A DNA stretch of 64,000 bases from an uncultured Methanosarcinaceae archaeon (GCA_963727895.1 CAVSHT010000006.1:1-64000); one strand, 5' to 3'. Numbered from the stretch's first letter, positions 1 through 64,000 are shown. The notes: generated by a model from the letters alone, not told the origin. A program made the numbers and translations.

Positions 1-650
1 TAAATTGAAGAGCAATTAGAAATTTCCTTAGAATTAAACAGAATCATTCGTTTTCGGAACCGAATTGTTGACAAGTTAAATATTTTAAATGAGGTTTTGT
101 ATCATGTACTGCTTCTTGAAGGTATATCTATGAAAGTTGAAGAAGTGTTTGATATAAATAATAGCGAACGAGTTTCTGAAGAAGATGCTTATATGCACCA
201 GGAAAGTACACCAGTTGCAACGGCACAAACATCAAATGGAGGCATAGCATATATGGCAAATTTTGGGTGGTTAAAAACTCTTCGCAGCGATGGCTTAATA
301 AAAAAGCCCTGTATCACCTGGACTAAAGATGGTGCAAAAGCAGGAACTCTTTTTTATAGAAACTATATCTTTTACGCAAGTGATTTGTGTGGCGTTCTGA
401 CCCCAAAAGAAGAATACCTAAATAAAATAAACTTAAAGTGGTTTTTATATACTCAAAGAGCAAATATTGAAAAGCAATTACGTCAAAAGGTACACAGTGT
501 ACGATATATAATAATTCAATGAGTAACGTAGAGTTTCAGTTGCCCGACATAGATTGTCAAAAATTAATTGTTGAAGAATCTGAAAAGCTGGAAAAAATGC
601 GAGTAAAATTAGAATCACTACTTAGTAAATGCAATAATGTTCTCAATTGA
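1..650 (+). pseudogene. hsdS: Type I restriction-modification specificity subunit, C-terminal part, frameshifted near 470
   Basis: Frame 1 gives IEEQLEI then a TRD-like ITWTKDG..AG.LFYR..LCGVL. A second frame continues AITSKGTQ...LPDIDCQKLIV to TGA at 648-650. Both P-x-x-EQ-x-x-I-type conserved repeats are present; TAA lies at 1-3. Confidence 0.75.
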
Positions 651-1218
651 GAACATATTAGTTATATTTGTACTGCTTCTTTTACTTTAACTCTATACTT
701 TTGTTCAACGCCGACAACATACTGAAATGTTAAAAATTGTATTGCTTTCGAATCACCATCTAACCGAATTTCACTTAATATATTTAAACTGAAATATTAA
801 CTTTTTTGCACTAACATTTCCAAAAAAACAGACGATTTGTTACAAGACGTTTAACTTTGTAAAAACTGATGAATACGTTACAGAACCCTAATTTCAAAAA
901 AAAGCTTTATTAATTCATTATCTTCTAAATAAACCTTAATACTAAAGATTAAAACTTCTTTAACTCATTAAACTCCTTATTCTCAATTCTTGAAATTATT
1001 AATTTTAGAAATTACACGGTTGAAATACGAAATCGATAATATCAAATATCCGGCTTTCTAATGCTAAATCATTCACAACGCTTAATATTTTTGTTTAATT
1101 TGAAACAAGTAGCTCAATAACTACTTATTATTCGTTTCTTTTCAGTCTCCTGGAGCTGACACAGTATGTTTGCAAGCTACCTGTAAAATCATTAATTTGA
1201 ACAAAAAGTTGAAGCTGC

Positions 1219-2622
1219 TTATTTTTCAGCAGCTCCTATTGTTACGGTATAATCAAAGCTTTCAGTATTTTTTGGATAAATTGAAAGCTTCCATTTTCCC
1301 CCGGCTCCTGGCGCAGTATAAATCTTAACCAGGGTTGTAGTTCCTCCTTGATAATTTCCTTGATCTTTATTTTCCATATTATTAGTTCCCATATTGCCTG
1401 CAAATCTTGAGGACAAATATGGAAGAGAATACGATAGCTGTGAGGACGTATCATCCACTATGGTTATCGAGCCGGTATATTTCGTGTTTACAAGGGAAGG
1501 GGTAACTTCTTTTCCTGAGGGGTCTGTCAGGTTCACATCAAAGGAAGGCGTAAGGTTTCGGTTTTCTCCATTGCTATAAAGGCCGTACCCATACTGGTTG
1601 GCTCTAATCTCCAGAGTGACGAGATCATCTGTTCCAGCTTCAAAAGTATTTTCATAAGGCTTTTCAGGGACCGGAAGGATACGGAAGCTCAACGAAACCA
1701 TTCCTTCGTATTCACGAATTCCTGGGTCATCAATATTCAAGTCAAGGCTTCCACTATAACTGCCTTTTGCAGTAGACGGAACTGCAACCTTAATTTTTAC
1801 TATAGCTGTTTTTCTGGCTTGTATTTTGTCAGGAGCTTCTACGATTACTGCTTCGTCTCCAAAAGCCTGCTGCGACGTTCCTGTAGAGGAAGCCGTGCTA
1901 TCAGTGTAGATAATGCCTCCTTCAGTAAGTTCAGGAGAAATTGAAATATCTTTATTGCCTGTATTCCTGAGCTTTATTTCATAAGTATAATTATTTCCAG
2001 CTTCAACAAGGTCATTTACATAAGGTGTCAGAATTTGAACTGAAGGCTTTACTGATACCTATATGTTCAACTGCATCGTTCTCGGAAAATTAGGATAAGA
2101 GCCGGCTACATCTCCTTCAGGTACTTTTTCCGCGAAAGCAAGAAGTACAGCATAGTTTCCAAGGTCTGCATCCTTTGGTATGTCCACATTTACTTGAAAT
2201 TCCTGCTTTTCTCCAGGATTAAGAGACTTTTCAGAAGGATTTATGCTGATCCAGCTTTCGTTTATGAAATTTTCCGTGTAAGGGATGATTACAGGTTTCG
2301 GCTTCAATTCAATTGTCTTGTTATCTTTGTTTTCAACGGTGACAGTAAAATTTTTACTGTTTCCGGGCTCAATTTCCAGGTACTTATAAGCTGGGTTAAC
2401 CCTTATTTTTTCAAATTCGGGAAAATAGTTCCCGGCAGGAATAGAAGAAGATACAGTACTTGCTCCTACTTTTGGCTGTACTTCTCCGTTTACAGACATA
2501 GCAGAATTGCCATTCTCTACTCCTACACAGGCAATTGAAAGGACTGCTATGACAACAAATCTACATATAATTTCTTTTAACGCCTTAGTATCCAGTATAC
2601 GCATACTTTTCACCTCGCTCAA
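1219..2622 (-). CDS. Secreted COG1470/Ig-like repeat protein (467 codons) with a single in-frame TAG at 2059-2061
   Basis: ORFs 2059..2622 and 1219..1740 share one frame and the intervening DNA is open (LNI*VSVKPSVQILTPYVNDLVEAG...). N-terminal hydrophobic signal. Confidence 0.75.
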
Positions 2623-3357
2623 TATTTACTAAGGCTTGAAATTTATATAATTATTACCTAAATTACGACTTTTTTAGGGTTATATCCATAAATAAGGTAT
2701 TAAACCAATTTTTTTCACATTTTCCTCTTTATTCTACTTTTAATCTCTAGAAAAAGTCTAAATAACCAATTTTTATATCCTAAAATTACGATTTTTATCT
2801 TTAATTTCAGATTCTATCTAAATTAGTGTATAAATACGCAGAAAGCAACTCCAATAAAGCCTTAAAATTAAACTCCAAATCAGTAATTAGATTGATGCAG
2901 ATAATTAAATTGATATAATGTAACAATGAGTTGATACTAAGTTACCTTTAATACGAATTGTTCCAGTATACGTGAAATTTTTTTATAAAGGAAGGCATTT
3001 ATTTTCATAAGGAGTGCATTTTCTTGTTTAAAGAGAACGTATTCGATAGACTTTTAGATGCAGGCCTCAAGATCAGGATGAAATCCAGAAAAGCTTCCTC
3101 TTGTGAATCTATTTTTGGTTTCAGTCCTATAATTGATGCAGACTTCGTTGAGGTTGAAGAAGATTTTTTCTGCGATCCTGATTCTTCTCCTAAACTGAAT
3201 TCTGGATCTATTGACTCTGAAATTCTTGAAAAACTTCGAAAATACCTTAGAACAAGATCTGAGGAGGAAATTTCTGAGATCTTTGAAGAGGTCCATAAAA
3301 TTCTTGAGAGCAGAGGCTCTGAATATAATTTTCGGAAAGCTTCTGGAGACAAAATCC

Positions 3358-4213
3358 GGTTCCGTTGCAAAAAATTTCAGAATCAGCACGTAAATCTACA
3401 GACAATGAACAAAAGTTAAAATATTCAAAAAGATGTGTCAATATTATAGAACTATTCCAAATAATTGATTAATATATTTAGCTTCATTAGGACTAGAGTA
3501 ATTTAGATTCTTGACTTGTCCTTCTTTAATCATATTCATAGCTTCAATTCCTTTTAAAGTTTTAATGGCTGTATGAAAAGACTGAAATCCTAACATTGGA
3601 TTAACTATTCGTTTAATGGATCTATGATCTTGTTCTATAATGTTATTCAAATACTTGATTTGTCGAATGCCTACGTTTATAGGTAGTATTTTATCATTTT
3701 TCAGTTTATCTATAGCAGGTGGATAAGCTGGATTTTTATCAACTGTGATTACTCTTGGAATTTGATTATGATTAGAATTCAAAGCTTTCTTAAAAAAACG
3801 TTTTGCTGCTTTTTGGTCTCGTTTTGCACTTAACATGAAATCAATTGTATCTCCATTTGAGTCAACTGCTCGATAAAAATATTTCCATTCACCTCTCACT
3901 TTTATATAGGTTTCATCAACTCTCCAAGAGTTATTAGTTGGTCTTAAATATCTACGTACCTTCTTTTCGATTTAAGGAGAGTATTGATGTACCCATCTCA
4001 TAATGGTTGTATGGTTGACTATTACCCCCCTTTCTGCCATCATTTCCTTTAAATTTCGATAACTTAATGGATATTTTAAGTACCATCTAACATTCAATAA
4101 AATAATTTCACCCACAAAATGCTTCCATTTAAAGGGATTAGATAGCATGTAATTATCCTTTACTTCCCTTTTATTTGATTATATCCTTAACAGATATTTT
4201 TTGCAACGGAACC
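3358..4213 (-). mobile_element. IS6-family insertion sequence (856 bp)
   Basis: 18-bp perfect TIRs GGTTCCGTTGCAAAAAAT. 8-bp TSD CAAAATCC at 3350-3357 and 4214-4221. Confidence 0.95.
3444..4148 (-). pseudogene. IS6 DDE transposase with internal TAA at 3972-3974
   Basis: MLSNPFKWKHF..RWYLKYPLSYRNL..WRVDETYIKV.GEWKYFYRAVD..TVDKNPAY..NNIIEQDHR motifs in one frame, with one stop. Confidence 0.92.
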
Positions 4214-4666
4214 CAAAATCCCAATTAATCAAAGAGCAAGATTAAAAAATATCTCAAAGGATGCTTTCAAAATCTTTTTGGAAACGGCTTCCTATGGAAA
4301 AGATTACATCATAAGCGCTTCAAAAATAGCTTTCTCCAAAGCATCTTCAATAGCATATGAAGGAAAAGAATCAATAGTAGATTCCTCAAAAAAGTTTAAT
4401 GAAAAATGGAATAACTTAAGTCCAAGAGACCGCAAAATCATCTCTGAATTGATAATTGCAATGATTGAATTCGGGCTGCTTAAAGGAGCAAGCCGGAATA
4501 AACAGGCTGCTTTTGCTGTCGTTTCAAGTATTTCCAGAAACCAGATACCAGCTCGGGAAGACCTGGAAGATTTTGGAGAAGGTTTTAATAAAATTTTCAA
4601 ACGTGGGCGTTAAAGTAAGCGGGTTTATAACAGTCTAATTATATTCAATTAAACGTACAATGGAAT

Positions 4667-6469
4667 TTAAAACCTGTAAGGTTTGCTTATAGCTTTCACA
4701 AAACTTGCAGGGCTTTCAGCAACTTCCCAGTTTTCGGCATTCTTTATGAGATATGTGTAGTCAGAAACCTGTTCCAGCCCGCCTGCATCATAATTCCCTA
4801 TTATTAGAGAAAAAATCCTGGCTCTTCTATCAGCTTTTATTTCATTCCATTCCCTAATAAGGGGTCTTTCTGATAATTCTGAATAGCCATCGGTAAGGAA
4901 AAGGAGATCGGTTCCCTCGAAAACTTTCTCGTTTTTCATAGCTTTGAGACCTGCACGAAGTGCGGTATTGAAATCGGTGCCGCCGCCGAAAGTAAACTTC
5001 AGGAACTCCAAAAACTCTTCTCCCATGCGTTTTTTATTTGTAAGTTCAATTTCGACGGTCTGCCATTTTGAAGAGAAGAGAATCACTTTAACATCTCTGT
5101 TTTCCTTCAACATTCTTCTTGTAATTGCCAGAAGTACAGCTTTTGCAAGAAGCTCTGGGCTTCCTCGCATCGAAGCTGATGTATCTACCAGGGCGACTAC
5201 AGGCCCTTTTCTCTTTTTTCCGGCAGTATCTGAATTCCAGTTCTCTCCTTTTAACTGGTAAGTCAGGAGTTTTCCTTCCAGCATGTCAGCATAGAATTTG
5301 CGCTTCAGAAGAGGATTTTTTAGCTTAACGACTTCTGCTGGAAGTAAGGTCTGAAGATCACCTGAAAAAGTAATCGAATGAACTTCACTTTTACTGTACG
5401 GCGATAAATTCAGTTTTTTTGATCCATATTCAAGTTCGATTCTTCCTACCTGCTCAAGAATCTCGTTAAGTTCCGAACTATTTTTGAGAAATATAGCATA
5501 TTTTTCCAGGTTTTCGAAGTACTCTCTGTGGAGAGCCTTCAAGGAGTAATCCCAGGATCTGCCCGGATAGAGCATTGAAATAATTTCGAGTATTTCAAGG
5601 TGATCTTCAAGCAGAGGAATAAGTTCTTCTATTTTTGCAACTACGCTTTCTTCTATAACAGAATCCAGTACTTCTCCTGCTGTTTCTGAAGCCATAAATT
5701 CTAGAGTAATTGAAGCAAGTCTTTCGGATCTTACAGTTTTTCCAGCCTGTTGATCCGGATTTTTCTCATCTTTGTATTCAGAGTCTTGAAGTGAACTTTC
5801 TTGTTTGAGAGAATTTTCCTTTTTGGGAGAACTTTCCTGTTTGAAGATATTTTCCTGTTCGCGTTCTTCAATTACCTCTCTATTCGTTACATCTGGATTT
5901 TCATGAAGCTGGAAATTTCTCTCTATATCTTTTACTTTGTTTCTTTCCCACACTGATTGAGTTTCATCGATCAGATTTCTCAGGACTTTAAGGCTTTTGT
6001 TAAGGTTTTTTGCGGACTTTTTCGAAAATTCAGATTCCATCTTTCCATAGTCGTCTAGAAGCGTGAAAAGTTCTTCAAGTAGGGTTTTAATAATGAAAAT
6101 ACCTGCCAGGTTGTTGGTTTCTGCAAGAGTTTTTATTCCATTCCAGACCTCAAAGTCTTTCAATCCGAGAAGAATTGGATAAAAAGCTCCAAACTTACTC
6201 CTAAACAGTTTTTCATCTTTTATTTCATAGCCGTTTTCTGAAAACAGTTCGTAAATAAAAATTTCTGCAATTTCTTCCCGAATTTGCCTTGGAATTTTTC
6301 GTGGAATTGCCAGCACTTCTCTAAGTTCAACGTTTAACATTGTGGAAGGATTAAAGGCATAGCTGAACGAGAACGATGAATTTGATCTGGAAATACCTTC
6401 AAAATCTTCTTTTCGCTTTTTTAACTCCTGCATGTCTTTCCTTTCTATAAGTTCTCTCTTGTTTCTCAT
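4667..6469 (-). CDS. VWA-domain protein (ViaA-like)
   Basis: C-terminal MIDAS motifs DTSASM, GGGTDF, LTDG; directly downstream of a MoxR AAA ATPase. Confidence 0.88.
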   Translation of the reverse strand: MRNKRELIERKDMQELKKRKEDFEGISRSNSSFSFSYAFNPSTMLNVELREVLAIPRKIPRQIREEIAEIFIYELFSENGYEIKDEKLFRSKFGAFYPILLGLKDFEVWNGIKTLAETNNLAGIFIIKTLLEELFTLLDDYGKMESEFSKKSAKNLNKSLKVLRNLIDETQSVWERNKVKDIERNFQLHENPDVTNREVIEEREQENIFKQESSPKKENSLKQESSLQDSEYKDEKNPDQQAGKTVRSERLASITLEFMASETAGEVLDSVIEESVVAKIEELIPLLEDHLEILEIISMLYPGRSWDYSLKALHREYFENLEKYAIFLKNSSELNEILEQVGRIELEYGSKKLNLSPYSKSEVHSITFSGDLQTLLPAEVVKLKNPLLKRKFYADMLEGKLLTYQLKGENWNSDTAGKKRKGPVVALVDTSASMRGSPELLAKAVLLAITRRMLKENRDVKVILFSSKWQTVEIELTNKKRMGEEFLEFLKFTFGGGTDFNTALRAGLKAMKNEKVFEGTDLLFLTDGYSELSERPLIREWNEIKADRRARIFSLIIGNYDAGGLEQVSDYTYLIKNAENWEVAESPASFVKAISKPYRF

Positions 6470-6483
6470 AATAGTTTTTAGTT

Positions 6484-7998
6484 TCAGGCTGTCTCTTTTG
6501 CCTTTTCAATGGTCACATCAAATACCGTAGGTTTTTCTAGCAGGATTCTTATTTCGCTTAGATTACTGGCAATTTCGTAAACATCCGTATTTTTGGAACG
6601 GTATTTTAGCAGGATTTCCTGGCTGTCCTGTCCTGAAACCCAGATATTTTCCTTTAGAGTGTTTTCAAGTGCTTTTTCTTCTTCCTGGATTTGCTTTCTG
6701 AAATAGTTCAGTCTTTCTTCAAGATTTTCATACTCTTTTTCATAGAGCTTCTTATCTCCGTAATCAAGGCTTATCTTGAAATCAAATCCGTATTTCTTGT
6801 GGAATTGTTCTGCCAGAGATTCAAAATTCAGGGAATTATTGATATTGCTATAATCTAGTACGAAACTGTATGTATGATTTGGAAACTCATTATGATGTTT
6901 CAGCAGGTCAAGAGCATTATCAAATGTTAAGTTTCTCTGCGTTCTAACCCCTGAAAATCTTGAGCTTTTCATGCTGCTGGCTGTTTTTCTTTCTTCTTCG
7001 TAGCACTTATTACAGGATACAAGGTCCGGCAGTTCTCGCTGCAAGCAGCTGTAAATTGAGTTTTTCAGATCAAGAACATCCAGTTTCAATTTACCGGTAT
7101 CCGTGCCTCCTGATACAACTCTATCAAGAATAAGTTTCCTGATTGCTTCTTTCTGTTCAGGAACTTCCCAGAGCACATGTTGTAATAGGACAGCAGTCAT
7201 CCGGTTTACACTGGTATGCCCATTTACAACAGAGGCAACTCTGAGCATATTTAAAATTTTTTTCCAGCGCCTATCCGAGACAAAGATATTTGAGTTTTTG
7301 AGGTCTCTTCTGAGTGCCTTTATAATTGCCCTGACTTCAGGGTCAACCGGGAGGTCTCTTGCTTTCTTCTGGACTTCTTTTATATCTTCGATACTAAGTT
7401 TTGTTGAAGGCACGAGATCTTCAGTATTTTCAAAGATAAGATCTTCAAGGTTTTCTTCATGCTGGATATAGTCCACTCTGTACCTGAACAAAAAACGGTC
7501 GTAAAGAGCTTCGAGGCTTTCATCTTCTTCAGGCAATTTGTTGGAAGCTCCAAAAACAGAAAATAGAGGTACCTCAATAATCTCTTTGCCATTATGGTAT
7601 TTTCTCTCATTCAGTACTGTCAGCATGCTGTTTAAGATAGAGCTGTTCGCCTTGAAAATCTCATCAAGCAGAGCGATATGGGCAGTTGGAAGGTAACCTT
7701 CTATTCGTCTGCTGAACTCATCTCTTTCTAGTGCCTTAAGAGAAAGCGGTCCAAATACTTCTTCCGGAGTGGAAAAACGAGTCAATAGATAGTGGAAAAA
7801 GTTTCCTCCTTCTATAGTTTCACAGATTTTGCTTGCAAGTAGAGTTTTTGCAGTCCCTGGAGGGCCCAGTAAAAGGATATGTTCCCCGGAAAGGAGTGAA
7901 AGAAGAGATCCGTTGATTTCAGCATCCCTTTCTTTAAAGTAGTCTGAAAACTCCTGTTTGATGTTTATAATTGTATTTTTTAAATCCAGGACTTTCAT
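6484..7998 (-). CDS. MoxR-family AAA+ ATPase (RavA-like)
   Basis: Walker A GPPGTAKT, LLTRFSTPEEVFGP, Walker B LLDEIFKANSSILN, LYDRF, SDRRW. Confidence 0.92.
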   Translation of the reverse strand: MKVLDLKNTIINIKQEFSDYFKERDAEINGSLLSLLSGEHILLLGPPGTAKTLLASKICETIEGGNFFHYLLTRFSTPEEVFGPLSLKALERDEFSRRIEGYLPTAHIALLDEIFKANSSILNSMLTVLNERKYHNGKEIIEVPLFSVFGASNKLPEEDESLEALYDRFLFRYRVDYIQHEENLEDLIFENTEDLVPSTKLSIEDIKEVQKKARDLPVDPEVRAIIKALRRDLKNSNIFVSDRRWKKILNMLRVASVVNGHTSVNRMTAVLLQHVLWEVPEQKEAIRKLILDRVVSGGTDTGKLKLDVLDLKNSIYSCLQRELPDLVSCNKCYEEERKTASSMKSSRFSGVRTQRNLTFDNALDLLKHHNEFPNHTYSFVLDYSNINNSLNFESLAEQFHKKYGFDFKISLDYGDKKLYEKEYENLEERLNYFRKQIQEEEKALENTLKENIWVSGQDSQEILLKYRSKNTDVYEIASNLSEIRILLEKPTVFDVTIEKAKETA

Positions 7999-8442
7999 AA
8001 ATTTCAGAACCTTTATAAATTCTCTTTTTCAGCATTGAACTTTTAGTGTACGAGAAAATACTACAGTCATTAGTTGCAATGAGTTAGAATAATGTTAAAA
8101 ATAAACTCTCATTTTTTACGGGCCTTGCCTTAATTAATTTTTCTAAAAATTCCTGTTCCTACTACCAATTATGCCTGAGGACTATGTTTCTTCTCGATGA
8201 CATATCTTTCTTCCTTATACTGAAACCCAGGGTTTTAGTAAATTTCATTTGCTGGTCTGGTCCACTTTAATTTAAAAGAATGCTCATTCTTCTTTTTACC
8301 GTATTAGAAAGTACCATCCGAATAAGTTATGCATAAAGAGTAGATCATTAATGAAAATGATTTCCTTAAATTAATCAATATTCATATCAATTTGTATCCT
8401 GAAATATTTATCCAAAAACAATCACATTCCGGAAGGCCTTAT

Positions 8443-9186
8443 ATGAACGATTTTGAGCGTGAAAAATACAATCGACAGATGCTTCTTTTTGGGGAAAAGG
8501 GACAGGAAAAATTGAAGAATTCAAAAGTACTGGTTGCCGGAGCAGGTGGGCTTGGAAGTCCGGTTTCCACTTATCTTGCAATTGCCGGAATCGGAAAAAT
8601 TATTCTCGCAGACTTCGATTCTGTCGATGTCAGCAATCTAAACAGGCAATTTTTGCATCATGAAAAAGACATTGGAAGACTTAAGGTCGAATCCGCAAAG
8701 GAAAAATTGCTCTCTATGAATTCGGATATTGAGGTTGAAACCATATCAGAGATGCTTACTGAGTCAAATCTTGATTCTCTGATTCCTGAATGTGATGTTA
8801 TAATCGATGCTCTTGATAACCTCGAAACAAGACATATGCTCAACAGGCTTGCCGTAAAAAGAAGGGTCCCTTTAATCCATGGAGCAGTAACTGGTTATGA
8901 TGGTCAGGTAACAACAATAGTGCCTGGAAAAACCCCTTGTTTTTACTGTATTTTCCCACGTATTTCCAAAAAAGAAGTATTTCCAATTTTAGGGACTACT
9001 TCGGGTATTATAGGTTCTATTCAGGTAAACGAAGCAATTAAGTTCTTGACGGGGCAGGGAAGACTTCTTGAAGGCCGTCTTCTGTTTTGGAATGGGCTTT
9101 CAGGTAATTTCAGTGAAATCTCACTCTCAAAGCTAAACAATTGCCCTATTTGTGGATCGTTTTCCAATGAAAGCGAAAATAAATAA
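8443..9186 (+). CDS. ThiF/MoeB/E1-like adenylyltransferase
   Basis: YNRQM, GAGGLGS, SNLNRQ, DALDN, two CxxC motifs. Confidence 0.93.
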   Translation: MNDFEREKYNRQMLLFGEKGQEKLKNSKVLVAGAGGLGSPVSTYLAIAGIGKIILADFDSVDVSNLNRQFLHHEKDIGRLKVESAKEKLLSMNSDIEVETISEMLTESNLDSLIPECDVIIDALDNLETRHMLNRLAVKRRVPLIHGAVTGYDGQVTTIVPGKTPCFYCIFPRISKKEVFPILGTTSGIIGSIQVNEAIKFLTGQGRLLEGRLLFWNGLSGNFSEISLSKLNNCPICGSFSNESENK

Positions 9187-9306
9187 ATATTTTTCTTTTT
9201 TATTTCAGAAAATCTCTTTATTTCAATTTCCTGTTGTTTATTGGTCAATTTTTATATATTTTCAGTAATATTACTTTGTAGGGTATCTTATGAGAGGGGG
9301 GATTTG

Positions 9307-10263
9307 ATGAAAAAGAAGGTCAGACCAAGTGAAAAAAAAGTCAATGTTTGGGACTGGAATTCTAATTTATGGGCTTATGGTTGCCAGGATCTAAATACTT
9401 CAATGCCTGCTTCATTTTCTGCTCCTATCCTGAATGTGCCTTATTTTAACCTTCGTATCTATCGTGAATCCATGATTAAGTCATTGATCAAGGTACATAG
9501 TAAAGATATGTATCTGTTGCTTGGAAAATCTCATTTTGATGGAAAATATTACAGAGTAAAATGCGCAAGTTCAGGTGAATGGGAGTATTGCTGGGATCTG
9601 GCTGTCAGGGTTCAGTTTTTTGGAAAAATGCTGGGCATGACTCTTTATCCTAAACGTCTGGTTTCACATAACGAAAAAAGGATTGTCTATCGGTCTATGG
9701 TCCTGGTTAATCCTTACCAACTCTGGGACGAGGCTCTTGTAAATAAATTCTGGAATTTGCAGGAGAGGGTTGAATACCTGATAGCTAAGATTCTTTTTCA
9801 CGAATGCATACATGTTATGATCTCGCTTGGGAATATTCTTCCTTCAGAATTTGGAAGTACTGATGTTAACCTTGAATTTCGGAAAACGCTTGAAGTCTCG
9901 GTATCTAAGAAGCTTTCTGCTGAACTTAATAGTGTACAGTTCCGTCTATGGAGTCTTGTGCTGTTTGGAGCTGTAGGGTCCGAAAGTGAAATCAAACTTC
10001 GTAAAAGAGTGGAGGACATATACGAGTTCCTTATCAATGAAAAATACGCTAACCAGAAAACTGGAAAGGCTTTTCATTTTCCTTTAAACAATATAAAAAT
10101 TGCCCGAAAATATGCATGGTTGGCAGCTGTCAAAGCTGGAGGAAGCAGGCAGGTTAGCAAAAGAGTTTGGCAGGTAGAGGTTCACAGGCTCAGCATAGCA
10201 CTGAAAGAACTCTTTGATGGAATTGACAAGGAATTAGGTAATCTTGGATTTATATCGAATTAA
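9307..10263 (+). CDS. Hypothetical protein with HExxH motif
   Basis: Long ORF; purine-rich GAGGGGG upstream of ATG 9307; FHECIH motif. Confidence 0.65.
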   Translation: MKKKVRPSEKKVNVWDWNSNLWAYGCQDLNTSMPASFSAPILNVPYFNLRIYRESMIKSLIKVHSKDMYLLLGKSHFDGKYYRVKCASSGEWEYCWDLAVRVQFFGKMLGMTLYPKRLVSHNEKRIVYRSMVLVNPYQLWDEALVNKFWNLQERVEYLIAKILFHECIHVMISLGNILPSEFGSTDVNLEFRKTLEVSVSKKLSAELNSVQFRLWSLVLFGAVGSESEIKLRKRVEDIYEFLINEKYANQKTGKAFHFPLNNIKIARKYAWLAAVKAGGSRQVSKRVWQVEVHRLSIALKELFDGIDKELGNLGFISN

Positions 10264-10381
10264 GTAGTTTGTCTTGGATTTTCTTGATTTTTCGTTATTT
10301 CAAAATGCCTTCTTTGATCTTTTTTAGAGTTGTCTCCTGAGATAAAACTTTGTTTTATGAGCTCAACCTTTATTTTATTTT

Positions 10382-10672
10382 TCAAGGGGTTTTGTCATAA
10401 AGAAGTTTAATGTGTTTAATTCCTAGTTCTTTGGCCCAAGCTTTTTTTGATGGCATGGTATCTACACTTATTCCAAAAGCTACTGTATTCAGGCTGGTGA
10501 ATGTTTCGTAGTTTTTTCCAGTGATTTCATCTGTTCCGCACACATTCGTCCAGGCAGGCGGATGGAAGGATAGAAGTACTTTCTTGCCAGCGAAGTCGAT
10601 GTGTACTTCTGTTTCTTCTTTGTCTCTTAACCTGAAATCCTGAAGTTTATCTCCTATTTTAATTTCACTCAT
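10382..10672 (-). pseudogene. Truncated, frameshifted AhpC/TSA redoxin
   Basis: IKIGDK..DF.L.D, GKKVLLSFHP.AWT.VC, GISVD motifs; C-terminus missing. Confidence 0.75.
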
Positions 10673-11193
10673 TATAAATTTCTCATATTTCTATAAAATC
10701 TTCTATTTTAATAAATTGTCTTACCTTACTTATTAATTCTTTTGATATAACTATTCTCCAATCTAGATGTAATAAAAGTTTAAAGGCATAAGTTACAAAA
10801 ATCACAAAAAAATGATTTGCATTTTAATATATTTCCTGAAAAAATAAAGTTTAAGGAATAAGTTGTAAAATCAATATAAATATAAATTTAATTTTTAATT
10901 TTATTCATATTTAGCTTTTTAAATTTTTTCCCTTGATTAATTTCTTACATTTTTCAATTATATTTTCATTATTCGACGCAGACTTTTTATTATTCATTCG
11001 ATCGCGTTTCATTTGATCGTGTTCTCTACGAGATTTAGGTTTAGAAGTTGCTTTAGACATTGTTAAACACCATCTAAATAATAAGGTCTTTTTTTAGAGC
11101 TATGTCCGTGAATTAATAATCAACTATAAAAAATGAGTGTATTTTATCCACTTCATCCTATGAAAAAGTAGGCTTTAAAACAAATAATGAACA

Positions 11194-11267
11194 AGCTCCT
11201 TACTTTATTTTAACACGCAACCTGGTGATTACAGGTCACTTGCTCTAACGGGCTGAACCAACAAGAA
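11194..11267 (-). pseudogene. Degenerate full-length copy of tRNA-Thr(UGU)
   Basis: Gap-free 59/74 match to the tRNA at 13431-13504; acceptor and T stems disrupted. Confidence 0.85.
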
Positions 11268-12145
11268 TTATTTTATGCTGGCTTATTCATAGAACCTAAT
11301 GCTCAAAGCCTACTTTTTTTTGATTACTAATAGCTGAATTAAACAATATATAAGCGTTTCATTCTGTTCTCTATTAACTTCTTATTTATTTTTTTCTGAC
11401 ATATGTACTTTTATTAAAATAGTTTTTGTCCAGAATTGAACTTTTTCTTTGGTTCAAGAGTGTCTTTCTTCCATTAAATTCATGAAACCTTTTTAAAATA
11501 CTGTTACTTAAGTGATTTCATTGAATGTCCCACTAGTTTCAACCAAATTTTACAACATCCAGTATATCTTTAATTTTAATTTTCTATATCTCCTTGGGAC
11601 AGTTAGGACATCTAAGACTACAAGATGCCAATCAAGTTTATCTATATACCTAAATTTGTCCTATTCTGAACATATGAAATATATCACTAAACTATAATTT
11701 AACTTTTACCTGGAAATGTTAATGTTGAAATATTGTGGTCCAGAGTTTCGCTGAAAAAGTAAGATGATAGGTCACCGTTTGTTTTGCTCTATGAGATTGT
11801 TTCATATTGAATAATCTCAAAAGCCTCCATACAACTAAATAGAAAAACTAAATGGATATGCTCAGCAAGCTATTCCTATTCAAATCTTGACCCAATAAAC
11901 AGCATGTTAAACATTATTTGTTTCCTTATAATATAGGAAACAAAAACTTTGTACTATTCTGAAATATGTTGGCAGGTATTATATTTTAAGTATTTCTCTG
12001 TTTCAATAATAATTATATATAAGCTTTTCATACATCCAAACCGTGCCTTATTCGTATTTATTACTAATAATTCAATTTCAGGTGCATAAAAACGGAGATC
12101 TCTTTATGTATTACAATAACATTTCTAAAAATGGTGGGCTGAAGA

Positions 12146-13030
12146 GTGGTCGATGTTAAAGGCCGAATTGCTGTCTTCGACTTGATGCGAATTTTAGCAA
12201 TTATCATGATCCTTGTTAGTCATATGAATATTAACTATTCCTTCAAATTTTTATTTAACAACTCTTGGGCAGGCAATCTGTTCTATCTAAATCTTGGGAA
12301 CATCGGTGTTCTTATATTCCTGTGTATTAGTGGTGCAGCAATGGAATTTAGTAAAAAGCCTATAGACACAGGCACTAGCTATCTAATATTTATATACAGA
12401 CGCATTGTCCGATTGTATCCTGCATACTGGATGAGCCTGATATTCGCTATATTGCTTAAGCTATATACAAATAAACATACTATGGGTAACTTGTTTTGGC
12501 AGTTTTCAGGCTTTAGTGCCTTCAACTTACAATGGGGAGGTCCATTGAACGGCGTTGGTTGGTGTATAGGATTGTTTGTCTATCTGTACTTATTCTTCCC
12601 AGTAATAAGCAAAGAAATAGAAAAACGACCATTAATAGTCATACTGATACTTTTTATCGTGACAATGGGCTCAACTTACTTATTAAATAGCACTTTTCTA
12701 AATTCTAAGGCTCCATATGCGATATTTATAGCGAGATGGTTCCCACTATGCAATTTTTTTTATTTTTGCCTTGGAATTTATATTGTCAAATACAGATTAT
12801 ATCCTGAATGGCAAGATCAGACGGGTATATTATCATGGCTTGGCAAATTAACCTTTTACGTGTTTCTATTCCATTACCCTATCTTAAACATATCAGGAAC
12901 TGCTGGAAAGCTAACATACCTGGCTGTTGTGATTTTAATATCAATTGCTGCTATGACTATTGATGAGAAAATACAAAAATCGCTTAAAGGCATAAGTTTA
13001 CCTTATAATTTTCATAGCGGATCCTGTTAA
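12146..13030 (+). CDS. Acyltransferase family 3 (OafA/YrhL-like) membrane protein
   Basis: FDLMRILAIIMILVSH, GV.IFLCISG, RRIVRLYPAYW, LGKLTFYVFLFHYP. Confidence 0.9.
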   Translation: MVDVKGRIAVFDLMRILAIIMILVSHMNINYSFKFLFNNSWAGNLFYLNLGNIGVLIFLCISGAAMEFSKKPIDTGTSYLIFIYRRIVRLYPAYWMSLIFAILLKLYTNKHTMGNLFWQFSGFSAFNLQWGGPLNGVGWCIGLFVYLYLFFPVISKEIEKRPLIVILILFIVTMGSTYLLNSTFLNSKAPYAIFIARWFPLCNFFYFCLGIYIVKYRLYPEWQDQTGILSWLGKLTFYVFLFHYPILNISGTAGKLTYLAVVILISIAAMTIDEKIQKSLKGISLPYNFHSGSC

Positions 13031-13430
13031 AGTAACAGTAAGTTTTTCTTTTTTATGAGATGAACTTGATATAGGTTGTTGAAATAGTTCATCTCCAAAA
13101 TCCCTTTATAGTCATGTTTTAACCATTGACTCTTTTTTGATCTCTCTAGATCATAAATGAAAATTAATAAATCTCTTTTTCAATTTTATCAAAACCAAGT
13201 TGAAGATTTAGAGCAATGGCTTTTAGAGACAAAATATATTTCAAAATACGATGTTACCCTAATCTTTCTGTAAAACAATGATCCACAAAATCCAAAACTA
13301 ACTTCTTGTTTCTCTCAGAAACCTATGCAATCTTAATGATTCCAATCTTTTTTGAAGACTAAAATTAGATGCCCACTTCCACGGTATTACTCCTTTAATC
13401 GCAAAAGTAGGCTTTGAAATAAAAACGATA

Positions 13431-13504
13431 AGCCCCGTGCGTGATTTGAACACGCGACCTAGTGATTACAAGTCACTCGCTCTACCGGGCTGAGCCAACG
13501 AGGC
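13431..13504 (-). tRNA. tRNA-Thr (anticodon UGU)
   Basis: Minus strand GCCTCGT TGGCTCAGCCCGGTAGAGC G AGTGA CTTGTAA TCACT AGGTC GCGTG TTCAAAT CACGC ACGGGGC T forms a full cloverleaf; no encoded CCA. Confidence 0.97.
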
Positions 13505-13682
13505 AAATTAAAACTGACTGCGACTTACCTAAATACAATACTCACAGATAAACTTTATGGCAGGTTTCTTTTTTTAGAAACTAGCTGCCTTACTTTTTCA
13601 CACCATCTTACATATTTTTTTCAAAGTTATCTGGTTATAGTACATAAACTTTATGGAATCCTTTGTCTATATATCGCTTAAA

Positions 13683-14254
13683 ATGTGGCAGGAAATCGCA
13701 AAATATGGGCGCAAGCTGGTTGAACATGGGCTTGTCGAATCAAACTTTGGAAATATCAGCATCAGGGCTGGTGACAAGATGCTTATTACCCGGACAGGGA
13801 CTGCGCTTGATGAAATCACAGAAAATAATGTTGTTGAAGTTAACATTCAGGACACCTCTTCTCTGGATATAATTGCATCTTCCGAAACCGTTGTACACAG
13901 GGAGATTTACAGGCAGACTTCAGCGCTTGCAATTCATTCATGCCCATTCTCCATATGCGGTTGTTGAGTCCCTACTTGCAGGTCCTGAAGGGAAAATTGT
14001 CACCTGTAGACAGCGAAGGGCAGTATTTCCTTGGGGATATTCCAGTGGTCGGAGGAGGAATAGGCAGCTGTGAGCTTGCAGAAAATCTTGCAAATTCACT
14101 CTCAAGGCATAGAGGTGCTATAGTCTACAGTCATGGAACTTTTGCAATTGGGAGAACGCTTGGAGATGCATATATCGTAACCACGCAGCTTGAGCATTCC
14201 TGTAAAGTTAAGTATTTGTACGAGTGTGCGATAGCAGGAAGGGAAAATAAGTAA
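13683..14254 (+). CDS. Class II aldolase/adducin-family protein (two apparent frameshifts, ~13935 and ~14000)
   Basis: GNISIR, SSET.VHREIY, IHAHSPYA, HGTFAIG motifs spread across three frames. Confidence 0.85.
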
Positions 14255-14528
14255 AATAAATGTTTACTTTTTCCATCTATGCAGACACTCGTTTATTTGA
14301 TCCTTATTTCTTGCTATTACCATGTAACAGCTCGAGAGAACATAAATACCTTATCTGTTGAATGGGTGTGATCATACAGCCTTAAGTATAAATATAAAAA
14401 ACAGGTAAACACAGAAACGACATTATAAATAAGCAAATCCAAACCGAGATATCGAACAAGACAAAGGTGCCTTTTTCTGGGCGGCTTATCTATTATGGAT
14501 ATCACCTAAAGGAAAAATCTCGAGTACC

Positions 14529-15141
14529 ATGACATTTAATACCCTGAGACCTTTTGCCTCAAAAGTTATCGAACCTCTGGCAGACTTTTTCGTCAAGATA
14601 TGAGGTCTCACCTGATACAGTTTCCATAGCTTCCCTTATCTGTGCATTTTTTGCAGGGCTCAGTTTTTATTATTCGCCGGCATCCAGGGAATTTATTCTG
14701 CTGGCAGGTATCCTGGTAGTACTTAACTCGATTTTTGATGCACTTGACGGCGTTATTGCACGAAAATCAAATAGAGCCACCCCAAGGGGTGATTTTTTGG
14801 ATCACGTTATTGATCGTTATTCGGATGTTTTTATTATATGCAGCATTTTTTTTGCAGATTATGTTTCCTGGCAGATTGGGGTTGCGGCAATTGTAGGTGT
14901 GTTGCTTACCAGTTATCTAGGAACTCAGGCTCAAGCGCTCAATCTGGGGAGATACTATGGAGGTGTAATGGGTAGGGCTGATCGGCTTGTGGTTATAATT
15001 CTCGCAGCTTTTGGTAACTTTGTTTTCCCAATGTCAATTGTAGGTTTTTCAATTTTAGGCTGGGCTATCATTTTAATTGCTATAACCAGCCATATTACAG
15101 CAGTCCAGAGGATTCTTTATATCTGGGAGAACTTGGAATGA
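14529..15141 (+). CDS. CDP-alcohol phosphatidyltransferase (archaetidylinositol-phosphate synthase-like); apparent frameshift ~14595
   Basis: DALDGVIAR...GDFLDHVIDRYSD signature; the N-terminus MTFNTLRPFASKVIEPLADFF is in another frame. Confidence 0.88.
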
Positions 15142-15266
15142 TCGCACTCTCCTCTTTTTAATAATTTACACAATTTATTCTCTATTAGTTAGGGATATTC
15201 TTTAACTAAATACAAGGGGTTTCTACAGCAAATAGATTAATGTAACACAAAACTCAATACCTGACT

Positions 15267-15710
15267 ATGTCATCTCAAGCAAAACAGTATGAGTATCTGG
15301 ATCACACTGCAGATATCAAGTTTCTGGCTTATGGAAAAACTCTTGAAGAAGCATTTGAAAATTCGGCTCTTGCTATGTTTAATGTTATTATTGATACCAA
15401 AAAAGTCTCGGGAAATATCGAAAGAGCAAATTTTTCTTAAATCTCCTGATCTGGAATCCCTGCTTGTGGACTGGCTTTCCGAACTTCTATATCTCTTTGA
15501 GGTTGATGAAATTGTTTTCAGAAAGTTTCGGGTTGAGAAGATTCAAGGAAGAAGAAGGTGAATACTCAATAACAGCTCAGGCACTGGGTGAAAAATATTA
15601 TCCTGATAGCCACCCATTTGAGACTGAAATCAAGGCTGTTACTTATAACCAGTTGGAAATAAAGAAAACTATCGACGGCTGGAAGGACTCAGGTCGTTGT
15701 GGACATTTAA
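15267..15710 (+). CDS. Archease (about three apparent frameshifts)
   Basis: YEYLDHTADIKF.AYGKTLEEAF, LLVDWLSELLY, EIKAVTY, terminal VVDI*; adjacent to rtcB. Confidence 0.88.
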
Positions 15711-16064
15711 GGAAAAAGAACATTTTTCTCTATCTTGTTACTGGTCTTTTTCATCTCTTACTTTCTTGCACCAAGCATATCTTCATGTATATGAATTATT
15801 ATCCTATCTTGCAATATAATACTCAAGTTTATCCCATATTGGGGTATCTAGTCCTGAGCTGATTCAGTTATATTTATATCGACTTTGTTATTTCAACTAA
15901 TCTTATTTCAGGTGTTTCCATGATTCATTGTGACTTTAATCCAGCCTGATAAAATGTATCTTGATTGTGTTTCCAAAGCAATTTACAGGACCTTCGGGAA
16001 ACGTAGGTAGATTAGTAGTTTCACAGTTATATCTATAAAGCATAAAGGGTAGGGAACATCAATC

Positions 16065-17567
16065 ATGGTAGAGAGTGAAGATACATCTATTGAGGAATTA
16101 AGCACGGAAAATGTACAGGGGGATGTAAAGAGTATGGTTAGGAAACTTTCCGATAATGACTGGGAAATTCCTATCGGTCATATCCCCAATATGCGGGTTC
16201 CAGGTCGCTTGTTCGTGTCCGAAAATTTACTTGGAGGCATCGATCCCGGAACTATTGACCAGATTGCAAATGTAGCAACCCTTCCTGGCATTCAAAAGTA
16301 TTCAATGGCAATGCCTGATGCACATCTTGGTTATGGTTTTGCTATAGGAGGTGTTGCAGCTTTTGATGTGGAAGAAGGCGTTATCAGTCCAGGTGGAGTT
16401 GGCTTTGATATCAACTGTGGTGTCAGGCTTATTCGTACCAATCTTCAGAAAGAAGAGGTCGTTCCGAACATTAAAAGGTTAACTGATGAGCTTTTCCATA
16501 ATGTGCCTGCAGGTGTAGGTTCCAAAAGCCGATTTAGAGCATCTGATCAGGAACTGGATAATGTCTTTATTGATGGTGCCAGATGGGCTGTAGAGGCTGG
16601 ATATGGCGTGGAAGCTGATGTTGAACATTGTGAAGCAAGCGGCTGTATGGAAGGTGCGGATCCTTCCCATGTAAGCACAAAAGCCAGAAATAGGGGGAAA
16701 CCTCAGTTAGGAACTCTTGGAAGCGGCAACCATTTCCTTGAGGTTCAGTATGTTGATAAAATCTATGATCAGGAAATGGCTTCAACTTTTGGGCTTGAGG
16801 AAGGTCAGGTAACAGTGATGGTTCACTGTGGTTCCAGAGGAGCAGGTCATCAGATATGTACTGATCACCTAAAAGAACTCTCTCAGGCTGTAAAAAACTA
16901 TAACATTGAAATTCCGGACAAACAGCTCGCCTGTGCTCCTGCTCAATCAAAGGAAGCTCAGAACTACTTCAAGGCTATGATCTGTGCTGCAAACTATGCG
17001 TGGGCAAACCGTCAGATTATTACTCACTGGACAAGGGAATCATTTGAAAATGTATTTGGTAGGGATTCTGATGATCTGGGCATGGACTTGCTTTATGATG
17101 TTGCTCACAACGTGGCAAAACTTGAAAAACACGTTGTAGACGGCAAGAAAAAAGAGGTGTATGTTCATAGGAAAGGGGCAACAAGAGCTTTTCCAGCAGG
17201 GCATCCTGAGGTTCCGGCCGTGTATAGGGATGTAGGGCAACCTGTTTTGATTCCTGGAAGCATGGGAACTCCTTCATTCATACTATGCGGATCACAGAAC
17301 TCTATGGATATTTCTTTCGGCAGTGCTTGCCATGGGGCTGGAAGGGTGATGAGCAGGGCCCATGCAAAGAAAGAATTCCGTGGACAGAGCATAAAAGAAA
17401 ACCTTGAAGCTCATGGTATCACAGTAAGAGCCACGCATCCCTCAGTAATTGCAGAGGAAGCTCCAGGCGTATATAAATCCAGCAGCGAAGTAGTAAATGT
17501 TGTTCACGAGCTAGGAATTGCCCGTAAGGTAGCAAGAGTACTTCCCATGGGGGTTGCAAAAGGTTAA
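16065..17567 (+). CDS. rtcB: RtcB tRNA-splicing RNA ligase
   Basis: MPDAHLGYGFAIGG, GFDINCG, GTLGSGNHF, HRKGAT, SACHGAGR motifs. Confidence 0.98.
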   Translation: MVESEDTSIEELSTENVQGDVKSMVRKLSDNDWEIPIGHIPNMRVPGRLFVSENLLGGIDPGTIDQIANVATLPGIQKYSMAMPDAHLGYGFAIGGVAAFDVEEGVISPGGVGFDINCGVRLIRTNLQKEEVVPNIKRLTDELFHNVPAGVGSKSRFRASDQELDNVFIDGARWAVEAGYGVEADVEHCEASGCMEGADPSHVSTKARNRGKPQLGTLGSGNHFLEVQYVDKIYDQEMASTFGLEEGQVTVMVHCGSRGAGHQICTDHLKELSQAVKNYNIEIPDKQLACAPAQSKEAQNYFKAMICAANYAWANRQIITHWTRESFENVFGRDSDDLGMDLLYDVAHNVAKLEKHVVDGKKKEVYVHRKGATRAFPAGHPEVPAVYRDVGQPVLIPGSMGTPSFILCGSQNSMDISFGSACHGAGRVMSRAHAKKEFRGQSIKENLEAHGITVRATHPSVIAEEAPGVYKSSSEVVNVVHELGIARKVARVLPMGVAKG

Positions 17568-17685
17568 GTTGGATGATAAAAATAGCCAGTCATTGAATTA
17601 TAGGTGTTACGATCAAGGATTTTATGAGAACTTTAGCTTGCAAGTTTAAGTTCTTAACCTTTTATTTTTCAATTTTTTCTTTAGG

Positions 17686-18798
17686 TTATTCGTGCTCTTT
17701 TGTTTCTTCCATTATATATAATTTTGAATTTTTAGGTTCTTGTTTTTGTGAAAATCGGAATTCTATTATGCTTGAATATGAAAACGTCTCAAAAGGAGTG
17801 CCATTTTCTCTAAATATATTAGAGAAATATTCAACAAGGTTATGAATGATTTTTTCATCTTTAAAGTCATGGAAAATGGTTATTGACTCTTTTCCGGGGT
17901 CCAGGGATATTTCTATATTTTTGACAAGTTGAGTTGCAAGGTATGTTTTTCTAAAATGAACCAGTAACTCCGGAATGGTCATATCACCTACCGACTGCTT
18001 ACACATGCGTTCAAATATTTTTGTTGGGTTTGGGATTTCTCCGTTTGCAAAAACTTCAAATTGGCTTCTATGTATAGTTACAAGATTGAATCTCTCAGTA
18101 TTATAAGTATACATTAACTGAGTCCAGAATTCTGTATTCTCGTCAAGTTCTTTCCATAAAATATCAAAACATCCAAAATACTTGCAAAGTCCAGGCATAG
18201 TCTCTTTAGAGGAAATGGATGTATTCTTTCTAAATGAAATTTGAGTTGAGTTTGATCTCCTAAATACGTTTTCAACATCAAGCTGTTTCCATCTGGATAG
18301 GAAATGAGCTACCAATTGGGAAAAAAAGTCTCTGCTATGTACTGTAGCGTTTGAAATAATTACCATTGCAGTTTCAGGATTGTTAATATCTTCACACTTT
18401 ATTAAAGTTTGAATTGTCCATTGATAACTTTTGGAAACCTTATTCAGGTAATCCTCGAGTTGTTTCATATCCTGAATCTCAAATGGGTTGATAAGCTCGT
18501 TAACAAGCTCTTCATCAGTAAGCCTGCCCCTGGCACATTTTAACAACCATTCAAGCATCGTTTTGTTTATAACGATATTTTCTCCTTTCTGGATAGTATC
18601 TTTTAACTCTTCTTTTGCAGGAGCTTCTCTTAAAAATTTGATTGCTTCATCAATATTTTTGTAATTAATCAGAGCTGTGTCCGCAATTTCAATTGTATCT
18701 CTTACTGCAGCACTTAAATTTCCATTATTGATCTCCAGAATGGGCTGTAACTTTTTCAGATATTTATCGTCCAGGGATATGTTCTTTCTGATCAGCAT
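17686..18798 (-). CDS. Hypothetical protein (possible N-terminal ribbon-helix-helix)
   Basis: 370-aa ORF; N-terminus IRKNISLDD..L.....GNLSAAVRD resembles the RHH pattern. Confidence 0.75.
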   Translation of the reverse strand: MLIRKNISLDDKYLKKLQPILEINNGNLSAAVRDTIEIADTALINYKNIDEAIKFLREAPAKEELKDTIQKGENIVINKTMLEWLLKCARGRLTDEELVNELINPFEIQDMKQLEDYLNKVSKSYQWTIQTLIKCEDINNPETAMVIISNATVHSRDFFSQLVAHFLSRWKQLDVENVFRRSNSTQISFRKNTSISSKETMPGLCKYFGCFDILWKELDENTEFWTQLMYTYNTERFNLVTIHRSQFEVFANGEIPNPTKIFERMCKQSVGDMTIPELLVHFRKTYLATQLVKNIEISLDPGKESITIFHDFKDEKIIHNLVEYFSNIFRENGTPFETFSYSSIIEFRFSQKQEPKNSKLYIMEETKEHE

Positions 18799-19810
18799 AT
18801 TTTCACTCGATACTCTCCGGTTTTCTGATTCTTTATGCTATGATCTGTTTTAATGTCGGTATCTAAGGGACTCTTTATAGCTTCCGGTTTTAATGTTTTA
18901 AAAAATGTTTTTATAGCGAAAAACTTTAAGAATATTGTACATTTTTTACTTAGAAATCTTCTTATGATACTGGTAAGTGCTACCAAATATTAAATTTTTC
19001 TATTTAGTACTATTACCTGACAATTTGAGTTAATAGACACTCATTGAGCTCTAAAGCTCTAAACTAGAGTATTGAAACTATTGTACAATATTGTTTAGAT
19101 GAGCTTATAAATTCCTTTAATTTGTTTTTATGTGTATTTTTGCATATTTCCTTGCCTTTTTATTCTACCTTTTTATTCTAATTAGGTCTATGTTGTAGCG
19201 TTAAACAAAAATCTTAACAAATTATCTAAAATGGATTACATTAATTCACAACTCTTTATATCTATATGTTAAAACAGTGTGATATATGTAAATTAAAAAG
19301 CTAAGATATAAATCGGACTGTATAACCTGGAAGATCGCCTTATTGATTTTACTCTATCCTTACAGTTTGTTTAATCTTTGATTGCCTACTCTAGTTCAAT
19401 TGGAGGATATCAATAACCTACTTTAGTTCAATTGAAGACCCTCAATTGGTATTTTTAAGAACTGTAAGTTTGGGAATATATTGTATATTTCCTGTTTGTG
19501 TTCAGGATAAAAAAATCACATATTTTACAATTTTCCTAATAACTCATGATCTTCAGAAGCAATAACAGTCCCAAAAGCGAGTTTGGGAGTGGACTAAATA
19601 CTTGGCAGGTTCATACACGATTGTTCAACCAGCCATGTATTTTTTCTCCTGATAACTCAGATTCTTATAGTTTTCTTCTTTTTTTAGTTTACCTAATGTC
19701 ATATTTTTCGGGTCACTGGTATAGTACTTTTTTTAGTTTATTAGCTAGAATTTCTTAAGTTAAAAACAAAGTTTACCAGAAAAGTATAGACAGAATATGA
19801 ATAAATATTT

Positions 19811-20550
19811 GGCTTTGATAATTAACTATAGTTAGTTATTATGAGAACCTATATTTCTTCATGAACTGCCCAAAATGTAATAGTTCCAGTCACAAAAATA
19901 ATGGTATGGTTGGTGGGCGTCAACTCTACAAATGCTCTGATTGTGGCTATAACTATACAGTAGAGCTAAAATCAACTGCTTTTTCTGCTTCTGTAAAAAG
20001 ACAGGCTTTACAACTCTATCTTGAAGGATTGGGCTTTCGTTCAATAGGAAGAGTTTTAGGGGTAAGTCATGTTTCTGTCCAAAGATGGATAAAGAAATTT
20101 GGTAAGGAGTTAGAGGCTCTAAAAAGTGAAAGTGAGATATCTATTGTTGAAATGGATGAAATGCACACTTACATCGGTAACAAAAAAAATATTGCTGGAT
20201 CTGGATTGCTGTTGATAGAGTTGGGAAAAAGTTCATCAACTGCTCTTTTGGTAGCAGAGGAATGGAAACTGGAAAACTACTCTGGGAAAAATTGAAGAAA
20301 AAAGAGATTGGAGAAGTGATGACCGATCACTGGAGAGCATATGCAGAGTTTCTTCCAGAAAAGATCCATACTCAATCCAAAGCAGAAACGTATACTGTTG
20401 AAGGATATAACAGCATATTGAGGCACTTTCTGGCAAGGTTGAGAAGAAAGACAAAGTGTTATACAAAAAGTCTTGAAATGCTAAAGTACTCGGTTATTCT
20501 ATTGATGAAATACAGAAATAAAGAACCAGATATATTTAATTACCAATACC
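19811..20550 (+). mobile_element. IS1-family element (740 bp), InsA/InsB joined by -1 frameshift at A8 (20182-20189)
   Basis: Ends GGCTTTGATAA / TTACCAATACC; MNCPKC..YKCSDC zinc finger, HTH, MDEMHTY, TDHW, VEGYNS. Confidence 0.93.
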
Positions 20551-20959
20551 TTATATTTTATTACCTAAGTTTGACAGTATTCACTAATTGATATTGAAAA
20601 TCTACTATTTTTAGCTCAATTTGATTTGACAAAAACTCATGAATCCATAAAATTTTGTTATATCTTCTACGTAATAGTGCCCATTTTTGTTACAATTAAG
20701 CTATTGATCTTATCAAAATTAGCAAAAATATAATTTCTGATTCCTTTTTTCACGAATTTTATTGTAAGTGTCAAATTCTTGTTTGATTTAAGGCAAAAAA
20801 ATCCTTCTCTTCCATTAATTATGGAACTTTTCAGGAGTTCTATTGCTTCTTGCTCACTAAGCTCTTCGAGCTTACCCCTAAAACGCACATGCTTTTCTTC
20901 GAATAACAAGCACAACTAATGAAAGTACTCTCCGTTCTTTTTTTGGACTATTAAGCCCT

Positions 20960-21105
20960 CATTACCTTGGGCAGTAAGGTTGTCTCGATTTTGGTTTTTC
21001 AAAACCGTCCTAAAACTAATCAGTGAATTGCCATCGAAGGCTCAAGTGTGACTTTGATCACGGATGCTAAATTGGTCTTTTAGGCAATTCCACTGCCCAA
21101 ATAAA
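20960..21105 (+). ncRNA. Candidate IS110 bridge RNA
   Basis: Outer stem TTGGGCAGT/ACTGCCCAA encloses two hairpins with internal loops whose sequences match the target site and the element's right end. Boundaries approximate. Confidence 0.7.
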
Positions 21106-22504
21106 TTTGGCGATCTAATTTGATTGAGGTCATAAACAAAGCTTGTGGTTTAGACATTCACAAACTCTTTTTCATTGCTACAATTCTCAGTATATCTGGT
21201 GAAAAACAACAGCAACGTTTCAACAGAGATGATGAAGGAATTTTAGCCCTTAAAAATTGGGTAATATCAGAAAAATGTGATGTTGTTGCATGTGAATCAA
21301 CCAGCGACTTTTGGGTTCCGATTCATGATTCATTGGTAAAGCATCTAACTGTGATAGTTGGAAATGCGCGAGATATGAAGGTATTTACCCATACAAAAAC
21401 ATATAAGATTGACTCAGAAGTCATTGCACAACTTGCACTTAATAATATGATTCAGCCATCAAGAGTTTTTCCAAAGGATCATATAGATTTTAGATCATAT
21501 GTTCTACTTCGGTTAACACTTGTACAAAAAAGAACAGATTTAAAAAATAAAGCTCACTCAATTCTTGCATCTGAAATTCAATTTTTGCATCTGAAATGCT
21601 ACACCTGAATAATGTGCTGACAGACGTTTTTGGCAAGAATGGCAGAATGATCTTATTAGGAATCTCTTCAGGTAAGAGTGTTGATCAGATTATTGCAAGC
21701 CTCTCTCCAAATGTTCGGAAAAAAGCTGCTCAGATAAGAGAAATTCTTGATCGAGAAATTTCTCAAAGTGCTGCATTCAGACTTCAGATCTGTCTGAAAC
21801 TCATAAAAAGTCTTGATGATGAACTCGAAGCTTTAGAAACAGAAATTTTCAATTATGCTTCTCGAAATCATAAGCGAGAAATGGAGATTTTAATGTCAGT
21901 TCCAGGTATAGGGAAACTTGGTGCGGCAATTTTACTTGCTGAAATAGGCAACTTTAAGGATTTTTCTTCTGGAAATAAGCTTGCTTCTTGGCTTGGTCTA
22001 GTTCCTAATGTGTATCAATCTGCAGATAAATACTATAACGGCAGAATCACAAAGAGGGGATCAAAAGTAGCAAGGTGGATTCTGACACAGATTGCTCAAG
22101 CAGCAGCAAGAAAGAAGAATAGCAGGTTAAAAGAGTTTTTTAACAGAAAAAAGAAGTTGATTGGACATGCTGTCAATGCCGGTGAATAATTCCTCATTTT
22201 AGCCGGATTTAAATTCCCTAATTTCCAATCCTCAAGAAAAGCTTGAGGATCGTAAATAATGCTGAAAATGGAGGAATGGCTATTGATACGAGATTTGTAT
22301 TCACAAGGCTTTAGCATCAGTGAAATCACCAGAAAAACAGGCTTTGACAGGAAAACTGTAAAGAAATATATTCGGCTGAAAACCTTGCCCGAACCCCAGA
22401 AACGTTCTGGAAGAAAGAGCAAGCTTGATCCTTTCAAACCTTATATTCTTGAAAACTTAAAGAAGGTCCCTATACTGCTGCTCGCCTATTTCGTGAAATA
22501 AAAG

Positions 22505-23200
22505 GGTATTGCTAACTAAACATAGTTAACTCTTTATTTCTGTATTTCATCAATAGAATAACCGAGTACTTTAGCATTTCAAGACTCTTCGTATAACACT
22601 TTGTCTTTCTTCTCAATCTTGCTAGAAAGTGCCTCAATATGCTGTTATATCCTTCAACAGTATACGTTTCTGCTTTGGATTGAGTATGAATCGTTTCAGG
22701 AAGAAACTCTGCATATGTTCTCCAGTAATCTGTCATCACTTCTCCAATCTCTTTTTTCTTCAATTTTTCCCAGAGTAGTTTTCCAGTTTCTGTTCCTCTG
22801 TTACCAAAAGGATCCATCAATATTTTTTTGTTACAGATGTAAGTATTCATCTCATCCATTTCAACAATAGATATCTCATTTTCACTTTTTAGGTCCTCTC
22901 ACTCTTGACCAAATTTCTTTATCCATTTTTGGACAGAAACATGACTCACCCCTAAAACTCTTCCTATTGAACGAAAGCCCAATACTTCAAGGTAAAGTTG
23001 TAAAGCCTGTCTTTTTACAGAAGCGGAAAAAGCAGTTGATTTTAGCTCTACTGTATAGTTATAGCCACAATCAGAGCATTTGTACCGTTGACGCCCACCA
23101 ACTATACCATTATTTTTGTGACTGGAACTATTACATTTTGGGCAGTTCATGAAGAAATATATGTTATAAGCATATACATCTATTTTTGTTTACCAATACC
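22505..23200 (-). mobile_element. Defective IS1 (696 bp) inside istA
   Basis: TIRs GGTATTG(C/G)TAA; 8-bp TSD AATAAAAG at 22497-22504 and 23201-23208; premature TGA and a 43-bp internal deletion relative to the other copies. Confidence 0.95.
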
Positions 23201-23884
23201 AATAAAAGAAATGGGTTTTGATGGAGGAAAAACCATAGTCAAGGACTTTGTACAAAAAGTCCGACCTGAGCAAAGAACCCCTGCTGTATTTCGCTACGAA
23301 ACAAAACCAGGTGTACAGGCTCAGGTAGACTGGGGAGAGATGGGAACAGTTGAAGTTGATGGAAAAGCAACGAAACTTTTTTGCTTCAACATGATTCTTG
23401 GATATTCAAGAATGAGATATATTGAATTTACACTGAGCATAGACACTCCAACTCTAATTCAGTGTCACTTGAATGCTTTTGAGTATTTTTGAGGATTTAC
23501 ACAGGAGATTCTCTATGATAACATGAAACAGGTCGTTATCAAAAAAGCCTTAAAATCATCAGATTCTGAATGGAACTCACAGTTTAAGGATTTCTTCAAA
23601 TGCTTTGGTTTTATTCCCAAGTTATGCAGGCCTTACAGGCCTCAAACAAAAGGTAAAATTGAAAATACAGTAGGTTACGTCAAAAGGGATTTCTTCCTTG
23701 GAAGAAGGTTTACCTCTCTTGAAGAACTGAACGACCAAGTTAACAGTTGGTTAGAAAGGGTAAACTCAACTGTCCATGGAACAACCTATCAAATTCCTCT
23801 TGAACGCTTTAAGGAGGAGGACCTGAACCCTCTGGGTCAGGTTCCTCCTTACAAAGTTGTTCAGAAGGAGACCAGAAAGGTCTC

Positions 23885-24296
23885 CAGAGACTGTTATATT
23901 CCATTCCTTGGAAATAAGTATTCTGTTCCTTACAGGTATGCAGGAAGAACTGCAGAGCTTCATATTTTTGAAGGAAAATTAGAGATCTATGTTGATTATG
24001 AAAAGATCTGTGAACATGCAATTCTCCCAGGTAACTGCAGAGTTTCAAGGAAAAAGGAACATTTCCAGGGTTTACTGAGTGAGATTCTTACAGAGACTGT
24101 TATATTCCATTCCTTGGAAATAAGTATTCTGTTCCTTACAGGTATGCAGGAAGAACTGCAGAGCTTCATATTTTTGAAGGAAAATTAGAGATCTATGTTG
24201 ATTATGAAAAGATCTGTGAACATGCAATTCTCCCAGGTAACTGCAGAGTTTCAAGGAAAAAGGAACATTTCCAGGGTTTACTGAGTGAGATTCTTA
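23885..24296 (+). repeat. 206-bp tandem duplication in istA
   Basis: 23885-24090 repeated at 24091-24296; AGAGA microhomology at the junctions. Confidence 0.93.
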
Positions 24297-24408
24297 AAGA
24301 GAACTCAAAATGCAAGAAAAATTCACAGATTCCGTTGAAATTCTCAGGTCCTGAAGTTGAAAAAAGGTCTCTTGATGTCTATGAAATATTTAGCCAGGGA
24401 GGTTTTGA

Positions 24409-25182
24409 ATGAACAACTTCACCTATGAGAGGCTTCACAACAATCTGCAATACCTGAAACTGAATACTGTTGAAGAGCTCCTTGACAACTTTCTTGAAAT
24501 TGCTGTAAGGGACAACAAGACAACAATGGAAGTTCTTGATTATCTATTTGAACAGGAAAAGAAACACAGAGAAGCTGTTGCAATTGAGAGAAGGATGAAA
24601 AGTGCAGTTTTTCCTGTTAAAAAAACTCTTGAGGAATTCGATTTTGAATTTCAGAAATCCATTGATAAGAAGATAATCGAAGACCTTGCAACCTTGAGAT
24701 TTGTTCATAATTCAGAGAATGTTGTTTTCCTTGGTCCACCAGGTGTTGGAAAATCTCATCTTGCAATTGCCCTTGGAATTGAAGCAGTAAAAGCAGGGAT
24801 TTCGGTTTATTTTACTAATACAGAAAACCTTATTGAAAGGTTGAAAAAAGCAAATCAAGAAGGAATGCTTGAAAAGAAACTAAGGGACTTGATGAAGTAT
24901 AAAGTGCTGATTATTGATGAAATAGGATATCTTCCATTTGACGAAGAAGGAGCTCACTTTTTATTTCACCTAATCTCAAGACGTTATGAAAAGAGTTCAA
25001 CGATCTTGACATCGAATAAGTCGTATGGAGAATGGGGAGAGATATTCAAGGACCATGTAATAGCGGCTGCTGTACTTGATAGGCTTCTCCATCATTCTAC
25101 GACGATTGATATCAAAGGGGAAAGTTACAGGCTGAAAGAAAGGAAGAAACAGGGTATAAAAACAGGAAATCTATACCAGTAA
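24409..25182 (+). CDS. istB: IS21 helper ATPase IstB
   Basis: FDFEFQ, GPPGVGKSHLA, LIIDEIGY, LDRLLHH, GESYR. Confidence 0.96.
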   Translation: MNNFTYERLHNNLQYLKLNTVEELLDNFLEIAVRDNKTTMEVLDYLFEQEKKHREAVAIERRMKSAVFPVKKTLEEFDFEFQKSIDKKIIEDLATLRFVHNSENVVFLGPPGVGKSHLAIALGIEAVKAGISVYFTNTENLIERLKKANQEGMLEKKLRDLMKYKVLIIDEIGYLPFDEEGAHFLFHLISRRYEKSSTILTSNKSYGEWGEIFKDHVIAAAVLDRLLHHSTTIDIKGESYRLKERKKQGIKTGNLYQ

Positions 25183-25502
25183 TTTTTAACAAGTTCATGA
25201 AAAATTGAGTAAACTTTATATCACAAGGTGGGGAAAAGTAAACCGGCATTGACAACATGCAAAAGCAATTATTGCCTTAGCAAGGAAAATTGCAACGATA
25301 ATATGGCATCTTATTACGAATGATGAGATATACGAAGATGAAACTGGCTATAAAAAAGGAAAAATTCAAAAGAGGAAGATTGTCGAGACTGAGATATTCT
25401 CGATTGATGAAAGGATAACAATAATTAGTGAAATATTTGCAATAACGAGAAAAGAGGATGAAGAGAGCACATGAGGAAGAGATCCTTATATACTTTCATG
25501 CT

Positions 25503-25746
25503 AAATCGTCCTATTGAGCGAAAGCCTAATCCTTCAAGATAGAGTTGTAAAGCCTGTCTTTTTACAAAAGCGGAAAAAGCAGTTGATTTTAGCTCTACTG
25601 TATAGTTATAGCTACAATCAGAGCATTTGTACCATTGACGCCCACCAACTATACCATTCTTTTTGTGACTGGAACTATTGCATCTTGGGCAGTTCATGCA
25701 GAATTATATTTTCTAATAAAAGATACTATCTTTAAGTATCAAAGCC
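25503..25746 (-). mobile_element. IS1 5' fragment (target of the IS110)
   Basis: TIR GGCTTTGATA at 25746; insA MNCPRC...GFRSIGRF cut at the IS110 right end. Confidence 0.9.
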
Positions 25747-25825
25747 AAAATTATAATAATATAAAAAATAGAAAAAAGCAGAGGACAAATTTCCTCTACA
25801 AATTTATTTAATATCTTTTTTCTGT

Positions 25826-26777
25826 TTATGTCAGCTTGGTAACCGGGTGGTTTGCCAGGTCCACGATCTCGATACCGAGATCTTTCGCGGTTTCACCAAG
25901 CATGATGTCGACCATTGCTACAGCAGGGAAGACTTCGTTGACATTCTCGATCGGTCCATAAAGGAGGTAATCAGAGCCTGCAATCTGTGCTACCAGGTTG
26001 GTACCAATGTCTGAAGGCATGTAGACAGCTTTCGGATCAGGCATAGTTTTCTTGAATTTCCTTAACCAGCTCCAGGAAGATGCCATGTTGTGGTATCCTC
26101 CACCGACTGGCAGCCCGAATTTTGCTTTCATTGTGGGTATCGAGCGGATAGTAGGACCGGAACCTGCGCCAAGAGGCATTGCAGCGACGTCGATTAAGGG
26201 ATACTTGATTCCACAGTCCTTTGCGATCTCAAGCATTCCTTTTGTTAGTCCGGAACCACCGACTTCAAGAACGTCCATCTTTCCTTTTACGGTGGGGTCG
26301 ACTGCGTTAAAGGCGAGCACAATAGATGCTGTCCACATCGCTTTCAGTAAGGACATCGATTTCTGCCTGTTCAATACTTGCGTTGATTGAGTTGTGTACA
26401 GCCCTGTCTGCAACTCCGATCTCGGTACAGTATTTGGCAGCAGCAGCCCTTACATTTCCTGCAGAGGAGTCGATCAGGAAAGGAGTGTGGTCATCGATAT
26501 CAACAAACCACTTTATGTAGTTACAAATCGCTTCGGGGGTTTCACCTACGATCTGGTTCGCATAGGGGAGACCAGTGGCATCGCTCATTGTTTGCTGGGT
26601 ATTCCAGAGCGATTCCGCAGTTGCTCTGTCAAAAATTCCCTTGTCTTCGTCTGAAACGATCTTGTGTTTTCCATAGAACATGGTGCTTACTAATACAGTT
26701 GGATATTCGCCTGGCTGACCACCGAATTTGACTCCACCTATCTCAAAGACTTCCTGTTTCTTATCAAATTTGAACAT
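25826..26777 (-). CDS. mtrH: Methyl-H4SPT:CoM methyltransferase subunit H (apparent 1-nt insertion ~26333)
   Basis: MFKFDKKQEVF..GGQPGEYPTVL, FLIDSS, NSINAS, then in the second frame GGGYHN, LLYGPIEN. Confidence 0.95.
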
Positions 26778-26793
26778 TTTTATCCCTCGCTTG

Positions 26794-27027
26794 TTAATGC
26801 ATGAACATTGATGATATCACAGTATAGACCAGGAAGAGCAGCACGCCAATCACGCCGCCGTACAGAATTCCGATGTCTCTTCCTACCTTCTTTCCGATTC
26901 TCTGAGCAATTTCACTGCCAACAAACTCTACTTTTTCTTCAATGTTGTCGAGCCGCTTCATGGCCGTGTTAAACTCGCTTTGATCTACAATAACTACGGG
27001 TGCTTTTCCATCACTCATAACACTCAC
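26794..27027 (-). CDS. mtrG: Mtr subunit G
   Basis: [30 protein letters not shown]. Confidence 0.96.
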
Positions 27028-27254
27028 CTCGTTATATACCAGACCAACAACGGGATTACAATAATCATCAGGAATATAAATATGAATCCCGCTGCGAATC
27101 CTGAGATTCCGGTAGCCATTATACCTGAATCAAGCTTCTGGTTTCTTGCGATTAACTGAGCTCTGTATCGGATACTTTCGAGAGCCGTATCGATTGCTCC
27201 CATCTGCGGGGTAGTCGCCATTGGGACTCCCTGTCCATATTCAGCTTCTGCCAT
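27024..27254 (-). CDS. mtrF: Mtr subunit F
   Basis: [17 protein letters not shown] plus one TM helix. Confidence 0.96.
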
Positions 27255-27258
27255 TCTT

Positions 27259-27981
27259 TTACCTCCCTAACAATAGCATTCCAAGAATAGCAATGGTAAA
27301 GGTTAATCCTATCATGAACCCTTCAAGCTTCCCTGCACTTACACCTGCATGAAACTTATTGAGGTTTCCGATGTCGATCAGGTTGCTTTCGATTCCTTTC
27401 ATCCTGCTACGGACCAATGCAATTTCGGCGCCAAGCGGTCTGACCCCAGCTCCCTCTTCTTCTTCTCCTTCTCCTTCGGAGATCTGTAGGACCATGGGTT
27501 CGGCATCAAAGGCTCCTGGGTCTTTTGAAACAAGTTCTCTTACCTTGCCAGTAATCGCACCCATATCTTCAGTGTCAAGCATATTAATGACTTCGACCTG
27601 CTGCTGAAAACGGGCAATTGCGTCTGCGGTCAGGTTTTCTACATAAGGAATTGCGCCCTGAGCTCCTACGATCCTGCTATCTTTTGCACCGTTTGCATGC
27701 AGAGCTATTATTGACTGTCCAAGTATGTGCCCTTTAACCTCAGTACCGGTCACAAGGAGGAACCTGATATTAGGGTTTGAAATGATGTGGGCAACAACTT
27801 TTTCGATACCGAGGTTTTCGGTTTTACACGATCCTGTAATTGATGCACCTGCATCAAGAATAGACTTTCCCGGAATGTGTGATCCGCAGGTAATTACACA
27901 TACTGGATTCTTAGAATCACCAGCTTCGTATTCACCTTTCAGGATAGGCCACCCTGGGGCAGCATCTTTCTTGTTTGTCAT
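27259..27981 (-). CDS. mtrA: Mtr subunit A (corrinoid protein)
   Basis: [23 protein letters not shown] cobamide-ligand motif. Confidence 0.97.
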
Positions 27982-27982
27982 T

Positions 27983-28306
27983 TTAAGCTCCTCCCATCGC
28001 AGCTTTCACATATAGTATGAGGGCAACTATACCGAAGAAGAAAAAGCCCACAACAATCCCATACCATGCATTGGTATAGAACCCAGCTTTATAGGACGCA
28101 TCTTCACGACCTGGCCAGGAGTTAAGGAGCGGCCGGCTTGGGGCAAGGGAATTCACCAGGTCATCTGCTATTAGATCCAGCTTGTCAAGCCTTTCAAAGA
28201 CAGGTCCCAAGCTGTATTGGAGAACGTCCTCTCGCTCCTGTGCGATCAAACCGGTATCTGTCTCCATTACCAGATGTATTTCTGGAGCTATGCGAACTAT
28301 ACTCAT
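27983..28306 (-). CDS. mtrB: Mtr subunit B
   Basis: [27 protein letters not shown]. Confidence 0.95.
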
Positions 28307-29092
28307 TGCATTTCCTCCTCAGTTGGCAGCATCCCAGTATCGACAACTTTGTATGCATCTCTCTTGACAAAACCGTAGTACTTTCCGAAGAAATAGTACC
28401 AGATAATGATTCCAACGAGTACTGTTATAGCGAGTGCTCCCATACCTGCTACGGATGCGAATCCTGAGAGAATCACTGCAATTCCTGCTTTTTCCGCAGA
28501 GAGTGCAAGGAGTCTGTCCTGCGTTTCGTCAGGTCCCAGGTTTGAATTGTGTGGGTGCAACATTGCCATACCGCCGGCGATGTAAATCATCATTATGAAG
28601 CCTGTTGTAACCACTTCTTTGACAAATACTGCATAATCAAGGGAGCCGGCAATTACAATACCAAGTCCGAGAATCATGAGAGCTCCTGCTCCTGCAATCT
28701 CAGTTGTTGCACTTACCATAATTGGGATATTCATGCCGAGTATCTTTACCGAAATAATACCTATTATAGCTCCGATAGCGCATGAGACAATGAATGCGAC
28801 AATAGGGGCTCCTGCACTTATATCAAGGGCAAGTGTGAACAGGACGGCAATAATTCCCATACCAAGGGCAAGCATACCGATTGATGGAACACCCGTACCA
28901 AGTCCATAGCTAGCAATACGTCGTACTGCATCAGCACCCCATACAGCTGGCGAAAACTGCCCCGAGAGCCCCGAAGACTACAAATATAGGGTTCGATGGG
29001 GCAAGGAAATAGGCAAGATATACTCCTACAAGGCCACCAACTGCACCAATAGCCATCAATGTGTTCGGAGGGATCATTTTTTGTTCTGTCAT
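28303..29092 (-). CDS. mtrC: Mtr subunit C (apparent 1-nt insertion ~28950)
   Basis: ATG at 29092; after the shift [30 protein letters not shown]; operon position. Confidence 0.93.
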
Positions 29093-29857
29093 TTAGAGAC
29101 CTCCTACTAATGCAAGAGCTCCAACTGCTATTACTGCTACAATACCAAGAGGGATTGATGCAAGGAAGGAAGCAACAGCCGCCTTTGGCCATCTTTTGAA
29201 TTTAGGATCATGGAACCCTTCAATGGTACCAACAATGTTGTAAGAAGGAATAACTGAGTTTATAAAGAAGAAACCTATTGTGAAAGTAGCTACAACGCCT
29301 ACAAGGTTCAGATCATGTACTGCGAGAGGAGTAACTCCTGCGTAAGCATAGGTACCAACTTTCATGAGAGCATAGTATGCAAGGGCTGCTCCAAAACCTC
29401 CAAGAAGACCTCCTATAAGCGAGCTTACAAATGCAACAGTTGGAATACCATGTCCTTCAGTACCCTGAGAGACATAGAGGTCCTGCCTGTACTTGGTGAT
29501 TGGATCGTATTTTACTTTTGCAGAAACCGGCATAACGCCCACGCCATAGGCGTAAATCCAGGTACCGACTATCATAGTTGCTGCCAGCATGACCATTGCG
29601 CCGACTCCTCCAGCACCTAGAACTACACCTAAATCCTGGTTTAAATCCATTACAGCTCCAGCAGCTATGATTCCGGCAATTCCGGCTCCAGCTGCCAGCA
29701 TCACAGTACCGGTACCTATACCTGTTGCTTGGGCCATTGCTGCGGGAGCGCCTCCAACAGATATAAAGTGGACACTGATAGAAATTAAAGTACCACCGAT
29801 TACAATTGCGAGAATCCACAAAATGTTAGGCGCAATAAGTCCTACGATATCTATCAT
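29093..29857 (-). CDS. mtrD: Mtr subunit D
   Basis: HF..VGGAPAAMAQATG, DPITKYRQ..YVSQGTEGHG.PT, GTIEGFHDPKF. Confidence 0.97.
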   Translation of the reverse strand: MIDIVGLIAPNILWILAIVIGGTLISISVHFISVGGAPAAMAQATGIGTGTVMLAAGAGIAGIIAAGAVMDLNQDLGVVLGAGGVGAMVMLAATMIVGTWIYAYGVGVMPVSAKVKYDPITKYRQDLYVSQGTEGHGIPTVAFVSSLIGGLLGGFGAALAYYALMKVGTYAYAGVTPLAVHDLNLVGVVATFTIGFFFINSVIPSYNIVGTIEGFHDPKFKRWPKAAVASFLASIPLGIVAVIAVGALALVGGL

Positions 29858-30768
29858 GCGGACACCTCTTCGCCCTTATCTTCCTTGAATGGCCCGTATT
29901 TTTCACGGGTTTCCTTTTCGATATGCCAGTTCCAAATACAAAGAACAATAACAATAACCACACCTAAAAGATTAGAGAGCCAGCCATCTACAACTCCATT
30001 TCTGGGATCGAAGACTAATATGATCCAGCTACCTAGGAATACTACCATTCCAAAAGAGATTCCTGTCATCGGTCCACCAAACTTCGAGCAGAACCAGAGG
30101 TTGTCAATACCGTTTCTGAGGCCTGATTCACCTTTACGGACAATGCTTCCTGATTGTGAAGCATTCAGTCCTTCACCAAAAGGCTGCTGCTGGAACTGAC
30201 GCTCTGCACCTAAGTGGACGTCACCTGTGGCAGATCCGACTGAGCCTACTACAACTCCCCACAGGAAAGATAATAAGACGAATGGAAAAGGATGCGCTAA
30301 TGCGTATACCATTAGGTACGAGACTATCTCAACAGAGAACGTTGTTAAAAATGCAAAGGCCATGATCACGGGTGTGTGAGATCTTATCACATCTAGATAT
30401 ATAGGTTGCTTAAACCTAGCCTGACTTGCTTCTCTGCCCATAATTGCTGTCACGGAATAACTTCCATGCACCATAGCTGCAATAAGGGCTCCAATAACTA
30501 GTGCAAAAAGCGGTGAAAAACCAAAATGTTTGATTAAGACAAGAGCTCCAGTAGCACCGATTGTACACATCATTCCATTGGAGACCGGTTCACCAGCGAT
30601 AGCTTTATTATAAATACGATGTACGTAGCCCATTTGGGGAGCTAATTGCACTTGCGAATTGGCGTTACTCTGCGACCCTACATCGGATTCTAGGTCTTCA
30701 GAGGCGCCTGCAATCGTCGCAGCAGCGCCGATAAGCGCGAGTACTCCCATGCTTATGAGTGGATCCAT
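29854..30768 (-). CDS. mtrE: Mtr subunit E
   Basis: EDLESDVGSQSN.NSQVQLAPQM, GEP, WFCSKFGGP. Confidence 0.97.
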   Translation of the reverse strand: MDPLISMGVLALIGAAATIAGASEDLESDVGSQSNANSQVQLAPQMGYVHRIYNKAIAGEPVSNGMMCTIGATGALVLIKHFGFSPLFALVIGALIAAMVHGSYSVTAIMGREASQARFKQPIYLDVIRSHTPVIMAFAFLTTFSVEIVSYLMVYALAHPFPFVLLSFLWGVVVGSVGSATGDVHLGAERQFQQQPFGEGLNASQSGSIVRKGESGLRNGIDNLWFCSKFGGPMTGISFGMVVFLGSWIILVFDPRNGVVDGWLSNLLGVVIVIVLCIWNWHIEKETREKYGPFKEDKGEEVSA

Positions 30769-31293
30769 TCATTTTCCTCCTTTATGTTATTACATGTAAT
30801 AAGGCCGGATTGAAAAAAACATTGTACCTTTTTTACTCTCGTTTGCCATATCATCACAACGAAAAATAATGAATGACAAGCGTTTAATTTTTGTTTAGAT
30901 AGGATTGTTCATAAACCTTTCGAAATAGTTATGCTTTTAAAATATTATTATATATTTATTTAATATATAACCAAATTTATAAGACGGATTGCGCCTGTTA
31001 ATGTAGTAAAATTCTATATTTATATATCTAAAAAAATATTTCACTCCTTCCAATATCATATAAAGATTCCGATTATAACTACTGAATTTTTCTATTTATT
31101 TTTAAAATATATTTATCATTTTTATATTAATAAGTTCTCTTCATCTAGTTTTCATAATTTTAATTTTTATAAATTGTCTATTTTATTAACCCCCTCAATC
31201 TTCATAAAATAAAAGAAGATCTCTTTTCTATATCCAACTTTTAATAATATTTAACAAGCTTTCGTTCCTTTAAATAAAATATATTTCTCCTAC

Positions 31294-31327
31294 TTATATA
31301 TATAATTATTAATAATTATATATATAA
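31294..31327. repeat. 34-bp perfect AT-only palindrome
   Basis: TTATATATATAATTATT|AATAATTATATATATAA. Confidence 0.9.
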
Positions 31328-31515
31328 ATTTTAAAACTGTTTGCTGGTTATCTCTTACTAATATATAAATGTGTTGGCTTATTTTTATCATCTAAGCCAT
31401 GTGAAAATGTTTGGCGAGATTTACTTACAACTCTTTTTATATTTTTATATCCACTTCTTATGATCTTGACTATTTTTTATGTGTTCGCCATGTTAATTTC
31501 TGCATAAGTCCGAAA

Positions 31516-32358
31516 ATGATTTTTATATCTAATTTCTTTGAATATCCTGTGATTTTAGGAGCCTCATCCTTTGCCAGCCCCCCTGAAGATTTACATGGGT
31601 ATGTTGAGTCTATAGAATTGTATATTCCCAAACTAGGGATTTATGACGGTTTAAGACTTGAAGATAAGAAACTTGATCGGATTCTTGATGAAATCTCGAT
31701 CTATGATTTCGCAGTCACAGTTCACGCGCCTTATTTTGCAGAAAGTGCTAACTATCCTTCAGCTCTTCAAGTTGATACCTCTCAAATGGGTACGAGAGAG
31801 TTTACCCTTATGGAAGAATCAATTGCACTTGCAAGCCGTATTGAAGCTTCTGTTGTTGTATTACATCCTGGAAGAATTGGACCTGATCGGGAGAAATCTT
31901 TTTCTTCTATGGTCAAAAACCTTGAAAAGCTTGCTTCCACAGCTGAAGATTACGGAGTTATTTTGGGTCTTGAAAACAAAGAAGGTACAGATACTTCCAA
32001 CTTTTGTTGTGAAGCCACAGAGTTTTCTCAAACAATTGAAGCTGTGGACTCCGAACATTTAAAAGCTACTTTTGATATAGGACATGCAAACCTTACCTGT
32101 GGAGGCGATCCTAAAAAACTCGGAGAATTTGTCCGAACTCTCAAAAAGCATGTTATACATGTTCATTTGCACGATAACAGTGGGCAGTGGACCGAAAAAT
32201 ATGATGGTGATGAGCATATGGCTCCAGGAATGGGTTGTGTGGATTTTTCAGTCTTGAATCAACTTTCCGGATACGAAGGTATATACAATATGGAGGTTTT
32301 TTCCCTTAATGATGTTCTTTTCGGGAAAAACACCCTTGAAAATACTTTAAAACATTAA
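31516..32358 (+). CDS. Sugar phosphate isomerase/epimerase (AP endonuclease 2 TIM barrel); start uncertain
   Basis: TVHAP, VLHPG, LEN, FDIGHA, HVHLHDN, DEH metal-binding motifs. Confidence 0.88.
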   Translation: MIFISNFFEYPVILGASSFASPPEDLHGYVESIELYIPKLGIYDGLRLEDKKLDRILDEISIYDFAVTVHAPYFAESANYPSALQVDTSQMGTREFTLMEESIALASRIEASVVVLHPGRIGPDREKSFSSMVKNLEKLASTAEDYGVILGLENKEGTDTSNFCCEATEFSQTIEAVDSEHLKATFDIGHANLTCGGDPKKLGEFVRTLKKHVIHVHLHDNSGQWTEKYDGDEHMAPGMGCVDFSVLNQLSGYEGIYNMEVFSLNDVLFGKNTLENTLKH

Positions 32359-32424
32359 TATTTGCTTAAACTTGAAAAAGAGGAGCTGGATTCTGGTAAG
32401 AACCTCAGCTTTCATTTACTAAAA

Positions 32425-34344
32425 TTAATAAAAGTCTAAACTTATGTTTTTCTGGCCAAGTACTTTTTTTAACTCTTCATAAGCTGTGAAAAGCTCTCTT
32501 TTTCTTCTTCCTATTGTTTCAACTGTAGGCTCGGCCTTGAGCCAGATATCCTTTTCTCCGCTTCCTCTTGTTATAGCTACACAGGAAAGCATATCTCCAT
32601 GGGTCAATCGATATACAGAATCAATTCCTGTAGGAGTTATCCAGGCAGGATAACTAATTTTAAGCCGTTCTGTTATGTCATGCCAGTTGAAATTTCCAGA
32701 AGCCCGGAGATTTAGCTGCAGGTGAGCGCGTTCTCCGGTAATCTTTTCATCAACATTTTTGAGGAAAGCGCTGTATGACTTATCTGCGTCACTAACTTCT
32801 TTTGCTTCGTAGAGAGCAAGTTCTTCGGCTTCTTCTTCGAAAAAGGGTGCAAGGTTGATTTTGCTCGAAGGTTTTGTCATCAGAGATACTCCGAAGAAAA
32901 CAATTGCACTCATGGCCATTCCAACAATAACTCCGTGACCTGTGAGAATAGGATTAATGGTTTCAAGATAATTAGTGGACAAAGGAGGTGTTTTTATAAG
33001 ATCCAGAGCCACAAGAACCGCCTGTACTAAAAATCCCACGATCATTCCTGCAAAAGCTCCTTCTTTAGTAGCTCTCTTCCAGTATAAGCCTCCCATTAAG
33101 GGGAAAAAGTAGGACGAGCTTGCAATGAAAGTTGCGATTTGAATAGCGTCCATAATATTTGGAATTACAAACGAACCTGCCGTTGCTGCAAGTATGATAG
33201 CTACGACACTGATTCTATTTACCGCAAGCATTTCTTTCATTGTGGCATCAGGCTTTATGTATCTCTGGAAAATGTCTCTGGAGACACAGGAGGCTCCTGA
33301 AGTTGAAAATGTATCAGTACAAGACATGGAAGCTGCCGCAAGCCCGATTGCACTTAAGGCTATTATCACAGGAGCAGAGGCGAAACGTGTCTTTACAAAA
33401 TTCAAGAGCGCAGATTCTGCCAGATCCATGCCTGCGGGAAAGCCCATTTTTGCGATATCAGGATATATAGAGTTGAAAGCTATTGCAATTACAGCGCAAG
33501 CTGCGAAGACAACAGTGAGCATGAGAGCACCGACTATCATTCCACGACTGGCAGATTTTGCATCTCTTGCAGCCCAGACTTTTTGCCAGGGGTCCTGCTC
33601 AGTAATCCATCCTGGGATTAAAGAAAAGCTAAGGATCATTATTAGAGGAATACCTATTGAAAAAGGATTCCACCAGCCTGCCGGAACGTGTCCAAAAAGT
33701 TGGGAAGCACTTATTGCAGTAGTATTAAGTCCTCCATCAGCTACTGTTCCTACTGAGGCAAAGGCTATTCCCACTGAAAAGAGGGCGAGAAAGGCAAACT
33801 GTATAACATCTGTCCATATTACTGCTGAAAGACCTCCCAAGGTTACGTATAGAGATACCGAAATTGCAATAATAGCTGCAGCATAGATGGGATCAAGGCC
33901 ATAAAATACCTGCAACACTAGAGAAAGTCCTGTAATGTCCGCTACTGAAAAAAGAGTCATTACAACAGTAATAATTACAGCAATTGGCAATCTTATTGCA
34001 CTACCATAACGTTGTTCTAAAAGTTCAGGTTGTGTGATTGCAGGCAGGCTTTTAATTTTTCTTACAAGTACAGCAATAACGAGGAGGGCAAGGATGTTAG
34101 GCGCCACAAATTCCCATATGGACCCCATTCCTCCTAGCATAAAATATCCGACAACTGCAAGAATTCCTCCTGCTGTCAACCATGACGCTGCAGCTGAAAA
34201 ACCGAGCGCTGCAGGTCCTATCATTCGGCCAGCAAGCCAGAAATCGGTAATCGATTTTTGTCTACTATTAAAATACCAGCTAATAGCCACAAGTATGGCT
34301 ATATAGGCTGCGAGCATTACAAGGAAAACAATATAACCTTCCAT
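32425..34344 (-). CDS. Sodium:solute symporter family transporter
   Basis: DFWLAGR, GFSAAASW, YVTLGGLSAVIWTD.IQ; many TM helices. Confidence 0.93.
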   Translation of the reverse strand: MEGYIVFLVMLAAYIAILVAISWYFNSRQKSITDFWLAGRMIGPAALGFSAAASWLTAGGILAVVGYFMLGGMGSIWEFVAPNILALLVIAVLVRKIKSLPAITQPELLEQRYGSAIRLPIAVIITVVMTLFSVADITGLSLVLQVFYGLDPIYAAAIIAISVSLYVTLGGLSAVIWTDVIQFAFLALFSVGIAFASVGTVADGGLNTTAISASQLFGHVPAGWWNPFSIGIPLIMILSFSLIPGWITEQDPWQKVWAARDAKSASRGMIVGALMLTVVFAACAVIAIAFNSIYPDIAKMGFPAGMDLAESALLNFVKTRFASAPVIIALSAIGLAAASMSCTDTFSTSGASCVSRDIFQRYIKPDATMKEMLAVNRISVVAIILAATAGSFVIPNIMDAIQIATFIASSSYFFPLMGGLYWKRATKEGAFAGMIVGFLVQAVLVALDLIKTPPLSTNYLETINPILTGHGVIVGMAMSAIVFFGVSLMTKPSSKINLAPFFEEEAEELALYEAKEVSDADKSYSAFLKNVDEKITGERAHLQLNLRASGNFNWHDITERLKISYPAWITPTGIDSVYRLTHGDMLSCVAITRGSGEKDIWLKAEPTVETIGRRKRELFTAYEELKKVLGQKNISLDFY

Positions 34345-34929
34345 AAATAATCCTTCAAAATAATTAACTGCTTATATAATCCTTTACTCAAAATTTCTAA
34401 AATATAATTCTTTTTCTTAAATATTACTTTTTATATATCCTTATTGTATTTATCTCATGAGTAAATGAATTTTTACTTTACTCTAATTTATTACTAACAT
34501 CTCTACGTTGTTGAATGGATTTTTCTTTCATTCCACGCAAGTTAACTTGTATTTAGGTACTTTTTAATTTAGTTCAAGCTTTATTGACCAAAAAATGAAA
34601 AATTTACTTTATGTCCAAGTGAAGTATTAAAACAATGATTGAAACAGATCAATGCAGAAGAATATTATAGCTTCATTTAGGACTAAGAACATAGTTTTAA
34701 GTAAAACTTCTGCACAATGCAGCATCAAGAACTCTTTACAAGTAAGGGTTATTAAAATCTGGATTCTGGGAGCTTTTGTTTAAGTAAAAGTTGACACTGC
34801 GGTGTTCCTCTTTAATGCCTTTATAACCCGACAATCTCCAGAGGAAACAGGTGTTTTCTTGGAGGTCTGTTCTGTGCTAAGTTTAAGGCAAACTCTATCC
34901 ATGTGCTATAAAGTAAAAGGTGAAAATCT

Positions 34930-35514
34930 GTGAAAGCAAGAACAAAGATTTGGTTTACGGAAGATGGAAAGACTGTTATGGGTGCTGGAAGAGCTATTTT
35001 ACTGAAGACAATAGAAGAAGAGCACTCACTTCGTAAAGCCTGTCTAAAACTTGGAATCTCATATAAACAAGCCTGGATAGTACTTAAAAAAATGAATGAA
35101 GCTCTTGGTGAACCTGCATTTATCACAGTACGTGGGGGAAAAAATCAGGGTACTTTCCTGACTGACTTGGGAAGAAAGTTGCTGGCTGAGTATGAGACCA
35201 GTAAACAGCTTGTCAATGAAACCATAGGGGATGAAACAGCATGGGAAAATATAAGTTTCAAATTGTCAGCCAGAAATCAATTACCTGGTAAAGTACGTGA
35301 AGTTGAAAAAAACGGGCTTGTTAGTAAGATTACAATTGAAATTGAACCTTCTGTTATAACTTCAGTTGTCACTGAGGAAGCTGTTAAAAAACTGAATATC
35401 AAGACTGGAGACAGGGTTTATGCTGTCATCAAATCGACTGAAGTAATGGTTGCAAAAATTGTCGGTGAAAAAAGACAGGACAGCGATTCAAAAGAAGTTG
35501 CTCAATCCGACTAA
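34930..35514 (+). CDS. modE: ModE-like molybdate-responsive regulator (wHTH + TOBE)
   Basis: SLRKAC..LGISYKQAW, RGG, then SARNQLPG...AVIKSTEV. Confidence 0.9.
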   Translation: MKARTKIWFTEDGKTVMGAGRAILLKTIEEEHSLRKACLKLGISYKQAWIVLKKMNEALGEPAFITVRGGKNQGTFLTDLGRKLLAEYETSKQLVNETIGDETAWENISFKLSARNQLPGKVREVEKNGLVSKITIEIEPSVITSVVTEEAVKKLNIKTGDRVYAVIKSTEVMVAKIVGEKRQDSDSKEVAQSD

Positions 35515-35725
35515 AAAATTTAACCTTAATTTCACTCATTTATAACTGAGTTTCGTGTTTCGATTTTTATCAAATTTAAATTCTTATTTATATTTTTGAA
35601 CCTTATATTTCTTTTTTTGAAATATGTCGTGCCGATATAGTGAATAGACTATTGGTACTCTAATTACACTTTTGGATTATCTGAATTCTAGTTCTTTATC
35701 ATAACATTTTTGTTGATGATAATTT

Positions 35726-36175
35726 TTATCTTTGTTCCTCCCCACGAACCACTAGGACCGGAACTTTTGAGTTTCTTACTACTTTTTCTGCAACGCTTCC
35801 CATTAAAAACCTATCAAACCCAGTTTTTCCCAGGGTACCCATTACTATCATGTCAATATTATTTTTCTCAGCAAAATCAATAATTTCTTTACTTGGGTGT
35901 CCTTCTAAAAGAACTTCTTTTACCTCGACTCCTGTAGCTTCTGCATACTCTTTAACTTTTAAAGTTGCCTTCTGTCCATCTTTTTTCAAGACTTCATGCA
36001 TTGTTTCCCTGCCTGCAGTCCAGCTTTGAGAAAGGGAAGATGTATCCACTACGTGAAGAGCATAAATTGTAGCTCCACTGAGTTTTGCAAGCTTAATACC
36101 GTAAGAAATAGCTTTAAGGCTATTTTCAGATCCATCTGTTGCAATTACTATATTTTGGCAAAAATCGCTAGTCAT
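35726..36175 (-). CDS. Universal stress protein
   Basis: IVIATDGS, IVMGTLGKTG...LMGSVAEKVVR. Confidence 0.95.
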   Translation of the reverse strand: MTSDFCQNIVIATDGSENSLKAISYGIKLAKLSGATIYALHVVDTSSLSQSWTAGRETMHEVLKKDGQKATLKVKEYAEATGVEVKEVLLEGHPSKEIIDFAEKNNIDMIVMGTLGKTGFDRFLMGSVAEKVVRNSKVPVLVVRGEEQR

Positions 36176-36308
36176 ATATTATTCTCCATTTACTTTCTGC
36201 ATAAACATGACAGAAAAATATCAACTATTTCCAAAAAAAGTTGTAGCCTTTTAAAAAGACTACTTTCATATTTTCTTTAGAGGTATTGTTGTAACTCAAA
36301 CCGCAGTT

Positions 36309-36719
36309 TTAATCACTGCTGTTCACTGTGATTGTACCTGAACTCATTGTGTGATTCATTGCTATAGCTCTTTTACGTACCTCATTACTTATATGAGTCC
36401 CGTTTTGAGTTATAGTAGTAATATTTCCATTTGTATTTTCAGTAATATTTTCAGTAACATTTTCAGTAACATTTTCACTCGCGCTTCCATTAGTTACTGT
36501 AGGTGTTACTGCAGGTGCAGACGTCTGTGGTGTTTCTACAGCTGAAGGCGTTTCTGCAGGTGTAGTATTTACCTGTTCTGAAGAATTCTGAGTTTGGGGT
36601 TGAGTTTGGGGTTGAGTTTGATTTTCTGCATTATTTGTTGTCTTTCCAGCACAACCAGCTGCAAATACAACAGCAGCAACAACAAGAATCATTGCTACCA
36701 TTTTTAACATTTTTTCCAT
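36309..36719 (-). CDS. Low-complexity predicted lipoprotein
   Basis: Lipobox FAAGC; QTQP and TENV/I repeats; many NxT sequons. Confidence 0.8.
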   Translation of the reverse strand: MEKMLKMVAMILVVAAVVFAAGCAGKTTNNAENQTQPQTQPQTQNSSEQVNTTPAETPSAVETPQTSAPAVTPTVTNGSASENVTENVTENITENTNGNITTITQNGTHISNEVRKRAIAMNHTMSSGTITVNSSD

Positions 36720-36913
36720 TGCACTTACCTCCTAAATTCTCTTTTTTAGGCTCTGCAGAAATCCCCTTTAATAAAGAACTCCTTTAACTTGAACCTTTCC
36801 AATCTTTTGGAATTGATTTAGATAGAGTATTTTCTACAAGCCATTTTTATTCATCTTTCATCGTGAAATTTTGCCTCGATATTTATTTATGGAATTTTTC
36901 GGGTTCTTTATCC

Positions 36914-37990
36914 TCATTCCTGTTTCTTTTTTCTTAATGCAATAAAACAGGCTGCAAGAGCCACAAATGTCATACCCGTTCCCAGTTCAAATCCTGGAAG
37001 TGAACTTTTTTCAGGCGATACTTTCGTGTTTATTTTAACACTGTCTGAAACCTGGTCATGTCCCTCAGTATCCTCATAAAGGATTTCACTGTCCAGCGAA
37101 TATGGTTTTGGCGTTGCAGTACTATCTGTAGATATATCAAAAGCTGCAACCGCGCTCTCTCCTGGTTGCAAATTACCCAGGTATGCCTGATCATCAGTTG
37201 TGCTGAATGGATCACTGGCAGTTACTCTTACAGTTGCATCCTTTGCAGGTTCTTCCCCTGTATTTTTATAAGTAACATATATTGTACTCTCTTTATTCGG
37301 GTAAAGATCTCCTGTTACATTCGTCACCTCAAAGTAAGGTTCTTTTTTAACCGTGACCATTATTGTCTGGTTCTGAGTTTTATTTTCATACCAAATACCT
37401 ACTCCCTCATTAGTCACGAGCCCAGTAGTAGGATCATACTCATCTCCATCAGCCTGCATATTGTTCTGGTACTGGTACGAAAGCTGTATATTCAAAGGAT
37501 ATGTGCCTGCAGGAGCGTTTTTACTAACTTCGAGAGTAAATTGTGAGGGATATACGCTTTGTCCTCCCTGTATCAGGCTACCTGCTTCCTGAGGACCTGA
37601 TTTTACCTTTATATTTGAATTGTTAGATGTCAAAGTCGCAAGAATACCATCAGCCGTTGTAGTCTGAGTCTCGTATTTCATCTCAGTCTGTTGCAGCACT
37701 GTATCAAGCGTGCTGTCAGAATCTTTTTCTGATTTGAAGCCCTCAATCACTCCTTTATTCATTAATCCGATATTCAGAGTAACAGTATCTCCTCTGGAAT
37801 ACTCGGTATCTCCAATTGGAGTTGCCTCGATATTTGGCCCTCCGTAAACGGTGTAAAAGTTTTTACCGAAATCAAAATATGCTGGTAATGCCGCCTGTAC
37901 AGGCATTGTTGCTAGCACTAACATAAGAAGAATTGCAGCCGCAGAGATACTTCTTCTTTTAATCATTCTCATCACCTGAATCATTTTCAC
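36914..37990 (-). CDS. COG1361 S-layer-domain protein with PGF-type C-terminal anchor (start may be a few codons downstream)
   Basis: Signal peptide, LGNLQPGES, terminal LPGFE-TM-RKKK. Confidence 0.85.
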   Translation of the reverse strand: MKMIQVMRMIKRRSISAAAILLMLVLATMPVQAALPAYFDFGKNFYTVYGGPNIEATPIGDTEYSRGDTVTLNIGLMNKGVIEGFKSEKDSDSTLDTVLQQTEMKYETQTTTADGILATLTSNNSNIKVKSGPQEAGSLIQGGQSVYPSQFTLEVSKNAPAGTYPLNIQLSYQYQNNMQADGDEYDPTTGLVTNEGVGIWYENKTQNQTIMVTVKKEPYFEVTNVTGDLYPNKESTIYVTYKNTGEEPAKDATVRVTASDPFSTTDDQAYLGNLQPGESAVAAFDISTDSTATPKPYSLDSEILYEDTEGHDQVSDSVKINTKVSPEKSSLPGFELGTGMTFVALAACFIALRKKKQE

Positions 37991-39104
37991 TATAGTTTTT
38001 CCTGTTCCGGAGCACCTTTATAATCTGGTATACAAAGACAAGGACCAGTAATATCCCAATTATCATCGTTGTGCTGAATTTAGATTCTGTTTTTTCAATT
38101 GGCATGTCAACTTTCATATTATTGGAAAACTGTGTTTTCCCTTCAGCATCAATGTACTTCACTTCACTGTCAACACCGTAATTTTTCACCACTGCATCAG
38201 ATTCAGCCGTAATATTGAATGACACTGTCTGGCTTTCCCCTGGTCCTATTGTTCCTAGCCTGGCAGCTGACTTTGTGGTGCTTAGTGGTTTCATAACAAC
38301 AATCTTTGCCTGTGAATCTTCAGCTGAAATTTCTCCAATATTTGTGTAAGTAACATTAATCATACCTGTTGAACCCTGTTTTAGAGTTCCCGAAACCTTA
38401 CTTATCTCAAACTTTGGTTCTTTTTTAATTGATATGTGAAGAGGAAGAGCAATGTTTCTTACCGAGTATTCTTTTGTGAATGCTACACTATCCGAACTCA
38501 GTCCAATAGCCACAGCATTTGCCGTATCTGTACGGACATTGCTCTGGTACTGATAAGTTATCGGAAGATTTAGTTCATAATCTCCTGCAGGCGTATCATC
38601 ATCAATACGTATTGTGAAGATTACTGGGTATATATATCCAGTTTTAAGTTCATCTACAGTCTGGGGAGTTGTTGTGGAGTCGACATGAATGTACTTCGAT
38701 TCCGAGGTTAGATTCGCCTTGATACCTTTTGCTGTTGTACAGTTCAGTTCCTGATTCATCTCCGCAGCAGCAATTAACTCCTCTTTAGAATTCGGAATCA
38801 GGCTCTGATTTACATTCAGAGGTTTCAGTCCCTGTATCATGCCCTTATTCATAAGCATAATCTGAATGTTTGCAACTTCTCCCCTCTGAAATTCAGAATC
38901 TCCTATAACAGATGCTTGAATATCTGGCTCTCCATAGCTTCTATAATAGTCCACTGTAAACCCGTTCCCTGGAATCAGGAAATCTCCTATATTTGAACTT
39001 CCAAGAACTGGAGACACAGTTATTGAGAGAATTGAAAGGAGAACTGCAGTTAAAACAAATGTTGTAACTAACTTCTCTGGTACATCTTTCTGGGGTTTAT
39101 TCAT
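37959..39104 (-). CDS. COG1361 S-layer-domain protein
   Basis: Paralog of the downstream gene (GDSEFQRGE, YQYQ, KKEP.FE, LGTIGPGES); C-terminal TM. Confidence 0.85.
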   Translation of the reverse strand: MNKPQKDVPEKLVTTFVLTAVLLSILSITVSPVLGSSNIGDFLIPGNGFTVDYYRSYGEPDIQASVIGDSEFQRGEVANIQIMLMNKGMIQGLKPLNVNQSLIPNSKEELIAAAEMNQELNCTTAKGIKANLTSESKYIHVDSTTTPQTVDELKTGYIYPVIFTIRIDDDTPAGDYELNLPITYQYQSNVRTDTANAVAIGLSSDSVAFTKEYSVRNIALPLHISIKKEPKFEISKVSGTLKQGSTGMINVTYTNIGEISAEDSQAKIVVMKPLSTTKSAARLGTIGPGESQTVSFNITAESDAVVKNYGVDSEVKYIDAEGKTQFSNNMKVDMPIEKTESKFSTTMIIGILLVLVFVYQIIKVLRNRKNYSENDSGDEND

Positions 39105-41422
39105 TGTATCTCAGCCCCTGTGCTCATTTTTGAGTTTTCTAATACATGCACTCCTCTTTTCTTTTCCCTCCATGAGTCCAGTATGATAATTAAAGGTGGG
39201 AATACCGTGAAGGTTGCAACGAGGACAAGCACAATATCAATAACTGTCACTTTCCCAAAATCACTGACAATAGGAAATGGAGAAGCTATCAAAGCTGCAA
39301 ACCCGAAAACAACTGTGGCTCCCGAGGCAATAAGGGCAGCCCCGATACTTGCAGACGTCTTATGTATAGCTTCCATAGGACTGGCTCCATTATCCTTTTC
39401 TTCAAAGTATCTTTCCATCATCAGGATTGAGTACTCACATCCTATTCCAAGAATCAGTGCACCCATGGTTGCGGTCATAGGAGTATAGTCAAGTTTCAGG
39501 TAAGTCATTACCAATCCAGACCACCCGGTTACCATAAACATTGGGATAATCGGAACAAGAGCCTTTATCCAATTCCTGTAAACAATGAGAAGACCGCCAA
39601 GTACCAGGATAAGTCCAATGTAAGTCATTTTCACTCTTCCACTTGTAAGAGCATCTATAACTTGAGTGTAGACCATGGTGCTTCCGGTAATAGTTACTGT
39701 AGTACCCGGAGGAACTTGCATCCATTGAATATCCTGCTTTACAATATTGGTCAAATCCTTAATTCCGGTCATCTTTATATTGTTCTGGGCATTACCAATG
39801 TTTAGAGACAACTGAAGCATGTTTTTTCCGTAAATGTATTGGGATTTCTGTGATTCCGGAATTTTTTCATATATAGCTTCAATCTCATCACGGCTGTCTG
39901 GAATTGTGCCGTTATTATATTGTTTTACAAGAGTTACAATGCTTGAAGCATTGTAAATATGATCTCTTTGAATCTCATGTTCGCTGAACTTATCCATCCA
40001 CTTCAGAATATTTGGGTCAGCGTTGTCGTTAACCTTTATAATTAGATTAAGCTGATCGGTTCCACCCATGATCTCCTTTAGATGGTTTAAGTCTAAAAGA
40101 GAAGGCATTTCCTGAGGAACAAATTTATGAACGTCGGTCTGGATGCCCACTGATTCATCGGCATAGAGACCTCCAATGCAGAGTAAAGCTGCAACTCCGA
40201 TAACAATTACATTGTACTTTATTGTAGTATCAGTAAGTTTTCGGATGAGATCTCCTATTAACCGGGATTTTGGTTTCTTTGGTGAGGCATTTTCGATTTC
40301 GATTCCTTCCTTTTTCTTTCTCTTTTCTGAGATATTGTCAAAAAGAGAAACAGTTGTTACGCCTACAAAAAGAGCTGCAAGGTAGCACATTACTATGCCG
40401 ATTGTGAGAAGTTTCCCAAAATCCTTAATCATTGGAACTGTAGATGTAAATAAGGAAACGAAACCAAGACCAGTCATTGTAAGGGCTATAAGGACTGCAG
40501 GTCCAGTATGTTTTACTGTTCTTATAATAGCTTTAGATTTATCTCCGTCTTTATGCAATTCTTCTTCAATCCTGTTATGAAACTGAATTGCATAATCGAT
40601 GCCAAGCCCTATCAATACCGGAAACGCTGCCATTGAAACCATAGTCATAGGAATTCCCAGAAAGCCCATGGCTCCAAAAGTGTATATAATTCCAAGGAGA
40701 ACAATAGGTAAAGGCAGCCATCTCCAGCGTACATGTCCGAAGACTATGAACAGTACGATAAGCATAAACAAGCCAGCAAGCCCTAGCAAAGGTCCCATGC
40801 TTGAAGTTATCTGGTTGTTCATTGCAATCATGAAAGCAGGGTCACCTGTAACTCTGATTTCATATCCCGGAGGAAAATCAGCAAGTTTGACAGCATCTTG
40901 TGCAGCTTGCAATACTTCTTTTTTCTTGTCATCTGTTACAGATCCACTCATCCCTATAGAAACTACCGTGTGTGTATTGTCAGGCATCAATTGTCCGAAT
41001 ATGCTGGGATATCCATCAATAATTTTCTTGACATCTGCATCTGTATCCGGTATCTGGGATCGACCTGTCATTTTATAGTTTATTACCTTTATATAATCAG
41101 CAGGACTTGTTGTCGTTTCAACTCCTTCAGTAGAGTTAAGCTGATATTCAAGCCGATCCATAGCTTGCATTAACTTTGCGGACCTTACGTCATTACCTTC
41201 TACCAGCACTATGACAGATTGAGTCCCAAATAAGCTTTCGTAAAGGTGATGATAGTCCTGGTACACCTGAGAGTCTTTACTGACAAAAGTGTCTGTTCCT
41301 GATGCCATAGTGATTTTTTGTGCACCCTGGAATGATAACAAGATGAGAAGGAAAAAGACCACTAGTATGGTCAAACGGTTATTCTGAATGAATACCCCAA
41401 GTTTTTCAAAAACGTTCTTAAT
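39101..41422 (-). CDS. RND/MMPL (HAE3-type) transporter; possible ATT start at 41422
   Basis: GLGIDYAI and GIGCEYSI motifs in duplicated halves; frame open 16 codons upstream of TTG 41374. Confidence 0.92.
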   Translation of the reverse strand: MKNVFEKLGVFIQNNRLTILVVFFLLILLSFQGAQKITMASGTDTFVSKDSQVYQDYHHLYESLFGTQSVIVLVEGNDVRSAKLMQAMDRLEYQLNSTEGVETTTSPADYIKVINYKMTGRSQIPDTDADVKKIIDGYPSIFGQLMPDNTHTVVSIGMSGSVTDDKKKEVLQAAQDAVKLADFPPGYEIRVTGDPAFMIAMNNQITSSMGPLLGLAGLFMLIVLFIVFGHVRWRWLPLPIVLLGIIYTFGAMGFLGIPMTMVSMAAFPVLIGLGIDYAIQFHNRIEEELHKDGDKSKAIIRTVKHTGPAVLIALTMTGLGFVSLFTSTVPMIKDFGKLLTIGIVMCYLAALFVGVTTVSLFDNISEKRKKKEGIEIENASPKKPKSRLIGDLIRKLTDTTIKYNVIVIGVAALLCIGGLYADESVGIQTDVHKFVPQEMPSLLDLNHLKEIMGGTDQLNLIIKVNDNADPNILKWMDKFSEHEIQRDHIYNASSIVTLVKQYNNGTIPDSRDEIEAIYEKIPESQKSQYIYGKNMLQLSLNIGNAQNNIKMTGIKDLTNIVKQDIQWMQVPPGTTVTITGSTMVYTQVIDALTSGRVKMTYIGLILVLGGLLIVYRNWIKALVPIIPMFMVTGWSGLVMTYLKLDYTPMTATMGALILGIGCEYSILMMERYFEEKDNGASPMEAIHKTSASIGAALIASGATVVFGFAALIASPFPIVSDFGKVTVIDIVLVLVATFTVFPPLIIILDSWREKKRGVHVLENSKMSTGAEIQ

Positions 41423-41790
41423 GGCAGATTCCTCTCATTATCCTTTTAATATATTCTAAAATACGTTTATTTGTCGTAATAATTATTTATTTCTCTATTA
41501 TAAAGACGCATTTTTCCTTTTGTTTTTTAACCCCTCTTTAAATTATGAAACTAAGTTAAAAATGAAGTTATAATCATAAAACTCAATTACTGATCTGAAA
41601 TTTCTAATTTTTTATCTAATGTGTATGTGAGTTTATGTGTAGAGTTTATCACAGACCTCATTAGTTAGTAATATTTCATATTTCACAGACACTTTAACAT
41701 CTTCAATCTGTAACTTTATGTTTACTTAATTCTCTAATTCGGTCTGATTTCTACTGGAGATAGGTAATAAACAGAAAAGATTTAAATCTA

Positions 41791-41811
41791 TTGTTACTAT
41801 AGGGGTAACAA
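41791..41811. promoter_or_regulatory. Inverted repeat abutting the TrmB-gene start (candidate operator)
   Basis: TTGTTAC-N7-GTAACAA, just after AGATTTAAATCT. Confidence 0.5.
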
Positions 41812-42582
41812 ATGTTTTCGCAAATTAATCCCCAATTAATTCCAAATCTTGAGAAGCTTGGACTAACCGAAAATGAAGCCAAGGCGTATGTAGGGCTTGT
41901 CAGTTTGGGAGAAGCTACAGCTCGCGAAATTCATGATCTTACAAATGTTCCGAGAGCCAAAGTGTATGAAATTCTTAAAATGCTCGCGAAAAAAGGTTAT
42001 CTGGAAGTAAGACAAGGGTCGCCAACGTATTTTCGAGCAGTTGACCCCAAGAAGGTAATTGGAGAAATAAGAGAAGAATTCTTGAACTGCGCAATCGAAA
42101 CCCTTGATCAGCTCAACGAATTAAGTTATGAACTTCCAAAAACTTCTCCTGTATGGTATATCCAGAGTGACTGGGGAATGAAGAACAGAATACGTGAAAT
42201 CATGGGTGGAGTTAAAGAAGAATTGATTATTTTCTCTTCCAATCCTGAGTTTCTAAAGGAGTTTGAATCGGAGATACAAAAACTGGAAAAAACCTGCAAT
42301 TTAACTCTTATCGTTGATGAACTGGAGAGCTTCAAATCACTGCCTTTTAAGTTAAGAGAAACAAATAAAGAGTTCACGGATTTCATGAACAACATTGTAA
42401 TTGATGGCATTCAATATAAAGAAGAATTTTTTATGATTGCTGATGGAAAGGAATCAATAGGGGTTCACAGTGCAGGAAATAAAAGGGAAGCAGTGATAAT
42501 CAAACTACCTATTGTTTCGTATATGCAGAAAATGATCTATGAGAGGGTGCTTGAGCCAAGTTTTGTCAAAAAAGGCAACTAA
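41812..42582 (+). CDS. TrmB-family transcriptional regulator
   Basis: LGLTENEAKAY..L, VPRAKVYEIL..L..KG, YFRAVDP. Confidence 0.92.
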   Translation: MFSQINPQLIPNLEKLGLTENEAKAYVGLVSLGEATAREIHDLTNVPRAKVYEILKMLAKKGYLEVRQGSPTYFRAVDPKKVIGEIREEFLNCAIETLDQLNELSYELPKTSPVWYIQSDWGMKNRIREIMGGVKEELIIFSSNPEFLKEFESEIQKLEKTCNLTLIVDELESFKSLPFKLRETNKEFTDFMNNIVIDGIQYKEEFFMIADGKESIGVHSAGNKREAVIIKLPIVSYMQKMIYERVLEPSFVKKGN

Positions 42583-42826
42583 CTAGCTTAGAGGACCAAA
42601 TTAAATTAGAAAATCATAATTCCCCAATTTTTTTAAGAGACTTCTTCATGCTTGTGAGCAGCTTGTGAGTATTATCGAAACATGAATTTGCGGCTTTTTT
42701 AGAGGGTTTTCTCTTTTAAAATATAATATCGGATAGTATTAATCGGAAAACAATCATTCTATAGATATATCTTGAAATAATCTTTCTATAAAGTTTTTCT
42801 TACGAACTCAATTATGGAGATCACAG

Positions 42827-43498
42827 GTGTGTGAAATGAACAGTGTAAAGATTGGAAGCGTTACTATTGAGTGGTTGGGACATTCTGGTTCTTTACTTGA
42901 TGGGGACGGGAAAAATATTTATATTGATCCTTTCGATCTCAGTGAAGAGCCAGATTTTGATGATAAAGCCGATATCCTGTTGATTACCCATGAGCACTTT
43001 GACCACTGCAGTCCTGAAGATATAAAAAAGGTCAGGCGATCGGATTCAACCACCTTGATCCCTGAGAATTTGTCTCTTCAATTCAAAGGGGATGCGAAGC
43101 GGATTGCTGAAGGGGATGTGCTGGCTGATGGGCTTGAAATTAAGGGAACACGAATTGAGGTAGTTCCTGCTTATAATATCAATAAACAATATCATCCTCG
43201 TGGATTTGGAGTGGGATATATAGTGGAGCTTGGAGGGCTCAGGATTTACCATGCAGGAGACTGTGATTTCTTCCCTGAAATGAAACAGATCAGGGCTGAT
43301 GTAGCTCTTTTGCCTATCGGAGGCACTTATACTATGGACGAAGAAGAGGCAGCAAATGCGGTTGTGGCTATATCCCCTAAATTTGTAATTCCAATGCATT
43401 ACGGGAAACAAGAAATAACGGATGGAGATCCCGAAAAGTTTAAAGCTCTTGTGAACGCCAAGAATCCTAATATCAATGTGATTATTCTTAATTCTTGA
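42827..43498 (+). CDS. Metallo-beta-lactamase-fold hydrolase
   Basis: WLGHS, THEHFDH, YHAGD, LLPIGG, IPMHY. Confidence 0.92.
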   Translation: MCEMNSVKIGSVTIEWLGHSGSLLDGDGKNIYIDPFDLSEEPDFDDKADILLITHEHFDHCSPEDIKKVRRSDSTTLIPENLSLQFKGDAKRIAEGDVLADGLEIKGTRIEVVPAYNINKQYHPRGFGVGYIVELGGLRIYHAGDCDFFPEMKQIRADVALLPIGGTYTMDEEEAANAVVAISPKFVIPMHYGKQEITDGDPEKFKALVNAKNPNINVIILNS

Positions 43499-43562
43499 TC
43501 TCAATTTTTATAGAAGCTTCAAGGATTTAATTTCAAGGCAAAAAAGCAGGACCAGCTTATCC

Positions 43563-43886
43563 ATGTCTAGAATAGCAAGAAAACAACAGAAAAATCTGAT
43601 CCAGATAATTGCAATTCAGCGTATGTGGCGGCTTTTTGAGCTTGCAAAAATGGAACATGCAGAGCATCCTGACCGCAGTGAACGCTATGTACAGCTTATA
43701 AGGAACATTTCTATGAGAACCAGGATGAGTATCCCAAGGGAAATAAAAAGCAGAATCTGTAAACACTGCTATGCATTTCTAGTACCTGGAAAAAACGCTC
43801 ATTACAGACTAAAAGATGGATATGTTGTTATTTCTTGCCAGCTTTGTGGAAAAGAAATAAGGTATCCTTATACAAAATTAAAGTAA
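43563..43886 (+). CDS. rnp4: RNase P protein component 4 (Rpp21)
   Basis: RYVQL.R.I, CKHC..LVPG, CQLCG..RYP. Confidence 0.95.
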   Translation: MSRIARKQQKNLIQIIAIQRMWRLFELAKMEHAEHPDRSERYVQLIRNISMRTRMSIPREIKSRICKHCYAFLVPGKNAHYRLKDGYVVISCQLCGKEIRYPYTKLK

Positions 43887-44003
43887 AGCTTATACCCCCT
43901 TATATTTGCTTTCTGGTACGTAAATAACGATTTTTTCCAGATATCTAAAGCCTTTTTAATTCTCATACTTTTTAAAATCCTCTTTTTCTATTAAGCAGTA
44001 GCA

Positions 44004-44315
44004 TTAATTTTTGGTGGGACTCTCTTGGCCTCGAATCTTTTTTATGGTTGAAGCTATCTGTTTTGCAACAACGGATTTTGGACCTTTATCGTCTACGAGT
44101 ACTCGTCCACTTACTTCCCACCACGACTTAGGATATGCTTTCTTAGGTTCTACTTCTGGATTCAAGCCAAGCTGCTTGGCGGCTTCTTTAATCTCATTAA
44201 GTTGCGGTTCCTTTATCGCATTCTTTCTGGAGATAATTCTACCGCTACTCCTTGACTTTGTCTGGTCGATATATACTGGCCAGATTACAAGTTTTCCCTT
44301 CTCTTTCATCATCAT
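44004..44315 (-). CDS. srp19: Signal recognition particle 19 kDa protein
   Basis: IWPVYID..KSRSSGR, KAYPK.WW..GRV. Confidence 0.96.
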   Translation of the reverse strand: MMMKEKGKLVIWPVYIDQTKSRSSGRIISRKNAIKEPQLNEIKEAAKQLGLNPEVEPKKAYPKSWWEVSGRVLVDDKGPKSVVAKQIASTIKKIRGQESPTKN

Positions 44316-44410
44316 GTTATCTTTGTCCTAAATTGCTTTCATGCAATTTAAAACTGCCCCGGAAGCCCTATCAAATCAGGAACTTTTTTCTATTTATATA
44401 AGTTTCTTCT

Positions 44411-44570
44411 ATTGTCTAATCTAAAACCTGTAATTATTTATCTTTCCCGGACAAGTTCTGCATGGTGTTAATATGATTCCATCCTTTACAATTGTCTAAT
44501 CTAAAACCTGTAATTATTTATCTTCCCAGGACAAGTTCTGCATGGTGTTAATATGATTCCATCCTTTACA
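44411..44570 (+). repeat. 80-bp tandem duplication covering the upstream region and first six codons of the 44553 gene
   Basis: 44411-44490 vs 44491-44570, two mismatches. Confidence 0.92.
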
Positions 44571-44825
44571 ATTGATGAAAAAGTAAGAGCTTATATCAGA
44601 AAAAGCGGGCAGGACTTCAGGCTTTGCACATCTCCTGAAGGTCCTGTACTTCTTCCACTCAATACGGTTGACCCCAAGTCTTCAGATCTTAAAATCCTAA
44701 TCGGTAGTAACGTTCTTTATGTTTCCAAGCTTCAGGCAAAATACATAAAGAAAGTTGATTGGTCTATGGTAGAACGGTCTATGGTAGAACGGTCTATGGA
44801 TTCTTCTGGAGAGCTCAATATCTAA
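44553..44825 (+). CDS. Small hypothetical protein with 15-bp tandem repeat near the C-terminus
   Basis: 90-aa ORF; GGTCTATGGTAGAAC repeated (SMVER SMVER SM). Confidence 0.72.
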   Translation: MIPSFTIDEKVRAYIRKSGQDFRLCTSPEGPVLLPLNTVDPKSSDLKILIGSNVLYVSKLQAKYIKKVDWSMVERSMVERSMDSSGELNI

Positions 44826-44896
44826 ATTTTGTTATCTTTTGAACTAACTCCTTTTACATAAGAATATGAACTTTTTATCCTATTTTTCGAAAAGTT

Positions 44897-45074
44897 TATC
44901 CGTATTGTTTATTAAGAAGAGGAAGTATAGGATTTTTTGATCAAGCTTTTTTTAAAAATGTTTGCTTCACTTTGAGCCTTTGGTCGAGCTTTCCTATGAA
45001 AAGGTTGTGATTAAGCTTTTTTAAAAAAGGTTGTTTTGCTATCCGTGTTATTTATTAAGAAGAGGGAGCATAGG
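44897..45074. repeat. 35-bp direct repeats enclosing three imperfect palindromic units
   Basis: 44897-44931 and 45040-45074 match at 31/35; inner units resemble (A/G)AGCTTTTTT-AAAAAGGTTG. Confidence 0.7.
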
Positions 45075-45182
45075 GTAAATGTTTACCTGTTCCAGATCCT
45101 GCACAGGTTTTACTCAAAAGAGAGGAAAATACTGCAGGCTAAAAAGATCGCTTCAAGCTCAAGGGAGAATTTGTCTGTGAAA

Positions 45183-46039
45183 ATGAGAACGAAAACTGTG
45201 TTTATACTCCTTGCTCTGCTGGTGGTCTTAGTATCGGGCTGCATGGAACAAAAAAAGGAAATTGTTGTGGATAAACCTGGTAATATCTCTAATTATGAAT
45301 TAGAGGTTTTTTCAAATGAATCAGGTAATCAGACGCTTGAAAATACCACCACGTACTATTTGCTGGAAAATGATACAAAAGTACAGGTTGTAAACATGGT
45401 AGTAAATACCAGTAAGCTTGAGATTTATCCACCTGATTCTCTGGAAGGCAGTTCCGAGAACAATCCTATTCAAAATTTTGTATTACTTGTGGACCCAGCA
45501 AATGAGACTATAGCAAACTCGCAAACTTTTCAAGAGCTTTCCAGTATAAATAATACTTCAGTTGTTAATTATACTCTGACTCAAGAAGCTATTCAGGGCA
45601 TGAAAGTTGTAAACCTTGAGTTCAAAGAATCTGTGACAGGTTTTATTGCTTATACATTAGATAATCCGGGAACTCAGAGTTTTTCATTTCTTAAACCTGA
45701 CTCCGAATTTATCCGTGTCGTACTCCCCAAGGGATATGTAACCGGCAACAGGATGTTCGGAATAGCGAGGCCGGAGCCTTCTAATATAATATTGATGAAA
45801 AAGGAAGACAAACTCTTCTTTGGATCTCTTCAAAGATGAAAGATAGTGACCAAGTTATCCAGGTAAAGTACTATACGCAATCGGCACCGGTGCTATTTTC
45901 CGCCGCAATTATAGCTCTTCTCTGTGGAGTCGGTCTTGTGCTTTTGCGTTATGCCAGAAGTAAAAAGGAACTCGAAGCTGTTAAAGGAATTCTTGATATA
46001 GAAAAAGAATATGAAAAGAAACAGCGAAAACGGAAATAA
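45183..46039 (+). CDS. Membrane-anchored lipoprotein of unknown function (apparent frameshift ~45790)
   Basis: Lipobox LVSGC; the second frame IDEKGRQTLLW runs into ORF 45836..46039 with a C-terminal TM. Confidence 0.75.
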
Positions 46040-46134
46040 TTTTGCGAGGTTATTTTCCTCCATTTTTATTTCCCAATATACTTTTTTTACAATTCGTAAA
46101 TTATTTATGGCAGTCGTGTCATATTTTCTTCTCG

Positions 46135-46818
46135 ATGAAATCTTGGGGGAAAATTTGGTATAAACATCTATTTTCTTCAGAACCAGACTCAAAAGCCGTT
46201 AATCCTGTTGTTGGTACTATCCTTATGCTAATTATTTTGGTTTTACTGGTAGGTTCAGTTGCTGTCACTTCTTTTAATATTGTTGGAGAAGGTACAAACT
46301 CTCTTTTGGTGGCACATATTTCACTGGAATCCTGCGAGGGAGGGCTTTTTAATAATGGACCTCTAGATGAGAAAGCTTCGCTTAAGAATAACACAATTGT
46401 GCTTATTCATAAAGGAGGTAGTCCTCTTCCCCTTGATACTATTTCCATAACGATTTCAGGATATGGGAACTCTTACCATGGTATTGCTGATGGAAACGGG
46501 GCAAAGATTGTAGGAGACACAGAAGTTATTTACCAGAATTTAAGCCCAACAGGAAAAAATCCAAGATATGAGTCTAAAAACAAAGAAATCCTTAAAGATA
46601 ATTTATGGAGCGCTGGAGAGAAGTTAACACTACATGGAGACGACAGTGCTATAGGTTCTATTGTTTCCAGCGTAAAAGTTAGTGTCAATGGGGACGGTAA
46701 TACTTCTGACAATTACGGCTTCAAGGCAGGTTCTGAGATCACTGTAAAAGTTATTGACACTAAAAGCAGAAACGTCATTGCTGAACAGAAAGCTATTGTA
46801 AAACATTGTGAGGGATAA
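46135..46818 (+). CDS. Archaeal type IV pilin-like protein
   Basis: Class III signal SKA|VNPVVGTILMLIILV; HKGG.PL and W.AGE.L motifs. Confidence 0.85.
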   Translation: MKSWGKIWYKHLFSSEPDSKAVNPVVGTILMLIILVLLVGSVAVTSFNIVGEGTNSLLVAHISLESCEGGLFNNGPLDEKASLKNNTIVLIHKGGSPLPLDTISITISGYGNSYHGIADGNGAKIVGDTEVIYQNLSPTGKNPRYESKNKEILKDNLWSAGEKLTLHGDDSAIGSIVSSVKVSVNGDGNTSDNYGFKAGSEITVKVIDTKSRNVIAEQKAIVKHCEG

Positions 46819-47416
46819 AATTGAAAGAGATAAAGTCTCTTGTTTAGGGGATATCTTTTTAATTTCACTTAATTTCTTTTCTCGAATTATTTTACTCTGT
46901 ATATCTAATATTAAAGTTAAGTCTTATTTTTTCTGCCTTAATTAAAATTGTAAATTTGATGACATCATGGAAAAATATCTTAACGATATAACACATTAAA
47001 TCAAAAGCTAAAGGCTCAAAATATAATTCTTTCACGTGAAGGAGAATATTCAATGATCTAAAAATTATTTTATTTCGGATCATAACTGCTGATAGTAAGC
47101 GTTGTAATGGTCACAACTTTAAATTTCTTGGTCAATATATCTCTCGTTTTTACACTCAAAAGTTGTCTCTTAATATTCTCTATTTTTTCTGTTTTTTTAA
47201 CTATTGTGGTTTTTAAGGATTTATATCAGGATTAATCCCTTTATTTAAGGGTATATGCGAAATTATATGGTCTATAAAGCTTCTTTTTTAAATTTAAATT
47301 GCCTGTGTTCTTAAAACCTGTAAGTATTTTTATATTATTGTCAGTCTATTTCAGACATGTCAACCGATGATGGTTGGCAAGGCAATTAAAAGACAAAAAT
47401 TCGGAGACAATAAGAC

Positions 47417-47528
47417 CATAGGACTTATGCTTTGAACTGAGAAAATAGTAGCAAAATATCAATCATTTAAAGCAATTATGGCAGATTCTTCGTGCTTTAT
47501 TTTGAACCTCATATGCATAAGTCCTATG
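47417..47528 (+). mobile_element. MITE-like element
   Basis: Perfect 14-bp TIRs CATAGGACTTATGC; internal homology to 48195-48314. Confidence 0.75.
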
Positions 47529-47597
47529 CAGATACAGAACTAAAATTGTATCTTTATATTGAGTACTAAATTAAAAACAAAAATTAGGACTAGTAAT

Positions 47598-47996
47598 ATG
47601 GGAAAACAAACATTTGACGGAATAAAAAAGATTATGTGTATGTTTACACTGGTCTTTTTTGTAGTATCATTGACTGTTGCATCAGCAAGTGCAGGGTCAA
47701 ATAACACGTATAAAATAGAGAAAGCAAAGTTGGATACAGAGAAATCTACATTAGAAAAAGAAAAAATAGCAATATTAAATGAAAAGGCTACATTAGAAAA
47801 AGAAAAACAAAAGTTAGAACTACAGAAAAATAAATTGAGCACCAAAAATAGTAAAGAGTATCAAAATTGGCTCAATAATTATAATAAATTTTTAACAAAA
47901 TATAATAAATGTTTAAGCAAATATAAGGCATGGGAAACCAAATACAATAACTGTTTGAACAAATACACTCTCCTAAAACAAAAATATAAAATTTAA
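47598..47996 (+). CDS. Secreted Lys-rich coiled-coil protein
   Basis: Signal peptide, LEKEK heptads, Y(N)xxLxKY repeats. Confidence 0.7.
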   Translation: MGKQTFDGIKKIMCMFTLVFFVVSLTVASASAGSNNTYKIEKAKLDTEKSTLEKEKIAILNEKATLEKEKQKLELQKNKLSTKNSKEYQNWLNNYNKFLTKYNKCLSKYKAWETKYNNCLNKYTLLKQKYKI

Positions 47997-48051
47997 AAGA
48001 AATAAATACTGAAATTATAACTATATTATAAAAAAGTGGCTATACACAGAA

Positions 48052-48181
48052 GACAGTGCGCCGATTTTCTGTAAACTATATATTTCTAGAGCTATGAATA
48101 GAACATTCGATATACCAGATCAATTTCATCCATAGCGTACAAAAATCTAACTTGAATTTACAGCAAATTTGCGACGCTGCC
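48052..48181. mobile_element. Possible decayed MITE
   Basis: Imperfect ~25-bp TIRs GACAGTGCGCCGATTTTCTGTAAA vs GGCAGCGTCGCAAATTTGCTGTAAA. Confidence 0.45.
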
Positions 48182-48194
48182 AAGTGATTTTCTT

Positions 48195-48314
48195 ATCGGT
48201 TTACGCGCTTGAGGAACAAATAAAGCACGAATAAATCTGTCACGGATTTCATTAATCCAACATTTTAATGCTTTATGCTATTGATATTCTCAGTTCAAGT
48301 GCGTAAATTCCGAT
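48195..48314 (-). mobile_element. MITE-like element, inverted relative of 47417-47528
   Basis: Shares TTGAACTGAGAA and TTCGTGCTTTATTT blocks; imperfect TIRs ATCGG..TTTACGC. Confidence 0.68.
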
Positions 48315-48502
48315 TAAATCTAATCTCTTCTATTATAAATATATTCACATTTCCCTACTTCTGTTCTTAATTACGTACATATTATTGAACTTCTATTCCT
48401 TGTGTTCCTATGTGTTTTGAATTCGGAGGAATTAAACTCCTTTATATAAAGCTTATTTTCATTATTTCTTTCTCTGCCTTTTATATCCTCAAAAACGTCG
48501 AG

Positions 48503-48742
48503 TTACAGCCCAGTTCTTTCAATCAGTAGGTCTGCCACATGTTTTGCATTCTTAAAAGGGAAATCCTTTTCAGTAACCAGGCTCTGCACTTCTCTTACAT
48601 TAACTTCTACATCACCTACTCTGCATGTAGTGCCCAGCCCTTCTGGCAAGGCAGCAATCATTTCTTCCATAGAGTTTATGGGAAATTTTATATCTTTAAG
48701 TATTGCAAGGATCTGCTCGTAGACTTCTTCTTTTACGTTCAT
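48503..48742 (-). CDS. MTH865-family protein
   Basis: FPINS.EE..AALP.G..TTC, DFPFKNA..VAD. Confidence 0.88.
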   Translation of the reverse strand: MNVKEEVYEQILAILKDIKFPINSMEEMIAALPEGLGTTCRVGDVEVNVREVQSLVTEKDFPFKNAKHVADLLIERTGL

Positions 48743-49051
48743 TTTTCCCTCTGATACTATTCTTTTTATTTAGCGTCTTAACTCGGATGAATTAAGTATA
48801 AGCTTTAAATATGAACCTCATGCTCCGAATCCGAAAATATCGATCCAATTCACTTCCGCCAAAATAACATGTCCTCCATATAGCGAAATTGTGTTTCGTA
48901 TATTTCTATCGTATACTTTCAAAATTATTCTAATAAAAAAAGTTTTTTATGGATTATTTTGCATTATGAACAAAGTTCTGTAAAATAAGTAATACCCCAT
49001 TAAAATATCTGGGGTAACTCTCAATTCAATGAAAAACGTAAAATAAAGCAA

Positions 49052-49261
49052 TTAATCTATGGCTATCATAACATTTGAAGCCTTGACTACAGCGTATACC
49101 TCGCTTCCTTCTTTTAATTTCAGATTTTCAGCTGATTCCTTTGTGATGATGGAAGTAACTTCCACTCCACCTGGCATTTCTATTACAATTTCAGCGTTTA
49201 CCATACCAGTGACAATTTTTTTAACCTTTCCTTTCATCACATTGCGTGCACTCAGTTTCAT
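49052..49261 (-). CDS. Molbindin / Mop TOBE protein
   Basis: MKLSARN..KGKV, SIITKES, VKASNVM. Confidence 0.93.
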   Translation of the reverse strand: MKLSARNVMKGKVKKIVTGMVNAEIVIEMPGGVEVTSIITKESAENLKLKEGSEVYAVVKASNVMIAID

Positions 49262-49434
49262 TATTTGCTCCTCCACTCTATTTTTTTAGTTACTATTAGC
49301 CATTATTACACATATCTATACATATATGAGTCTTACGAACTTGAGATCCGTTTTATGGTTCCTATCTGGAGATTGATATCGGTTCAGCTCAAAACCGTGA
49401 AGAATTAAATCGTTTTTAATCAAAATATTTTTTT

Positions 49435-50635
49435 TTAAAAGCTTCCAAAAATTACTGAGGTCAAAGCTCCTATTAGAACTACCCATCGGATTTCAACTTT
49501 GTAAAATAATGCGATAAATGCAGCGATGGTCATCAGAATATGGAATATATCTAATGGCATGATTAAGGCAAAGCGGAAGGCAACCGAGGCAAGCAGCCCT
49601 ACAAAAGAACAAAATATTCCATTGACAGCTCTGTTGAACCATGGAGAACTGCTGAATATGTCATAATAAGGAACAGTCCCTATTATCATAAGAAATGAAG
49701 GCAAGAGAATGCTTACCGTAGCTATCACAGATCCTACCATGCCGTAAAGTATGTACCCTATAAACGTTGCCGTTATAACGATTGGCTCTGGTGTAATCTG
49801 CCCCAATGCAATCCCATTCATGAGTGTAGAGCTATCCATAAAGGATTGTACTTCTACGAACTCATGAAACATCAAAGGAACAGAGGCAAATCCTCCCCCA
49901 AAAGCAAAAAGATCTATCCTGATCATCATCACTGCCATATCAAAGAGGTTTGGCTGTATAATTAATCGCAAAATAAGTCCTGCTGCAGCTGTAAATAATA
50001 TGAAAATAAGTGACCTGATATTTTTTGGTGTCTCTACTAAGGATTCCGTTTTTGGTTGGAAATCTTGATTTCTGTAGGCTAAGAGTCCTAAAAGAGCAGC
50101 TAGTAATATTACCATAATTGGATTTATTTTAAGGATGAACATGCCGGCTGCAAAGGCAGCAATCATTAAATCTTTCTTGACCTTTAGATAATTTATACCA
50201 AAGGATACAGTGGCATTAGTAATTATGGCAACTATAATCGCCTGGAGTCCGCTGAACAGCAAGACTACAATAGGCAGATTATGCGTCTTTACATATAGAG
50301 CAGAAAGTGACACCATTATCAAAAATGCTGGTAAGCTAAAACCGACGTAGGTTGCAGCGGCTCCAGTCACTCCGCGTGTTCTCAAACCTACGTAGGCTGC
50401 AATCTGCATGGCAGTTGCTCCAGGTATTGCCTGACATAGAGCTACACCAGCAAGAAATGTTGGATCATCGATCCATTTCTTCTGTTCTACAGCCATTCTA
50501 TGGATATAAACAGTCATAGCAGGTCCTCCAAAAGAGGTCATGCCCAATCCAAAAAAAGATGTGAATAGCAAAGCTAGAGACGGATGCTTAAAAGAATTTG
50601 CGACGATTTCATTAGGGTGATTCTTGATATTTCAT
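49435..50635 (-). CDS. chrA: Chromate ion transporter (CHR) family; ATG at 50635 out of frame by 1 nt
   Basis: SFGGP, CQAIPG, AFGGG, GQITP motifs. Confidence 0.85.
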
Positions 50636-50723
50636 TCCTCACCGGAAATCATTGTATTTCTAACGAATTTTGGAACTATTTAATATTTTTACACGCATTG
50701 AAATTTTAACATATTTACAGATG

Positions 50724-52088
50724 TTATTTATTGATCACTATAGACTTTATATTCACAAATTCCTTGAGCCCATAATGTGAAAGTTCTCTCCCTATTCCGG
50801 ACTTTTTGACTCCTCCGAAAGGTAATCTCGGGTCAGACCTGACCGTTCCATTTACTGCTACAAATCCTGATTTTATTCTTTTTGCCAGCTTTTCAGCTCT
50901 TTCTAAGTTTCCAGACCACACTTCGGCTCCAAGTCCAAAATCTGTGGAGTTTGCAATTTTTACTGCTTCATCATCATTCTTTACAGTGATCAACGGTGCA
51001 ATAGGGCCAAAAACCTCCACACTACAGGCTTTCATATCAAGATTGGCTGTGGGGATTATTGTCGGCCTAAAGAAAAAACCTTTTTCACATTCTTTTCCAC
51101 AAATAAGTGGTTCTGATCCTTTCATTTTTGCGTCTTGCAGTATTTTCTCGAGATCTTCAACAAATTCCTTCTTTGCAACGGGTCCTATATCGGTATCTTC
51201 ATTCATAGGGTCTCCGATTTTCAGTTTATTTACCTCGAGTTCAAATGCCTTCATAAAATTCTCAATAGCATTGTCTAGAACAATAAATCGCTTGGCAGCA
51301 ATACATCCCTGTCCTGTATTGAGAAAACGGGACTTTGCTGCAGCCTGCGCAGCTTTTTCAATATCGGCATCATCCAACACTATAAAAGGGTCTGACCCTC
51401 CCAGCTCCAGTACAAAAGGCTTGATAGTTTTCCCGGCAAGTTCTCCTATTTCAGAGCCTGCAGTTATGCTGCCAGTAAGTGAGACCCCATCAACCATCTC
51501 CTCTTCAAGTATTCTCATGGCAGTTTTTGAGTCAATTAACAGGGTTTTAAAAACATGTTCCGGAAATCCAGCTTCCAAAAAAACTTTCTCAACCTCAAGT
51601 GCTGATCTTGGCACATTTGAGGCATGTTTAAGCACACAGACATTTCCTGCACATATTGTAGGTATTGCAAACTTGAATACCTGCCAGAAAGGAAAGTTCC
51701 AGGGCATAATCCCAAGAACAATTCCTAGAGGCTCAAAAGTTACGTAACTTTTCTCACCCCCAGTGTCAACAAATTCGTCTTTCAGAAACTCAGCCGCATT
51801 TTTGACATAATAATCACATATAAAAGCGCATTTCTGAACTTCAGCTCTCGATTGCTTAATAGGTTTGCCCATTTCTTTTGTGATAATCTCTGCATAGATA
51901 TCGGTATTCGTTCGAAGTACTTCTGCAAGCCTTGCAAGATACTTTGTCCTTTCGTCAACAGGCAAAGAGTTCCATGTGGAAAAAGCAGCCCTTGATTTTT
52001 CAATATATGCCTCACATTCCTCAAAAGAAAAAGAATCATATGTCCAGTTTACTTCTTCAGTATATGGATTAATTGATTTCAATTTCAT
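50724..52088 (-). CDS. NAD(P)-dependent aldehyde dehydrogenase (succinate-semialdehyde dehydrogenase-like)
   Basis: IMPWNFP, LKHAS, LTGS, LELGGSD, GQGCIA, EVFGP, PFGGVKKSG. Confidence 0.93.
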   Translation of the reverse strand: MKLKSINPYTEEVNWTYDSFSFEECEAYIEKSRAAFSTWNSLPVDERTKYLARLAEVLRTNTDIYAEIITKEMGKPIKQSRAEVQKCAFICDYYVKNAAEFLKDEFVDTGGEKSYVTFEPLGIVLGIMPWNFPFWQVFKFAIPTICAGNVCVLKHASNVPRSALEVEKVFLEAGFPEHVFKTLLIDSKTAMRILEEEMVDGVSLTGSITAGSEIGELAGKTIKPFVLELGGSDPFIVLDDADIEKAAQAAAKSRFLNTGQGCIAAKRFIVLDNAIENFMKAFELEVNKLKIGDPMNEDTDIGPVAKKEFVEDLEKILQDAKMKGSEPLICGKECEKGFFFRPTIIPTANLDMKACSVEVFGPIAPLITVKNDDEAVKIANSTDFGLGAEVWSGNLERAEKLAKRIKSGFVAVNGTVRSDPRLPFGGVKKSGIGRELSHYGLKEFVNIKSIVINK

Positions 52089-52461
52089 ACTTTCACCTCG
52101 AACACATCAAGTTTTGTTTATTGAGTATGAAGTCTGATTGAGTTGAGACTCATGACTTTACTCCCCTGTAAAGCCATTTAATAATAGTAATTTCTGTATA
52201 ATAAACTTTGATGAGATTAATTGGATATAAAATAAAGATGCTGGGTTTTATGCCTGTTCATAAAACCCAAAAAGAAACATATCTTATTCAATGGTTTTAG
52301 CTTCAATAATCTTATTTTGTATTCTCAATTTTCCCGAAATTACGCATCAGATTGAAAACTCAATAATTTTTCAATTACCTGATGACTAATACTATCAAAA
52401 CTTTTAATGTAATTGATTTAGAGTCTCAATTGCATAATTCCTATACTAAGTTCTATTTTTA

Positions 52462-53328
52462 TCACGATTGGACAACAAAGCCATATTTTTTCAATATTTC
52501 CTGTCCTTCTTTCCCTGTTACAAAATCGATGAATTTTTGGGCATTTTCTTTATTTTTGGAAGAATAAATCGCAGCTATCGGATATGTAACAGGTGTACTA
52601 ACAGATACGTTTGTAACTATTTTGAGAGTTCCAGGAGCTGCAATTTTTGCATCGGTTGTATATACAAATCCTGCATCCACTTCTCCTCTTCCCACATATG
52701 TGAGTACTTGTTTAACATCTCCAACAGGCACCATTTTGTTTTCAAGCTGACTCCATAATCCTGCTTCGGTAAGTGCGATACGTGCATATTTCCCTACAGG
52801 TACTGTTTCAGGGTCTCCAATGCTGATTCTCTTAACTTCGGTATTTGTCAGGTCTTTCACACCAGTGATATTAAGAGTACTGCTTTCTGGAACAATAAGC
52901 ACAAGTGAATTGTGAGCAAAATTTTTTCTTGAACTATTTACGATAAGTGATTTATTGGCAAGTGTATTCATCTGGCTCTCGTCCGCAGAGGCAAAGACAT
53001 CAACAGGAGCTCCTCCTTCAATTTGCATACGCAAATTACCTGAGCTTCCAAAATTCAGGCTTATGTCCGTTCCAGGACTTTCCTTTTCAAACTGGGAAGC
53101 AATATCTTTAACAGCATCAGTAAGGCTAGCAGCCGCAGAAACTGTTATAACTTCAGTCGTTGCATTTGGAGTTACCGCTACATTTGGAGCTTCATTTTTA
53201 TTACCAGCACATCCTATTGCAAGGAATACGCTTAACAGTATTAACAGAACTATTATTTTTCTTCTTATTATTTCCCCCCATATGATGGCCGAATGACAGA
53301 AATACAAGCTTGATTCCCCATGATACAA
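52462..53328 (-). CDS. modA: Molybdate ABC transporter substrate-binding lipoprotein (likely start near 53268)
   Basis: Lipobox LAIGC, SAAASL, GSSGNL..QIEGGAP.DVF.SA, VPVGKYA. Confidence 0.92.
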   Translation of the reverse strand: MYHGESSLYFCHSAIIWGEIIRRKIIVLLILLSVFLAIGCAGNKNEAPNVAVTPNATTEVITVSAAASLTDAVKDIASQFEKESPGTDISLNFGSSGNLRMQIEGGAPVDVFASADESQMNTLANKSLIVNSSRKNFAHNSLVLIVPESSTLNITGVKDLTNTEVKRISIGDPETVPVGKYARIALTEAGLWSQLENKMVPVGDVKQVLTYVGRGEVDAGFVYTTDAKIAAPGTLKIVTNVSVSTPVTYPIAAIYSSKNKENAQKFIDFVTGKEGQEILKKYGFVVQS

Positions 53329-53825
53329 GCCTGTGACTAATAATGACTTATTTTGGATATAGAAATCTTCTGTGGTTGAATGATATCTCTACAGCAATAA
53401 ACCTTCAACTGTCATTAAACAGGTATTCAAAAGAGCAATAGGTGTCTTCTGAACTCAATTTACAGAAATTTGTCTATTGAATTTCAGTAAACATGGCTAT
53501 TGATGTTATTTTCTCTAGGCTGGATAGTTACTATTTTTTTGTTCGTTTTGCTTAAGAAAAAGTATTCCCTATCGATAATTTTATAAAATATCTGTTTATA
53601 TAATTATAAATGCAATATATTCCTTATTTATATGTTAAACTTTACATATCTTGAAATGGTAGAGTTCTGGCTAGTGTTGTTTTCTATATCTGGTCAATTA
53701 TAAGGGGGTTCTATCCACCATATTAAAATTTTATCCCTTACCATATTAAAAATCAATAAGTCCCTGTAACAAAAGTTACCTATAAATGCAGTATCCTTCT
53801 GCATTATGTTGGTCTTTAATTAATT

Positions 53826-53940
53826 AGGACTTATATACTGAGGCACACGACTAAACACAATAAAAGTTGTAGTTCAATATGCATCTTAGACAATCAAATA
53901 TATGACGGTATTGATCTCACGTTTCAGCCGTGTAAATCCT
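53826..53940. mobile_element. Possible MITE-like element in the modA-fmdE intergenic region
   Basis: Imperfect TIRs AGGACTTATA / TGTAAATCCT resembling the 47417 element ends. Confidence 0.4.
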
Positions 53941-54006
53941 GAGTATATAATTCACCTAATAACCGGACTGTATTAAATTAATTCAGTATATACTCAGTAT
54001 ATTTAG

Positions 54007-54030
54007 CGTTGTGTTTATTTAAACATAACG
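54007..54030. promoter_or_regulatory. ModE-type operator upstream of the fmd operon
   Basis: CGTTGTGTTTATTTAAACATAACG: near-perfect 24-bp palindrome with the CG-N20-CG geometry of ModE boxes. Confidence 0.72.
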
Positions 54031-54657
54031 GTGAAACCCACGGTGGTGTACACATTGCAAAAAAATTCAGTTGAAGAAAAACACCAGATGGAAACGATTC
54101 TGAAGCAGGTAAAGGATCCCGAGCTGCTTTCACAGATCGAAAAAGTAGTTTCATTTCATGGCTTCCTAACCTCTGGGGCATTAATAGGTATTCAGATGCT
54201 CAATATTGCACGTAGAGAGCTCGATGTCAAGGATGGGGAGCGTATATATGTTACATGTGAAACGAAAAGCTGTATGCCTGACCCATTCCAGATACTTGCC
54301 GGAGCTACCATTGGAAACAGTGGGTTGAAAATACTGGATCTGGGGAAAATGGCGGTCACGGTAAACAAACAGGCACCTGAAGGAGCTAAAAACCTAAAAG
54401 GGATCCGAATTCTTCTCGACCCTGATAAGACGAAGGATTACCCGAAACTCCATGCCTGGTTCCTGAACACTGAAAAACTTCCTCATGTAGAGATTGTACC
54501 AATTCTTTTGGATGCAGGAGATAAAGTGTATTCTTGGAAATTTGTGGACCTTGAGGTTCCGGTTCGACAGAATAAGAGAATACAGTGCTGTAAAAAATGT
54601 GGTGAAATGTTTGTCCAACATGATAATGAGCTGCTGTGCGGCAGTTGTACAGAATAA
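54031..54657 (+). CDS. fmdE: Formylmethanofuran dehydrogenase subunit E (start possibly ATG 54088)
   Basis: FHG, ETKSCMPD.FQ, C-terminal CxxCGE zinc finger. Confidence 0.92.
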   Translation: MKPTVVYTLQKNSVEEKHQMETILKQVKDPELLSQIEKVVSFHGFLTSGALIGIQMLNIARRELDVKDGERIYVTCETKSCMPDPFQILAGATIGNSGLKILDLGKMAVTVNKQAPEGAKNLKGIRILLDPDKTKDYPKLHAWFLNTEKLPHVEIVPILLDAGDKVYSWKFVDLEVPVRQNKRIQCCKKCGEMFVQHDNELLCGSCTE

Positions 54658-54675
54658 CGTTGAGAGGTAAGCAAA

Positions 54676-55716
54676 ATGCAAGAAGATATGCGATTATTTG
54701 TCTTTTCCGAAAAAAAAGACAAGCAGCTGATCTATTCTCCTGAAAAATGCATTGGCTGTGGCACCTGCGTCCAGGCATGCCCTAAAGGCATCTTGGCAGT
54801 TGGAGCTGTTGGAGCTATAACAAGAGGTTTGCTAGATGCGGATTTCTTGGAAATGAAGAAAAGTGAATCCTGCCTTGTCTGTGGAATTTGTGCGAAAGTT
54901 TGTCCCACAGGCGCTCTTGAATTGAGGCAGGAAGGAAAATCCATCACTGACATGTCCTATCTTTTTGGGGCTATGAAGCCAACGTCAGTAAATGAAAGTT
55001 GCGTCCACTGCGGTCTATGTGAAGATATCTGTCCTAGAGGGTGCATTGAAGTAACCCGTGAAATCTCAGCGGATGGGCACCTCAAGCTGGTTGGAAAGAC
55101 AAATATTGATACCGAATGTTGTATCCACTGCGGCTGGTGTGCTGCAGTTTGTCCAGTGAATGCTATTTCTGTAGAAAAACCTTTCGAGGGGCGCTGGACC
55201 AGAGATGAAAATGTCTGCCAGACCTGCCATACCTGTGTAGAAGTCTGTCCTGCAAACGCTATTTTTAATAAAAAAGCTAAACCTGGAGAAAGAGTCGAAA
55301 AGATAAGTCACCGCCCAGATGCCTGCATTTACTGTGGAGCCTGTGCAGTTGCTTGTCCAGTTAATGCTATTGATGTCAGAAAAACTGCAATTCTTCCTAA
55401 TGTGGAGAAAAAGGGCATTCTTGAAAAAAAGTTACTTGAAGCCCCTGTTCCGGAAGCTAAGCTCCGTACATGCCTGGAAACCGATGAAGCTGAATGTCTG
55501 GGCTGCGGAAACTGTGTAATTGTCTGTCCGGTGAATGCCTTTTCTGACATTGAACTTGCAGCTGGACACCTGAACAACATGGACGAAAAAGCTCTTATTG
55601 GAGTTAAAAACGGGAGAATTTCAGTCATAGATCAGGACCTCTGTGGAGCAGATGGGGCCTGCGCCATGATCTGTCCGGTTGATGCTATCAGGCTTGTAAA
55701 AAGAGAGGTGGAATAA
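54676..55716 (+). CDS. fmdF: Formylmethanofuran dehydrogenase polyferredoxin subunit F
   Basis: Eight CxxCxxCxxxCP-type motifs (the last one atypical). Confidence 0.95.
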   Translation: MQEDMRLFVFSEKKDKQLIYSPEKCIGCGTCVQACPKGILAVGAVGAITRGLLDADFLEMKKSESCLVCGICAKVCPTGALELRQEGKSITDMSYLFGAMKPTSVNESCVHCGLCEDICPRGCIEVTREISADGHLKLVGKTNIDTECCIHCGWCAAVCPVNAISVEKPFEGRWTRDENVCQTCHTCVEVCPANAIFNKKAKPGERVEKISHRPDACIYCGACAVACPVNAIDVRKTAILPNVEKKGILEKKLLEAPVPEAKLRTCLETDEAECLGCGNCVIVCPVNAFSDIELAAGHLNNMDEKALIGVKNGRISVIDQDLCGADGACAMICPVDAIRLVKREVE

Positions 55717-57470
55717 TGGCAGGAACAATTGCAATTAAGAATGGATACGTCTTTGATCCCCTAAATGAGATAAATGGGGAAATTCTGGATATCTTCATCA
55801 AAGATGGAAAAGTTGTAAGGGAGCTTTCTGCAGCCGAACTAAAAGAAGCAAAGGTCATTGACGTCTCTGGTATGACGGTAATGCCTGGAGGAGTTGACTC
55901 TCACTCTCATGTTGCAGGAGCAAAGGTTAATGCCGGTAGGTCGATGCGTCCAGAAGACCATTATAAAGCAAATCTTCAAAAGACTTCACTTACTCATTCA
56001 GGCTCAGGTTACACCGTTCCTTCAGTCTACAAACAGGGATACGATTATGCAACTATGGGTTACACAACTGTCTTTGAAGCTGCAATTCCGCCTCTTGAAG
56101 CTCGCCACACTCATGAAGAAATGCGAGCAACTCCGCTTCTTGACATGGGCGGGTATCTGATACTTGGAAACAACTTCTTTTTGATGCGTTACCTCCACAA
56201 TGGAGACATAGAAAAAGCTGCGGCTTATGTAGCCTGGATGATGAAAACTCACAAAGCTTATGGAATTAAATGTGTCAATCCTGCAGGAGTCGAGAACTGG
56301 GGTTGGGGTAAAAACATCCACTCTCTTGATGAAGCCAACATCCATTTCGAAGTTACTCCGCGAGAAATAATAAAAGGGCTTAGTGAGATCAATGAAAGTC
56401 TCGGCATGCCTATACCTCTTCACCTGCATGCAAATAACCTTGGACATCCTGGTTGCTGTGGAATTACTAAAGATTCTCTCCAAATCCTCGACGGTATAAA
56501 GCCCAAGCAGAAAATGGGTGTTGAATGGGCTGAAACCAAAGTGGATCCTTTAAGGGAACGTTCTGTATACCTTGCCCACCTGATGTTCAATAGTTTTGCG
56601 GGCACTACCTGGGGAGACTGTGAATCCGGAGTAAAAGGTATTGCAGAATACATTAACAACAAAGACCATGTGGTAATCGACAGTGGATGCACGCCTTTCG
56701 GAGAAGCCACAGTTATGACAGGAGATGGACCTGCCATTCAGGATATGTACAAGCTTACCGGAAACAAATGGTCGAATACCGATGTTGAAATGGAAGGTGG
56801 GTCAGGAGTCATTCCTTTTACTTATCTCAAGTCTAACCCTGTACACAGTTTGCAGTGGGCAATGGGACTTGAATGTCTTCTACTTATTAATGATCCATGG
56901 AAGACAATTCTGACTACGGACAGTCCTAATGGTGGGCCATTTACTAAATATCCAGAGGTTATGACCTGGGTTATGTCCGAAGCTTTCAGGAAACAGACAT
57001 TCAGTGAATGTCATAAGTGGGCAAACGACAGGAGTGAACTCGGATGTCTAAACCGGGAGCTTTCTCTATATGACCTGGCGATCCTAACCAGAGCCAACCC
57101 TACCAAAACAATTGGTATGGCTCACAGGAAAGGTTCTCTTGGTGTGGGTGCAGACGGAGATGTTACAGTCTATAATCTAAATCCACAGCAGCTTGACACA
57201 AACAACTATGAGGCCCTACTTCAGGCTTTCAGAAAGGCAGAATACACCGTAAAGGGTGGAGAAATCGTGTCCGTTCAAGGAGAAATCGTTTCCTTACCTG
57301 GAAAGCGGACTTACTATTCCGAAGTACATGTAGAAAACGAGCGGGAAAAGGAAATGCTGGCTGATGTGAAAGAGTGGTTCAGGTACTATACCCTGGGCTT
57401 TGCCAACTATCCAACTCCAGAAAAGTATCTGGAAAATCCGACTCCCATACAGGTTAATGTTGAGAGGTGA
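55716..57470 (+). CDS. fmdA: Formylmethanofuran dehydrogenase subunit A
   Basis: DSHSHVAG.KVN, KCVNP, HLHANNLG, TTDSPNGGPF. Confidence 0.97.
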   Translation: MAGTIAIKNGYVFDPLNEINGEILDIFIKDGKVVRELSAAELKEAKVIDVSGMTVMPGGVDSHSHVAGAKVNAGRSMRPEDHYKANLQKTSLTHSGSGYTVPSVYKQGYDYATMGYTTVFEAAIPPLEARHTHEEMRATPLLDMGGYLILGNNFFLMRYLHNGDIEKAAAYVAWMMKTHKAYGIKCVNPAGVENWGWGKNIHSLDEANIHFEVTPREIIKGLSEINESLGMPIPLHLHANNLGHPGCCGITKDSLQILDGIKPKQKMGVEWAETKVDPLRERSVYLAHLMFNSFAGTTWGDCESGVKGIAEYINNKDHVVIDSGCTPFGEATVMTGDGPAIQDMYKLTGNKWSNTDVEMEGGSGVIPFTYLKSNPVHSLQWAMGLECLLLINDPWKTILTTDSPNGGPFTKYPEVMTWVMSEAFRKQTFSECHKWANDRSELGCLNRELSLYDLAILTRANPTKTIGMAHRKGSLGVGADGDVTVYNLNPQQLDTNNYEALLQAFRKAEYTVKGGEIVSVQGEIVSLPGKRTYYSEVHVENEREKEMLADVKEWFRYYTLGFANYPTPEKYLENPTPIQVNVER

Positions 57471-57474
57471 GATA

Positions 57475-58380
57475 ATGACAGAGGGAGTTCTTATTGATAA
57501 AAACAAAAACGACAGCAAGCTCGAAGCAGTTATAAAACCTGAATCATTCACTGGAAAAGTTTCTGGTGAAATGGCAGAAGTAATGCTTATTCCTAAAAAA
57601 GAGATTGACATTAAACTGGAAGCAGACGTTATAACTCCTGATTCTTTTGCAGGTAAAAGTGCAGAGGAAATAGGAAATCTGTCCATCTGGCAGGGACCAA
57701 AGACCTATCCAATTTCTGACTTTTTTGAAGTAATAGGTAATGGAGGTAGCACTGCAGCTGAAACCTTAATCCGCATAAAAGGTGATTCAACGAGGATTAA
57801 AAGGATCGGTGAAGGCATGAGCGCGGGAAAGATTGAAATTGAAGGTTCTGCTGGCATGCACGTAGGTACCGGTATGAAGGGAGGAGATCTCGTCGTTTAT
57901 GGAGATGCAGATTCATGGGCTGGTATGGAAATGATTGGAGGTCTTCTTCACATTAAAGGTAATGCTGGAGATCACGTGGGCTGCGCTTACAGAGGTAAAT
58001 GGCACGGCATGAAAGGTGGACGCATTGTTGTCGAAGGTTCGGCACGTCACCAGCTTGGAGGCGGCATGGACGGTGGTGAAATTCTTGTAGAAGGCAATGT
58101 TGAAAGCTTCTGTGGAATTCGCCAGAACGGTGGGCTCATCTTCGTAAAAGGCAATGCTCTTCGTGGAGTCGGTGCTGAAATGGCTGGAGGCACCATAGTT
58201 GTTGGGGGTAAAATAGAGCGCTTCTCCCCAGGTTTTGAGTTCGTGTCTATGGAAAATAGTGTCAAATCTGGTGAAGTTGAATTTATAGGCGAATTCAAGA
58301 AATTCACAGGGGATTATGCGATCAGCAAGCGAGCAAAAGGAGCGCTTTACGTGGTTGCAGATACAAACCCGGAACTCTGA
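57475..58380 (+). CDS. fmdC: Formylmethanofuran dehydrogenase subunit C
   Basis: GXGXG beta-helix repeats; LEADVITPD, AYRGKWHGM. Confidence 0.96.
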   Translation: MTEGVLIDKNKNDSKLEAVIKPESFTGKVSGEMAEVMLIPKKEIDIKLEADVITPDSFAGKSAEEIGNLSIWQGPKTYPISDFFEVIGNGGSTAAETLIRIKGDSTRIKRIGEGMSAGKIEIEGSAGMHVGTGMKGGDLVVYGDADSWAGMEMIGGLLHIKGNAGDHVGCAYRGKWHGMKGGRIVVEGSARHQLGGGMDGGEILVEGNVESFCGIRQNGGLIFVKGNALRGVGAEMAGGTIVVGGKIERFSPGFEFVSMENSVKSGEVEFIGEFKKFTGDYAISKRAKGALYVVADTNPEL

Positions 58381-58390
58381 GGTGAGAAGT

Positions 58391-58780
58391 ATGGAAGTAG
58401 TACTCATTAGTGGAAGTACAATTGATGAAGGCAGGCTTGCTAAAGGAGGGGATAAATTTACAGACGATTACACTATGGAGTGTGCATCGTGCTGGATTTC
58501 TCCTGTAGATTTTGCATCACTTTGTTCTCCTGCTAAAGTAAAAGTAACAAGCCGGAATGGAAAACATTCAATCGTAGTTTATACAAAATGTACTGATGCA
58601 GTCCAACCAGGGCAGGTGTTTATGCCAAGGGCTATCTGGTCAAATGTTATTGTTGATCCTGATACCCTTTCTACGGGTTCTCCCCTCTATAAAGGCGCTC
58701 CAGTAACAATTGAACCCAGTGAAGGAGAGGTTCTTAGCGCCGAAGATGTAGTATTGAAAATTTATATCGGAGGGCAGTGA
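58391..58780 (+). CDS. fmdD: Formylmethanofuran dehydrogenase subunit D
   Basis: LISGSTIDEG...KGG, FMPRAIWSN, GSPLYKG. Confidence 0.95.
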   Translation: MEVVLISGSTIDEGRLAKGGDKFTDDYTMECASCWISPVDFASLCSPAKVKVTSRNGKHSIVVYTKCTDAVQPGQVFMPRAIWSNVIVDPDTLSTGSPLYKGAPVTIEPSEGEVLSAEDVVLKIYIGGQ

Positions 58781-60084
58781 GTATGATTTACAAAAACATA
58801 GTTTGTCCGGTCTGTGGGGCAGCTTGTGATGACATCCAGGTTGAATTCGGAGATGGGAAGATTGAAGCCAAAAACGCGTGCAAGATGGGGAATGCAAAAT
58901 TTAAGGAAGTTGTAAGTTCCCATAGGCTCAGGCAGCCTCTTATTAAGAGCGAAGGAAAACTGGCCCCTGCAGACTGGGATGAAGCTCTTGAAAGAACAGC
59001 CGATATACTTGTTTCAGCAAAACGTCCCCTGCTTTTTATGGGCAGCGAAACCTCCTGTGAAGCACATGAAATAGGGCTTAAGATCGGGGAATATCTGGGA
59101 GCAATTGTTGACTCTAATGCTACTATCTGCCACGGACCAACCGCTATGGGAATCCAGGAATCTGGAAAAGTCGGTGCAACTGAAGGGCAGAAGAAAAACA
59201 GAGCCGATCTTTTAATTTATTGGGGTACCAATCCTCTTGAATCCATGCCGAGACAGATGTCAAGATACGCTGTTTTCCCGAGAGGTTACTGGACAAAGCG
59301 CGGACGTTTCGACAGGACAGTTATAACTGTAGACCCGCGAAAAACTCCAACTGCTGCAGCTTCTGACCTGCACGTACAGCTCAAGCCAGGCTCGGATTAT
59401 GAACTGATAAGTGCACTTATGACTCTGCTCCATGGGAAAACTCCTCATCCATCTGTAGAGGAGATCACAGGAGTTCCAATTCCTGTTATGGAGGAGATGC
59501 TCAATATGATGAAGAACTGTACATTTGGAGCTATCTCAGTGGGGCTTGGACTTTCCTCATCTATAGGGAAACACAGGAATGCTGAAATTGCCATGAATTT
59601 CGTAAAGGAAATGAACAATTACTCCAAGTTCACCCTTGGAGCGCTCCGTGGTCACTGTAATGTGGCAGGTTTTAACCAGGTCGCTTCCTATATGTACGGT
59701 TACCCCTTTGGGCTTGACTTCACACGCGGGCATCCGCGTTATAATCCTGGAGAATTTACAACTGTTGATGTACTGCGAGAAAAGGATGTGGATGCAGCTT
59801 TTGTAATGTGTGCTGACCTTGTATGCCATATCCCTGCAGATTGCGCCTCTTACCTTGCTGAAATTCCGATGGCCTGCCTGGACATTGCTCCATGCCCGAC
59901 AACAGCAGCTTCAGATATTGTACTTCCTGGAGTAATTGACGCCATGGAATGCGACGGAACCTTCTACAGGCTCGATGACGTGGCTGTACACTTTGAACCG
60001 TTTACGAATTCTCCTTTCGAGTTCACAAAGAGCAACGAAGATACTCTGAAGCAGCTTTTTGAGAAAATAAAAGCAAGGAAATAA
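58777..60084 (+). CDS. fmdB: Formylmethanofuran dehydrogenase subunit B (Cys ligand)
   Basis: CPVCGAACDD, ICHGP, RGHCNVAG, RYNPGE. Confidence 0.97.
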   Translation: MSMIYKNIVCPVCGAACDDIQVEFGDGKIEAKNACKMGNAKFKEVVSSHRLRQPLIKSEGKLAPADWDEALERTADILVSAKRPLLFMGSETSCEAHEIGLKIGEYLGAIVDSNATICHGPTAMGIQESGKVGATEGQKKNRADLLIYWGTNPLESMPRQMSRYAVFPRGYWTKRGRFDRTVITVDPRKTPTAAASDLHVQLKPGSDYELISALMTLLHGKTPHPSVEEITGVPIPVMEEMLNMMKNCTFGAISVGLGLSSSIGKHRNAEIAMNFVKEMNNYSKFTLGALRGHCNVAGFNQVASYMYGYPFGLDFTRGHPRYNPGEFTTVDVLREKDVDAAFVMCADLVCHIPADCASYLAEIPMACLDIAPCPTTAASDIVLPGVIDAMECDGTFYRLDDVAVHFEPFTNSPFEFTKSNEDTLKQLFEKIKARK

Positions 60085-60233
60085 ATCTTTCAGGTTTTTT
60101 TCCTTTATACACTACGATGAAAAACAATATTCAAAAGAGAGAATAATTTCTCTCTAACTCTTTTTCTCAAAAATTGACGGTGGCAACTTTTAATATTTTG
60201 ATTTTTTAATACTTTTCTTAGCTCCTGCACTCT

Positions 60234-60962
60234 TTAAGTCTGAGCTATTATTACATGATACTTGTATTCGTAATACATTGACTGCACAAAAGTAGTTTCA
60301 AAGCCGTATTTAGCTGCTATATTCCTAATTTTATTCGGATTGTGGGCAAACCCAAGAATATCTCTTGGACGATTATTCAAGCTGGCAGCTGCTATAACTT
60401 TACACTCAAAACCGATTTTTTGTATAATTTTCCAGAAATTTGCATCTTGTGAGAACAGTCCTATTTTCCATAATGGATATAGTCGGGGATCCAGTATGTC
60501 AAACAATACTATTCTCCCTTTGTTATTCAGATACTTTGATGCATTAAATATAAAATTGTCAATTTCTTGCAATGTCAAATACTGCATCACTCCAGCTGCA
60601 GTTATTCGATCATAGGAAGATTCCAGCTTGTTCCAGATAGTTTTGTCATCAGCCTGGATTAACAATATATTCTCATATTTTTTTTCCCTGATTTTTTTGC
60701 TTGCTTCGTCAAGCATGGATGCGGAAAAATCAACTCCTATAAGCTGTTCATATTCTGGAGCATAGTAAGTAAGGAGTTCGCCGGCACCGCATCCAAAGTC
60801 AAGCAGTGTTTTGCCGCCGTCTAGATGGAATAGCTTTTCCCTAGCTTCCATGGAAATAAATTCCTCAGATGAAGATCTGTGACCACCGTCTCTCCTACCT
60901 GTGAAAAACTCTATCCAGAAATCCTTTTTATCAGATAGCTTTTTCTCTTTATCCCCCAACAT
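60234..60962 (-). CDS. Class I SAM-dependent methyltransferase
   Basis: LLDFGCGAG, GVDFSASML. Confidence 0.9.
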   Translation of the reverse strand: MLGDKEKKLSDKKDFWIEFFTGRRDGGHRSSSEEFISMEAREKLFHLDGGKTLLDFGCGAGELLTYYAPEYEQLIGVDFSASMLDEASKKIREKKYENILLIQADDKTIWNKLESSYDRITAAGVMQYLTLQEIDNFIFNASKYLNNKGRIVLFDILDPRLYPLWKIGLFSQDANFWKIIQKIGFECKVIAAASLNNRPRDILGFAHNPNKIRNIAAKYGFETTFVQSMYYEYKYHVIIAQT

Positions 60963-61180
60963 ATTGTTTATACTCCCAGATATTCCTTTTTATAAATCTC
61001 TTATTATAATATCCCCCAAATGATTTATAATTTATAGGCTTATAAAGATTATTCTATAGCTTGAATAAAATCTTATTTTTCTTCCCAAAAACAGTATTTT
61101 AATTGTTATTTTGCTATTTTAACAGTTTATGAACATTAATTCTTATTTTTATGACTTCTATTCCTATTATATATTTATTT

Positions 61181-61920
61181 GGCATTGTTATCTAAACATA
61201 GTTAACTCTTTATTTCTTTATTTCATCAATATAATAACCGAGTACTTTAGCATTTCAAGACTTTTTGTATAACACTTTGTCTTTCTTCTCAATCTTGCCA
61301 GGAAATGCCTCAATATGCTGTTATATCCCTCAACTGTAAATGTTTCTGCTTTGGATTGAGTATGGATCTTTTCTGGAATAAACTCTGCATATGCCCTCCA
61401 GTGATCTGTCATCACTTCTCCAATCTCTTTTTTCTTCAATTTTTCCCAGAGTAGTTTTCCAGTTTCTGTTCCTCTGCTACCAAAAGAGCAGTTGATAAAC
61501 TTTTTCCCAACTCTATCAACAGCAATCCAGATCCAGCAATATTTTTTTTGTTACCGATGTAAGTGTGCATCTCATCCATTTCAACAATAGATATCTCACT
61601 TTCACTTTTTAGGTCCTCTAACTCCTGACCAAATTTCTTTATCCATCTTTGGATAGAAACATGACTCACCCCTAAAACTCTTCCTATTGAACGAAAGCCC
61701 AATACTTCAAGGTAAAGTTGTAAAGCCTGTCTTTTTACAGAGGCGGAAAAAGCAGTTGATTTTAGCTCTACTGTATAGTTATATCCACAATCATGGCATT
61801 TGTAGCGTTGACGCCCGCCAACTATACCGTTCTTTTTGTGACTGGAACTATTGCATCTGGGGCAGTTCATGAAGAAATATACTTTCTAATAGTATATAAC
61901 TATGTTTAAGTATCAATGCC
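61181..61920 (-). mobile_element. IS1-family element (740 bp)
   Basis: TIRs GGCATTG(T/A)TA; insA 61870 onward, A8 slippery run, insB ending at a slightly early TAA (61218). Confidence 0.93.
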
Positions 61921-62090
61921 ATTTGCATTTATATCTTCATTAACCGGTTAAATATTAATTTAACCAGAAAATAGGCTGTATTCTTTTGAATGTCCTTTAT
62001 TTATCTTAATTTATTAAAAAAAGAGAAATAAACTTTAATTTGATAGTGTGTTTAAAAGAACTTAGTTAAACTTATTTTTAAAATGTTATT

Positions 62091-62541
62091 TCATTTTTTC
62101 AAAGTTCCTACCACAGGATAACCTTTTAATATTCTATCCCCGTGAGGTGCTTTGTCCATTTTTTCCAGTGAGATCGGTTCCAGCATTACACCCGTTATGA
62201 CTACCATTTTTCCACATATCACTATCTGAAACATTATAGATCTGATCTTGATAGGCAACATATGCTGTCCCATTTTTACCATTATATTTTGCAAATTCTT
62301 CAAGGGTATATTCTTTTATTTTCGATTTTTCGGTCACATTCTGTGTTGCAGTTGTATTCTGTCTTTCAGTTATGTTCTGTATTGCAGTTGCTTTTTCTCC
62401 AGCTGGAGTAACTACCTCAGTCGGAGTTACAGCTTGTTCCGAAGTTCCTGTTTCATTTGGAGTTACCTGTTTATTTCCCGCGCATCCTATTGCGAGAAAT
62501 AAACCTAACAACACTATTAATATAATCAGTGCTTTTCTCAC
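62091..62541 (-). CDS. Lipoprotein with cytochrome b5-like heme/steroid-binding domain (apparent frameshift in A6 run ~62160)
   Basis: Lipobox LAIGC; YTLEEF.KYNG, IYNVS, W..G.H, AGTDLT, then in the next frame APHG..IL..YPVVG. Confidence 0.87.
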
Positions 62542-62832
62542 GGTTTCACTCCCCAGCCTACAATATAGTTATTGTATCCAGAAATGATTTCACAGATTCA
62601 AAACCAGTTGAAAGTTCAATGAACTATAAAAAGCAGGTGATTCAAGAATAAAAGTTGAATAATTTCCAATCGCTTTTTTGCATTATAGATTGTTATGTAA
62701 AATGGAATAAATTCAAAGTTGAAGTAAATGTCAGGCAGTGTCTCAAAAAAAATCTTCTCAATAAGGAAAACGAGATTGGAAACTTACTTAGTTGCTACGC
62801 TTATGAATTAAATTTCTTTGTTTTTTTGTTTC

Positions 62833-63348
62833 TTATTCACTTATTTCTCCCCACATTTCACGTTCTTTTTCATTTTCATATACTTTTTCTATCCACTTCT
62901 CACGAAGCATACTAATCCAGTCCGGATGTTCAACGCCGTCATATTCGAATCCCAAAAACTTGTCTTTGCCAAAATGACTAAACGAAAGTGAAGCTACCTG
63001 TTCAAGTGATAGGTCATTAAGAGGCATTAATCCAAAAATGCCATATGTTGGACGTGTAGCCGGAACAACACCAATTACCGTTTCCTCATCCCCTATGTGA
63101 GTATCCACACCGTAAATACCAATACCTGAGCCATCTTGATAAACTGGATTTGATTTAACAAACGTTTTCGTTAATTCTTTGTTTTCTAATTCTTTTTCTT
63201 TTACTGTATACTGGACAACTGCATATCCAATTAAAATGCGCTTTGTAACATACTCAGAAATTCCATCTATGTTCTCAAAGCCAGTCTTCATCGGAATAGC
63301 ATTAACGGCTCCCCTGACTTCCTTATATAATTGCTCATTATCTACCAT
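62833..63348 (-). CDS. Hypothetical protein
   Basis: 171-aa ORF with GGGAG ribosome-binding site upstream. Confidence 0.65.
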   Translation of the reverse strand: MVDNEQLYKEVRGAVNAIPMKTGFENIDGISEYVTKRILIGYAVVQYTVKEKELENKELTKTFVKSNPVYQDGSGIGIYGVDTHIGDEETVIGVVPATRPTYGIFGLMPLNDLSLEQVASLSFSHFGKDKFLGFEYDGVEHPDWISMLREKWIEKVYENEKEREMWGEISE

Positions 63349-64000
63349 GCTAATAACTCCCCTAGATAAGCGTTAATATTGGCTCTAATTATTATAAGAT
63401 CTTTTTTATTCATAATTGTGAGTACATATCAGTATATTCTCTCATAGAGTTAGCTTTTATGAAATCAGCTCTAATGCGAACTATCTTACTTTAGGATAAA
63501 TAGATCTAGCGAAGTTTCAATAGTTACAGTTTCTTTGTTGATAAAAAATTAGTAATTTAGATCTGTATAATAACTTTTTGATTTTGTGAGCTGCAAATGA
63601 GAGATGTCTGCAGCCTTTTTGGAGATTTGTTCAGAGGCTCCAGCATTTCGATTCGAAGAAAGGTATTTTTTCGAGATGAAACTTTTTTGCGGAAAATGAG
63701 AATTAGTCCCCGGCTTGAGAGTTGTGTGGATCTGGAAATGTTTTTGGAATCGAATCACTGGAAGCCTCTAATTTCTAAATAAAAATAAGTTTATTATATA
63801 TCTATTGGATATATTCTATATATTCAATCTTAGAATACTTAGTTTTCTGAGTAATATTAATTCAGAGTAATCTTAATATCAGCTTATTTTTCATCATGCT
63901 ATTAATTAATCATTTTGTTTTAGGCGATCATTTTTTATATATTCATAAAGAATTCCTTCATGTTACCATGCTGCTCTTTGGACATATTGGTATTACACTT

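Follow-up and report, generated by a model that had tools for sequence, protein, structure and literature searches.

The segment described here lies in a window of 64,000 nt (the whole stretch of DNA that was analysed) from an uncultured Methanosarcinaceae archaeon (GCA_963727895.1, CAVSHT010000006.1:1-64000). It is very probably a dead copy of a 1.5-kb IS110-family insertion sequence (IS) of a Methanosarcina-like methanogen, and the left end of this family would encode a structured guide RNA in the same orientation as the recombinase gene. Comparison with related elements that use other sites shows that segments of two loops in this RNA follow both flanks and the right end of the element, and from these comparisons we infer that the element is RNA-guided. 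In this genome, its main landing site is IS1. An RNA-guided mechanism has been known from bacteria since 2024, but the archaeal family appears to be wired differently.

The coordinates of all features are listed in Table 1. The positions of the element ends are uncertain by at most 3 nt, because the A-run is common to element and target; the right end at 25511 given in a first-pass annotation takes in 7 nt of flanking DNA, and the true end is at 25504, subject to the same A-run ambiguity. Undisrupted copies of the element are 1511–1531 bp, while the window copy is interrupted by a 20-bp duplication and a nested IS21, which itself holds an IS1. Homology to other copies ends at 22170, and the ACATGC duplication flanking the IS21 is found at 22165–22170 and 25255–25260. 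The istA gene of this IS21 is broken; istB (24409–25182), identified by PF01695 and NF038214, looks intact. The IS110 segment that resumes beyond the IS21 is only 82–91% like the other copies in the genome. Subterminal inverted repeats were formally aligned in two elements, one Methanosarcina-type and one Methanospirillum. Local alignment gave a 10/10 match in the copy at 394533 of G000:C4, and a different 10-mer repeat in the same places in the Methanospirillum copy.

Table 1. Features of the IS110-family element and its surroundings in the 64,000-nt window
Feature	Position	Strand	Basis or remark
Left flank: IS1634-family transposase gene remnant	20600..20883	-	Homologs, NF033559, junction comparison
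IS110-family element, decayed	20884..25504	+	Ends from 24 left-end and 24 right-end genome copies
Leader, non-coding left end, 236 nt	20884..21119	+	Between left junction and TTG start of recombinase frame
Subterminal inverted repeat, 10 bp, left copy	20919..20928	+	Left end against reverse-complemented right end, local alignment
Bridge/seek RNA core; outer helix P1 (20967-20975 with 21092-21100) encloses two hairpins	20967..21100	+	Fold, covariation
Predicted target-binding hairpin: P2 20978-20982/21017-21021, P3 20993-20997/21002-21006	20978..21021	+	Covariation
Loop 1, 5' side, CGATTTT	20986..20992	+	Antisense to A-run and right flank (AAAATCG)
Loop 1, 3' side, CCTAAAA	21009..21015	+	Same sense as left flank
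Predicted donor-binding hairpin: P4 21025-21032/21083-21090, P5 21036-21041/21075-21080, P6 21047-21051/21058-21062	21025..21090	+	
Loop 2, 5' side, 5 nt only	21042..21046	+	Without match to left end
Loop 2, 3' side, ATGCTAAA	21064..21071	+	Same sense as right end and A-run; identical to 25498-25505
Recombinase, N-terminal DEDD/RuvC-like part	21120..21608	+	PF01548, E = 1.5e-16; terminated by frameshift
20-bp tandem duplication, frame-breaking	21558..21597	+	Comparison of aligned copies
Recombinase, Tnp-domain part up to IS21 insertion	21596..22170	+	PF02371, E = 1.9e-27
IS21-family element, nested	22171..25254	+	Terminal inverted repeats and duplication read in sequence
IS1 copy inside IS21 istA	22505..23215	-	Its IS110 site (22950-22964) is empty
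Remaining IS110 part: C-terminal codons and right end	25255..25504	+	Comparison with other copies
Subterminal inverted repeat, right copy	25490..25499		9/10 match in window copy; within 25255..25504
Right flank: 5' part of IS1, insA cut at IS110 site	25505..25716	-	92% identity to IS1 positions 452-665

The two flanks of the window copy belong to different elements. On the right is a portion of IS1, with an ORF at 25425–25697. On the left, only the 13 nt adjoining the element (20871–20883) are identical to the IS1 site, and farther left is the remnant of an IS1634-family gene whose homologs occur in multiple copies in 15 of 30 related genomes; a 478-aa homolog scores 176 bits on NF033559. Thus, while the pre-insertion site in IS1 insA that had previously been rebuilt from the flanks is correct in sequence, the left flank beyond 13 nt is not IS1. 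The window copy has hybrid surroundings, an IS1634-like remnant to the left and IS1 to the right, and no longer lies within one IS1.

Assignment to the IS110 family was confirmed by PF01548 followed by PF02371, found on the two halves of the window copy, and by the 390-aa frame of a sister copy, which matches NF033542 ('IS110 family RNA-guided transposase') with 261 bits (cut-off 140). The recombinase is approximately 414 codons long and resembles the IS621 chain in the C-terminal domain only (E = 3.6e-9). When plasmids were searched with it using tblastn, the matches carried generic names only. In the window copy, KTYKID stands in place of the KTDKID of other copies. Among 23 aligned copies, the frame-breaking 20-bp duplication is present in 18, as two units in 17 and more in C5_291645, and absent from four; the remaining copy, C7_3465, is internally deleted and uninformative. 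The window copy had already been recognized as dead, and we found an intact recombinase frame in none of the 23 paired copies in this assembly (84% complete). The element is therefore probably inactive in this genome at present.

The leader contains a two-hairpin RNA, with an internal loop in each hairpin, whose structure has been kept in 21 homologous leaders. The inner stem of hairpin 1, GGTTT/AAACC, corresponds to P3, and hairpin 2 includes the stem GAATTGCC/GGCAATTC. The 21 leaders were aligned by fitting to the covariance model; of the 778 pair cells in this alignment, 93.7% are paired, and compensatory changes are seen in 21 of the 38 pairs of the six helices. This level of pairing and compensation was reached by 0/500 shuffles, and slid controls pair in 30–48% of cells. 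In hairpin 1, compensatory changes affect 3/5 pairs of P2 and 2/5 of P3; in hairpin 2, they affect 6/8 pairs of P4, 1/6 of P5 and 2/5 of P6. The minimum-free-energy fold of 20950–21125 yields the same helices (z = -2.1), but a single-sequence fold is weak evidence for structure here, because 6/200 shuffles fold equally well. Many of the pairs are G-U, which would become C-A on the opposite strand, and the RNA strand is thereby fixed. Covariance model R1 gives 167.6 bits at the RNA core in the window and detects the RNA in 34/151 genomes sampled from the class and 14/18 genomes of the genus. A search of Rfam returned no family match. Contigs from four RNA-library runs, in which DNA may also be present, cover the leaders of near relatives; one of 179 nt, corresponding to 20959–21114, has a word depth of 7664 compared with approximately 2250 over the gene. 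These contigs reveal neither the ends nor the strand of the RNA.

The loop segments of this RNA were compared with the DNA that adjoins each element. Identity is 0.84 between the 3' side of loop 1 and the left flank (0.36 when permuted; 16 guide classes) and weaker, at 0.67, between the 5' side and the right flank (0.42 when permuted; 14 guide classes). On each side, 0/20000 permutations were as high, in tests whose guide classes are related to one another. CCTAAAA is the left flank in 18/21 own-genome cases, and the 5' side of loop 1 matches the right flank at 10/11 nt in L010 and 8 nt in L009. In loop 2, ATGCTAA (21064–21070) is identical to the right end at 25498–25504, as the first-pass annotation had noted, and the loop 2 8-mer was recovered exactly downstream of the gene in 16/19 loci searched. 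A variable dinucleotide (CT, TC, TT, CC, GA and others) co-varies in loop 2 and the right end. No RNA segment was found for the left-end half of the donor, in agreement with the earlier search: across the family, the 5' side of loop 2 shows no correspondence with the opening bases of the left end. Only one base beyond the core tracks the first base of the left end; in the window it is the C at 21016, just past CCTAAAA. Taken together, the first-pass description of the leader as bridge-RNA-like holds, with every stem and loop position (outer stem, GGTTT/AAACC, CGATTTT and CCTAAAA) agreeing with the sequence, and the stem conservation and covariation of loop with target that it proposed to look for were both found.

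Relatives that use other sites carry correspondingly different loops. In a divergent subfamily from the same genome, CCTAAAA is replaced by ACTAAAA, as it is in both left flanks, and ATGCTAA in loop 2 is replaced by ATGTCAA, with an orphan right end reading CATGTCAA. The G076 class, present in eight copies in its genome, differs in core and target, and its three segments have changed accordingly, with CACAAAG and GTCACAGA matching its own flanks. Different guide words that match their own flanks are also found in L041 (TACGAAA) and L072 (TCCAAAA). Even among close relatives, whose proteins are 71–94% identical, the sites differ in step with the loops.

A single position in IS1 insA accounts for 13 of the 24 left junctions and 16 of the 24 right junctions in this genome, and 10 copies have IS1 on both sides at that position. 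Intact left junctions end in CTAAAA (21/23) or CTACAA (the remaining two), and right ends are CATGCTAA in 23 of 24 cases and CATGTCAA in one. The A counts at both junctions, when compared with 222 empty IS1 sites, fit a crossover within the shared AAA without duplication. TC follows the A-run in 13/16 occupied IS1 right flanks and in 63/222 unoccupied sites (Fisher p = 3.8e-5). The match to the guide is not absolute, as 3/16 occupied IS1 sites belong to the CTC type, with three mismatches to the 5' guide, and 47/222 uninterrupted IS1 sites read A-run plus TCG and are well matched and empty. The three other IS1 copies in the window, correctly described as lacking the IS110, read CCCTAAAACTCTTCC at 20047–20061 (minus strand), 22950–22964 and 61670–61684. 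Insertion into another transposon, as first proposed, is thus borne out by the comparative tests and by IS1 as the main site, and its guidance by RNA is what these sequence comparisons suggest.

The concentration of copies in IS1 could instead have arisen by hitch-hiking, if a single IS110 landed once in an IS1, transposition of that IS1 then carried the composite to further sites, and homologous recombination mixed the flanks. The left IS1 flanks of C4_467778, C5_154787 and C9_280067 are 100% identical over 200 nt, the 20-bp duplication is common to 18/23 copies, nine paired copies have IS1 on one side only, and more than 220 IS1 copies are a possible source of transposase. However, the IS1 sequences flanking the copies differ from one another as much as randomly paired IS1 sequences do, with flank pairs at least 98% identical in 1/120 right and 10/78 left comparisons (background fractions 0.02 and 0.09, respectively). 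The occupied IS1 copies also show at least four site variants (TCG, TCA, TCT and CTC), eight non-IS1 left flanks likewise end in CTAAAA, and elements in other genomes obey the loop-to-flank rule without IS1. Hitch-hiking may explain some copies but not the overall pattern, for which we consider it an unlikely explanation.

It is less likely still that the leader is a mere 5' untranslated control region of the recombinase mRNA and that the protein alone picks the site. The leader is directly upstream of the start codon and its structure alone would suit a regulatory role, but this leaves unexplained the three loop segments that change together with the flanks and right end across 14–16 guide classes, and the different, loop-tracking sites of relatives with 71–94% identical proteins. 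The possibility that the loop-flank matches are chance agreements among short A/T-rich words is slighter than either. The matches are indeed 7 nt and A/T-rich, and the single-sequence fold is modestly better than shuffles, but the permutation results on both sides and the quite different guide words of L041, L072 and the G076 class argue against chance.

We therefore favour a guide RNA in the leader. In the mechanism proposed, the DEDD/serine recombinase would bind the leader RNA, loop 2 would align the excised circle, with its junction CATGCT-AAA-CGCAC, and loop 1 would align the target CCTA-AAA-(A)TCG. On the top strand, the A-run and right flank are complementary to the 5' side of loop 1; the 3' side of that loop, as a sense copy of the left flank and crossover A-run, would pair with the bottom strand. 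Strand exchange would occur inside the shared A-run, and hence no duplication would be generated. The best-matching target in the genome is in the part of IS1 insA that codes for the helix-turn-helix, antisense to insA, and the element has accordingly landed repeatedly in IS1 copies and occasionally in look-alike sites elsewhere, including an IS1634-family gene. The window copy was later struck by an IS21, and that IS21 in turn by an IS1. That the left side of the window copy adjoins another element would most simply reflect recombination between two IS110 copies.

Among the closest characterized systems is IS621 of the IS110 group, whose bridge RNA system is described by Durrant et al. 2024 (PMC11208160) and Hiraizumi et al. 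2024 (PMC11208158). In that system and in the present family, the recombinase combines DEDD/RuvC-like and Tnp domains, and the left end encodes a structured RNA ahead of the gene. In both, internal loop 1 corresponds to the target and internal loop 2 to the donor; a short shared core is overlapped by the guides from both sides, no target sequence is duplicated, and the guide base just past the core matches the other partner in a handshake manner. However, the order of guides in loop 1 is reversed here and the right-end guide is on the 3' side of loop 2: the left flank and the right end are represented in sense on 3' sides and the right flank in antisense on a 5' side, contrary to the IS621 rule, and the IS621 structural model is therefore not simply transferable. 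The family also differs from IS621 in that a search for a guide to the left-end half found none, in having only 5 nt on the 5' side of loop 2, and in its core, which is an A-run rather than CT; its host is an archaeon and its protein is of approximately 414 codons. In large-scale surveys, bridge RNAs have been predicted for the majority of IS110-family elements (85.7% and 93.0% of ISfinder entries, and 32,190 loci with 86 models), and many of the structures are stated to depart from that of IS621 (PMC11208160; bioRxiv 10.64898/2026.10.21.760802).

The first-pass annotation implied the IS621 guide order, while the order observed is opposite to those of IS621 and ISEc21 and matches that of the IS1111-family seekRNA elements (ISEc11, ISKpn4, ISPa11 and ISPst6; Siddiquee et al. 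2024, PMC11187229), in which, according to the text cited, the segment complementary to the top strand is 5' of that complementary to the bottom strand. The 10-bp subterminal inverted repeat is also in the IS1111 range of 7–17 bp. Relative to the IS1111 elements of that text, however, the RNA is upstream rather than downstream of the gene, which starts at 21120, the recombinase is longer than their 330–350 aa transposases, and the left repeat copy is 35 nt inside the element. An upstream RNA is reported there for only a few exceptions among IS1111 elements. In ISEc21, which is of the IS110 type, the upstream non-coding region yields the guide RNA, as here, but in that description the match to the bottom strand precedes the match to the top strand, the host is bacterial and the natural target is a conserved stretch in the transposase gene of IS3-family insertion sequences (PMC11187229). 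The homing of one IS into another was thus already known.

A tentative reading, which we hold to be possible though doubtful, is that the methanogen family represents a third wiring, combining an upstream RNA as in the IS110 group with a guide order and a 10-bp subterminal repeat like those of the IS1111 group and a single RNA-encoded donor guide; the copies bearing the 20-bp duplication would then be non-autonomous, guide-carrying elements moved in trans by a rare intact copy. If so, the family would resemble the intermediate expected if the RNA gene moved between element ends, a movement that is among the proposals of Durrant et al. (PMC11208160).

Three unpaired segments in the leader RNA of the decayed IS110-family copy described here (Table) were found to track the DNA at the element borders across the family. 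The first-pass annotation had called this leader bridge-RNA-like and apparently programmed for insA of IS1, and its coordinates proved correct when checked on the window sequence. An undisrupted insertion sequence of this kind is 1511-1531 bp long. Two protein profiles match the recombinase frame, and the 390-aa frame of a sister copy scores 261 bits (cut-off 140) with the NCBIfam model NF033542, 'IS110 family RNA-guided transposase'. In the window copy the recombinase is dead, as had been proposed, with its frame interrupted by a 20-bp tandem duplication and a nested IS21-family element. In the latter, both IS1 and a ~230-bp internal repeat disrupt istA. Probably ordinary genes start again directly past the IS1 fragment to the right of the element.

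Features of the IS110-family copy, its leader and its surroundings
Feature	Position	Strand	Remarks
Remnant of IS1634-family transposase gene	20600-20883		left flank
IS1 sequence beside the element	20871-20883		13 nt
IS110-family element	20884-25504	+	one copy
Leader	20884-21119		upstream of the recombinase gene
Segment (b), loop 1, 5' side	20986-20992		CGATTTT; antisense to A-run and right flank
Segment (a), loop 1, 3' side	21009-21015		CCTAAAA; left-flank sense
Segment (c), loop 2, 3' side	21064-21071		ATGCTAAA; sense of right end and A-run
PF01548	21120-21608	+	recombinase frame, profile match
PF02371	21596-22189	+	recombinase frame, profile match
20-bp tandem duplication	21558-21597		breaks the frame of the window copy
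Nested IS21-family element	22171-25254		terminal inverted repeats, flanking duplication ACATGC, IstB gene
IS1 nested within the IS21-family element	~22505-23215
Internal repeat in istA	~23862-24092		again at 24093-24298
istB of the IS21-family element	24409-25182		apparently intact
IS1 copies in the window	19846-20550, 22505-23215, 25505-25716, 61181-61921
ORFs past the IS1 fragment	25826-26413, 26307-26777	-	region 25826-26777

When the leader was folded as a single sequence (z = -2.1), the outer stem and two hairpins seen in the first pass were recovered. Homologs were collected from 54 loci in Methanosarcina, Methanospirillum, Methanoculleus, Methanoperedens and metagenome bins, with proteins 34-94% identical; the nearest relatives are in Methanosarcina records. 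Full recombinase frames are present at loci L006, L008, L009, L010 and L013. Six helices, namely the outer P1, P2 and P3 of the loop-1 (target) hairpin and P4, P5 and P6 of the loop-2 (donor) hairpin, were placed manually on 11 aligned close leaders and built into a covariance model (R1), with which 21 hits from 26 sources were aligned. The stems are conserved among these 21 leaders, with 93.7% of 778 cells paired and compensatory changes on both sides in 21 of 38 pairs. None of 500 shuffles matched any of five pairing measures, and slid partners paired in 30-48% of cells; fitting the alignment to the model biases these figures towards the structure, yet they exceed the controls by a wide margin. 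Run on 17 leaders aligned with MAFFT alone, RNAalifold returned just 13 pairs, since that alignment put the outer and apical helices out of register, and this result was replaced by the hand-set structure, the covariance model and the pair counts. G-U pairs are frequent in P2, P5 and P6, and the RNA therefore lies on the strand of the gene; the opposite strand was ruled out, as these pairs would turn into C-A. Of 151 sampled genomes of the class, 34 matched R1, among them 14 of the 18 that belong to the genus; G116, G152 and G162 have 11-18 R1 hits. An Rfam scan of 19000-27000 with E up to 1 returned nothing relevant.

Comparison of segment (a) with the left flank across 16 guide classes revealed agreement of 0.84 over four variable positions, against 0.36 when the flanks were dealt to other classes. 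For segment (b) and the right flank, in 14 classes, the corresponding values were 0.67 and 0.42 over four positions, and 0.89 and 0.46 over two. Agreement as high as that observed was reached in 0 of 20000 permutations on either side, so the loop sequence covaries with the target across guide classes. Clear cases for segment (a) are TACGAAA in locus L041, TGTAAAA in L034, TAAAAAA in all five Methanospirillum copies, and ACTAAAA in a divergent subfamily of the own genome, where both copies have it. The segment was also read in 12 additional loci or classes. There the 7-mer was exact in L070, L072, L073 and L076, in 8/8 copies of the class in genome G076, and in 2/6 and 3/5 copies of classes G116a and G116b, respectively; L067, L071, L074, L075 and L077 had at least one mismatch. 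Matches to segment (b) extend over 10 of 11 nt in L010 and over 8 nt in both L009 and the G076 class. The eight copies in G076 (contig C1, L078-L085) are distant family members with the core AG and a repeated target, ..CACAAAG|TCACAGA..; four of the eight have a common upstream flank, and the target is therefore itself a repeat. A sub-lineage in the own genome has C-to-T changes on both sides of loop 1, both of which would retain G-U pairing with the IS1 site.

Segment (c) covers the donor side. Among 19 loci searched, 16 have its exact 8-mer 3' of the gene, preceded by TTTC in 14 of the 16, TTAC in L041 and, doubtfully, GCAC in L016, and its variable bases covary between the loop and the right end (CT, TC, TT, CC, GGA, AGA and AGG). 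In segment (a), the base past the core, the short A-run common to the element ends and the target, is also the one with which the left end begins, C for most classes and A for that of G076; its counterpart in segment (c) mostly agrees with the base that opens the right flank. Together, the agreement of the loop segments with the flanks and the right end supports the earlier proposal that insertion into another transposon would be RNA-guided.

The first pass had found no guide for the left donor half, and the comparison across the family gave the same result for three leader regions. Neither the 5' side of loop 2, which is 5 nt, nor the bulge before P5, nor the 83 nt 5' of P1 tracks the bases with which the left end begins (CGCA, CACA, CGAA, CGGA, CGTA, CACC and others) family-wide. 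GTGTG (21046-21050) was rejected as a left-end complement because it overlaps the covarying helix P6, and a match of TTCGAA in the left end to TCGAAG in the RNA was rejected as not kept among relatives. The element also has a 10-bp inverted repeat, whose copies are set in by 35 nt at the left end and by 5 nt at the right, and alignment of the two elements placed a 10-bp repeat of other sequence at equal positions in a Methanospirillum copy. Our guess is that this repeat may serve to recognise the left donor end.

The own genome assembly (3.67 Mb, 19 contigs, 84% complete; the window is on contig C6) yielded 24 IS110 left ends and 24 right ends when searched with BLAST. Left junctions read CTAAAA in 21 of 23 intact cases and CTACAA in two, with one more left end truncated; right ends are CATGCTAA in 23/24 and CATGTCAA in 1/24. 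IS1 adjoins 13/24 left and 16/24 right junctions, at the identical IS1 position and always antisense to insA; it flanks 10 copies on both sides, three on the left only and six on the right only. A further 222 IS1 copies, plus many more fragments, are uninterrupted at this site. Unoccupied sites consist of a C-run, T, four A and CTC (n = 143), the form with five A and TCG (n = 46), that with five A and TCT (n = 12), or others (n = 21). IS1 has undergone a massive expansion in this genome, and three site variants dominate. The numbers of A at both junctions are consistent with a crossover, without duplication, in an AAA common to the target and the circle junction, which we infer to be CATGCT-AAA-CGCAC.

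The association with IS1 could reflect targeting, or IS110 copies carried along by their IS1. The bases TC follow the A-run in 13 of 16 occupied right flanks and in 63 of 222 unoccupied sites (Fisher p = 3.8e-5), although the 16 may not all be independent events. CTAAAA also terminates all eight left flanks that are not IS1. Over 200 nt, the IS1 sequences beside IS110 copies differ among themselves as much as randomly paired IS1 copies do: right flanks have a median identity of 0.94, with at least 98% in 1/120 pairs (background median 0.935, fraction 0.02), and left flanks a median of 0.95, with at least 98% in 10/78 pairs (background median 0.96, fraction 0.09). As three left flanks are mutually identical, some copies may have spread jointly with their IS1.

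The window copy had been read as an insertion into IS1 insA. This holds for the right flank; the left flank is the IS1634-like remnant, and only 13 nt there are identical to IS1. Of 30 related genomes, 15 contain homologs of the remnant in multiple copies, and NF033559 gives 176 bits for a 478-aa homolog. Relative to homologs L061-L065, the remnant is missing ~220 bp between its two matching parts; query parts 1-181 and 167-284 lie ~220 bp apart in genomes G014 and G005. At the place of the junction, five homologs read ..AGTCTTAAAA, ..AGTCCTAAAA or ..AGTTCTAAAA, and the IS1634-like gene therefore carries a look-alike site; they deviate from IS1 at 2-4 of the 13 places. Elsewhere in the own genome (contig C3, near 277507), 18 nt identical to the IS1 site lie between an IS110 left end and non-IS1 DNA. 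The first 1287 nt of the window copy are 97-99% like most other copies and the last 250 nt (25255-25504) 82-91%, in line with a mixed origin, and we conclude from its sequence that the copy is chimeric. In the simplest history, one IS110 copy would have inserted into IS1 and a second into the IS1634-like gene, after which recombination between the two would have produced a copy that decayed further.

None of the 23 paired copies in the own genome has an intact frame. The frame-breaking 20-bp duplication is common to 18/23, one of them with extra repeats, and a stop at codon 3 to 7/23; the sole long frame (390 codons) has Y in the KTDKID motif and ends 24 codons early. Since copies with identical defects occupy different places, they must have moved in trans or undergone gene conversion with one another. 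Each RNA run found contained less than one-fifth of the sampled words. Contigs from four RNA libraries span the leader of near relatives, and one of 179 nt over 20959-21114, which carries the loop-1 variant of a different guide class, has a depth of 7664 (words) against ~2250 over the gene. As these contigs come from relatives, show neither ends nor strand and may derive from DNA in the libraries, they give only a hint of leader expression.

On the evidence of sequence, RNA-guided recombination by IS110 elements would now include methanogenic archaea, and the insertions into IS1 provide a natural example of an insertion sequence that homes into another, here one present in > 220 copies. For the host, the IS1 site would be a harmless landing place, and every insertion inactivates one IS1 copy. 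In practical terms, the compact guides with an A-rich core may be of use for bridge recombinases working in archaea. Overall we consider the interest moderate; the wiring and the archaeal setting deserve specialist attention.

A search of the literature for this element, or for a Methanosarcina IS110 with IS1, found no description. Towards a subgroup placement of the recombinase, a Protein Data Bank search matched only the C-terminal domain of IS621 and ISCro4 chains, and plasmid tblastn matches bore generic names. At the protein level, IS110 recombinases of archaea are already known, and a 2024 preprint counted 662 of them (bioRxiv 10.1101/2024.06.21.599552). Guided recombination itself is not a new principle; it was described in 2024, and broad surveys have followed. 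Nor is homing into another insertion sequence new, because ISEc21 targets IS3-family transposase genes (PMC11187229). In IS621 the donor is the right-end-to-left-end junction (PMC11208160, PMC11208158), and the bases past the core in segments (a) and (c) resemble the handshake positions described in the text for IS621 (PMC11208158), a likeness that rests on one change. According to the text of two surveys, many predicted bridge RNAs deviate from IS621 (PMC11208160; bioRxiv 10.64898/2026.10.21.760802), and unusual RNA positions are noted for a small number of elements by Siddiquee et al. (PMC11187229). An upstream RNA combined with the IS1111 guide order was not found in the published passages covered, and the layout may already be catalogued. 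The same authors (PMC11187229) describe ISEc21, with its RNA upstream, as having the guide order of IS621, with the bottom-strand match ahead of the top-strand match, and the seekRNAs of the IS1111 family, with the RNA downstream, as having the opposite order. The family studied here resembles the IS110 type in its upstream RNA and the IS1111 type in its guide order. The two established layouts would not exhaust the combinations of guide order and RNA position, a point of relevance to the evolutionary movement of the RNA module and to the question of which features are essential for the recombinase.
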